DNA from: Carcharhinus longimanus
Taxonomy: Eukaryota
Direction: 5' to 3'
NCBI GenBank assembly: GCA_030264375.1
Contig: JASCQW010000109.1
Location: 28,896,798 to 28,960,797 of the forward strand
DNA length: 64,000 bases
Below, piece after piece: positions 1-64,000 of this stretch. The notes below the pieces were generated by a model. That model was given only the letters and a program-made list of their open reading frames with translations, did no database searches and was not told the origin of the DNA. Position 1 is the stretch's first letter; the number at the start of each line of letters is the position of its first letter. The translations under genes and the position numbers were made by a program.

Positions 1-190
1 CCAAGGTCCTTCTGCTCCTCTACACTGCTAAGAGTCCTACCCTTGATATTGTACTCCTTCATCCCATTGGACCTGCCAGAATGGACCACTACACATTTAT
101 CTGTGTTGAAGTCCATCTGCCACTTTTCCGCCCAGTTGTGCATCCTATCTATGTCTCGCTGCAACTTCTGACATCCCTCCAGACTGTGCA
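1..190 (-). mobile_element. CR1-type LINE RT fragment
   Basis: Reverse strand resembles the CR1 ORF2 LQRDIDR..WAEKWQMDFN..KC.VVH region. Confidence 0.7.
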
Positions 191-574
191 CAATTTGTCA
201 CATTCTTTGCATTTTCTACCTTTGCATGTTGCATTTTTACATTATCAGCCTTTGAAGTGAGCAGTAGACCATTTTCTCACACAGCAAAAGTGAATTGAAC
301 TTTCCAGCCAATAGTGCTGTAAGTATGAGGGGGTATATACAACTTGTCCCATAAGGGCAATCTGCAAATGGCAAAACATTTAAGAATGGCACTTATATAT
401 TCTTGGAAGAGAACTAGCTATTCTTATTGAAAATGGCTGACATTTAATTTAATCTCATTTTACCTCCTCCAGAACATTTCACTTTTCAAAATAGATCCCA
501 ATCTATTTCTCACCTGGTACCCTTTTTTATTTTGAATTCTAGCCTGTTGACATTTTTTTGAACATGCTGCCCTT

Positions 575-746
575 TCACCCATGTTAGGTGGATTGTCCAT
601 GTTAAATTGCCCCTTAGTGTCTGAAGATGTGTAGGTTAGGGAATTAACGTGGTAAAAACATGGGGTTATGGGGGGGTTAGGCCTTGGGTAAGATGCTCTG
701 CCTGAGAGTCAGTGCAGTCTCCTTCTGCACAGTAGGTATTCTATGA
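575..746 (+). mobile_element. HE1-type V-SINE, 3' part
   Basis: gttaggtggattg..catgttaaattgccccttagtgt core and ttctatga tail shared with the full copies in this window. Confidence 0.75.
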
Positions 747-1384
747 AAAGTATTTTAACAACAGAACTTTTAAGAATTTCAGCTACTTCCTTAACCAAAT
801 ATTCATCAATTATTGATTTGAAGAAGTTAAATGTTAAATGCTTCTGGAAGTCAATTCCATCAAATATCTACTACTCTGGAAATGAAATTCTTCTAATCTC
901 AATTGAAACTAATAAATTATGTATATATACTATGTAATTGCAGCTTTCTAATAAAAACTGTTTTCACGGATATTATCCAGCCTACTGCATTACAAGCTTA
1001 AATTTCTTACAATGTTATTAATACTGTCATGGTTTGTGTTGCCACAGCAACATGTTATCAAGTGGAAATTCACACGGTCATGTTAATTTTTTCAGTAAGT
1101 CAATTCTCTCCATGCTCAGAAATAACAACAGTGTTGAATAAATTTCTTCTCTTAAGCAATTTATCTTAATTTCTTCAAACATACTTTTTGCATCGGATAT
1201 TGATGTCTATTTGCTGTACTAATGCCAAGTTATAAGACAAATATATCTGCAATTCCCACAATCTGTAGTATTTGTGGACAAGATAAATTTTCATATTTTG
1301 GAAGAAAAATGCCACATAAATTTAAAATCAATTATAAATATATTGATAACTTGGAAAATGATTTTACCTTGTTAGTTCTCTGGA

Positions 1385-1752
1385 TGTGACGAACGTGATG
1401 GAAAGGGATAGGTATATACCGAAGGGCAGAAGTTTTAGCTGGGGGGAAGGAAATTATGAGGCGATTAGGCAAGATTTAGGATACATAGGTTGGAGTAGAA
1501 AACTGCAGGGNNNNNNNNNNNNNNNNNNNNNNNNNNNNNNNNNNNNNNNNNNNNNNNNNNNNNNNNNNNNNNNNNNNNNNNNNNNNNNNNNNNNNNNNNN
1601 NNNNNNNNNNTCAAATGGTCATTGGATAGGCATATGGATAACATTGGAATAGTTTAGGTTAGAGGGTCATTAGATTCGTTCCACTGGTTGGCGTAACATC
1701 GAGGGCCGGAGGGCCTGTACTGTGCTGTAATGTTCTATGTTTTATTTCTATG
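1385..1752 (+). mobile_element. CR1 LINE (body hidden in gap)
   Basis: W..GNYEAIRQDLG motif before the gap; gggccggagggcctgtactgtgctg and TTCTATG tail after it. Confidence 0.75.
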
Positions 1753-3957
1753 AAGGTGTATCATTGTACCTCCTCTGTTGTCCTGAGAAGTTGGTGGTCA
1801 GTTTTCTTCCTAAATTGCTGCTGATGATGCTTCAAAACAATATGAGGTAGGGGCAGTGATTTCTAAACACCTTTCATTGAAGGATTCCATTACAAATAAA
1901 GGTGTAGCCATGGAATCTCAACTGAATTATATAATGCCTGTAAATGAAAATGCTACATGTAAAGAACGTATTAATACTGTTTTTAAGTAAACTATTTCCT
2001 TTCAAATATTTTCTTCCAGATTCCTGACCTTAAATATTCATCTTAGTGCTGTTCTTAATACTGCTCCATGCCACCTTCCCCTCCTAGGTGAATTAACTTA
2101 TTCTATGCTGCACATGCCAGGGTCAAATTCTACTCCTGGTTTGCACAAAGTCTGCCTCCTGCTGCCCATGTAAGCACATTTTTATATTTTTCCTGGAGTG
2201 TCTCTGTTGGTACCCGGGCATCCAAGGACCCCAGTTCGAGAAGTACTGCGGTAGATAATTCTATGATTTTGACCAGCAACAAAGAATGAACACTTGCAAA
2301 CCCATAACCTGGAGATGATGCTTTTCACATGAGCTGGTCAAAGATGTGTAGGTTAGCTGCATGTATCTCACTCAGTGCCACTCAGGTGGCTGTCACATTA
2401 ATATAGTTTAAGGCCCCGTTGTTTACCTATGACTCAACATGATTTTAATGGCCTATTGACCAGATTGATTGATATGGTTGCACTGACCAGAGATACCTGG
2501 CATTCAACTGTGGTCTAAAAGGCAAGTTCTCTTTTCTTGCTGGGACCATGAGGAATCGTCCTGGGCCTTTGCTACATAGTGCTCTCACTCATGGAAATCT
2601 GTCAAACCTTCCCCAATCCCTCCCCATCTCCGTGATCCATGATTTACTAAAGTGCCAGAAGGGATCCTCTGAACCAGATGAACTTCACCTGTTGGCAATC
2701 ATCTGTCTGCCTTTGTATACACATTTCAGGCAAGTAGCTTTTTGGCACAATGTTAATGAGGTGTGGCTGCTATAATTAGTTGGTCCTCTTACAGAAACAC
2801 TCAGGTACCAAATATCATGGCTAGCCTTGGTTCTCTAGCCTATCATTAAAACTTGTGCTGCAATCTCAAGTACCAGGACACTGCCACATAACAGAAGCCT
2901 CTTCCTCATCTACAAAGTTATACGAGTATGATGAAAGGCCTTTTTTCACCGTGGGAGAAAGAATTTTATATAATGCCTTTTGTGACTTCAAGATATCCCA
3001 AGACATCAAATTACTTTTGAATTGCACTGTTGTAACACACACATTAGTCAAAATTTTCAATCTTGTGGCACATCCTCAGTTAATATTTTCCCTCACCCTT
3101 CAGTTCAAATAATATTTGATCTTTAAGCCTCTGAACTGCAACTGATAACAATGGTTAAAAAAAAGGCAACTGGGATCTTGGTGAAAGGCTGTTGTCCCAG
3201 TCAATCTCCTTAACCAAAGAAACTTCAGGATTAAAGACAGGAATGATGAAGAAGGAAATAGGGAGATTTAACATCAATTCAGATGCAGAAAGAGATATAA
3301 AGAGAGGGAAAAGATTAGATTAAGAGCAGGAGGGGAAAATAAAACATAAGAGAACATTTTCTTTTAAATTCGAACTTCACAAAGATCTCTACCATCAATT
3401 TACCCTTTGTAGGAATACAATTCTACAGCTTAAATTGTTCCAACTCTGGACTTCAGAGACATGGCACTGCAGGTACATAAATGAATTAAAATGTATAACA
3501 ATTGGTAATTAATGAGATTTCAAGAAACTCACCGGGCCCAAGATATCAGTTTCACAAGGCTAACTGCAGAGAAATCATAAACTATCCAACAACATGTGGC
3601 AGTTTGCAATGCATGGGGCACCTCTTCCTCATTGCAATTTGCTAGGCAATTTACACGTTATCACTGACAAGCGCCATTGACCTTACAGATCCTTTCACAG
3701 CAAAATCTAAGCTGATGTAACAAAAAATCAAAGACATTAGCAACACAGAAGCAAATCATTTGTGACTGTACCAGTTTTTTCCTTGACTAATTCAAAACTA
3801 ATGGCACTAATTTAATATAAAACTAATCCCAATAGCCTGCTCTCCCCACAGCTTCAGATCTGCCACCACTTCAAGCAGCTCAGGGCATTCAGTATGGTAT
3901 TCAGTGTGACAGAAGTCTATAGTGCTGTGTTACTTTTGCTTGTTTTTTCACAGTTCA

Positions 3958-4240
3958 GGACGGCATGGTGGTACAGTGATTAGCACTGCTGTCTCATAGC
4001 ACCCAGGGCTTGCATTCGATTCCCAACTTGGGTCACTGTCTGAGCAGAGTTTGCACGTTATCTGCATGTGTTTCCTCTGAGTACTCCAGTTTCCTCCGAA
4101 AGATGTACTGGTTAAGTGCATACTAAATTCTCCCTCAGTGTACCTGAACAGGCACCAGAGTATAGTGATGAGGGGATTTTCACAGTGACTTCATTGCAGT
4201 GTTAATGTAAGCCTACTTGTAACGCTAATAAATAAACTTT
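3958..4240 (+). mobile_element. V-SINE, alternative-tail subtype
   Basis: tRNA-like head and V-domain; tail ttcattgcagtgttaatgtaagcctacttgtaacgctaataaataaac. Confidence 0.8.
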
Positions 4241-4777
4241 ACTCTCCCACAAAACTGACCACCTACCCCATTATAAATTAATAACTGAGAGTTTCTCCTA
4301 CTTGTGCTCATGAACTTTGCAGAGGCTCCAAAAATTAAGTTGGATCTTCTGGGTGCAAGAACATTAATAGGTGTGCTCAAAAGGTTTTGATTTTTATTTA
4401 ATTTGCTGAGAAACTCACTAATGTAACCCAATTAAACTTAAGTTATTTTCTGTGATTTAAAATTTGGTTGCTTATGAGTGGTGAATTCACACAGTGATTT
4501 AAAAGCAGACTTCCTTTTCTGATTTAACTATCACCAACAATTCATCTACAGCAGGTAGTATTTGTAAGCAGCACTTTTATGTTGAACCAAAAGTTTGCAG
4601 TTGAATGGCTTAAAATGGATACTTGTAAAACCTGGCAAAAATGTTGATCAATCCATATAAGATCATTTTCACAATTATTTTTAGATACTTTTCAGGTCTT
4701 TCAAAGAAGTAGGATACTTATATGCCTTTTAGTTAAATGCATCATAACTGAGGATGGCATATACTCAGCAAAAAACC

Positions 4778-5134
4778 ATTCATAAAATTGCTACAATGCG
4801 GAAAGAGGCCATTCAGCCCATCAAGTCTGCACCGACTGTCTGACAGAGTATCTTACACAGACCACTCTCCCCATCCCTGTAACTCCATGTATTTACCCCG
4901 CTAATCCAACTAACATACACGTCTTGGGACACTAAGGAGCAATTTAGCCTCTTAGATGGCAAATCAACCTACCCTGCACATGTTTGGACTGTGGGAGGAA
5001 ACTGGAGCATCTGGAGGAAACCCATGCAGATACAGGGAGAATGTGCAAACTCCACACAGACAGTACTCAAGGCCAGAATTGAACCTGGGTCCTTGACACT
5101 TTGAGGCAGCACTGCTAACCGCTGTGTTACTGTG
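4778..5134 (-). mobile_element. HE1-type V-SINE
   Basis: Reverse complement of head, V-domain (ggactgtgggaggaaactggagca) and CR1-like tail. Confidence 0.85.
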
Positions 5135-5664
5135 TCAAGCACATTCAATAAGGATCAAAGGAAAATATAGCTTTCGCAGTAAAAAAATTGTCTTTTCAAT
5201 TATCTCTTCTCAACCAAGAGCCTCATATACCTAAGGGAATAAAAAAAAGGAGTGCCTTCTTGCAAATATTTAGCAGCTACTTTTGGAAATAATTTGTTGC
5301 AGGCAATTTCACTGTTTGCATCAATGAGTATGTTCATTACTGTTTCTGATGTTCATAGGAAAATTGAACAAACTGAATGGTATTTCCAAACTATTATTCA
5401 AGACATGCAAGTCAATTAAGACCAACGTAACTCTTTTTTTTAACCCAGGCCATAGAATCCCTTATCGTCCCTAGTCTTACCTTCCATCTATAAACTACTG
5501 ATTTTGAAATGTGAGTTTGCTTTTAGCTGAACATATTGATTTTGAGCCCATCTTTTCTCTTACATTTGCTGGCAGAGGGATTGTTGGTATTGTGGGCTGT
5601 GGCTTTTAGTTTTCCCAATTGAAATACAAAAGACAGTGTAACTTAAGGGTATTAAATGGTTAAA

Positions 5665-6150
5665 AGCATGCATTTATATATATTACCTCATACAAAGACA
5701 CTTCGCAAGAATGTAACCAAGCAAAATTTTACACTGCGCCACACAGGAGATATTAAGGTAGGTAAGTTTTCAGAAGTATCTTCAAGGAAGAGAGGTAGAG
5801 ATCCAAGAGGTTGAGGGGCAGTATTACAGAGGGCCTATGCAACTGAAAACATGGCTGCCAATGGCAGAGCAATTAAAATCAGGAATGTATAACAGGCCAG
5901 AATTTGGGGGAATGCAGCAATCTCAGTGAATGGCAGAGAGGAGATAATTAAGAGTGAGGGAAGAGTGAGGCCATGGAGAGTTTTAAAAACAAGGATGAGA
6001 GGTTTATAGTGAAATCTGTGGCAGACTAGGAAGCAATGCATATCAGTGATGGGTTATGAATCAGGATAGGGTCAATAGAGTTTTAGATGATCTCAACGTT
6101 ATGGAAGATGGAAAAGGGAAGTTTAGCCAGGGACAATGGAACAGTTAAAT
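5665..6150 (-). mobile_element. L2 LINE 3' fragment
   Basis: ORF 5835-6041 contains RFHYKPLILVFKTLHGL, resembling the L2 RI.FKILLLVFKALHGL motif. Confidence 0.7.
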
Positions 6151-6151
6151 C

Positions 6152-6772
6152 TACATACAAACATACAAATTGGGAGTAGGAGTAGACTACTAAGCCCCTT
6201 GAGCCTGCTCTGCCATTCAATAAGATCATAGATAATCTGCTTGTCATTTCAACACCACATTCCTGCCTACCAATAACCTTTCACCCTCTTGTTAATCAAA
6301 AGTCTACCAAACTCTGCCTTTAAGATTCTCTATTTGTACTGTCTTTTGAGTAAGAGAGTTCCAGAGATTCATGACCTTCTGCAAGAAATTAATTCTCTTC
6401 ATCTCCATCTTAAATGTATGACGCCTTAAACATTAGCTCCAATTCTACTTTTTCTGACAAGAGGAAACACCCATCCTGTCTATACCCCTCAGAATGTTAA
6501 AGGTTTCGATCACATCGCATCATACTCTTCTAAACTCTAGTGGATACAAATCCATTTCCGCTTAGGGGATTTTCTGGTCTCACTGCAGTGAATGGAGATT
6601 TGGCTGAGCGACAAATTCTCTGTCATCATTTGCAGCGATGGCAGGCCATCCATGGCTGGAAAGTTCCGACCAATCTCTCCAACCTTTCCTCATAAGGCAA
6701 CCAACTCATTCCTGGTATTAGTCTAGTAAACCTTCTCTGAACAGTTTCTAAGGAATTTACATATTTCCTTCG
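6152..6772 (-). mobile_element. CR1 LINE 3' end, interrupted by a ~100 bp MITE-like insert (about 6565-6670)
   Basis: gcccttgagcctgctctgccattcaataagatcat terminal motif; similar to 41180-41640. Confidence 0.75.
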
Positions 6773-6777
6773 ATAAG

Positions 6778-7125
6778 CATGCAATGGCCTAGTGATGTAA
6801 TTGCTGGATTATTAATCCAGAAACTCAGCTAATGTTCAGTGGGCCCGAGTTTGAAACCCGTCATGAATTTAAGAAATAAAAATCTGGATTAAGAATATAC
6901 TAATGATCATGAAACCATTGTTGATTGTCAGAAAATCCCATCTGGTTCACTCATATCCTTTTGGAGAAGGAAATCTGCTGTCCTTACCTGATCTGGCCTA
7001 CATATGGCTCCAGAGCCACAGCAATGTGGCTGACTTTCAACTGCCCTCTGAAATGACCTAGCAAGCGACTCAGTTCAAGGGCAACTACGGATGGGCAATA
7101 GGATGGCCATTCTTACCCCACAAAT
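6778..7125 (+). mobile_element. tRNA-derived SINE with tail shared with the LINE at the window end
   Basis: A/B-box-like head (tggcctagtg..agtttgaaaccc); ends tcaagggcaactacggatgggcaata, compared with tcaagggcaaatagggataggc at the window end. Confidence 0.65.
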
Positions 7126-7239
7126 AAATTAAAAATAAGAGACCAATACTGTACACAATATTCCAGATGTGGTTTCACCAATCTCTTGCACAACTGAAGC
7201 ATTACTTTCCTGCTTTTGTAATCAATTCCCCTCACATTA

Positions 7240-7561
7240 ATGAAATAAAAGCTTTGGAGAGCTTGCAAAGAAGGTTCACCAGGCTGTTGCCTAGTCTTGA
7301 GGATACTGGCTATGAGGAGAGGTTGAATAAACGAGATTGTTTTTACTGGAAAGATGGAGGCTGTGGGGAGACCTGAGAGAGATCGACAAAATTATGAGAG
7401 GCATTCACAGGGTGGATAATCAGAGGCTTTTGCCCAGGATGGAAGTGTCAATTACAAGAGGGCACAGGATCAAGGTGAGAGGGGGAAAGTTTAAGGGGAA
7501 TGTATGGGGAAGTTTCTCACGCAGAGTGGTGGGTGCCTGGAACATACTACCAGAGGTGGTG
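7240..7561 (+). mobile_element. CR1 LINE ORF2 3' fragment
   Basis: LESLQRRFTRLLP..GYEERL, RL.GDL.EI.KIMRG and TRGH motifs across frameshifts. Confidence 0.85.
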
Positions 7562-9721
7562 NNNNNNNNNNNNNNNNNNNNNNNNNNNNNNNNNNNNNNN
7601 NNNNNNNNNNNNNNNNNNNNNNNNNNNNNNNNNNNNNNNNNNNNNNNNNNNNNNNNNNNNNTTAACATTTTTAGTTAACCATGGATGGCAGTTTTTTCCC
7701 TTAGGATTTTTCTTTCCCATTCTCCCACAGAGAGTGCTTATTCTCTTTATTCTGAAAAATCCCGTTAAATGACTGCTGCTGAACCTCTATTTATCTATCC
7801 CTCATGCACATTTGTCAGTTTACTTTAGCTAGCTCTGCTTTTATGCCCTCATAATTGCCCTTATTTAAGTTTAAAATACTCGTCTTGGACGCACTCTTCT
7901 CTCCCTCAAAAACCTCTCTACCTCCCCGGTAATGCAGCTTGCTAGAACATCAACCCCAGGGCAGTTCAGATATAAACCATTCCAACAGAAGAAATCCCCT
8001 ATACAGGTGCCAGTTCTGCATAAACTGCGCCCATTTGTCCCACACTAGTCTTTGAGCCACACTGTAATTCCTCTAATCCTATTTGTTTCATCCCAATTTG
8101 CATGTGGCTCAAGTAGTAATCCAGAAATTATTACCTTTGAGTTTCAGCTTCTTCATTTGGTGCCTATCTTTTCATCTGACTATGCAGAACCTCCTTCCTT
8201 GTCCAGCCTATGTCATTGGTCCCTACATGGACCATGACCTCAGGATTCTCTCCCTCTCACTGCAAGTTCCTCTCCAGCCCAGAAAGGTAAAAAGAATTAA
8301 TGGCTAGTGAGTATTAACAATCAATGAAAATACAAAAACAAATATTCTTTGCAAGTTCATCTCTACAATCGAAAATACACAAGAATACCACACACATTTT
8401 GAATTTCATGTTAAAGCAACAGTTAGTTTAGTAAGCTGTACCGCTTGGAAGATAATATCAAAACAACTGGTTCAACATTGTCAGATTGTCACACAGCCAG
8501 ATGCATTCTCTTTGTTGATTCATGCCAAGTGAACAATGGCATGCTGCAGCACTAGATAACAAACTTTATCTGGGCTATTGAAAGGTCATCAGTTCAATGG
8601 TCCTTAAAGCATTTTCCAAAGCAGTGTTATCAAGATGAACAGGGATCAAAATATTTCCACCAAAAAGAATGATTTAACAGAATATCTGATCTCCTGTTGA
8701 CCGTGGTAACATGTTGAAAACCTTTTGCTTAAGATACATTTGCTGGCGCCATTTCTAGAAGATTCTTTCTGTTATCCTTCATTTCATAATGTCACATTAA
8801 CTGCTCCGATGTCAAACTAATTTTCTCATGAATTCACTGTGTTTAAGATTTATTATTTTGAAAGTTAAGGGCTTGAAATTGAATTATATAGAGAGATCAG
8901 TGGACCAATGATTTGTGCACTTTTTAAATGGCTATCCTATTTATTTGAAACAAAATAACCTTGCAGTTAGAGGAGTAAAGGAATCGCAGATGAGGATATT
9001 GTTTATTGTACCCTTTGCACAATAAAGATGGTCTAACCTTTTGCTTGAACTAGACGATATTCGATTTGTTTCACTAGTGATGTCAGATTGTTTTTATTTG
9101 CCAGAACATATTTAACGTACAGTCATTTCTCAACAGTTCGTTCATAAGGCAATCCATTGTGAAGTGAAACATCTGAAAGCATCAGTTAGATTCAAGAGAA
9201 TGTCATTGTCAGACACAAGAGAAAAGATGTTTGTATTTTGATTTGCTTTCCAACATTGATGTTGAGTTACCTGTTAACCACTATGTCGGCAGTGAACAGA
9301 TCTGCTCCATGCCTGGATTTAATATAGACCTTGATTTCCAATTTGAGATCTGAAGTCATTAGTTTTTTATATAATTAATATTTTGACAAGTATATTATTG
9401 CAATGGATTACTATACCTTTTTTTACGGATAGCAATCATTTACTTTTCTGCCACTGACTTCTGGATATTACTAAATAAAAGTAGACTTATTTTTGCATAG
9501 CCAGTAGATCCTGGACTTGAACAAAGCACTTGGGAGTTGCAGGGCTTGGTAAAACTATTGCAGTCCAGTTGGTCAGAGTTGGTTTTATTTCTGCAGCTAA
9601 CTGCTTCAGCCAAAAATGTTACAGCTTTATTCACTGCACATATTCCCAATTAATACCTTTTCCCCGGATGCTTTTGCACAATCAGGTGCTTCCGTAGCAC
9701 CAATAAGTTCCAATTCATGAG

Positions 9722-10021
9722 TGGCAGGTGGCACAGTGGTTAACAGCGCCAGAGACCTGGGTTTAATTCCGGCCTTGGGTGACTGTGTGTGTGGAGTTTG
9801 CATTTTCTCCCTGTGTTTGCATCGGTTTCCTCTGGGTGCTCCAGTTTCCTCCCACACTCCAAAGATGTACAGGTTATGTTGATTGGCCTTGTTAAATTAC
9901 CACTTAGTGTTAAGGGGACTAGTCAGTTAAATATGAAGGATTACGGGACTAGGGTGGGATTGTTGTTGGTGCAGGCTCGATGGGCCAAATGGCCTCCTTT
10001 TGTATTGTAGGGATTCTATGA
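9722..10021 (+). mobile_element. HE1-type V-SINE
   Basis: Head, V-domain and gggccaaatggcctcct..attctatg tail. Confidence 0.85.
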
Positions 10022-11054
10022 ACTGCTCTGAAGTCATCCTTTTGGTGTTGTTATTTTAATTATTTCGCTCCTACTTTTTCTCCATGATTGCTGAAAATAA
10101 CAAGTTAAGCATAAGTATGATTCTATAGATAGTTTTTCTGTGCTTTTCCCAAGTTCCAGTCTCTGTGTGTGAGTCCACATTGAGTATTGCCCAATAGGAT
10201 TTTGATGCTTACCAAACTTGTGACCACATTCACTGCATGATATAAAAAATATGCAGTCTTGATAAAGCAAATTACAATCTTTGAAAACAGGTTTGACATT
10301 TTAAACCATCAGCAATCAAGACTAATACACTCACAGCTAGATCTAGAACAGCCTTACTGGATTTTGTAGTCTAACTATTCCACAAAGCAGATGCACTCTG
10401 AAAGGGTGGTAACTACTGCTTCACTGAAGTTTCTGTTTCTGACTGTGCTCCAGTTTATTTTTTCAAGAGTAAATTTGATCAGAATTAATATGATAGGACT
10501 TGGAAAGGGAAAAGTATCATCACATCTCTGCATATTGACTTGTGCATTCTACCTCTTACCTTGATTATGTCTTTATGCCTGTCATTTCCAAACATAGCAT
10601 CTAGACATTTAAAAAACCTTTAGCATGTGGCCAACCTCCCTGTAATATTTCTCTGTTGCCCTATTCATCTCAATTACTGATTTCAACAGATGACTTGAGA
10701 TAAGGCAGAACACTTTTGGATGTTGTTGCCCTGTCCCTGCTTGCCAAAATTAGAGACTCCCTTATTGGCAGCCATGCATCACTCATACCAAAGCACCAAC
10801 CACCAGCTAAACAAAATTTAGTCTTTTTCTATGTCACTATTTTCCTCATGATCACGTTGAGAGCCTTCAGACAGTTGTCCTTCCGAAGGTCAGTCCTGTT
10901 TTCACATCACTTCACATAGCATTATTCAGTGTGGCCCAGAGAAGAGGTAACCAGTGGCGGACTACTTTTCTCGTTTCATTTAGCGAGTAACCCTTCAACT
11001 TCCAAGGCACCAGAAATTTAACAACTGAACTATATTTTAATAAATAAAGACATG

Positions 11055-11360
11055 AGGCCCAATTTTACTAACAAGTTATGCCCATTTTCGGGTGTGAAAA
11101 CTTGGTAAAGTCAGGCGTGAGGCGAGTAGCACGATTCACAACCACCTCCGTGCCCATTCCCCCTTTACCAAGCGGCTAAATTGGCCACACATGGCACCAT
11201 GCCCGAAATAGGTGTGACATCAATTTAAATGCATGTATTTAATTTGACTTAATGGGCTGAACGCCCAAACTCACCTGCATTTCCCCCTTTACCACGGCGT
11301 TCGCCCCTCCAGATTTAATGTGAAACAGACATAATCTGCAAAAATCTGTTTCGGGCCCTC
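11055..11360. mobile_element. MITE-like / non-autonomous DNA transposon end
   Basis: CpG-retaining block with nested short inverted repeats (ttttactaacaagtt..aacttggtaaa). Confidence 0.4.
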
Positions 11361-11361
11361 C

Positions 11362-12300
11362 AGTAAGAGTATTGATAGGCAAAGGGATCTTGGTGTACAG
11401 GTACACAGGTCATTGAAAGTGGCAATGCAGGTGGAGAAGGTAGTCAAGAAGGCATATGGCATGTTTGCCTTCAACAGCTGAGGTATTGAGTTTAAAAATT
11501 GGCAAGTCNNNNNNNNNNNNNNNNNNNNNNNNNNNNNNNNNNNNNNNNNNNNNNNNNNNNNNNNNNNNNNNNNNNNNNNNNNNNNNNNNNNNNNNNNNNN
11601 NNNNNNNNCAGGTCATTGAAAGTGGCAATGCAGGTGGAGAAGGTAGTCAAGAAGGCACATGGCATGTTTGCCTTCAACAGCTGAGGTATTGAGTTTAAAA
11701 ATTGGCAAGTCATGTTGCAGCTTTATAGAACCTTAGTTAGGTGCTCTTGGAATATAGTGTTCAATTCTGGTCGCCACACTACCAGAAGGATGTGGAGGCT
11801 TTGGAGTGGGTACAGTAAAGATTTACCAGGACATTGCCTGGTATGGAGGGCATTAGATATAGGGAAAGATGGAAAAACTTGGTTTGTTCTCACTGGAGCT
11901 ACGGAGGCTGAGGGGAGACCTGATAGAAGTCTATAAGATTATGAGTGGCATGGACAGAGTGGATAGTCAGAAGCTTTTCCCAGGGTGGAAGAGTCAATTG
12001 CTAGGGGCATAGGTTTAAGCTGTGAGGAGCAAGGTTTAAAGGAGGTATATGAGGCAGATTTTGTACACAGAGAGTGGTGGGTGCATGGAGCTTGTTAGCG
12101 GGGGAGGTAGTTCAAGATGAATCAGTAGTGACTTTTAAGGGGTGTCTTGACAAGTACGTGAATAGGATGGGAATAGAGAGATATGGTCCCCAGAAGGGTA
12201 GGGGGTTTGAGTTAAGTCAGGCAGTATGATCGCTGCAAGCTTGGAGGGCCAAACGGCCTATCCATGCGCTGTAATTTTCTTTGTTCTTGTTCTTTGTTCT
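11362..12300 (+). mobile_element. CR1 LINE 3' portion
   Basis: SLKVAMQVEKVVKKA.GM.AF and MLQLYRTLVR motifs; TTCTTTG-type tail. Confidence 0.9.
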
Positions 12301-14974
12301 ATCTTCCNNNNNNNNNNNNNNNNNNNNNNNNNNNNNNNNNNNNNNNNNNNNNNNNNNNNNNNNNNNNNNNNNNNNNNNNNNNNNNNNNNNNNNNNNNNNN
12401 NNNNNNNCTGTAATTTTCTTTGTTCTTGTTCTTTGTTCTATCTTCCCGGCACACTGTGCCAATCGACTGGTGCAGCAGGCTGAAAAGATTGCACCCATGG
12501 TCTGACTCATATGCGATTCCTGTCTTAAAGCAGCATAGCTGATTCTCCTTCCTCAATTAGGCATGTAAAACAAACGATGGGCCTTTGAGTGCTACACATA
12601 CACATACCCACCACTGCAACTTTAATACAACTCAGTATTGTATAGCTCCAAAACTTAACAACATCAATTTGCCATGTGTCAGTGGATGATTGGCAAGCGG
12701 CAGGTATATTGGACAACACTGACGAATATAATAGTCTATGCAACCATGAGGTAATAACAGCTCACAATAAATCTGCCCTTGCTTAACAGTCATACACCAC
12801 TGTCTGGCAAGGGTTGCTGGAAATATATAATGACCTGAAAGTTGATTTAATTTTGATGAAAATGTTATCTGTGGGACAAACATTGGCCAGGAAACAACAA
12901 CAATTTCAAATGCTATGGGACCGTTTATATCTGATGAAAAAACTTAAGCTTCAATCAAAAGATTTTGGCAGAATGATTTTAAATTCAATAAACTTTTGTG
13001 CTAATTGAAAAAAATTGAAGTTAATAGATGATGTCATATCAGATTCAGATCAACACACATTGGCATTCAGCAGGAATTTATGGCCTCATTTGGGTGAGAC
13101 CGGAAACTCCCACCCGAGTTCAACTGAGATTTCCGGTGACTGATCCTCACGCATGCCATTTCCGTGGTGGGTGAGGTGGTAGAGTTCAGGCCAGAATCTA
13201 CCTTTTTAAAGTCATTAACAAACACCATGTTCATTATTTCTGACTTATATTATCTTCATTCAATATTAGGTAAGCATTAAAATGAACATAACCTTGAAGC
13301 TACTGTTGGTTCAGAGTAGATGAGTGCACAGCAGGAAACCATTGTTGAATAAAGTTAATCTGCTTACAACAGTGTAAAAACTGCAATCAACAAGCTTGTG
13401 GTTAGCGACAGTGAACATCTCACATTGGCAGAAGTGGTTCCTTTAGTCTAAATTTGCTTCTTTTTTGGAGTCTAATAACTTTGTCCACAAATTTTTAAGT
13501 ACATTGGTGTCTACTGAATGAATCTCAACTCCTTGGGTGGAATTCTGTTTTTGAGATGAAGTGAGGTGATGGGCAGAGTGGCAGGAACCTGCCCCAGATT
13601 CAGCCTTTGGAACCTCATTTATTATGCACAGATACATTCCACTTGAATCTGCTAGCAGGCTGGAAGCTGATTCACCAATCAACCATCAGTTCAAAGGTCC
13701 TGACACCATAGTTAAGCACCAGTCCAGCACACTCACATCCCTCTCTCCAACCCACCTGTCTTCACCAGATCATGCAGAATGTCAGCACCCCAGGAGAAAA
13801 AGGTGAGCAGCCTCAAGAAGAAATCCGTTCCTTGATTCAACGACCCTTCCACTGAACCCATCATCTGCGATGCACGCATGCCCCATTTGGACCTCAATCC
13901 ACCATATCTGGAGTCTACATCCATCCCCTTCTAATAAACAATATGGTATTCCTTTGACCCCTTTCTTTGTGAGCTTTTTATGCAGTTTTGTCATTCTCTA
14001 GCTTCCCTCCCCTCATTGTTCATCTTCTTCACCTACATCCTTGCCCCGTTGCCTGTCATCATGAGCCTTCATCCTGCCTCCTCTCTTTGCACAGCCCGCG
14101 TTCCACACTTCACCCCCCATCCCTCCACTATCTTCATTAGATGACCATAGCTTTCAAATTCTTCATAGCTAGCTCCTTCCAATGATCATCTGCAAGTTTT
14201 CATAATCTGCAACTCAGACAAGAATCACCCAGGTCACTGATGTTTTGCTTACCAAGGCTACAAACTATATATACACCTGGTTCTGTGTGGACTTATGTAG
14301 TTATACTTCATTTGAATATTATATTTGCAGCAAAGTATTCCTCTTCTGTCATCTTCAAACACACTCATTTCCTCAGTCAACCAGCTAACCATCACAGTCA
14401 CACGCTTACCGCTTCATCAAGGATATCATTCCATTCAGCAGAAGAAAACTAATGGAGGATGCATTAAAGTAGATGGGGTGTGAATGAATAGTTTACATCA
14501 GTTCATGCTTTCATTGAAATAAAGAACATTACTGAAACATTAACACCCAGCTGAATCATTTTGTGCAACCAAGACATCTTCCTCTTAACATTCTGTTATT
14601 TCTACATGATGCTATCAATAGGCTTCAGCAGGAGACTTGCTCATTCTCCTACTTTGACACCAAGGTTGCCATGACAGACATCCTCATGGTTTTAGAGCCT
14701 ATGAGGATTCTGCTAGGACTGCCCCACTTGTGCAGGGGTAGACTGGAACACTGGTATAGGAGGCAGAATGTGCAGCTCTATCTGAGGCAGGGAAGGACAA
14801 GGTCCTGGGCAGCACACTCATGCCACTTACTCCTGTGCTACTTCTAGCCACATGTAAAGAAGACTTTGCTTCTGGCCCTCACTGCATCCATCATTATTAT
14901 CTCCAGGGTCAGTCTGAGAACTGGGCTGGTCATCTTCTGCATCACAAATGTCAGTCTACAGTCAATCCAATCCC

Positions 14975-15220
14975 ATTTCATATAATAGCAAGGAATGGCT
15001 GAAGGCACTGGATACCGTGAAGGCTGTGGGCCCTGACAACATTCCGGCAATTGTACTGAAGACTTGTTCTCCAGAACTTTCCTTAGCAAAGCTGTTCCAG
15101 TACAGCTATGACACTGTCATAACGTGAAAATGTGGAATTTGTCCACATATATTTAGTCTGCCAAAAAGTAGGACAAATCAAACTTGACCAATTATAACCC
15201 CTTCAGTCAGCTATTGATCT
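14975..15220 (+). mobile_element. LINE RT N-terminal fragment (CR1/L2 group)
   Basis: Translates LKALDTVKAVGPDNIPAIVLKTCSPEL..LAKLFQYSY..KK.DKSN..NY.P. Confidence 0.8.
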
Positions 15221-15319
15221 CTTCTTGGTCTTAAAGTTTAAAGTTTATTTTATTATTTTCACAAATGGGCTTACATTAAAGCTGCAATGAAGTTACTATG
15301 AAAATCCCCACGAATGTGA

Positions 15320-15580
15320 AAATCTCATTAACTGTCCTGGTTTAACACAATTCACAACTCTTTAACCTGCGCTTAACCCTCTCTCCACTTACATTGTCTG
15401 CATCTGTAAAGATTTGATTACCTGTTAACACTCGCATTCCAACCAGAGTTTGTGTCTATATATATCCTGTTTGTGAAACAAATCCTGCACTCACCTGATG
15501 AAGGATCAGTGCTCCAAAAGCTTGTGCTACCAAATAAACCTGTTGGACTTTAACCTGGTGTTGTGAGACCACTTACTGTA
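15320..15580 (+). mobile_element. Penelope-like element terminal (pLTR) remnant with decayed hammerhead motif
   Basis: tatatat, cacCTGATGAaggatcagtgctccAAAAgcttgtg and aataaa in the order typical of Penelope pLTRs. Confidence 0.6.
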
Positions 15581-17397
15581 CAATCAGTTTGATGTGGCTG
15601 ACATAATGATGTGAGGCTTGCAGTCATCCTAAATTTGTGAGGGTGAGCTGAAGCACCTGTTAAGTATGAATCCTGATTGATAGAAATGGTTGGCATGGGT
15701 GTGGTGATTTGTGTCGTGTTTGAGGCCAGTGGTATAGGTGATAAGAGTGGCATTTGAAGATGCATGCACTGACCTTGATCACTCATTAAACTTTGTGCAA
15801 CACTACACCCAGGTCCCCATGTCTCAACTCCTGGCATTGTCAGGCCATGGCTATTTCCTCTCACTGCCTTTTCTCCTGACCTCAGTGGAGATAGGACATT
15901 CTTCTCCTATCCACCTCTGCCACCGAAACTTCCAGTGCAACAATGGAAAAGCTTGGTGCATGCTCTGTCCCATGGCCAGAACAGTGCAGTACTATTCCAA
16001 AAGATGTCAATGCCTTCAGTAACCTCAATACACTTTCTCCTTCAGAGGTGGCAGCTAGCTTTAAGCAGCGCTGAAACAGGCCACCAATGAATATCTCACT
16101 TCGCATTCACTTTCGGTTTGCATATGGAAATTATGATGTGGAGATACTGGCGTTGGACTGGGGTAAGCACAGTAAGAAGTCTCTCAACACCAGGTTAAAG
16201 TCCAACCAGTTATGCCAATGAGCAAGTCTCAGCACAAAGCTGTTATGCTGATTGAATTACATTGCGGTAATCTTTTCAATCCCTCTGCCCATTTTCTGGA
16301 ACTAACCAATTTAGTCTTCACTTCCTCACTTTTCACGTTCTGATATACTGTTGTATATTCTCAGCTTTTTCTCTCTCTATGCCATTTACTTCAAGTTGCT
16401 TTTGTTATTTCCTGCTTCTCACTCCCTTTCGATGTTCCCATTTATTTCAACAGATTTTCACCCATGATGTATTTATGTATCCATTCATAGTTTATTTTTA
16501 AACCAAATGATCAGGGAAAGATTTATTTTTCCTCACGTCACCATAAAAGGAATTGAAAGCTTATTCTAAATGAAAAACGTAATGAAAACCTTCACATATC
16601 TCTGGTCAGGAACTCTGACTGTCAGCCTGACTGTAAACTCACCATGGTATTATCAATCACTGTATAAACTGACCTATCTCATACAGCCCTTATTGGAAGG
16701 TGGTTCATCTCTCCTGGGAGTATATGTTGAGCTTGAAATGAACCCTTTAAGAGTACATAAATTTCAGTTGACGTGTGGTCATAAGTAAAATGCTCAAGAT
16801 CTCATCGTCAAGAAATGAAAATTGAATCGTCCCAAAAAAAGTCCTGATTTCAAAGCTAGCTGTTTTGCATTTATTTTGCTTTTCTCTTTTAGATTTTTAA
16901 TATAAGTAAAGTTCTTTTTCTCCCAAGCAGAAATAAGACTTCATTTACATGAAACCTGTACTAATAGAAATTAGTTTTAGAGAATTTTTAGAAGAAAAAC
17001 CGCTGTACTGTTTCTTAATGGAGATCCTAAGAGCCAGCAACATAAAGCTTAATGTGCCATTCTAGTTTGGTGATTAGTGATAAATTTTGATTACCAATCC
17101 TAAACAAGCTATCAAATACAGTGATCTCATTTTCTAACATTGAACCGAACCTGATGCTTGGGACTAGGACAGTGATGCATTCCAAAAATTATTGCAAGAC
17201 AGATTGTTAAAGGATAACTCATGTTAATAATGTAGGGTTATCTTTGGGCTGCAGAGTCTACATCACTCAATGCACCTCTATGACTCTATGACGTCTGGGA
17301 GATAGCTTCACTTCACTGTGGAGACTGGTTGTAGTCCCAGCAGTGGCCACAATTATCTTCTAGTGCTGCTGGGTGAATAGGGCAGGATAAATAATTG

Positions 17398-17520
17398 TCT
17401 GATTTGATTTGATGCATTATTGTCACATGTATTGAGGTACAGTGAAAAGTATTGTTTCTTGTGTGCTATACAGTCAGAACATACTGGTCATAGAGTATAT
17501 TGAGGAGAAGGAAAGGATAG
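17398..17520 (-). mobile_element. Rex/Babar LINE 3' tail
   Basis: Same sequence and (TTTGA)n end as 43318-43430. Confidence 0.7.
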
Positions 17521-17594
17521 AACATAAGAACATAAGAAATAGGAGCAGGAGTAGGCCATCTGGCCCTTCGAGCCTGCCCCACCATTCAATAAGA
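17521..17594 (-). mobile_element. Young CR1 3' end abutting a gap
   Basis: aacataagaacataagaaataggagcaggagtaggcc; near-identical to the reverse complement of 22540-22613. Confidence 0.8.
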
Positions 17595-18739
17595 NNNNNN
17601 NNNNNNNNNNNNNNNNNNNNNNNNNNNNNNNNNNNNNNNNNNNNNNNNNNNNNNNNNNNNNNNNNNNNNNNNNNNNNNNNNNNNNNNNNNNNNNNNNNNN
17701 NNNNNNNNNNNNNNNNNNNNNNNNNNNNNNNNNNNNNNNNNNNNNNNNNNNNNNNNNNNNNNNNNNNNNNNNNNNNNNNNNNNNNNNNNNNNNNNNNNNN
17801 NNNNNNNNNNNNNNNNNNNNNNNNNNNNNNNNNNNNNNNNNNNNNNNNNNNNNNNNNNNNNNNNNNNNNNNNNNNNNNNNNNNNNNNNNNNNNNNNNNNN
17901 NNNNNNNNNNNNNNNNNNNNNNNNNNNNNNNNNNNNNNNNNNNNNNNNNNNNNNNNNNNNNNNNNNNNNNNNNNNNNNNNNNNNNNNNNNNNNNNNNNNN
18001 NNNNNNNNNNNNNNNNNNNNNNNNNNNNNNNNNNNNNNNNNNNNNNNNNNNNNNNNNNNNNNNNNNNNNNNNNNNNNNNNNNNNNNNNNNNNNNNNNNNN
18101 NNNNNNNNNNNNNNNNNNNNNNNNNNNNNNNNNNNNNNNNNNNNNNNNNNNNNNNNNNNNNNNNNNNNNNNNNNNNNNNNNNNNNNNNNNNNNNNNNNNN
18201 NNNNNNNNNNNNNNNNNNNNNNNNNNNNNNNNNNNNNNNNNNNNNNNNNNNNNNNNNNNNNNNNNNNNNNNNNNNNNNNNNNNNNNNNNNNNNNNNNNNN
18301 NNNNNNNNNNNNNNNNNTTCTTTTTGCATACAGTGGCAAAGCAATTTAATATTGTTTGCACTGTTGCAGGTGACGCTGCGAGATCAGTTGCGATTATGGC
18401 ATCATAATAAAACGTATTGTGTGGCTTTGAGCTGAGAATAGGCAAAAACCTAGATAAATTTCTGTAAAAAGCAGGCTCCTTTGCTCTGTAGCCTTGAGTT
18501 GCTGATGTGAGATAAATATGACAGCCTTCTCCTCGCTCTTCAATTATGATGAGGCTGGAGAGGAAGTTCTGGTAGATTAAATTTAATACATAAAAGTTAA
18601 GTTACAGATGCCACCCCAGGTTTATATTTACTCAGAATTAGGTATCCTTTTATAGAGGTTCTTTAGTGATGAAGTGAAATCTGCTATATTGATTTTCCAT
18701 TGGCATTTACTTTGTTCTTCTATTCATCAAAAGGATGTG

Positions 18740-19050
18740 GCTTTAATTCCACTCTAGACCTTGAGCTTCTCACGGAAGCTGATAATTCACTGCAGCACTG
18801 ATAATGTGATATAATAGTAGAAGTGCTGCCTCTTGGACTGCTGTTTGAGGCCTTGGTTGCCTGTTTGGATAAAATGCAAGTGGAGGCTTGTGTCTTTCTC
18901 AATGTTTATCTCTCCGTCCATACCACAAAAAAGGAGAGTTTTTTTAATCACATCTTCTGTTTGTGGAATCTTGCTGTGTACAACATAGCTGCTGTATAAG
19001 AGTGATGGTATTTCCAAAGTAATTTGTAAGCATGTGAGAAGTTTCTGTGC
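18740..19050 (+). mobile_element. Old Deu-domain SINE (SacSINE1/AmnSINE-like), decayed
   Basis: tgcagcactga..gtgctgcc and ctgtttgtggaatcttgctgtgtacaa..gctgc resemble the recalled DeuSINE consensus. Confidence 0.5.
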
Positions 19051-19314
19051 TGGGGCCTAGGCAGATATTAATTTTGGGGCCTCATCTTTATTGGTAGATT
19101 GGAATTGAACACACACATAATGGGAATCACTGCACAGTGTGCTTATACGGCAGGCGAGAACAGGAATTCTGGTGGCAGAAGTCACATATTGTGAATCCAT
19201 GGGAGCAGTCTCTGTTTAAAGAAAGGTAAGAGGAATACAGGTTGGGAATCTCTAACGTGCAAGGTGTAGGGATGTTAGGGAAGTTCAGAACAGAAAGTTT
19301 CTTTTATGATAGAT

Positions 19315-19470
19315 GGACTGTGGGAGGAAACTAGAGCACCCAGAGAAAACCTACGCAGACACAGGGTGAGTGTGGAAATTCCACACAGACAACGACCCAA
19401 GCTGGGATTTGAACCCGGGTTCCTGGTGCTGCAAGACAGCGGTGCTAACCACTGTGCCACCCTGCCACCC
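19315..19470 (-). mobile_element. V-SINE 5' half
   Basis: Reverse complement of head and V-domain. Confidence 0.85.
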
Positions 19471-20191
19471 AAATGAAAATCCCCATCTCTGAGATTTTTC
19501 ATTATCTGCTACAATGTAGATGGAGAATAATCAGAAAATCCAAGATAGAGATTCAAGCACCTATACTTTTGAATAGATTAGCGAACTAAGATATTTTCTT
19601 TTACAGCTCTCTATGAAACATCATGAAATCTGATCTCAATCTCAGTACTGAAAAATCAGCTGCTGGCTGACAAAATCACTGCTGCTTTTACATCAAGGAT
19701 TTTAATCACTCAAATGAAGCAGTTACACCAAATTAGTGTACCTCCACGTAAGTCAAACACCAATGATGTGCATCACAAAGGAAATGAATTATGCACTGCA
19801 GCAATTGACTCTGTGGTGCCCATTATTTAGATTCTGCATTGCTGCTTTGTTTTCGAAATGGTGTCCACGATGCACACGCACACACGTGGCGTGGACCATA
19901 TGTCGGGCACCATTTTAGCTAGGCCATGAATTTGGATTCAGGGAGCAGCATAGTGGAGTAGGCAAATTTGTAACACTGATTTGATGCCAGCAGTGTTGTT
20001 TTGGAGCTCAGTGCTCCAATGACCACTCTTTCCAAACCTCACACAGCTAACCATGTGTTCAGCAGTGGAACAAGCTCATTCAGCATTGTTTTAAAGGGAT
20101 CATTAACTACTTTCAGGCTGGAATACATATAATTGTCATGCCGTAGAGAAACAGGCAGCACAAGTATGCAGCTTCTTAATGATTGGTAAAC

Positions 20192-20215
20192 CACACACAC
20201 ACACACACACACACA
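20192..20215. repeat. (CA)n microsatellite
   Basis: Direct reading. Confidence 0.95.
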
Positions 20216-20249
20216 TCTGGAGACTGCATGGAACTGGAAAGAAATCAAC

Positions 20250-20640
20250 TAGCTCTATGTGCAGCTGATGTACAGCATAGTTGACAGTGCCCAGTATCCC
20301 AGCAGCAAACATGATGCCTTTACTCTATGGCAGTCCACTATAACATTTGCATTTGAGCCACCACGACAAACCAGAAGATAAGTAGTGGATGATAAGGGCT
20401 ATGCACTGATGACATGCCTCATGAATCTGGTGGGCAACCTATGCACATGTGGGCAACATGCTTATATTGAAAGCCACACAAAATGTGATTGAGTTGACCA
20501 GCAGCACTTAAGCAATACTTCACTCTCTAGACAGCTCTGGAGGAGGCCTGTACTATCCTGCTGAGTGCATGTCAAGATTCATTATGGTCTGCACTCCATA
20601 TTTCACATCCTCTCCTTCATGAGGGCATTACCTTCATGCC
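20250..20640 (+). mobile_element. PIF/Harbinger DDE transposase fragment (decayed)
   Basis: Translates AQYPSSKHDAFTLWQS..DDKGYALMTCLMN..LDSSGGGLYYPAECMSRFIMVC, matching the HARBI1-type YPGS.HD / GD.GYPL / LD.SGG.LQY motifs. Confidence 0.8.
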
Positions 20641-22539
20641 CAACTAAGACCAAGAGAAAGAACAAGAGGAAGAGAGGAGAAAGAGGAAGGAAAAAGACAA
20701 GTAACACTGCTTCTTTCAAGTGGGTCTGTTCATGATCAACTGATCTGATGAAGTTACTAGTGAATGCAGCCCCAAATCCACATTCAACAACAGTCCCACA
20801 TTTTCCACTCCTCTGTTACTGATCACCACAGTGTTGTCTTACTTACAATGCTGAAATATAAGCTCCAAGAAAACAAGCATTCCAAAACAATGGATGGAAA
20901 TTTGGTTGCAGGGCAAATATCCCAGTGGTAGGACCGGAAATGAATGGGAATTCCGTTCGGAGGCCTCGCACAATCACAAGGTGGGCCACCAATAATTAGC
21001 TGTGCACAGCCGAGGGGCGCGGGTAATTGTGTGATGGGGGCAGCCAAGGAGTAACTGACCCCGTTGTTACCTCACAGTGGTCAAAGATCCAGACACTATA
21101 TTTAAGTGACACTTGCAAAGTCATTCACTCCTTGCAAGTCCTAGCAGCAGCATTCTGCCTGTCTGAGGGGAGGAGTGTGAGCTTGAACTGCTGACACCTC
21201 CTTCCCAACCACTACATTTGGAATCCTGGAGCTGTAAACTATCATCTTGCACCTCTTCCAATCATCCTTGAGCTTCCCTCCATCACCCTCGACCTTCCCT
21301 CTCTCACCCAGCACTGCTTTCTGTGAACCATGAGCTACCTGACACTACCCTTCATCAACTGTCTGTTTGCCTAGAGCTGTCCCCAGTCTCCATTGCCCCA
21401 TCCTACACCCAATCTTCTGGACCTGTCCCCCTTTCCTTTAATCTGCAAACTATCACCCCTCCTTTATCACCACCTGACATCAATTACCCTCAACAATCCC
21501 AGCATCACCATTAATCAGTCCTCAATCATTCTTGACCTCTCCTCTAGCATATGCTTGAGTTGTCTTGGGCAGAGAGTGACCTTTGTTCTGTTATCCAACA
21601 ATTCCCTTCTAACTTTCTTAGGGCCACCATGACCTAACCTTTCTCCTTTGAGCAGCCATGACCTGACCTCACTGAACAGCTACCACTAAATGCAACAACT
21701 CAGCTTGTCTCCCCTGGTCCAAAGGAGTTCCCACATGAGGAAGGCAGCTCCTACTCACTCCAAATCCACCAGGAAGATTGCCTTGCCTGGTGCGTGATAC
21801 CTTTAACCAGTCATGAAAGTGAAAACATGTGTTCCTCATTCTGCTGTAAACTTAATCGCAAAGGGCAATTTAAGCTGGCAACCATGTGTTTTAATGAGTA
21901 TGGGTGACATGCTAATTCATTAAAAATAGGTTTCCGCCATTTACCACCAGCAAACACAATTCACCACCAATTTACTTCCCAACTTTCATCCCATTGTTGG
22001 GAGGCTGATACTTAACCCCATCCACCTCATTTTCCACTCCCAAGAACTTCATTTAATTTTGCCCTGTGTGTGCATTCATCGGTGCATCCCTAAATCCCAC
22101 AAAGAACAAAGGTTTGGAGCACCACTTTGCTAGCCTTTCTTGTAATGACACCACCTGTAATTATTGATCAAAGTTAGTTCATGTGCCACCTTTGAGAATA
22201 CATTTAGGAATTGCAATTAGAAGTTGATGTCTTGTCTAGAAGGTGTCAGAGCTTGACGTAAATTCTTAAATGTTTGGTTCCTTGTTTATTCAGGCACAGC
22301 AGAATGACCCTTCTGCTATGAANNNNNNNNNNNNNNNNNNNNNNNNNNNNNNNNNNNNNNNNNNNNNNNNNNNNNNNNNNNNNNNNNNNNNNNNNNNNNN
22401 NNNNNNNNNNNNNNNNNNNNNNNNNNNNNNNNNNNNNNNNNNNNNNNNNNNNNNNNNNNNNNNNNNNNNNNNNNNNNNNNNNNNNNNNNNNNNNNNNNNN
22501 NNNNNNNNNNNNNNNNNNNNNNNNNNNNNNNNNNNNNNT

Positions 22540-22613
22540 ATTGAATGGTGGGGCAGGCTCGAAGGGCTAGATGGCCTACTCCTGCTCCTATTTCTTATGT
22601 TCTTATGTTCTTA
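22540..22613 (+). mobile_element. Young CR1 3' end abutting a gap
   Basis: gggcaggctcgaagggctagatggcctactcctgctcctatttcttatgttcttatg. Confidence 0.8.
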
Positions 22614-23539
22614 TTGATATGCCTTCTTCACTAGTTTTGGAATGTACTTAACTACCTCTAATTCCTCATTCATTATTTCAGCAGCTGTTTTTTATCAATC
22701 GGTTAATCTGTCCAAGTTCCCTCACATCCCACTAACATAAATAATTTCCAGTCTTTGACATTTACCTTTGACTGATCTAATGAATGCCTTTATTCTCCTG
22801 ACTTTGGCCAAACTTTTGTGAGTTTTGCATAGTCACTGGGAAGACACACCATCTGTTTCTGCCAACAAAAAAACTGACCCCCATTTCATCGGCAGCTGGA
22901 ACGGGCTGACCTGGAGAATCCATCCCCTGGATAATTAGACTCACTGCTTGAGCCAGTTAAAGAGCATCGTCCCTGAGGTCACTGGAGTTTAGCGGTGACT
23001 CAGGAAGTTTTCCAAAATCAGATGAATTTTCCATGCCTCCCGAAAGCACAAGAAACCAAAGCAAACACAAGTCCAGCAAACCCTGCTGGTTTGTCGGGGG
23101 CTTCCCAGAGGGCTCCGTCTTTTAAAGGCACCTAATCAAAAAACTGGCACTCGGAAGCAGGGTGACAGTAAACAGCCACCCCCGACCATTCTTGCGTCTG
23201 ATATTCCCTTCCCCTCAGTTCTCAATGACCACCAGCCTACCCATGTCCTTCTGTGTCAAGGGATCCAGGGTTGATCTGAATTACTGGCACCACTCTCAGT
23301 GGCACTGCTGGCAATGAGAGCTTCTGACCTGCTAATTAACCAGTAGCTCTTCAATGGTGCAGTTTTTACCTGATTTGTGCCTGATTGCACTCATAGCTTC
23401 AAGTGCACCTTGGAAATGACCAGTTGTCCATGAGGAAGGGGGAAGGAATAAGAGGCCTGGAAACAGGAGAATAACAAGGGCCCATGATTTCTCTCCCTGG
23501 GCACACATCCGGGTTCTCCATGCCAAATTGGGAGCTTTA

Positions 23540-23700
23540 CTTGCCATTTTCTGGCTCCATGATTCCCCCACCTGAAGACTTGCCTGGTTGGCTTCCTTGC
23601 ACCCTGAGAGAAAAATAGACTCTCTTCTGATCATACCCTGCACCAGCAAATCCAGGGCATCCAAAAACCTAGGGGCACACTCTTGTCTGCTACACCATTT
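23540..23700 (-). mobile_element. Harbinger Myb/SANT-like ORF fragment
   Basis: RQECAPRFLDALDLLVQGMIRRESIF...W resembles the R.RAPRFSD..LE.LV motif. Confidence 0.6.
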
Positions 23701-23960
23701 TAGGTCATTCCTGATGGTTTGCAAGCACTGCACAAAAAGTTTCAGACCCTGCTGCAGCCAGAATGCATCTTCCCTTTAAGAAGTGTGGTCTGGCTTTAAA
23801 TAACATAGGCTGACTTTGGGTGGTGATAATGTTGCATGAACTTGGGCCTCTGTTGAGGTATGCAACCATTGAACAATGCACTCAGTGCTGGGCTGTGGTT
23901 GTATTCACCTGGCCAAGTGACTTAATAGAGATGTTTAAAATCAGGAAGGGTTTAAACAGG

Positions 23961-24256
23961 TGGGCGACACAGTGGGACAGTGGTTAGCACTGCTGCCTCA
24001 CAGTGCCAGGGACCTGGCTTCGATTCCCAGCTTGAATCACTGTCAGTATGGAGTCTACACATTCTCCCCATTTCTCCCTGGGTTTCCTCCAGGTGCCCTG
24101 GTTTCCTCCCACAAAGGTGAGTGGGTTAGGTGGATTGGTCATGCTAAATTCTCTCTCAATATACCGCACCGGAGTGCGGGGGTGGTGGGGGGGGAACTAG
24201 GGGATTTTCATTGCAGTGTTAATGCAAACCTACTTGTGACACTAATAAATAAAGTT
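23961..24256 (+). mobile_element. V-SINE, alternative-tail subtype, nested in a CR1 remnant (about 23915-24575)
   Basis: Head and V-domain plus cctacttgtgacactaataaataaa tail; CR1 sequence resumes on both sides. Confidence 0.8.
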
Positions 24257-25399
24257 TGGGAAAAAAAAGAAGCTGTTTCCAATTGTTGAAGGGCCATTAA
24301 CCAGAAGGCATAATTTCAAAATGATTGACATAAAAACTAAGGATAACATGAGGAAAGCTTCTTTAGGCCAGGGCAGAGCCAATCCTGCCTGGTGGGATTT
24401 TACAGTGTTAATTAAAATGGTAATTTAAATGGCCCACCACAAGGGGGGGGGGGCGCGTGTAAATCCTGGCTAATGCATAACTAGGATTTGGAGTGCACTG
24501 CTTGATAAGTTAGTGGAAACAGATTAAATATTAGCCTTCAAAAGAAAATGGAATGAATACTTGAAGGAGAAAAACTTACTATATCTCAACCACTTCATTA
24601 TGACTTTACTCTATAATGTGAAAACCAACACAGTGTTTAGTATTTGTTTTCATGTTTACAGAACCAGCTGCCTCTATCTCTCTAATGTCCCTGTCTCGCT
24701 GCCAAGTTCCTAATTACCCAATCTTATTTGCTTACCTTCTCTCACAGAGAAAAAGACCTCAATCTGCCATCAGCTCGTTTACTGGCCTTCACTTAGCTTG
24801 AAAAATGAAAGGTTTTATTAAGAAATCACAGATTCCTTCAGGATACCTGACAAGAGTTAAATAGGTGTAATATAAGACGCATTTGCACACCTCATTGAAA
24901 AGCTTCAACGGTACAATTGCAAACAACTCTTCGAGCAAGACTCTGAGGGAAGTGTTCTCTTCCTCTTGTGTCTATGCTCTCCATGTAAATGATTACTAAT
25001 TCATATCTACAGTTGCTAACATTCCATTCAAGATTGTTATCTATGTGTTTTGGACACTTAAACCAATGTCTATTTTTATTCATCCAAACACAGAAAGCAG
25101 CCCTCAAGAATTTAAAGTCAGGCATGCTAACAAGCTGTTATATGACATCGGCACTGGAGAGGAAAAGTGAAAAATAACTCCATATCTTACACTGATTGGA
25201 ATTGGTTTTCCGATCACGTTACTCAGGCTCTGCCTTACAGAGTGCTGAGGTCCGGTTCTTAGCCAATTCCCTGCACAAATACTCAATTTGAACTTGTAAG
25301 TTATACTTACAGATCTCTGAATTAAAGTTGCTTTCAAGCTAATTAAAGACCATCTTTATCTGCTCAGTGCCTCAAGTTCTCTGTCCTAATAAACTACTG

Positions 25400-25820
25400 C
25401 CCCATCTCCAACCTCCTTTCTCTCTTCTCGAATGTGATGGCATCTCCCATGTGTTCGTCCCCTCCTTCCCCTCCCCATCACTGCATCCCATTAATCAGGT
25501 TTCTATCCCGTTACAATATGAAAACAGTCAAATTCATAGATGACAAACTATGTGAACGTGACTGTGGTAAGCTAACTCTTATTGGCCACTTTGCACTCTT
25601 TGACAAAGTTGATGAGACCGCCGTCCTCCAATACTTCTCCTCCATTGTCCTGCCGGATGGGACTACACTCATCCAGTTCCATTCTTAACTATTTATTAGT
25701 TGCCAGAGACTGACCTGCAGTGGCTTCTCTTTCCCCCACTGCATGTTATTGTTGGAGTCCCTGAGAATACATACTTGATTTCTCCAATTTCTCATGCTGC
25801 CCTTCAGTGACATTATCTAA
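25400..25820 (+). mobile_element. L2 LINE RT fragment
   Basis: GKLTLI..ALFDKVD..VLQ..G.TL..F.SY..Q resembles the L2 AAFDTVDH region. Confidence 0.65.
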
Positions 25821-26069
25821 AATCAAAATAAGATTGTAACAATAATAACAATGAAAGAACATTTACTGGTAATTTATTAAAATTCAAGAACTTCTGGAAC
25901 TTCCAAGTTTGCCCCTCCTATCCCCATATTACTTACCCTAATGTTTAAGATAAGCCCCAGATTGAAATCAGAGACAGGTCATGTGACCCAACTTTTGGGT
26001 GGAACATATACTGGATTTGAACAAATAAACAAAGACCGATAAAGGGAAAGTAGGGGCAAATGACACACT

Positions 26070-27745
26070 AGAGTCATTTAAGAGTAACTTAGACAGGCAC
26101 ATGACTGGGTTGGAGATGGGTGGATATAGGAGATTGTTTNNNNNNNNNNNNNNNNNNNNNNNNNNNNNNNNNNNNNNNNNNNNNNNNNNNNNNNNNNNNN
26201 NNNNNNNNNNNNNNNNNNNNNNNNNNNNNNNNNNNNNNNGTGGGTGGAGAGGGGGACTGGTGGTGTTGAGATGGCGGCGTGGGCTCGTTGGGCCGAAGGG
26301 CCTGTTTCCCGGGCTGGTTTCGTTCCTTGTCCTTTGTTCTTTGTCTTTGAACTGCCTTATTCATCTCCAAAACCTCTCTTAATAAAATTCTTCATTGTAG
26401 CTGGAGATTTCAGTTGGGTTGGAGAAGTTCTAGAGCAAGTTAAGATTTAATCAAGAGGAGATATTATGCTTTAGAAGGCATAAAGGTTCATTAATTTCCA
26501 GGGCCTGATGAGATGCATCATAGGCTGCTATGGGAAGCAAGAGAAAACATTGCAGGAGCCCTGACAGAGATATTGCAATTTTGAAAAACACAATTAAATC
26601 TGTCTCTTGTATCCTGGAATTGAACTAAGAATTTGTCTTGGTTGAGGGAAGTGAAGGTATTATTGCCAAGTTTGCAGATGCCACAAAAATAAGTGTGAAG
26701 GCAAATGGCACAGATGACACAAAAAGTGTAGAGAGGGATATCAACAGGATAATTGAAAAGTTGGCGGATGGAAAATAATGTAGAAAAATGTGAAGTGATG
26801 CGCTTTGGTAAGAAGAATAAAGGAGCTGAATATTATTATAAATAATTGTGCCCCAGCACTGGCCCCTGTGACACGCTACTAGTTACAGGTTGCAATTCTG
26901 AGAAATGCCCCTCTTATCACAACACTCCATCTTCTATGAGTCAATTCTCTATCCATACTAATATATAATGCCCAACATCATATTATATAACATTTTGTGC
27001 AGTACCTTATCAAATGTTTTGGAAATCCAGGTATACTACAACTACTGGTTCCCCTTTACCTATCCTGCTCATTACCATCTCAAAGAATTCTAATAAATTT
27101 GTCAGGCATGATTTCCCCTTCATGCAGCCATGCTGACTCTGCTTGATTATATTATGAGCTTTTACTTTACACAGTTTTAACACCCTACATTCTGGTCTCC
27201 CTATTTGAGGAAGGATGTGATGACATTGGAGGCAGTTCACAGGAGGTTCACCAAATTGATTCCAGGGGTGAGGAGGTTGACATATGAGGAGAGATTAAAC
27301 AATTTGGGTTTATACTCACTGGAGTTTAGCAGTATATAATCAAATATATATGATCAAAATATATAAAATTCTGAAAGGGATTAACAGAGTAATGTAAACA
27401 GAATGTTTCCTCTGATGGGGCAATCTTGAACAAGAGGTCATAGGTACAGGTTGAGAGACAGCAGATTTAAAATGAAGATGAGGAGGAACTATGTTTCGTG
27501 GAGGATGGTGAATTTGTGGAATTTGCTGCCCCATAACGCAGTGGAATCTGAATCATTAAATGGTTTTATCTAGGAGATAAATATATTTCTAATAACAAAC
27601 GGGTAAAAGGGATATGGGGAACAAGTGGGGAAGTGGATTTGAGACCAGGAAGAGATCAGCCATGATCTGATTGAATGGGGGAGCAGGCTCAAAGGGATGA
27701 ATTTGCCTACTTCTGCTCCTAATTCTTATAATCCTATGTTCCTAA
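26070..27745. mobile_element. Cluster of CR1 fragments in both orientations
   Basis: KFADATK (about 26670, +); QHG.MKGKSCLTNLLEFFE..VVYLDFQ (27010-27150, -); 3' end 27180-27745 (+). Confidence 0.85.
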
Positions 27746-29678
27746 TTTTGGAAACAACAATTGAATCTGCCTCATATATGCTGGAAGTGAACTAAGAATT
27801 TGTCTACTTACAATGAGACATGCTGCTTTGGAAGGGGTATCCCAAGTTAAACACAGCTATATCTGGCAAACATTATCATACATTGGAAGTTATCTGCTAC
27901 AGCACTGGTTGATTATACAATAATGTATCATCTGACAAATAGTGTATCAACCTGAGCAATATCACAGAAGATTCTCATTATTCAGACATTTTATAACAAC
28001 ATTGAAAAATCCTCAAATGAACGAAGAATGGTTAATAGTTATGCAATCTGACATGTCTGATTGCCTCAAAACTACAGTTATTCTCTCAGGTTTTTCACTT
28101 TGGAAGAAGAAACCTGATATTTTTCATTAACCAGGTTTTGATTACAGGAACCTGAATTAATGGAGGAGCTTCCACCATTCACTATCCATTTCAATAAACT
28201 TTTATTTGCTCAAAATTAAATATAAGGTATAGAGGAAAAGATGAAACCCAAATGCTCCCTTGTATCAAACATGGCTATGGTTACATTACTCAAAACCACA
28301 ACAAAGGCTTCACTATTGTCTTGTTATTTATTATAGTTTCATTTTCTTCAGTAATATGAAAACATAATGGGTATTAACCTACTTGAGAAACTGAAATGAA
28401 GAAACCAGGAACCAATGATAGCCGTGCTTAATGATGCCATTGTGGCTTTTAACTGAATTATTATGATACACAGCTTATGTATTATTTTAAAACACTGCAG
28501 GGGGCTGATGAGAAAAATATGCTGTCTTCCACAGCATACATCAGGGGATAAATCACATAAATAATCAACATTATTGTGTGCCTAAACGTCAGGCTTCTGA
28601 TTAAATACAAGAGGTCACGCAATGTCATTCTTTTATATTACTCTATTGGCAAAAGAACCAGAGGCTACATGAGAATCTTTTATTTTTATGCAGAAAGCCG
28701 TCCTGATTACAATAAACACTGCCTGAGAAGCTAATAAAACCAACTTCAGTAGTAATTTTCAAAAGTGAAAACTGGGCAAATGCTTGAAGGGAAAGATATC
28801 AGAAGAAAGAGGAAAGGGAATGGATTCACTGAATAGATCCGCCAAAGAATCAGCACAAGTATTCTGGGCTAAATGGCTTCCTTCTTTGGAGTATTGTATG
28901 ATGCTCTACATGGCATCGTGATGCAGAAAAAGTTGTCTTGTCAGAAATTTGGAGAAATCTACATTCTGCAGCATAATCATCGACATTTGATCATAAAACA
29001 ACTCACAGGATATAACTAAGAGAACCAGCGAAAAAGATTAAATACGATGTAAGTCCATCTAAGACACAAATCAGGTTTAATATCATTAAAACGTTTCCGT
29101 CTCCATGACATCAGTTTCATGTAATGAGGTATTTAGTTAACACAGTCGTACATACTATATTACTATTGGCAAGGAATTAGTTATCTTCAGTTGGAAAATT
29201 TAGATCTATATACAGTAAACTTGATGGGCTAAATGGCCTCCTTCCACATTGTAGGGATCCTACGATTCTATGACTCATTTTGAGAGTGAAAGCTGATATT
29301 GATCCAGATTTTTACCATGATGGAGACCCACTCCATCTTGATGAAAATAGTGGAAATGGCCAGAGATTTTTAAGTCAAACCCTTGAACATTGAAATTTCC
29401 AATCTTGAAAGTGCAAGACGAGTTGGCCAGAGTTCACACATGTGCAGTTTACAGTGAGAGCTGGCCATGTAAAACACCAGCTGTCTCCACTTCAGTGGGT
29501 TTTTGGTAGGCCAAGAGTGTCAAACTCAAAGTGTGTAGATTAAACCAGGTAGGAGCAGCTCTGAACTTGGGTGGATTTGTTCAAAGAGACAAAATAGCCA
29601 TTGGAGAGGTGAGATGTCTCTTTAGATATAGTCCTCTGGGAGGTGTAGCAGCCCTTTGGGAGAGGAAAACATACTTTA

Positions 29679-29749
29679 GAACATAGAACATAGAACATTA
29701 CAGCGCAGAACAGGCCCTTCGGCCCACGATGTTGCGCCGACCAGTTAAA
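29679..29749 (-). mobile_element. CR1 3' end
   Basis: (GAACATA)n followed by cagcgcagaacaggcccttcggcccacg. Confidence 0.8.
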
Positions 29750-31289
29750 NNNNNNNNNNNNNNNNNNNNNNNNNNNNNNNNNNNNNNNNNNNNNNNNNNN
29801 NNNNNNNNNNNNNNNNNNNNNNNNNNNNNNNNNNNNNNNNNNNNNNNNNCGCCGACCAGTTAAAACAATGACCCACTAACCTAAACCAATCCCTTTTCGT
29901 CCATAAACCTATCCACGGATCTCTTATAGGTACGACAACCTTTAGGAGAGGGAAGGCACTCTTTGTGATTGTTAAAAGTAAACATGACTGCGTGAAAGAA
30001 GTGCATGAAGTCATTGGAGCTGTCACATCTGTCAAAGAACTGTGAAGGAGCAGTCAAAGCTGTAAAATCTGCCAAGGTTGTCACGGAGCTGTCAAAGCTG
30101 TCAAAGAGCCGTTGAAATATATTTGGTGAGTTGGCACGGTGAGGCTAATCGCAAAAAGTGACGGATATGTCATGGATTAGCATGAGTTGCCACTAAATTA
30201 GCAAGAAGTTATAGAGGACTATGGGAATTTTGGAGGATTAAGTTGTATGAAAGGTCATAGGGAGTGGGTAGAGAGGCATATGTTGGCATGGGGGTTAAGA
30301 AGTACTATGTGTCATGGGTGTGGGCATGAAAGGACATAGATTCATAGGTTAGCATGGCTGGGGTATGGTTGGGGTACTGAGGGATAGTGAGGGGTGGGGT
30401 CCAGAGGGCCAAAGAATGACCTTTTACTTCATTCTTTTTAAAAATAAATTAAACAAAATGCTGGTGCACAGAGGCAGGCCTTTCACCCAGTTCACCTCCA
30501 CACTCGACAGCCAGAGGTAGGGCTTGCACCCAGCCCACCTCCACACCTGGAAGCTTCTGCACTCATTCCATAGGGGAATGGGCCAGACCACATCCCCAGA
30601 GTTAAAATCCAAACAGCAGGTGGTCATTTTTAAAGTTGAGTTTGACCTGGGGCAAAAATCTGGGCCCATAACCTTTGGTTCCTGAGTAATTGGTAACAAA
30701 GAGGTGAATTTTAAACTTTTCAGCAGAGGTGGGGGATGGACTGGGGGTTAAAACAGTTCTACAAAAAATTGCATGGTTCATCAACCCCTGTCCCAGACTG
30801 TTAAAGATGCCAAATTTATTGGCCAATTAGCAGCCACCCTGTGGAAAGTTGACCAACCACCTGTGAGAAGGGTGGCTAGTGTAACCAATTAGGGCTTCAG
30901 AGCACACTGTCCAGGGAGAGAGAGATAGGGCCTCAAAATAGGTCATGGTCACTCATTTAAAAACACCCTGGCAATGGTTGGTGGAAATTCTGTGGTAATT
31001 ATTGGTCTGGAGGCAGAAGTTTGGATCAAGAATATTTGCAAATCCATTGACCTATTGGAATATTGGAGGAACAGCAAATAAGAGCCTGTTGTTACATTTT
31101 AGTGACTATTGTGCCATTAATGTAGCAGTTGCACTGTTGCTAGAGGGGGTCAGGTCATTTGAGCAGATGGTCCCATCACCCTAATGAATACGCCAGTTTA
31201 GGGAAAGACTTGACTTTCTTTTAACTTTCTTTGTCTTTCCACACAGGGTCAATGTGCCCCATATTGTGGACTTAATGGGAGGACCAACT

Positions 31290-31525
31290 GTTAAGATGCC
31301 CAAACCAAAGATGGCCCCAAAAGACATTCTGCCTGTCCTCCTCCATGCTGTGAGTGATCAGTGAGAGGTCCTCATCCCTTTGCTGGGAAGAGAAGATCTC
31401 CCACTAGCTAGACAAAAACACCCAGGACAGTGGTGACAGAGGGATCAAGCAGCATTGGGGGCATCCACAGGACATGGCTGCAATGCTGTAAAACTATCAA
31501 TGACCTCTCGCAATCTGTCAGGATG
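31290..31525 (+). mobile_element. Harbinger Myb/SANT-like ORF fragment
   Basis: LLHAVSDQ*EVLIP...HRTWLQCCKTINDL matches the RT..QC.KR.NDL third-helix motif. Confidence 0.7.
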
Positions 31526-32217
31526 ACTGTGTAACCATTTTTCATGTGGACCTATGTAGAAGAGAGTAAGTGTCTTGACGAAATGCACAAGGCAGCAGGA
31601 AGCAGATATGTCACTCTGCATGGCAATCAGGGATTCAGGGTGAATGAGTGCTTATGGATTGCAACACCTATTACTTAATAAAGCTCATTGAGAATCTTTG
31701 ACTGCCAAGAAAGTACATTGTGGGCACTCAACTGAAAACATGATCTTCCAAGCAAAATCATGACAACAAGCGAATTCATCCCTTTTTTACTTACAGGAGA
31801 GCAAACAATTCTGAGAGAGGATTCATTTTCCCTCTTCCAGAAGATTAAGTGCAGGAGTTGGCAATAAACAGTAGAGTTACACCATTAGATGAGGAGATGT
31901 TGGAAGCCATTCCAGGGTAGTGAGATCACAAGGGTGCATAGAAGGATAGTGATGTAGCAAGGCAGGGGTGGTAAGAGGTCAGCTGCCCGTCTGCCATTGA
32001 CACCAATGCTTCAGAGTGCCAAAGTGATAAATGAGGTAAAGTAGATGACGCATGCGGAGGTAGCATTGAGGGGCATAGATCTTGGGAGCTTTTGGAACAA
32101 TGTTGTAAAGGTTGAACCCTGGTTTCCTTCTCCCAGTGGTGTGTGTGTGAGTCTAAGAACTGTGTATCTGTGAAGTCACCTCAAATGATAATAGTGCTTT
32201 TCATTCTTGTTGTTGTC

Positions 32218-32809
32218 GCTGCCTCTCTGCCATTGACATAAATCCTTCAGAGTGCCAGAGTGATAAATGAGACTCCTGGCATATTCCCAGATGAAACAGT
32301 AGCAGCTTCAGCCACCAACCCGGAGGGTCATCATTAACCTGTAAGGGGGAGGAAATCTCAGAGGATACAGAGTCACAACCCTGCTCCATATTTAGCACAA
32401 GCACAGATTCATGCACCTCAATGAGGATGCATGATCGTAGTGTGAGCGCTTCACAGTCATCTGACCGCTGTTGGAAACTGAAATAGTGCAGCTCTGGCAA
32501 TGGCAAGAATGTTGGAGGCAATCTAGATACTGAGTCCCAAGCTGATGACAAACTTCAGGAGTTGCCCTTCAGGTGGCAGGTGCTGGACATACCACATAGG
32601 GCAAGGTGTCAAGAGTTGCAGCTACGTCCTGGTTCCTCTCAGAAAAGCAATGAAGGGCAAAAGGGTTGGGAGCATGGGGGGCGGGTGGGCGGCAATGGTG
32701 TGTGTGTTACTTTTTGACATACTTCTGATGGGGTCAGCTGCCTCTCTGCCATTGACATAAATCCTTCAGAGTGCCAGCGTGATAAATGAGACTCCTGGCA
32801 TATTCCCAG
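32218..32809 (+). repeat. 73-bp direct repeat pair (32218-32290 and 32737-32809)
   Basis: One mismatch between the copies; a more diverged third copy lies at 31977-32035. Confidence 0.9.
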
Positions 32810-33761
32810 CATTCTGGGGTATCTTGTTCTCATGGAAACAAAGGATACCAGCCAAGATTATCCCAAGCAAAAAGGTCTGTGTCCAGTACAGCTGGCGATG
32901 AGGTGGGGAGCAGCACACCATAACACCCATAAAAAAAATGAAAACCTCATCATTAATCACGCAGGGGTAACACAAATAATTATTTTATAAAGATGATCCC
33001 AAACTCAAATAGTGAAACCGTACTCTGAGAAAATGACTGGAATTTTCCACTTGTTCATACCAGCAAGATCTTCTGGTCCCACCAGCAGTGTACTCCCGCC
33101 ATGGGCTTCACTCTCTTCAAACAACAAAAACAGTTTTATTTTTCCTTGATACTCAAAAACCCATCCATACCATCTTTCCATTACCCTTTGTCAAAAATTA
33201 AAATTTGTTTATCTGCCTAAACTTTAGGTAACTTTCCCTTTTAAAATGAGCCGCTGTTACATGCACTCAAATTATTTAATCAATTCAATATCAGGAGCAG
33301 TTATATCCAGGCTTGTTAAAAAGTCAAGTTATCAGTGGTGCCTGCAGTCGGTGTAGAAGTTAAATGTAATGAACCACAAACACTTCAGCTCTGAAGGTAA
33401 CAAAGAATAATAAATAAGTCTGAATTAGCTACTGTTTTTTAGGAGGGCAATGTGTTTAGTCCCCAGTTATCACAATGTTGTGATAAACAATCTTGAACTC
33501 TTGAGGCTTGTTGCCTATGATTCATAGAACAAAGAACAAAGAAAACTATAGCACAGGAACAGGCCCTTTGCTGCCCCCCCCACCCCCCCGAGCCGGTGCT
33601 GATCATGATGCCCTAACTAAACCAAAAGAAAACCTTCTACCCTTACATGGACCAACTNNNNNNNNNNNNNNNNNNNNNNNNNNNNNNNNNNNNNNNNNNN
33701 NNNNNNNNNNNNNNNNNNNNNNNNNNNNNNNNNNNNNNNNATTAATGTTGGTCTAGATATA

Positions 33762-34087
33762 TAGAATCATAGAATCCTTACAGTGCAAAAGAAGGCCATT
33801 CAACTCAACATGTCTGCACCAATAACAACCCCACCCTGGCCCTATCCCCGTAACCCATGCATTTACCCTGCTAGTCCCCCTGACACTAATGGGCAATTTA
33901 GCATGACTAGTCAACATAGCCCGCCTTTCTTTGGAGTGGAGGAGGAAAGTGGAGTACCTGAAGGAAAGTCATGCAGACACGGGGATAACGTGCAAACTCC
34001 ACACAGACAGTGACCCAAGGTTAGAATTGAACCTGGGTCCCTGGTACTGTGAGGCAGCAGTGCTAACCACTTTGCCACCATGCAGCC
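33762..34087 (-). mobile_element. HE1-type V-SINE
   Basis: tagaatcatagaatc tail through gtgctaaccact head, reverse orientation. Confidence 0.85.
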
Positions 34088-35011
34088 CATGTTTGTCAAT
34101 TAAAAACAATCATAGTCTCCATTACATATAAATTCTCAACCAGCAAATCCAATGTGTAACGAATTAAACTGATAAATAGGAAATAGTTAAATCTCTGCCT
34201 ATTGGAAAAAAGGGCAGAGCAAATTTTTCAGATGTAATGGCATCATCACTGCTCCTTATAAAAACTAAGGAATACGTGGCTCTTCTTAAAGAGCATTGTA
34301 AATTCCAAGTTTTAGTTCCTTTTCAATGACAATTTGAACTCAGAGCAGGCAGGATTACTCCATGCTGAAATTGTTTATTTCCAAATTCCAATGCATATAC
34401 TTTGATCTTAAAATTTTCCATTTACTTGATGAGAATTGTGTTCAGAGTAACTTCCCAAATGTTGATCATTATTACTCTGTATATGTATATAGTGATTGTG
34501 ACCAGCAACCATACCCAAGATTAAAAAATTTCAAACATTTACCTTCTTTCAAATTACACTTTTAATCCAGCTCACAACTCTCATTTGATTTTAAACTCAG
34601 TGTTGAAACTACTATTACAAAATCACATTTTGGGGTAAAAAAACATTAAACCAAGAAATACACAGCAAAGAAAAATCCACACAAATTCTTTATTTGACAC
34701 ACACACTCATTCACTCATGGAAGCTACATACACACATATCCACAGCATTCAGCACTGCTCTCATCAGTCTTTCGCAGCCACAGATAGTCTTTGAAGTTAG
34801 GTTAAACCAAAGTGTGAAGCACAACATTTATTGCCCCAGAATCAGTACTCTCCTACCAGAACAAAGCAATTGCTTTGTCAAATTCTCTATCATTTTATCA
34901 CAGCCTATCCTTCTTCTCACTTAACCTCATTCAAAAACAAGCCTATACATTAAACAAGACCTAACCTTTAAACAATTAAGAGAGCCAAACCACAAAGGGT
35001 TAACTAGGGGC

Positions 35012-35252
35012 TGCACTGCTGCTTCACAATGCCAGGGACCTGGATTTGATTCTTGGCTTGGGTCCCTAACTGTTTGGAGTTTGCATGATCTCTCGTGTCT
35101 GTGTGTGTTTCCTCTGGGTGCTCCAGTTTCCTCCCACATTCTGAAAGATGTGCTGGTTAGGTACTTTGACCTGAACAGATGTCAGACTGTGACAATGACT
35201 TCATTGCAGTGTTAAGGTAAGCCTTAGTTGTGACTAATAAATAAAATAAACT
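35012..35252 (+). mobile_element. V-SINE, alternative-tail subtype
   Basis: Head, V-domain and ttcattgcagtgttaaggtaagcc..ttgtgactaataaataaa tail. Confidence 0.8.
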
Positions 35253-36438
35253 AATAGAATTCAATGGCATGGGTGCTAAACACAGATCCACAGACAAGTA
35301 AGATCACACAGACACTGTAACACACAAACAAAAACTTAGTCAAACATAACTTTTCCATTTCACACAGCATGTTAACTTTATTTGAGAGCTAACCATTCTC
35401 AATGGTTGATCACCATTCATACTTATATTTATTACCATCCCTTTGTACACAAGCAATAGCTACATCTGCAGAAATGATCAGTTTAAACACATGGTTAACC
35501 ATTCACTCTTGCTACTTTACTTTATGTTGAATGAATGCCAAAATCACCTGGACAGAACCTGCACCTCAAAATCTGAACAGATAATACATAGGCTCTTAAC
35601 TCCTTGACATCATCGCCTAAACATACCCTGTCTAGTTTTCTCTGGAAGGATAAAAACAATAAATCTTTCCTCTCATTATCTGACATTTCTTCTATGCTTC
35701 CGTTCAAGCAGAACAGAATCACATTGCATTTCAAGCAGTTGATTCCTAGATCCCAATTATCATTTGTTATGGACTTCAGCATTCCACAAACATAAAATAA
35801 CAGAAGAGGTTCAGTAAAGGCATGTTTTTCATTATTTCTGTGAGGCTTGGAGGAACATAGCTCCTCCACCATGACCCAGAAAAATAAGCTGATGCTCTGA
35901 TCTTGAGAAACCGACACCTCCAAGATCTGGAGCCAACCAATATTGGGAAGACACAATACTGCCAATAAACTTCTGCATGATTTGGAAACTTGACTCAAAA
36001 GGAGGACCTGAAATTCACAGCTACCTCTTCATTGCGGGTACAGACAACCAGCTGGTCAGACCCTCAAAACTCTCGACACACTGCAAGATGGTGAGCATTA
36101 GATTTTCATAGTTTATATCTTCAGTTTTACTGAAGTAGCATTCAAGTTCTATGTGATCCTCTGACCAGTTTAATGCATCTGTGTACACTGAGAGTATTAC
36201 CTGTTAGAAAATGAGGCGAGACACATCCCATCCAGGCATTTTGAAAGTGTATGAAGAAAGTCTAAAATTGCAGTCGTTTCTGAAATATGGCTCTCTATTT
36301 AACATCAACAGAAATAGCATATCAAATATGGGACACTTCAATATGCAAATGGCTAGGCTAGAGAAACCTAATCCCTCTATTCGTTTATTAAAGATGATGA
36401 CATGAAGCCATTCCAAATAATATCTTAGTAAAATAATC

Positions 36439-36515
36439 AAAATACTATAGGTGCTGGAATCTGAAACAAAAACAGAGAATACTGGAAACACACAGCAGGT
36501 CTGGCAGCATCAGAA
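36439..36515 (-). mobile_element. Truncated copy of the short Penelope-derived element
   Basis: gtgctggaatctgaaacaaaaacagagaatactggaaacacacagcaggtctggcagcat matches 44890-44948. Confidence 0.7.
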
Positions 36516-39094
36516 AACAAATGTTTTGATTTGACTCTTAATACCTTAGTAATATTATCCTCAAGAATTACAGGTCATTTAATTTAAAATGTTTCAATCT
36601 GATTGAGTACAAGTAAAGGAAAGATGCCTGAAAGACTATAACTGAGAAATATGTAATGGGATTTACAGAAGATATAAAAAAAACTAATAGAAGATAAAGT
36701 ATAACAAACAAAACCTGAAATAATAAAAGTCATGACAAAAAAAGTACTTCTGTGGTGTCGCTGCATGTTTTCAGTGTAGTCCAGTAACTTTGGAGTAAAG
36801 GTTGTTAGTTACATCATTAAAAGAATTAAATCTATAATTAAAAATTCTCCACAACATGAAAATAGAAATTTTAAGAACTAAAGCACTAATACAAATGCAT
36901 TGTTACCCTCTGCCTAATCTTTGTTTACACAATTGTATTGTATCAAATGGGTTTCACTAAAATTGAAAAACTATCTTTTTTTTCCCACTGAGCAAGTCTG
37001 GGCTAGACAGTTACATATACAACATGTACTTTATAATAACATTTACACAATGGTACATTTGAAGCTTTGCTAATAGTTTATGTTACTTCAATTTGGAAAT
37101 ATTGCTGTTATCCCAATAACAACGCTAACCCATCAATATACTATGACGGAGGAATTTTTGCTTCTCACTAAATGCCCGAAGGGCAATGCTTACCAGTAAA
37201 ATTAATGAGAAAGCAACATTGCCAACTTTAACATTCTAGTAATAAAGCATACTCACATTCTTTGAACATTTAAGCAAATGCAAATTAAGCAGAAACAGTT
37301 TGAGCAATCAAGAATTGTGTGATACATGTCACTGATTTCTGGTTTGGGTCTATCTTGCATTCCAATTCATGAATTCCTTGATAATTTTTCAGACATGTTT
37401 GATTTGCAATGTCTGTGGTGGTCTCATCCATTCGTATTTTGTCTGAGTGCTGAATGTTTCAGATCTCAGTAGCTGAACTGAGAAATATCTGGAAAGAGCA
37501 CCCTGCAAAGAAAAGCACCTCTGAAGCAAATAAATTCATTACAAATTCTACAAAAGGACAATGGGCTGAACTATTACTTTTTGGGGTCGGGTTTGGGAAT
37601 AGCAGGAGCCAAGTCCATTTACAGCTTCCAAATGTACTCCTGAGGGAAATGATCACTCGTTGAAATGTTAATGGTGCACCCCCTTTAACTGGCATGGAGA
37701 CAAGTTCCCTGTTCATTTAAGAGATGCAAGCAGATTTCTGAAAGTGGAGGCCAATCAAAGGCCTTCCAGTTTCAGAGAAGCACTTGAGTGCTGTTAAAGG
37801 TAAGGAATTGAGAGAGAATCTCACCAGCAGAGAGGACAGAAAGGGCTGGGGGAAGGGAAGAATCCCTTATAACAGGGTGCATTATGACTCCACCCTCACC
37901 TATCCAGAAAGGAAGTCACGTAGGCTTCTGCCTAGAGATTTGGCATTCTGGCCTGCCACTGGGTAACTGCCTCTAGGCAGTTTCACATTTGGAAACTGAG
38001 GGACAACTGGAAAATCTCAGTAGCCCCCTCCATTAATTACTCTTAACAAGACTCTTTACAAGCCTCGACAACAAAATAGCTGACACTGTGAAAAGGGTTA
38101 GAAATTTGGAACACCAGCCTGCCTCATAATTTTCAGACCCCATTTGCCTCTGTTCTCAACCTTAGCAGGGCCTGATAACTCCGCTTAAATATCTCTTGTA
38201 GAAAAATGAATTAAGCTCAAAACAAATTAAGCCTTAAAAATGTTTTCAAGGGTACCAAGGTTTGTGGAACAAAGACAGGCCAATTAAATTAATGTGCAGG
38301 TCAGCCATAGTCTTAAAAAAAAGACAAAACAGCTGAAAAGATTCAAGCCTATTTCTGTTCCAGTCATCCTACTGTTGTGATAAATGCAAGGCAGAAATCC
38401 TTGAACCAACTTTCCTATCACAGTACAATCTAGATTGAAAGACGTACACATGATGATACACGAAACCATTTTATAGGAACACAAAATAAAAAGTGACGTC
38501 GTTACTGGAACAAATACAGGTTTTGTGACTGGGTAATTCTACACTAGCGGAACAAATTTCTGTTTGATAACAACATCAAATTTTAACAGTTCACACTTTG
38601 TACAGGGACTACTGTTGATATAAGATGCAATATTAAACTTTTACAATTGGATGTTACGACATGCCAGGTAGTTTAAAAGCCCGCTGTTTATTATTGACGG
38701 ACAGAAGCAACATTTCAGATGTCACTGTAATCAGTCATAATGGGGGATGAGCTGTGCTGTTTGCAGTTTGCTCTCTTGAAGAACAACAAGAACGTACTAA
38801 TCTTGAATCATTGTTACTGACAAAAACAGATTAAAGTACTGATATTCCAGCAAATGGTTGAACTTTGATGACTAAGCTTATGTCAGCAGCTCCTTCCAAC
38901 CTCTTGACCTCCATCACCAAGGAGAATGACAGGAGTAATAAAATATAAAAGGTTATCACATCCAAAGCATATATCATCTTGGCTGAGACAGTTATCATTA
39001 TTTCTTCACCGTCTCAATCAAAATCCTGGAATTCTATTTCGGGAGCAATATCAGCACAAGGATCACAGTGCAAGCAGGAAAACAAACATCATCA

Positions 39095-40400
39095 GTGGGG
39101 TGAGGGGAGGAGAGGAAGAGAACGTGTGTGTCTGAAGGGTGGGGAGGAAGACAGTGTGCGTGAGAGATGGAGTGGAAGAGAGTGTGTGTGAGTGGTAGGG
39201 GAAAAGAGAGTATGCGAGACTTGGATGAAGAAGGAGTGTGTGCAAGGGATGGGGGAAGAGAGAGCGTGTGTGTGAGGGGTGGAGATGAAGTGAAAGTGTT
39301 TACAAGGAGTGGGAGAAAAAAGACAGTGGGGACGATCTTACCTTGTCACCCCACCAGTCGATGGACAGGGCAAACTGTTAAGATTGTGACAGAGCCAAGA
39401 AATCAAGTTTGTTCCCGATTTTTCGCTTCTCACGATCTTACCATGACTGGATATGCAGCGACATCAGTCTTGCACTTGAAAAGAGTGTGAGGCTGATTGT
39501 AATATTTAAATTCCATTTAAAATAGAATTTAAATATTAGATGTGAGCCCGGAACGCAATCGTCTGGGCTCACTTGCCTTAGTGACCTCTCTGATGAAGGT
39601 CTTCATCAGTGAGGATCACATATGGTTCCCAACAAAGGGGAGCTGTCGGGTTAGCCTCACTAGTAAGACCAGAGCTTATTGAGGCCCCCATAGAAGGTCA
39701 GGGCAGGGGGATGCTCCTTGGGCAGTGCCAGCCTGACATGGCCAGCCTGACACCCTAGCAGTGCCCACTGGACAACCAGCAATCAACCGNNNNNNNNNNN
39801 NNNNNNNNNNNNNNNNNNNNNNNNNNNNNNNNNNNNNNNNNNNNNNNNNNNNNNNNNNNNNNNNNNNNNNNNNNNNNNNNNNNNNNNNNNNNNNNNNNNN
39901 NNNNNNNNNNNNNNNNNNNNNNNNNNNNNNNNNNNNNNNNNNNNNNNNNNNNNNNNNNNNNNNNNNNNNNNNNNNNNNNNNNNNNNNNNNNNNNNNNNNN
40001 NNNNNNNNNNNNNNNNNNNNNNNNNNNNNNNNNNNNNNNNNNNNNNNNNNNNNNNNNNNNNNNNNNNNNNGTAATTTTGCCCTACCTTCCGGCGCCCCGC
40101 CCCCCCCCCGCCCCCCCCCCCCCGCCACCCCCCCCCCCCCCCGCCCCCACACACACACACACACACACACACATACAGTGTATGGGAGGGTGGGCTGAGG
40201 AGAGAGAGAGAGAGATAGAGAACATGTATGTGGGGTGGGGAGGAAGAGAAGGTGTGCAAGGGGTGAGATGAAGAGAGAGTGTTTATGAGGAGTAGGGGGA
40301 AAAGAGAGTGTGTGCAAAGGGTGGGGGGGAAGATAGAGTGTGTGAGTGGTGGGGTGGAAGCAAGAGTGTGCATGAGGTGGGAGGGAAGAGAGAGTGTGCA
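39095..40400. repeat. GA/GT-rich low-complexity tract split by a palindromic insert, a gap, poly-C and (CA)n
   Basis: The same gagagtgtgtg-type units occur at 39100-39325 and 40180-40400. Confidence 0.75.
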
Positions 40401-41179
40401 TGAGAGCTTTAGCCTTCCCACGCTGGGGTTGGGGGAGTGGAAAAGGAAGCTGAGCACAGGGCTACACAAAACTGCAAATTCACCTCTGAATACAGAGCCA
40501 AAAGGAAAATTAATGCTTGGGGTAGTTGAATAATCAAAATAAAAACAGAAGAGTATACATGGGTGCTGTGAAACATAAAACCAAAAGTCTTATATTAAGC
40601 ATGAGACTGGAGAATCCATGATCTTTTGTAAACACAATCCCCAGTGCTTCTGAATCATTATTGTTTTTCACAGTATTAGGCAAAAATCCAGGAAGAAGCA
40701 CTGACCTTTGAAACGTAAATGCTGGATGACATGATATATAAGGTGCAAGCCATGTTCCACCCCCTCCAGTGAGTTGCTGGGCTGAGCAGCAATGCTGAGT
40801 GATTACTGTGGCCTTCCCTGGTAGATTTTGATAAATTGGGTAAGGTAGGTTATCTTTGGCAGCAGCTTTTGCCTCTAAGTGGCTAGCTAATGAGCTGTCG
40901 GTGATGATCTGGGATCTGGATACTCGACTGCAAAATTTGTGGTAACTCACCTATTTGATCGAAGCAGTGAAGTGGGTGGATTAGAGTACAGTGCTGAACA
41001 ATTTAGACACTGCCTGAACTTCAGTGGAAGTCTCACTATTAAATGTTTGGAGTTGATGTGCTGGGAATGTGGGATATATACCGTTACTGTTCGTGCTGAT
41101 TCTGCTGTGGGTGGTGTTTCTATTAATCCTTACTGGCTGTGGTAGATCTTTGTATTTGCCACCTGGTTGGTAAGCAGAT

Positions 41180-41640
41180 GAACATATTAATTAGGAGCAG
41201 GAGTAGGTCACTCAGCCCTTTGAGCCTGCTCTGCTATTCAATAAGATCATAGTTGATCTGCTTGTAACTTCAACCCCACATTTCTGCCTACCCCTGATAA
41301 CCTTACACCCCCTGTTAATCAGGAATCTAGTGAGCTATTGCCTTAAAGTATTCAAAGACTCTGCTTCCACTGACTTCTGTGGAAGAGAATTCCAGAGATT
41401 CACCATTCGCTGTCTGAAGTGAATAACCCCTAGTTTTAAATTCTCCAACAAGAAGAAACATCCTCTTCAGATTCACCCTCTCAATATCCATCAGTATCTT
41501 AATGGTTTTGATCAAGTTGCTTTTTACTCTTCTAAACTCTAGTAGATACAGACCAAATCTCTCCAACCTTTTCTCATAAGACAACCCACTCACTCCTGGT
41601 ATGAGTCTAATTAACCTTCGCTGAACTGCTTTTAACACTT
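41180..41640 (-). mobile_element. CR1 LINE 3' portion
   Basis: ORF 41327-41689 LKAVQRRLIRLIPG..LSYEKRLER.GLY.LEFRR; terminal ggagcaggagtagg motif. Confidence 0.85.
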
Positions 41641-42269
41641 CTAATTGCTTCTGCATCACATTGGCAAAATACAGAAAAAAAGTTTGCACACTCCATTCAA
41701 AAACATTTTAAATTTCCTTCCATTAATTTTAAAGGAAGGAAAATCAAACAGGCATACCTTTTAAGGTGAGCAGCCCATTACCAAGACCTGCAGCCTACCA
41801 GAAAGCTGGTAGCTTTTCAGTCCCAGCAGTGTCACCGGGAGTGGGATCACAGGAGGTCCCAGAGCAATAACGTCGATAGAGGCATCAAAGGAGAGGTAAG
41901 TGGAGTGGACTCACCGGGTCTATCAGATGCAGTGGGGAGTGGGAGGGAATCTTCCAGCTGGAGCAGCACTTGCCTTCAGATGGCCTTCTGTGGGGCACAG
42001 GTTGCCAGGTCAGGAGGGTTCTCTTCCCAAGCCCTGGGAAGTCAAAAGGATAAACCTGACTGCCTTCTGACATGGTATATGTGAATCCCATTCCAGTAAA
42101 TTGGCATGAACTTTCGCTATGACTTCACACCTCCACTTTAACAGGCTGCTTGATGCACTTCACACATTCCAACGTATTTGGTGCTGACATGTATGATACA
42201 GCGTATTATCATACACTACCTATACATCAGGGAGGGGGTCTGGAAAAAGATAGAGGTTTTTGTCAAGCA

Positions 42270-42700
42270 TCCTGTGCAGCTCCATAACACGATGTGCTCT
42301 ATGGGCTGTTCTCAGTGATGCACAGCAAGATAAACATCAACTGCTGCAGGATAGCCATCAACTCCATGAAAGATGCTCTTTGGTCTGCCTAAAAGCTGTT
42401 TATCTTCCAGTGCAAACAGCAATCCACGACTGAATGTTACAGACTGGCACAAAGGATCAGAATTACATGCTGAGGGACATGCCAAAACTTGGGGCAGCTA
42501 ACACCAAGCTCAAAGGGCTAAGGTCACAATCTGCAGCCCATCAGCCTTGGTTTACTGATGGAATGGAAACTGTGGGAAATTGTTTGGCATCTGAGCATCA
42601 GATACATGAAATATATATTAGAAATATAAACTGCAACATGTACGGTGAGGCACCTCAGAATGTCTTGTTTTGTACATTAAGACATTGATTGCATTGCATT
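42270..42700 (+). mobile_element. Tx1-like (L1 group) LINE 3' fragment
   Basis: VLYGLF..INSMKDALWSA..LFIFQ..ECYRLA..Q NYMLRD..KLGAA motif series. Confidence 0.6.
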
Positions 42701-43029
42701 TATAAAAAGGCAAATTTGATATGAATCAGTGCCATAAATATTGGGTCAACGGTCACCTTCATAGGCACAGAGCCACTGTGGACAGATGAGCATGTCTACA
42801 GACTCTCATTCAGTAGATAATCATTCCTATTGCCTCTTTAGTGAAGTGCAGTGTTTTTATTCATATTCCCTCAATCAGGTCTCTATCTGACATTTACTGT
42901 CTGAACATTCTATAGGGGTAGTAGTTGGAGTGTAACATTTGAATGCTGCGATGGCAAAGACTTTTGGGTCATTTTGATTAGATGAAGTAAATTGAATTGA
43001 ATGGCTTTTCTCATTCATAATTACACAGA

Positions 43030-43297
43030 TTTAAGGTGCAGGGAAGCAAGTACAGAGGTGATGTTAGGGGTAAGTTTTTCACTCAGAGGGTGGGGAGTGA
43101 ATGGAATCGGCTGCCGTCAGCGGTGGTGGATGTGAACTCGCTGGGGTCTTTTAAAAGACTTCTGGATGAGTATATGGGATTTAATGGGATTGGGGGTTAT
43201 GGATAGGTCTATGGATTGGTAGGTGTTGATGTGATCGGCGCTACTCGTGGGCCGAAGGGCCTGTTTGTGTTGTAGTGTTCTATGTTCTATGCTCTAC
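43030..43297 (+). mobile_element. CR1 3' end
   Basis: gtgggccgaagggcctgtt and TTCTATG tail; a similar copy lies at 44145-44294. Confidence 0.8.
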
Positions 43298-43317
43298 GTG
43301 TTTTGTAAATTGGTTGT

Positions 43318-43910
43318 TTTGATTTGATTTGTATTATTGTTACATGTATTAAAAGTATTGTTTTTTACATGCTATATAGACAAAGCATACCATACATCGA
43401 GTACGTAGGAGAGTAGGAAAGGAGAGAGTGCAGATCATAGTGTTACAGTCATAACTAGGTTGTAGAGAAAAGTCAGCTTAATATATGATAGGTCCATTCA
43501 AAACTCTGATGGCAGCAGGGAAGAAGCTGTTCTTGAGTTGGTTGGTGTATGATCTCAGACTTTTGTATCTTTTTCCCAATGGAAGAAGGTAGAAGAGAGA
43601 ATGCCCAGGCTGCCTAGGGTTCTTGATAATGCTGGCTACTTTTTGAGGCAGCGGGAAATGTAGACAGAGTCAATGTATGGGAGGCTGGTTTCTATGAGGT
43701 ACTGGGCTATGTTCATAACTCTTTGTGGTTTCTTGCAGTCTTGGTCAGAGCAGGAGCCATACCAAGCTATCAAACATCTGGAAAGGATGTATTCTATGGT
43801 GCAATATGTAGAAATTGGAAAGAACCATAGCAGACATGCAAATTTCCTTAGCTTCCTGTGACAGTAGAGGCATTGGTGGGCTTTCTTAACTATTGTGTCA
43901 GCAAGAGGGA
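43318..43910 (-). mobile_element. Rex/Babar LINE 3' portion
   Basis: IVKKAHQCLY..RKLRKF..CTIE.IL..C..AWYGSCS.QD.KK.QRV (DUF1891-type C-terminus) and (TTTGA)n end. Confidence 0.85.
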
Positions 43911-44870
43911 TCAGGGCAACTGGATTAGTCGGTCCACCTTGTGTCCAACGAGGGGCATACACGTGAGGGGTTGTACTTGGGCCGCTCTTGGTTGTTCGAG
44001 ATTGGCCTAGTGCTTCATGTCGTTAGTGTGTGCCTAAACTGGACNNNNNNNNNNNNNNNNNNNNNNNNNNNNNNNNNNNNNNNNNNNNNNNNNNNNNNNN
44101 NNNNNNNNNNNNNNNNNNNNNNNNNNNNNNNNNNNNNNNNNNNNCTTTTAAAAGACTTCTGGATGAGTATATGGGATTTAATGGGATTGGGGGTTATGGA
44201 TAGGTCTATGGATTGGTAGGTACTGATGTGATCGGCGCAACTTGTGGGCCAAAGGGCCTGTTTGTGCTGTAGTGTTCTATGTTCTATGTTCTATAATTAC
44301 CTTATAATCTTCAATCATTGCCTAATTAATGATTTAAAGGACATTATTGTGCTATGGTACCAATTCCAGGCCAATTCTCATTTGAAGTATTTTAAACCTG
44401 AGTTCTATGCAAAGAATCATAGAATCTTAGAATCTCTACAGTACAGAAGGAGACCATTTGGTCCACCGAACTTGCACCGATTATCTGATTAACATCCAAG
44501 CCAAGCTATCCCCCATCCCCATAACCATTTACCCCACTAATTTCCCTAACCTACACTTCTTGGAACACTATGTAATTTAGCGTGGCCAACCCACCTAACC
44601 TGGACATCTTTGGTATCTTTATGTCTGCGATGTTAGTTGAGGAAAGAATGTAAACCTAGGCATCGAAATCACTCCCGTGGAATTGTAACACGCAGCAGAA
44701 TGCTTTTGTTTCAGAAGCTCAAGTGAAGTCTGGGACCTCCGATATTGCAACACTTCCTCAGTCCTGCGGTGGAGTGTCAGCGGAATGAGACTCAAGACTT
44801 TCACTATAGTGCTACTAACTGGACCAATGTGCTATGTGCTATCGTCATTGGCCCGGTTGCTTTAAATAGA

Positions 44871-45142
44871 TAAAAGCAAATTACTGAGGATGCTGAATCT
44901 GAAACCAAAAGAGAAAAGGCTGGAAAATCTCAGCAGTTCTGGCAGCATTTGTAAGGATAGAAAAGAGCTGACGTTTCTAGTCCAAATGACCCTTCNNNNN
45001 NNNNNNNNNNNNNNNNNNNNNNNNNNNNNNNNNNNNNNNNNNNNNNNNNNNNNNNNNNNNNNNNNNNNNNNNNNNNNNNNNNNNNNNNNNNNNNNCTGAC
45101 GTTTCGAGTCCAAATGACCCTTCGTCAAAGCAAAGGATAATT
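44871..45142 (-). mobile_element. Short Penelope-derived element with minimal hammerhead motif and 14-bp TSD
   Basis: Flanked by ttgctttaaataga at 44857-44870 and 45143-45156. The internal 100-N gap appears to be an unmerged overlap. Confidence 0.7.
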
Positions 45143-46346
45143 TTGCTTTAAATAGAAATTCTTAGAGTTGGAACGAGCCTCATCCATTGTGTAAAGGTTC
45201 CTGGCGGCAATCTGCAAGAGATGCGAATTCGGGATCGCTGTCTGAATTTTGATATGACAGGAACAAACCTCTCAAATGTCCTGGAATGTGCAGATGTCTG
45301 GGAAATGGACTGCCCATGTGTCCGAGTATTGTCCGATCACTGTGATTTAGACCAATTGTATTTACAGTCTGGCAGCTTCACGTCTCGCTCCACTGTATGA
45401 ATCTCAGCTTAAACCTCAAACGTACCCAAAAAACTCCGCCCCATTCGTCCGCTTAAGGTGCACCTAATACTACAAATTAAACATAGTGTAAAAATGGTTA
45501 CAGCTTGTCATCAACACTAAATAGAAGTTGACTCTGAATTGAAATTGACTGAAACTTCGTTCTCCAGGGAATCATGCCGGATTCAGGCTGCATTTACACT
45601 GTTAAGCGCAGTATCGTTGTGTAATGCAATGAGTCCTATAGTTGTAGAATAAGTGCATCTGTCGTCCAAATTGGCTTTGACATAAATGTATACATATTAT
45701 TTAAAGATTTTATAGCGTTCTGCACCATGCATAATCAATAATGGCTAACAGTTTGATATGAACAACTAAATAGCGGGGTCATGGAAACGTAGAAAATAGA
45801 AACAGCAGTAGGTCATTCGGCCCTTCGATCCTGAACCTAAGATCTGTCTGAATGACCGTTGCCCCAAGAAAGTCTTTCCCTCTGGATTCATTTGCGTGTA
45901 TCGGTGCAGTTTTATCGGTGCGATGTGATTGAATGAGAAACAGCCCCGGATTGATTGCAGTCAGTGAAATATCCGTCTATGTCCATTTTCATGATATACT
46001 CATGTCAGGCATAACAGCTTCTTATGACGTGCTTAACACTCAGCTCAGACGAATTCGTAGTTTGCACTGGGTCCAGTCTTTGACGTTCTCTTTCCTATAG
46101 GTGTCACTTGCGAGTCACTGAAATCCCTGGTTCACGGTTGAATTGACGGTATTGAAGAAGAGTTGTGTCACATTCATAACATATACACGTGCATACAACT
46201 TGGTCTAATCCACTTATTTGTTACAGTATTGTAACAAATACAAATGAAAACTGAGTGTAATAACTTCCTCGATTACTTGGTGTAAGGTGATATCAATAGC
46301 AGAAAAGATAAACAATCGTACATTTTGGGAAACCCAAACTATCAAT

Positions 46347-46480
46347 GCTTTGACAAAAGGTCATCTGGACTCGAAATGTCAGCTCTTTTCTCGCCTACAG
46401 GTGCTGCCAGACCTGCTGAGATTTTCCAGCGTTTTCTCTTTTGATGCTAATCCCAGCATTCGCAGTAATTTGCTTTTATA
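46347..46480 (+). mobile_element. Short Penelope-derived element (CpG-decayed hammerhead)
   Basis: gctttgacaaaaggtcatctggactcgaaatgtcagctc...gcagtaatttgcttttat; inverted relative to the 44871 copy. Confidence 0.75.
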
Positions 46481-47671
46481 TAATGGTCTATTGGGACTGT
46501 ACTGACAGCGGCAGAATCTAACGTTTCTAATAATGGGTAAAGATTTGCAAGTGAATGGGGGTTTTAGAAGAAACCCGACACTACACCTTTTTAGTCTATT
46601 TTTACCTTATCCACACCCGCCTCCCGCCAAGCTTGGTGAACTTCCTATTTCAGAGTTGCTCTAAAAGGTTATTCAATAATGTTGAATGTTTAAAATACGT
46701 ATTTAAACAAACTTTAAAAAACACACGCATTTGTACAATGATTATATATCCGCAGTTGAACTGCTTTGGGACTCAGAAATGTTCAAGCACCCAGTGTATA
46801 TCGCAGGGAAGTCAATCTGAGAAGGTTCTAGAATCTGCATACCACGAATTGTGAATTGTTTCCAGCATCTGATTAAGCACTGAAACCCGTTCCTGTTAAA
46901 ATTACCTGCAGTCAATTAAACTTCTCGAGGAAACCAGTAAAACCAGTCGCTGGTTGCAATTTACCAAGGTCCTGTACCAAGTGACGAGATCACTGAGATA
47001 GCCAGAAATTATTGGGTATTACTAAGGGCTGATTTAAAAGCAGATGTGCACATATATATAATTCCATCTCATGATAACCCCACTGGCTTTACTTCCAAAT
47101 GGTTCTACTGGAAAATAAATATATTTGGAGTTAGGCATTGCAAAGTTAGACACTGATCCGGATCTTCCTCCCGGCTAATCGCCGACTTTGTACTTGTTAT
47201 AAAAGGTCATGGATAGTTGATGTTTTAATTGGGTCAATATTTTGTTAACTCTAGCTAAAATTTTACTCCCTGCGTTTTAATGTTTTGCAAGCCAGCATGC
47301 ATAGGCCCGTCTATCGCATTTATAAAGAAACTCTCGACATGCAATAAGGTACTTTGTTATAAAAAGACACTCGGTAATCATAGAGCTGAGGTTGAATTTA
47401 TTGCAAAGAGTTTGTGTGCTGGTTAACGAAACCGAAATTCTTCCTATTTAACTACTGTTCTGACAGATAATGTGCAATTCCTCCCAAATTTCAGTCCAAA
47501 AAACGGTCACAGAATCTAAGACCACGTCTAGTCTGAGCTACTTTTAAGTGACTGGATTTTAATGAGCAAAGCGAATGCACAACATTGGAAGAGGGGCGTC
47601 CAGTTTGAAACAAAACATTCACCCATTTCAATCCAAAATCACACCACTGAAATGATCTGAATATATAAAGT

Positions 47672-47677
47672 TTTATT
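47672..47677 (-). terminator. Candidate distal polyadenylation signal of adrb2
   Basis: TGTACAAAATAAA on the minus strand (UGUA just upstream), followed by GT/T-rich sequence. Confidence 0.5.
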
Positions 47678-48348
47678 TTGTACACGAACAACAGCCAAAC
47701 ATTGATTCGAAATAATAAATATCCAAAAGTGTCTCATTTCTCAATTGCCTCAATTCATATGAAAGACCAAAATATTTTATGTCTTGTTTTCCATGGTTGT
47801 GCGAAAACATACTGACCAGGAAGGACATCAAGTAAACATTGAACTGCCCCATGCCTGTCCAGCGCCGAAATAACAAGCATTATTGCACATAAACCCACAA
47901 AATATCCGCTTCAAGCGTTGGCGCACAAGAGAATTCTAATACCCGGACACAGAAACTAAACAAATGCCCACAAAAATTTAAAAAAACCAAGATTTAACCT
48001 TTCAGTAAGATAGCTTTTGACTGACATCGGTACAAGTTAACCATTTACCATGGAAGTCTCAGAGCTTTCAGGTCAGGTCACTGTTGTTGACAGTGTGCGA
48101 TCGATGCTGAATCACATTGAAAGCACGCAGGTCTCTGACCGTGCTGGGGGAGGGGAGGGAGAGCCGCAAAATTACAGGTAATGTACGGACCTTATCTTCA
48201 TTTTAACACCAAAGAGCTTGAGTGCCGATTCGAAAGTGCAACATTGCAAAATACGCTTATGCACTTAAAGGTCACGACGAACACGCACACACATACAAAT
48301 ACAGACACAAGCATGTGAACACGCCGGCAACATGAACACACACACACA

Positions 48349-48354
48349 TTTATT
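48349..48354 (-). terminator. Candidate proximal polyadenylation signal of adrb2
   Basis: AATAAA on the minus strand immediately followed by a long GT-rich tract. Confidence 0.4.
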
Positions 48355-49092
48355 ATCCTTTTTGTGAATATTCGTGGAAAAAAGCAATGGGGTTAGCTAA
48401 CTCCTAGCTCTCTAATTGCGCTCAGCAGTTAGTCAACCTGCTGAAAGTCTCTAGCCTAAAGAAATCAGCTGACAACATCTCTTCCTGATACCCAAACATT
48501 CCAACATGGTCACCCACAACTGCACTGTACATCTCAACTGTGCTGTGATGTACTCTCTTTACATACACTGTAATGAATTGGTCAGCACTCTCTGCGCGCT
48601 TATACCCCAGGTATTTACTCTTTAACGTCCTAACACTACTATAGTGACTGGACTCCCAACATTTCCAGGGAACTCATTCAACCCTACAACTTGTTTAGAA
48701 TCACTTTGAACCGAACTCCTTCAAGTTTCGCCACCTTGCTCACAGCCCAGTATAAACAATTAGCATCCCGATGGAAAGGAGGGCGCAAAATACAAACAAA
48801 AAAATTAATGCTTTCAGTAAGGTCGACATGGCCTTTAGAAATAGGCATCATGCGAGTTTGTAAACATATAGACATTCACTGTTAATGCTCACGTAGCAAT
48901 ACTCGATTCTTGTCCTTCTGTTTGCACAGCTGGCCACATCTCCCAGAGGTGTCACACACCTCCACCACAATGTTGCTGCATTGTGTTGACAGAATTATGA
49001 GGTAGGCGAATGCATGAAGTTGGGACACTCGTGTCACTACTGAGTCCCCCCACTGATGCCTCACTCCGGTGTCCTCTCCGCCAGCTGCCGGT

Positions 49093-50352
49093 TTAGATGA
49101 CCGAGTCGAGCAGCCGGTGCTGGTTGCCGCTGGCGTCGGGGCTGCAGCTGGGCGGAGTGGCCGCCACCGAGGCAGCGCCACAGTGCAGCATGCAGCCGTT
49201 CTCCTGGCGCTCCTCGCTGGGCACCGTGGGGTAGTTGCTGTGGTGGGCCGAGGGCAGGGAGCCCCGGCAGCCCCACAGCACCGTCTTGAAGGCGTGCCTG
49301 AAGTCGGAGCTCCGGCAGTAAATCAGGGGGTTGAAGGCAGAGTTGGAGTAGCCCACCCAATTCAGGAAGGTGAAGACGGTGTTGGAGATGCTGTCTTTGA
49401 AGATGACATTGACGATGTTCACCACGAAGAAGGGCAGCCAGCAGAGTGTGAAGACGCCCATTATAATCCCCAGCGTCTTAAGAGCTTTGTGCTCCTTCAG
49501 GTTAAGGAACCTGGACGTCCTTTTGTGGCCGGGCTTGCCAGCCTTGCCATTGGCAGTGGGCACAGCAGCAGCAGAGGGGGTCAGGTTGTTGTTGTGGTTG
49601 TTGAAGCGACCCTGGCACTTGTTGATCTTCTTCAGCTGCTGCCTGGCTTCCTGAAAGACCCGGGTGTACAGAAAGATCATGACCAGCAGCGGAAAGTAGA
49701 AGGAGACGATGGAGGAGGAGATGGCGAACTCCTTGTTGGTGAGGAACTCGCAGCAGCGCGGGTCGGCGTAACACTTCATGGACTCGCGGTCGTCCAGCCT
49801 CCACCAGCCCATGTAGATGGGCAAGAAGGAGGTGAGAGCCGCCACCAGCCACACCACCAGCACCACCATCCGCGCCTTGCACTTGGTCAGCAGGCTCTGG
49901 TAGCGGAAAGGCGAGGTGATGGCCAGGTAGCGGTCCAGGGCGATCACACACAGGGTGCCAATACTCGCCGTAACGCACAGCACGTCCACCGAGGTCCAGA
50001 AGTCGCACCAGAAGTTTTCAAAGTACCAGACGCCGGTAATGCTGCGGACTCCGGCGAAAGGCACGACGACCAGTCCCATCACCAGGTCCGCACAGGCCAG
50101 CGAGGTGATGAAATAGTTAGTGACCGTCTGCAGCCGCTGGAAGCGGGCGATCGCCGTGATCACCAACACGTTGCCGAAGACGATCATCAGCACGATTACC
50201 GACATGACAATACTGACAATGATCTTCCCGCCGGGGCTCAGCTCCTTCCTGGCGGTGTTGCTGTCGGTGGTCGGAGCCGAGCTGGCGTTCAGCAGCTCCG
50301 GGGCCAGGGAGTAGTAGGTGCCCTCCTCCGAGCTGGTAACCTGAGATCCCAT
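49093..50352 (-). CDS. adrb2: Beta-2 adrenergic receptor, intronless class A GPCR, 419 aa
   Basis: Seven TM segments with GN, LACADL, D3.32 (SVDVLC), DRY, SSxxS in TM5, CWLPFF and NPLIY. Beta-2-type strings [25 protein letters not shown] and [15 protein letters not shown], and a C-terminal DSVI (human DSLL). First ATG at 50352 in a strong Kozak context (GAGATGG); the ORF track starts 6 nt earlier at a TTG. Confidence 0.93.
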
Positions 50353-50443
50353 CTCCAAAAGAGGGGATTGTGGAGGGGGGGGAGGGGGGCGGCCAGAGCA
50401 CCTCAGCTAAGCGGCAGAAGCTTGTTCCCACCCCCTACTTCTG

Positions 50444-50515
50444 TCAAACGGCGGCCCGGCTTCTATCTCTTCTCTCCCGGCCGGCCACTCGGCCCCCTCG
50501 CACTCTCCTGTGCAT
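50444..50515 (-). promoter_or_regulatory. Upstream ORF in adrb2 5' leader, MHRRVRGGRVAGRERRDRSRAAV (23 aa)
   Basis: Read by hand: ATG at 50515 to TGA at 50444. It is the only ATG between the TATA-like box and the main ATG. 9 of 23 residues are Arg. Confidence 0.65.
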
Positions 50516-50562
50516 AGCTGTGCTTTCAGAAAGCTGTACCAAAGCTTTCGCCTCTCTCTCTA

Positions 50563-50604
50563 CTTATAGCCACACAGAGGACGTCATCTCCTCATCAGAC
50601 CAAT
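50563..50604 (-). promoter_or_regulatory. adrb2 core promoter: reverse CCAAT box, CRE-like site, TATA-like box
   Basis: Sense strand reads gccATTGG (50604-50600), TGACGTCC (50586-50579, 7/8 match to CRE) and TATAAG (50568-50563) in that order, about 215-250 nt upstream of the ATG. Confidence 0.7.
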
Positions 50605-51157
50605 GGCTGTATATTTTCTAACTTCAAACTGTACAGATTGCGCAGACATCCTCTGTGCCTAACACTATTTACCCTCCAGCGTGAGAAAGGGGCCCAAGAT
50701 CCCTGTCAATTCTGCTCCCGGGTGTTGATTCAAGGCACCGCATCTCCCTGCAGCGTGCTTCAGGGTTGATTTAATAGTGTCACGTAGGCTTACATNNNNN
50801 NNNNNNNNNNNNNNNNNNNNNNNNNNNNNNNNNNNNNNNNNNNNNNNNCCCCCCCCGCCCCAATTCAGGCAGCTCACCCTATTCATACAGTCGCAAAACA
50901 CGCTATTATTGCAAAGTCTTTTCCGGGATATTGGGCGCAAAAATTCATCTCTCTCAAGCATTTTCTGTTTTTATTTCAAAAACACTGACCTGTCAGATTC
51001 TAGCCTGCAGTCAAAGTGGTGGCAGCACGGCCACTAAAGTTTTTGAGGAATTTCTCCCTCCGGCTAACTGAGTTTGCTGGGGGGTTCCGAGGTACCAACC
51101 CAACACCCACCCACCTGGTTTCAATTTCACCCTCTCCCCGTGTCTCAATGGATGGAA

Positions 51158-51466
51158 TTCATAGAATCCCTACAATGCCATTTGCCCCATGGAGTCTGCA
51201 CCAACAAGAATCCCACCCAAGCCCTATCCTCGAAACCCCACATATTTACCCTTCTAATCCCCCTGATACTAAGGGGCAACTTAGCATGGCCAATCCACCT
51301 AACCTGCACGTCTTTGGACTGCGGAAGGAAACCAGAGCACCCAGGGGAAACCCACGCAGACACGGGGAGAATGTGCAGACTCCTTCACAGACAGTGACCC
51401 GAAGCCGGGAATCAAACCTAGGTCCCTGGCGCTGTGAGGCAGCAGTGCTAACCACCTCGCCGCCCC
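51158..51466 (-). mobile_element. HE1-type V-SINE about 0.6 kb upstream of the adrb2 promoter
   Basis: Head, V-domain and tail present; most CpGs retained. Confidence 0.9.
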
Positions 51467-53546
51467 GAGGTTGCTTTTATTTCTAACTGCAAAGATCCCG
51501 CTCCCAGGGTATTGGAGAGCTTTGACGGACTGGCGGTGGAGACGGAGCCACGCACACACACACACGAGTTACTCTCCGCCATGCCACACGCTGCTGCCGA
51601 CAGGCGCTTTGCCACAATAGGGTGACTTTCCATCAGCAGGGTAATGAAGAGGTTCGGAGCCGGCCACTGGATGATTTGAACATGATACAAGCCCAACTAC
51701 ATTCTGATCCGTGAACAGGATTCATTCCAGCGTTCAAAGTTCTACGACAGTATTTCCAATTTGTTTATCACAAAATACAGTATGAAACAAGAAATAAATC
51801 TCACATTGATATCTGCACAGCGTCGAGTGCTGATATTTTGCATAGGGAAAGTGCAAGTTCTTGGGAAAGTCTTGGAATTAGAGGTTTACACCATGGAAAC
51901 AGGCCCTTCGGCCCAACTTCTCCTTGCCGCCCCTTTTTTAACCCCTAAACTAGTCCCAACTGATAGAGCCATAGATGTTTACAGCAAAGTTTTCAGATAT
52001 GTTCAGGTCTGCCTGACTTTCCTGTTGGTTGTCATGAGCGCCCCGGGGGTGTTTTATTCTGCTTTCATGAAAAAAAAACTCGCTACCTAAATGCAAACAG
52101 TTATGCGCGCAGAATTGTAGCATTTCTGGAGGAATCGCTGGAACCTGCTCAAGTTGTTTTATACTGGAGACCTGTTTAAGCAAACGCTGGATTGCTCAAT
52201 TCCCCCGTCACAGTTTTTGATTTACAAGGAGACAATTGTTGTAATGCCTCAGTGCGGGGATCCAGCTGGGGCTGAACTATCTATCTATCGTACTCTCACA
52301 GAGAGGCAATGAAAACTCTCCCTCAGCTNNNNNNNNNNNNNNNNNNNNNNNNNNNNNNNNNNNNNNNNNNNNNNNNNNNNNNNNNNNNNNNNNNNNNNNN
52401 NNNNNNNNNNNNNNNNNNNNNNNNNNNNAAACTCTCCCTCAGCTTGACGTTTTTACAAAAGATTTATTCGGGCGATATATTTGAAGGCAGAAAAGCAGTA
52501 GCGCTACTGCCATTTTCCTGAGAAAATACCTTAGTAACTTTTTAAAACATAGATTATTTATCATTTGGAGGAGTGGATTATATTTTATGAAAAATATTCA
52601 CGAATACTATTCATGAATCCGTATATCACCGTCAGCGTGGCTGTTTGTCATGTTTTCACCTCTGTCAGTTCAGGGTTTAATCGTTTGAGACCGTTCCAGG
52701 GATTGAATTGGGGTGAGAGTTGCTGGTGATTCATCACTAGGATGACAATGTAAACTGCAGCCTTTTTGGTTTCCTGCTCTTGCGTCTGTTAAATCTCCCA
52801 TTACACTATTTGAGGAATTGCATCGAGCCCTCCCACCGTCAGGGTCAGCATTCCACTCTACGCCAGTCTTTTGCTGACTTAACGACTGTTTCGGCAATGT
52901 AAGTGAGTTCACTGTGAAGGGCTTTGGGAACTGAGCTTAAACTTTGTTCTGTAAACGTACCGTAATGTAACTGCGGGCGAGAACAGACTTTGCCTCATTT
53001 CAGCCCATATCCAGCCAAAGTGGCCTCCACCGCAAAATCCAATTCTTTCTCACATGCTGCCAGGGAAATGGGATGTGTTGGCCCATCTGTGTGAACCAAA
53101 GCTTCCGGATGACAGTCCTCATTGTGTTTATTAGTTTCAACCTATAATATCTTGTTAGCAGTTTGATATAATTTTCCGGATTAACCGTTCACACGTTTTC
53201 CAGCCTCGCATGCCCAAATCAGACACTTATTAGCTAGTTAGAGTTCAAAAAGTTATTATCTTTTGCTAATAGTGACATGAAATTAATTCACTCAGTGCGG
53301 GAGGCCGAGGCAACAATCCGGTTACCTTCTCGCACTGGGGTCACATATTGTTCAAATATGACTTGACAAGGACTAGAAACTGTGAAAAAAAACCTCAACT
53401 CATTCAAGGTGGGCTCAGGAACAAGTGGCTGATGGATGCATTGCCTCAACCCACAGCAACCGAGGACACTCGGACGAAGCAAGCCAAGGGATTTCTCTAA
53501 GAGTGCGTGGCGTGGCCAGCGCTGAACAGATCACACCTTCAACATT

Positions 53547-53645
53547 GAAGAAGGGTCATCCAGTCTGGAAACGTTCGTTCTTTTCTCTCTCCACACAGAT
53601 GCTGACAGACCTGCTGAGATTTTCCAGCATTTTCTATGCTTTGTT
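53547..53645 (+). mobile_element. 99-bp Penelope-derived insertion with perfect 14-bp TSD
   Basis: acaccttcaacatt at 53533-53546 and 53646-53659; body matches the 46347 element. Confidence 0.8.
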
Positions 53646-54709
53646 ACACCTTCAACATTACTAGATGAAATTTCAACACTATCGCTTCCCAATCTCGGTT
53701 TGAGAAAAGGTGCTGATTGTTAAGAAATAAAAGCTTCTGGCACCAACAATTCTTGACCTCAGTTCAATTCGACTCCAGAAATGGGACGAGGCGTAAAGGG
53801 GGAAGCACAATTGTGCACATTTCTCCGCATCAGTGGGAGAAAGAGCGCAGACATTAATTGTCTTTACACCAAGTCCGGATTTGCAGTTTCAGCAAAAGCC
53901 CACAACCAGCTCAATTTAATTTCAGTAAGATTGGAAAATGTAAAGATTTGAATGCACCCGTTGCCCATCATGATTATCAATGACTGCTTCACTGAAACCA
54001 TTGGATTGTTATGTTCCGTGAATATGTATCACAGTTGATTGCATGGGGAAGATGGTGAATATGACATTTGGATTATCCTTTAAGTTACCCTTGGTGTGGA
54101 TGGATGTTACACAATGCTAACAGTTGGTAGAAATAACAAGTCCATACATACACCGGCGGTACATAATTCATAACGCGGCATGCATTTTATGATGTAAAAA
54201 AAAACATTGAAGCCGGGCGTGCCTGATTACCTAATGAAACAAAATAAAAACATTTATATCCTGACCCATATGGTGCTTAATCTTAGCGTGGCCAATGCAC
54301 CTAACCCACTTAATGAGATGAGTGTAGAGTTATTCCGGTCATATTAGTTAATTCCCCTCCTCATTGCCCACAATTAATTGATTCAGTGAAACGATTGTAC
54401 AGAATCCTCAAGAAAAGATCTCTATAGCCTAACCTGCCTGATTTTCAGACGGGATAGAACTGTGCTAAGATATATATAGATCAATTAATGGTTATTTATA
54501 TTTTGCGCCATATATAAAAGGCTGATGTCGGCAACAAAATGTATGACGCACTTCTGAAGCCCTTTGGAATAAATTGAAATGCTGTTTATAGTTATTCGTT
54601 TTCATCTGCTCGCATGGCGTTACAGGACTGAGCCTACTTGTATATTTAACAAGGATTCTAATATCACACTGACGTCACACTATTTTGTGGAGGTCAGCCT
54701 GTTTGAAGA

Positions 54710-56490
54710 CGGTTGAGCAAGTTAACGATGGTGTAAATAAAGCATTTGGCTGATTGGTTTTATAAATAAGGGCATTGGATATAAATGCAAGGGAATCATG
54801 ACAAATCTTTACAATTCCGGGTCAGTCCTCAGCTGCAGTATTGTGCTCAGTGGCCAGCGTCCTGCTTTGGCAAGGGTGGAGAGAAAGTCACTATCACTGT
54901 GGGACAAAGAGAGAAAGAGAAAACATGAATTGATGGGACTGATAGCAGGAGACAAGAAATTGTTGGAATCTATTATTAAGGAAGTCTTAACAATGCACTA
55001 AGGAAATCATAATATGATCAGTCAGGATGAGGATTTTGCAAATGGAAAATTACATTTGTCAAAATCTATTTGAGTTATTAGAGGATATATCTACCTAGGT
55101 AGACAAACTAAGAGATCTAGGCAAAAATTTGACATCCCTTCCACCCAACAGAACATGATAGTCCCCGTCCAACTGAATGGAGATTTAAATGGCTCACTGC
55201 GTCCATTGCCTGGAGACTCGCTGTGGCAAGGCCATTAAATCTTAGCGGTAGCCTACTTTGACTTCCTAAAGGCATTCATTGAGCCTTATTGAATAAGATG
55301 CCACACAAAAGGCTAATCTGGAAGATAAAGCATAAAGTCTCCTGAGTTGGATTGAGAATTGGTTAATGGAGACTTGGGATAAATGAGACATTTTCAAGTT
55401 GGCAAGCGTTAAGTGGTTACTGCTGCATGGGATTGTCCACCCCAGAAGATTTTTAATGCCTCATTGTTGAATATATTTAACTGGTGTAGACAGATATTTA
55501 ACTTCTCAGTGGTCAAAGGATATGGGCAGTGAATGGGAAAGTGGAGTCGAGGCAGGATTTCAGTCATGACAATATTGAATTATAATTCAAAGGGTGAAAT
55601 AGTCTATTCCTGATTGGCCACTCAGCCCATCGAGTCTGCTCCACCACTCAATAAAGTCAGAGCTGACCTGATTGTAACTTTAACCTCATGTTCCTGCTAG
55701 TCCCAATAACCTTTCACCTCCTTGTTAATCAGTAATATATCTAGCTCTGCCTTAAAAATATTCAAGGAGTGGAATTTTGCAGGCAAGCCCGCCCGAGGTT
55801 CATACGATCCCGCCCGAGGCCAACACAGCCTCTGACTCCTCAGTCCTCTGAGCCTCGCCGGCCCCTGGAATTGGGGTGGATGTGCCAATAAAATTCTAGT
55901 CAAAGACTCTGAAGAGAGTTTCAAAAACCCATGTTCCACAGAGGGAACAACATTTTCTATTTCTTATGTTACGTACAAGATGATACCAGGCATGAGGGAT
56001 TACAGTTATAGGGAGAGGTTGGAGAAATTGAGATTGCTTCTTTTTGACCAGAGGAGATTAAGACGAGATACAGTGAAGACAAAATGGAGGCATTCAATAT
56101 TATAAGAGGTAAAGGAAACCACATCCTCTAGTAAGTGGGTTAGCAACCAAAAGTTACGGATGTAAAATATTTGGCAAAAGAGCTGGAAGAGAAATGAGAT
56201 TACTTTTCCAGATTAGAACATTAAGATCTGGAATTCAGTCTCTGGAGGAATGTTGAAAGTGGATTCCATGGGTTATTTCAAAATGTTTATTTTATTTATT
56301 AGTGTCACAAGTAGGCTTGTATTAACACTGCAATGAAGTTACTGTGACAATTCCCTGTAATTGGATATGTACTTGAAGAGGATTAATTTGCACATTTATG
56401 AGGAAAATGTTGCATTGTGAGACTAAATTGAATCACTCTTTCAAAGAGTCACAATAGGCACAATGGGCTGAATGGCCTCATCTGCACTAT
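54710..56490. mobile_element. Decayed CR1 fragments with small palindromic inserts and a solo SINE tail (56285-56356)
   Basis: LLESIIKE, LDF.KAF..PHKRL, GLQL.GEVGE-type remnants and aatgggctgaatggcctc terminal motif. Confidence 0.6.
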
Positions 56491-57169
56491 AAAATCCAAG
56501 ACATTTTTCCCTAAGATTTCATAATCAGAAAAAGACTGAAAATTTCATGTAATTGCAAACGATTTCCTTTCACTTTGCCCCAAGGCTTTGTTTGTTTAAT
56601 ATGCCCAAGGATCCCACCTTCAAACAATCATCAATAAGCTGTAAAACTGATGCATAATTTAGTCAGTGTATTAGCAGTTTGTGGGTTATACGTACTGGGA
56701 CTGGATAAAATACATTATTGATCAGTTAGTACATAAATCACTGGTTTAATACAAATCCCTGAATTAAAGTTAATTGGCAAAAGGTTTCTCATGTGCAATT
56801 TACTCCAGGGTTTATTTTGACAGCACTAACATTTGTGTAGTGTGGAATTAGACGTTATGCTTAAATACTCTTGTCAAGCGTTAATTGCAAAGATTGTTCA
56901 CTTCTTTCCATTTTGTTTAAAGTTAAACAGTAGCAAGCTACAGATAAGAGAATCCAGAGCACCTCATGAAAATATTCAGAATTCAGCTTGCGTGGAGATA
57001 TCTTACATTTAGCACAGAGCTGAGGTAATGCAAGACCACCTCCTCCAGGTGGTCCCATGCCACTAGAAACTGTTGAATGGAAGTGTCTTTGATACAAATG
57101 TAATGCAGCTGTATAGCTCATGCAATAAGACTTATGTTTGAGGGATGGTGAAACTGCTGAAATAGATAT

Positions 57170-57493
57170 GAGGTGGCACAGTGGCACAGTGGTTAGCATT
57201 GCTGCCTTACAGTGCCAGGGAGCTGGGTTCAATTTTGGCCTCAGGTGAATGTCTGTGAGGAGGTTGCACATTCTCCTCATGTCTGCGTGGGTTTTCTCCT
57301 CGTGCTCAGGATTCCTCCCACAGTCCAAAAATGTGTGGGTTAGATTGATTGGCCAGGATAAATTGTCCCTTAATGTCAGGGGGATTAGGAGGATAAATAT
57401 GTGGAGTTATTGGGATAAGACAGGACTTTGGTGGGATTGTTGTCGGTGCAGCCTCAATGGGCCAAATAGCCTACTTCTGCACTCGAGATTCTG
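57170..57493 (+). mobile_element. HE1-type V-SINE
   Basis: Head, V-domain and gggccaaatagcct tail. Confidence 0.85.
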
Positions 57494-57959
57494 TGTACCA
57501 GGGAATGTTGTATTACAAGGTCCAGCAGGGAACACTGGATCAAGTCGTATTTCACTTTGGTTTTCCTAATATCATAAACAGGTAAAACCAATTAATTAAA
57601 AATAACTGCGCCATGTTCAATGAAGCATTTAAGAGCAGCTTAAACTAATTCTGCATAGAACAGATTAAACATGTTGTATTTTTTGAATGGCCAATAATAC
57701 TTTATATCAAGGCATATTTATAAAAATCATCCATATAGATCAATCCCTATCATATTAAGACAAGATTTGCCAAACATTTCCAGCCAGTATAGCTCTTCTG
57801 ATCTCCCAAGAGTACTGATGGAATCCCTAAGAAATAGTCTTACTATATTGAAAAGTTAACACATAAGTTATTATTGTTTTTTCACAATAGGTACAAATGT
57901 ACAAAAACAGAGGCATAAAAGTCTTGTATGTATATATTTATTATAATTAAAATGCACTA

Positions 57960-58228
57960 GCAGCAGTATGGTGGCACAATGGTTAGCACTGCCACCTTAC
58001 AGCGCCAGGGACCTGGGTTCAATTCCCGGCTTGGGTTAATGTTCGTGGGAGTTCTGCATGTCCTCCCCATGTCTGTGTGGGTTTTCTCTAGGTGCTCTGC
58101 TTTCTTCCCACAGTCTGAAAGACATGCATTGGCCATGGTAAATTCTCCCTCACTGTACTCAAACTGTGGCCGGAGCGTGGCGACTAGTGTAAATGTAAGC
58201 CTACTTGTGACAATAATAAATAAACTTT
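57960..58228 (+). mobile_element. V-SINE, alternative-tail subtype
   Basis: Tail aatgtaagcctacttgtgacaataataaataaac. Confidence 0.8.
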
Positions 58229-58364
58229 TAACCTTTATTCAAAAAAGTACTTAAGTTTATCTTTCTGTTATTTTTCATGGGGGTGTGGAGTGATGCTGCA
58301 TCATTTGCTCACAAATTTACTGAATCTTAGGAATGTTGCTGGAGAATTGGATCCTCCATATCAG

Positions 58365-58625
58365 ATGCACGCACACACACACATTCTCTCTCTCTCACAC
58401 ACACATTCTCTCTCTCTCACACACACATACACACACTTTCTCACACTCACGCACACAAGCACATTCACAATCTCACCTCACTCACATACATACCTCTCTC
58501 AGACATATTCTCACACATGCACATGCACATTCCCACTTTTCTCTCTTTTCACACACACATGAACACACTCATCTAATCACTCTCTCTTTTACAGTCATAC
58601 ACTCACCCCTCTCTTCCTCACACCA
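58365..58625. repeat. (CA)/(CT) low-complexity tract
   Basis: Direct reading. Confidence 0.9.
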
Positions 58626-59219
58626 TAGTTGTTTCCTCTGGTTTCCCCAAGGCTGCTGCCCCCTGCACCATGGTCATTTCCCCCTTCTGTCCCATGGCCA
58701 CTTCCACCTCATTTTTCTTTCTCCCCTATGGCCACTGTCCTTGTCCCATTGCTGCCCCCTACTTCATTCTGCTGCTGTCTCCTCTCTCCTTCTCATGTCA
58801 TAGTCTGGGTCTTTAAGGATTTACTTTCCTAGTATTTCTAGCTTGCCCAATCAGGGGCTGATTTCTCATTGCATTGGTGGCTCATAGGAAATAGAGAAAG
58901 TACAGGGCCAACATGTTCCCATAAAGTTAAAGGGTGGATTCACATGTCCAGAATACCCTGGATGCCAAGGGATATATAAGCATCCTATAAAAACAGCACC
59001 AACCTTCGCAGAAGACAAACGCGGCAGACAGAGTACCCCTTGTTGTCCAGTATTTCCCTGTACTGGATGGGTAAGCACTGGAGAAGCCACAATATCTTTT
59101 CCGAAGCCTTCAACATGTCNNNNNNNNNNNNNNNNNNNNNNNNNNNNNNNNNNNNNNNNNNNNNNNNNNNNNNNNNNNNNNNNNNNNNNNNNNNNNNNNN
59201 NNNNNNNNNNNNNNNNNNN

Positions 59220-59700
59220 AGCAACCTTTTGTGAGGCACCTTATCGAACGCCTTCTGGAAATCTAAAAACACCACATCCACCGGTTCCCCTCTGTCAACT
59301 GCACTAGTCACATCTTCATAAAAATCCAGTAAATTTGTCAAACATGGCTTCCTCTTCATGAATCCATGCTGCGTCTGCTTGATTGAACCATTCCTTTCCA
59401 GGTGTCCTGCTATTTCTTCTTTAATGATAGATTCCAACATTTTCCCAACTATGGACATTAAGCTAACCAGCCTATAGTTACCCACCTTTTGTCTACTTCC
59501 TTTTTTAAACAGTGGTGTAATAGTAGCTGTTTTCCAATCAGCTGGCACTTCCCTAGAGTCCGACGAATTTTGATAAATGACTACTTACGCATCTGCTATT
59601 ACTTCTGCCATTTCTTTCAATACCCTGGGATGCATTCCATCCAGGCCCAGGGTCTTGTCTACCTTCAGTCCCATTAGTCTACCAAGCATTACCTCTTTAG
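59220..59700 (-). mobile_element. Well-preserved CR1 reverse transcriptase fragment
   Basis: PADWKTATITPLFKKG..GNYR.VSL.S..GKMLESII..QHGF..CLTNLLDFYE..VFLDFQKAFDKVPH. Confidence 0.95.
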
Positions 59701-59729
59701 TAACGGTGGTGTGCCACTGAGACCAATGC

Positions 59730-60690
59730 TGATGTCCTTTGCTGTCTGTAACATTAATGATTTAGATGTGAACATGGGAGGTCTGATCATAAATTCATAG
59801 CTTACACGAAAATTGTTGGTGGAGGAGGATTAGTGAGTCTTAAGTTACAGGATAATAAAGGCAGGCTGTTCAGATGGACAGAACAGTGGCAGAGGCAATT
59901 TAACTCTGAATAGTGTGAGATGATGGATTTTGGGAGGATTAACAAGTCAAGGAAATACACAATGAATACTAGGAAGCACAAGGAAGTACAGAGGGCCAGA
60001 GGGACTTTGGGGTGCATGTCTAATGATTGCTGAAAGTAGCAGGACAGGTAGATAAGTTGGTTAAGAAGACACACGGGATACTTGCCTTTATTAGCTGAAG
60101 TGTAGAATATAAGAGCAGGGGAGTTATGATGGAACTGCATAAAATGCTTGTTAGGCCACAGATAGACTATTGTGTGCAATTTTAACCTGCACTCTATAGG
60201 GAAGATGTGATTGCAAGAGAAAGGATGCAGAGGAGATTCACCAGGATGTTGCCTGGAATGTTTTGGCTATGGACAGAGGTTGGTAATGTTGGGGTTGTTT
60301 TCCTGAGAGCAGAGAAGGCTCAGGGCATGGTGGAGGGGGCCTGATTGAGATGTAGAGAATTAAAAGGGACATAGATAGGGAGGAACTTACTAGAGGAATC
60401 AATAACCAGGGGGCATAGACTTAAGGTAACAGACAGGAGATTTAGAGGGGATTTGAGGAAAATCTTTTTCACCCAAGGGGTGGTAGAAATCTGGAACCCA
60501 CTGCCTGAAAGGCTGATAGAGGTAGAAACCCTCACAACATTTAAGAAGCATTTAATTGAGCTCATGAAAAGCACCAACGTGCAAAGCTATGGACCAAGTG
60601 CCATAAAATGGGATTAGAAGAAATAGGTACTTGATGGTTGGCACAGACACAAGGTGCTGAAGGACCTCTTTCAGTGCTGTAAACCTCTGG
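59730..60690 (+). mobile_element. Decayed CR1 3' portion
   Basis: QRRFTRMLPG, TRGHRLKV and FFTQ.VV.IWN.LP motifs with stops and frameshifts. Confidence 0.85.
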
Positions 60691-61414
60691 CTGCATGACA
60701 GTAGTGAGCTTATCAGCAGCCCATGCAGGGAGAAACTAGCCTTTGATTGGATAAGCAGCCTTTTTCAAATTTATTCATCAGCCTGGCCTATTGTGGGGCC
60801 CCTGGATGTACTCAACAAAGCCCCAGTGTTCCACAGAGCCTAGTTTGGGAAACCACATATGAGAATATCTTACACCCACATGCATTTTCTTGTCTGTGCC
60901 ACCTGATATCTTGCTTTCAGGTGTTTGTCACATTTTTGTGTCAACCATGTTTATCACTTTTAAATTGTGTAACCCCATGATACCCATGAAAATCTGTCAT
61001 GGTGTTGAGTTAAACTGAGTTTCCTGGTGGTGTATATCAAAACGGGGAAATGAATGTAAATATTCACTTTTACATATTTCAGTTCATAATCTTACCAAAT
61101 ACTATTTCATATCTTGACCTATTATTAACTGATCTCTTTAATATAAGGGAAAAAAATCTGATATGAGTAGCAATAATTGTCCAATTTATTCTCCTCTTGG
61201 CTTTTATCATGTTCGGGGGGCTTATTTCTCCACCAACACAAGTGGCAGCTTTGCACTAATTTCAGTTTTAAAAGGGGAAAACAAAATATGTGGTATAGAC
61301 TAGGAAGACTTCCCTTGCATTGGTTTATCAAGCAATTTTGTGCAGGCTGCATCCCATTAATAGCCTCCTCTGCCCCATTCGGATCTGAAACTTGCTGCAA
61401 TTGCCCAATGTCTC

Positions 61415-61622
61415 CATAGTGTCAACAGTAGTTGAGACCAAAACATTGTGTGATTTCAAGAAGAAATTAGATATTGCTCTTGAGTTAAAGGGATCAAGGG
61501 ATATGGGGGAGGGCAGGGTCATGATACTGAATTTGATGATCAGCCATGATCAAAATGAATTGTGGAGCAGGCTGAAAGGGCCAAATGGCCTATTCCTGCT
61601 TCTATTTTCTGTGTTTCTATAC
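61415..61622 (+). mobile_element. CR1 3' end
   Basis: FKKKLDIAL..KG and ggagcaggctgaaagggccaaatggcct..ttcctgct. Confidence 0.8.
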
Positions 61623-63499
61623 TTGATGGCCCACAGTTAGATGGGAAGATCCAAGCTCCTTTTAGGAACTGTGGTTTTCTAATGCTGAACCCCTCAGTCA
61701 AGAAACATCAACCAGGCTCAGGAGCATAGTTTAGACTAATATTGAACTTCACTGCTTCTCATAAGTCAAGGGCTTAAGGGGAGATTTTTTAAAAATTATG
61801 GGTTCTTCTCCTCAATGTTGGTGAGGTTCAATATGAACCTTTTTGAATGCTCTACAGATAAGTATCTTTAGTGCTTAGTGGTCTCGCAACAACTTTTTGA
61901 GATAACGTTTTTGTGTTTAGGAGCTGCCTAGAAATAGTTCTATGCCTTGAATACTGACATTCAAAACCAACTTTAAGATTGAAGCAAGATTTCAGTGAAA
62001 TGTTAAACAACTTTTAGTGAGAGACTAAACAAAAGCATTGAGTTGTATACATTTTTTGAATGGAATAAAATGTTTGTTATAGTCAAGATTCCATGGATTT
62101 ACCTATTATGATACTAATATTGGCATTTGCAATTGGTGAAAAGTATCATCAGCCACAGTTTCAAACCATAATGTGGAGTTAGCTTTGCAGTCAATTGTCT
62201 TATTCAAAAATCTAGGTAAAGCACAAGTAACTCAGGGTGAAGCCATTTCCATGTTAAACTGAAACAAAACACAGGTTTTTCTTTCCCTAGGATTTGCATG
62301 TTCCCTGCATTTTGCAGCAGGGGAAATCATTGTGTCTGAAGCCAAACCAATGGGTTTACTGATTCTATCTGTATTTGCAGACAGATACCATCTACCAAGC
62401 ACGAAAGCCAACAGCAGCACGTAATGTTTGCCACAGAGTCAGCCTTTTTTCTCCAGATTCCTGAAGGGAACTCTTAGTATGTATGAATATAAACATAGAA
62501 GGGTATAATGTCCAGGCAAATGCACAAAAAAATCTCTTGAGTCAGTGAAAAGCTGGCAATTGGTTAGAACTGATGGGAGCTGCATATTAGATAAACAGTA
62601 CATGTACTTTTTCATTGTTTGCTGATCACAGAATAAGGTATTTATTTCCTGATGGGTTTCTTTGAAATAACCTGACCTTTTAATTTGTAGTTGTTATGAA
62701 GATGCACAATATTAAGAAGTAACCCGTTGAAGTATTTCTCACGATAACAGTCTGTTGATAGGAAGTGTTCCTTTAATTTTACTATGCAGTTTAATTATAT
62801 CAACAGACAGCACAACCATTTGCATGTGTTCTATTTCCATCATGTGTAAATTCTGAACCTGTGACATTTTCTAGCTTGAAATGTTTCCAAAACTGCAAGA
62901 GTGATGTGAACGTTCCCCAATACATCTTATCTCACTTTGCAATGGTTTGATTTTCCATTTATTTTTAATAACCTTTTTATATTGATCTACAGCAGCATGC
63001 TCTCCATTGAAAAGTGTAGTTGTACAATTTTGCTGCAGCATGTCTCCAGATCAAACGTGTGAAGTTTCTCTGAGACTTCTGTGGCAAACTTGTTTTTTGT
63101 CCTGCTGATTTTTTTTCATTCAGTAAATAACTTTCAACTTCATTCTTTTTCTTCCTTGCTTTGAGTATCAATTTGATTTTCTGTTTTCTAGTTTCTTGCT
63201 CTCACCCTCACCGATTTAATCCAATATAGTGGCATTCATTTGGGTCACTTGGGTGTTGCAGTATGATGACTATGCATTATGACTAAGTGTTATATGACTA
63301 AGTATGAATAAGCATTATGGCTGTGAGGACCCCTGTTTCAAAATCAATCCCTTCATTGGGAAGGTAAATTAAACTCAATAACTCACCCACCTGAACTCAC
63401 CCATCCATTGGAAGAATATACAAATGCAGTTAAGTTCCTCAAGCCTCTTTTTGCCAGCCAATGGGATTGTGGCTGATCCATGACTTACAACAATTTTTA

Positions 63500-63780
63500 T
63501 TTGTATGATGTTTTTCATGTAGTCAAACATCCCCTATTAACACAAGACAATTATAAAACAAAATATGATGTACCCACATAAGGAGAAAGCAGGTCAGATG
63601 ACCAAAGGCTTGGTCAAAGAGATAGATTTCAAGGAGTTTCTTAAAGGAGGAAAGCAAGGTCAAGAGGCAGAGAGGTGCAGTGAGGCTATTTAACAGCTTA
63701 GGAACCTAGGTAACTGAAGGTTAATGGTGGCGTGATTGCAATCAGTGTTCAAGTGGCCAAAATTAGAGGACAGGAGATTT
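63500..63780 (-). mobile_element. L2 3' remnant
   Basis: Similar to 5700-5900 (cataaggaga..caaaggcttggtcaaagaga..ttaaaggagga). Confidence 0.6.
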
Positions 63781-63789
63781 ATCATCTCG

Positions 63790-64000
63790 AAGGACAAGGG
63801 CAGTAGAAACATGGGAATATCACCACCTGCAAGTTCTTCTCCAAGCCACTCACCATCCTGACTTGGAAATATATCACTGTTCCTTCATTGTTGCTGGGCT
63901 ATAATCCTGGAACGCCCTTCCAAACAGTACTGTGGTTGTGCCTACAGTCGTTCAAGCAAATGGCTTGCCAGCACCTTCTCAAGGGCAAATAGGGATAGGC
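63790..64000 (+). mobile_element. LINE 3' end (CR1/L2 group)
   Basis: TILTWKYITVPSLLLG..SWN.LP-type terminus ending tcaagggcaaatagggataggc; a diverged relative lies at 38885-39035. Confidence 0.65.

Follow-up and report, generated by a model that had tools for sequence, protein, structure and literature searches.

The 5′ leader of mammalian ADRB2 carries a short cistron which encodes the beta upstream peptide, BUP (Parola and Kobilka, 1994, as cited in PMC9776223 and PMC2490741). In Table 3 of PMC9776223 it is entered as a 19-aa upstream peptide which inhibits the receptor, and the −47 SNP is assigned to codon 19 of human BUP by PMC5859892 and PMC7733025. Three consecutive Arg residues are described as critical for BUP, and the peptide is thought to bind mRNA, in PMC2490741; the same paper describes Arg stretches which attenuate the translation of PTPRJ. 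The human Ribo-seq ORF listed as c5riboseqorf104 in the supplement of PMC10032668 has 19 aa, including six Arg and three Pro. As a class, upstream ORFs (uORFs) are present in ∼50% of human and mouse mRNAs and in 65% of zebrafish mRNAs, and the repression which they exert is modest on average, ∼15–30% (PMC4890304).

A preliminary description of a 64-kb window of Carcharhinus longimanus DNA (the window being the whole stretch that was analysed) had placed an Arg-rich uORF in the leader of adrb2 and suggested it as a possible shark counterpart of BUP. The assignment of the host gene was correct and this is a true adrb2 orthologue. The best solved-structure matches of the 419-aa receptor were ADRB2, a Pfam 7tm_1 domain was present, and the best database match was adrb2 of Mustelus asterias (95%), with other sharks and rays next in rank. 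A tree was constructed from 19 proteins, these included 16 of the 120 listed matches, the window protein and the teleost paralogues L001 and L002; the receptor fell inside the ADRB2 clade (98/96) as sister to Mustelus (97/93), a placement which makes a carcharhiniform shark the most likely source of the window. The 25 listed cluster members of the receptor are 411–434 aa long, and no N-terminal extension through the leader was found among 13 chondrichthyan proteins. The features of the locus are collected in Table 1.

Table 1. Features of the adrb2 locus, with positions in the 64-kb window
Feature	Position	Strand	Remarks
Inverted CCAAT box	50600–50604	minus	ATTGG on gene strand; no change listed in relatives
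CRE-like motif	50579–50586	minus	TGACGTCC; no change listed in relatives
TATA-like box	50563–50568	minus	TATAAG; no change listed in relatives
uORF, ATG to TGA	50515–50444	minus	23 codons, 9 Arg; peptide MHRRVRGGRVAGRERRDRSRAAV
Fork point	50513–50514	.	contig of run X13 (organism E) leaves the locus here
Spacer, uORF stop to receptor ATG	50353–50443	minus	91 nt; G-run and C-run segments
adrb2 CDS	49093–50352	minus	single ORF, 419 aa; Pfam 7tm_1
Candidate poly(A) signal	47672–47677	minus	AATAAA; ∼1.4 kb beyond CDS stop

Downstream of the gene, the end of a contig from run X1 was calculated, on the assumption of no indels, to lie near 47634, ∼40 nt below the AATAAA, and this weakly suggests that X1 is mRNA. 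The ratio of observed to expected CpG is ∼0.45–0.95 across ∼10 kb around adrb2 (45200–54800) and mostly 0.0–0.5 above 54800, a profile which suggests a broad germline-unmethylated domain. Upstream of adrb2, at ∼51270–51470, lies a stretch which we take to be SINE-like, and at 58985–59584 there is a fragment which presumably resembles a LINE reverse transcriptase. On the plus strand an antisense frame (49057–50517) runs for 486 stop-free codons over the whole of the CDS and leader, and the TAG at its end overlaps the uORF start codon (uATG); this frame probably only mirrors the GC-rich CDS. As a protein query for the leaders of relatives it gave three matches, none usable over the leader: two fall in the CDS part and the third, P0122, is a repetitive protein of 1330 aa. 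A second antisense-frame search for the same leaders gave none among 109 candidates. Scans for related adrb2 loci gave none among 93 candidate stretches and none among 31 in prokaryote genomes, and a further scan retained two of 187 candidates, both of them teleost paralogues (L001 and L002) and not adrb2.

The uORF has the size, Arg content and location 3′ of the TATA-like box given in the preliminary description. It starts 163 nt 5′ of the adrb2 ATG (50352), ends 91 nt before that ATG and lies in a different frame from the CDS. The context of its start is moderate, with G at −3 and C at +4, while that of the adrb2 ATG is strong, with G at both positions. Between the TATA-like box (50568) and the adrb2 ATG there is no ATG other than the uATG, and five additional ATGs lie above the box (50587, 50595, 50649, 50743 and 50795); consequently the description of the uORF as single holds if transcription begins near the TATA-like box, and fails otherwise. 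Transcription is predicted to start near 50535–50540, ∼30 nt below the box, which would leave the uAUG as the sole one in the leader, 20–25 nt from the cap. Two minus-strand ATG ORFs, of 21 aa (50584–50649) and 24 aa (50669–50743), are located above the TATA-like box. Contigs of four relatives extend above the box, to 50691 in organism A, 50774 in C and 50783 in E, and to a point beyond 50790 in B; such contigs cannot mark a start, and where they extend at least 120 nt above the box they possibly reflect initiation farther upstream, divergent antisense transcripts or the presence of DNA in the source runs. That these runs are RNA is a guess, and they may be DNA or carry antisense RNA; they therefore give no information on expression. 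Searches of Pfam and PDB gave no match for the 23-aa peptide, Rfam gave none within 47000–53000, and the predicted leader showed no unusual fold, folding no better than shuffles (z 0.35).

When the predicted leader of 185 nt was shuffled 20 000 times, a uATG was present in 74–90% of the sequences and a complete uORF of at least 15 codons in 23–38%, so the presence of a uORF is by itself unremarkable. What defines an ordinary uORF, an ATG and an in-frame stop 5′ of the CDS, is found here within the predicted leader. Leaky scanning and reinitiation after a short uORF are established parts of the scanning model. The account which we favour, as somewhat more probable than all others together, is that of a peptide-independent scanning brake, an ordinary uORF which likely belongs to the mRNA leader and arose probably independently of BUP. 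With the TATA-like box directing transcription, the uAUG would lie ∼20–25 nt from the cap; owing to its moderate context some ribosomes would pass it and continue to the strong AUG of the receptor, and those which begin at the uAUG would terminate after 23 codons, from where reinitiation beyond the 91-nt spacer could follow. The diversion of scanning ribosomes would modestly lower translation of the receptor, probably whatever the sequence of the peptide.

The uORF is indeed Arg-rich, with nine Arg among 23 residues (39%), and a peptide-dependent action has to be weighed against the base composition of the DNA. In the window, which holds 776 small ORFs with an ATG start, it has the highest share of Arg and is the only one with an Arg fraction of at least 0.25, a ranking made against a window most of which is far less G-rich than the uORF. 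The uORF is 69% G+A and 68% G+C, and four to five Arg are already expected from shuffles of its letters, which bears out the earlier caveat that GC/AG-rich DNA inflates Arg. When the uORF body was shuffled and the reading frame only was counted, at least nine Arg were obtained in 1.2% of mononucleotide and 3.4% of dinucleotide shuffles, and the figure was 6.7% when any of the three frames was allowed; the Arg excess of the uORF over its own base composition is borderline (P 0.01–0.07). The joint event of a complete uORF and an Arg fraction of at least 0.39 was found in 0.0001–0.0006 of whole-leader shuffles, a null which takes no account of the local purine-rich patch. It is likely that the Arg richness comes mostly from a G/A-rich stretch conserved as DNA along with the core promoter. 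Because Arg richness was what had been predicted, the excess gives mild support for a role of the peptide.

Such a role would be expected if the shark uORF were a convergent, peptide-dependent brake, with an Arg-rich nascent chain which slows the ribosome or binds mRNA, as proposed for BUP. The position of the uORF at the top of the 776 small ORFs and the Arg excess within its own frame (P 0.01–0.03) point in this direction, as do the attenuation of PTPRJ by Arg stretches (PMC2490741) and the RV and VR pairs in the peptide, Arg beside bulky residues such as Val being known to lower mRNA levels in human cells (PMC9652226). However, the peptide has no run of three Arg, the feature cited as critical for BUP (PMC2490741), Arg15 is replaced in two relatives (organisms E and J), and the excess falls to P 0.07 with any frame allowed. 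These data make a convergent peptide brake improbable, and the peptide-independent brake is preferred to it.

The relatives sampled were represented by eight of 22 runs from six of 10 organisms, and the uATG was covered by five runs, from organisms A, B, C, E and J. The uATG is intact in all five. As these relatives are only 92–99% identical, such retention is expected by chance at ∼0.57, the calculated probability that an ATG survives at this divergence. The uORF stop lies well inside the contig only in A and J, is near the end of the alignment in E, and is beyond the contigs of B and C. Runs X10 and X11 (organism C) end below the uORF and were excluded from site counts, and run X12 (organism D) gave no contig; none of these gaps counts as evidence. 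Where the uORF is covered, no indel was listed in it; several were listed in the spacer (at 50365–50431 in organisms C and J) and in the upstream flank. Listed variable sites numbered four of 72 in the uORF and three of 70 in the core promoter, compared with 29 of 170 in the upstream flank (Fisher P 0.023 and 0.007). Among the changes listed, none of the 44 sites at 50476–50519 was altered, a segment which includes the first 13 codons of the uORF; differences within ∼30 nt of contig ends are apparently unlisted, and the invariance of 50476–50496 is stated for relatives other than organism C. The unaltered first codons and the lack of listed indels in the uORF weigh against the favoured, peptide-independent account.

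Each of the four changes listed for the uORF replaces an amino acid: E14G is common to all five relatives, organism E also has R15S and D17E, and organism J has R15K. Under neutrality this outcome has P 0.24, and four non-synonymous changes are too small a sample to be incompatible with weak constraint on the peptide. From these few changes there is no sign of selection on the uORF peptide, and the pattern of variation fits a constraint at the level of DNA or RNA common to the uORF and the core promoter. That the non-coding core promoter is as constrained as the uORF would also be expected if the ORF were a by-product of conserved promoter-proximal DNA with little effect, the main transcripts bypassing the uAUG, through other start sites or an alternative 5′ exon which joins inside it, or rarely using it. 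Against this, position −3 of the uATG is a purine and all five relatives with coverage retain it intact, whereas two of the four testable upstream ATGs (50743 and 50595) were lost in organisms C and E; the ATG at 50743 was lost in both of these organisms, and that at 50649 was kept in the covered relatives.

The by-product explanation gains further from a contig of organism E. In run X13 a contig of 672 nt matches 50484–50513 exactly and then continues into other sequence, which has other letters in place of the uATG's A and T; when the contig was read by eye in the direction of the gene, an in-frame stop was found directly before the joint. The far side of this fork was not found within the 64-kb window. 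The fork is possibly an alternative 5′ exon which gives a 5′ end free of the uORF, and may equally be a spliced antisense RNA, a structural allele, a retrocopy or a chimera. Several RefSeq accessions exist for one adrb2 protein in Narcine (four, P0129) and Callorhinchus (two, P0013), which suggests alternative untranslated exons, 5′ or 3′, in the single-coding-exon adrb2 of chondrichthyans and would suit transcripts which bypass the uAUG. However, the fork was seen in one of the five runs covering the uATG, the intact form is also present in run X13, and a fit to splice sites requires a coincidence of 6 nt for a sense-strand acceptor at 50508/50507 or of 4 nt for an antisense donor at 50510. 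Taken together, these observations leave the by-product explanation unlikely, although it deserves more weight than any reading which depends on the peptide. If a 5′ isoform which skips the uORF is real, it would provide an extra switch for tuning adrenergic sensitivity. A still more elaborate scheme, in which an ancient Arg-rich, peptide-dependent brake on adrb2 is combined with a shark alternative 5′ exon inside the uATG to form a switch between repressed and derepressed isoforms, is the least credible of the readings considered here.

Short peptides can escape homology detection, and the BUP of rodents is reportedly similar to that of humans. In the supplement of PMC10032668 human BUP is classed as ‘primatomorpha – young’ and ‘de novo’, with PhyloCSF values of −8.3 in primates and −248.6 in mammals. 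In the pipeline of PMC10032668 ORF structure was checked only in primates and colugos, and ‘primatomorpha’ is the oldest class available to an ORF whose peptide has no significant homologue in mammals other than primates. Owing to these limits of the class, to the ease with which short peptides are missed and to the similarity ascribed to rodents, the class given in PMC10032668 lowers the case for conservation of BUP and does not remove it.

The shark and human uORFs were compared by eye at four ungapped offsets, which gave four, four, four and six identities of 19, with 3.2 expected; at least six identities of 19 have P ∼0.35 over five offsets. The best value is therefore at the level of chance, in agreement with the earlier caveat that linear similarity to BUP is weak. 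Descent of the shark uORF and BUP from a jawed-vertebrate ancestor, with peptide-dependent repression, could account for several likenesses. Both are short, ATG-initiated and non-overlapping, both end before the AUG of the same orthologous gene, and they are similar in length (23 codons in the shark, 19 in BUP) and in share of Arg (39%, 9/23, and 32%, 6/19). The order of the CCAAT, CRE-like and TATA-like elements also resembles that of the mammalian ADRB2 promoter, which counts in favour of homology. Nevertheless, identity is at chance level, the shark peptide has no Pro whereas human BUP has three, and the positions differ: the shark uORF spans −163 to −92, ∼20 nt from the predicted cap, and the human uORF, as derived from published data, spans ∼−101 to −42 of a 221-nt leader, ∼120 nt from the annotated cap. 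Furthermore, even within mammals a coding signature is lacking for BUP in the supplement of PMC10032668. With BUP itself PhyloCSF-negative and no constraint seen on the shark peptide, the suggestion of a counterpart by descent was not upheld: ancient homology with a jawed-vertebrate origin is unsupported, a true BUP homologue is very improbable, and the uORF is most likely analogous to BUP rather than homologous. Shared descent would make it a rare case of a peptide-dependent uORF spanning jawed-vertebrate history without recognisable sequence, in which charge and not sequence was selected.

By analogy, the shark uORF may work like BUP. Translation and repression have been demonstrated for BUP, whereas for the shark uORF they are predicted. 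At most two consecutive Arg are found in the shark peptide, and likewise two in the human peptide; as the human peptide has only two in a row, a run of three is not universal for BUP. The PTPRJ attenuator is similar in that a basic nascent peptide near the 5′ end possibly slows translation, and differs in that it is an in-frame extension with eight consecutive Arg, while the shark uORF is separate from the CDS and its Arg residues never exceed two in a row.

No account of an adrb2 uORF outside mammals, sharks included, was found in the open-access literature covered, and the word ‘adrenergic’ is absent from the main text of the survey of animal CPuORFs in PMC7530721; the shark adrb2 uORF appears to be undescribed so far and of a common kind. 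Among the teleost paralogues, a 250-nt stretch of the adrb1-like L001 contains four uATGs, which open ORFs of 23–32 aa with four to five Arg each, and L002 has five uATGs. In L001 (1280–1498) one of the four uATGs opens a 23-aa ORF which overlaps the start of the main ORF. The shark uORF differs from generic vertebrate uORFs in being unusually rich in Arg for its window, as the single one of 776 small ORFs with an Arg fraction of at least 0.25. In other respects it resembles the generic vertebrate uORFs described in PMC4890304, being short, with a start context weaker than that of the main ORF, and ending well before the CDS, and on present evidence it is more likely to be another uORF on the leader of a GPCR, which is a common thing.
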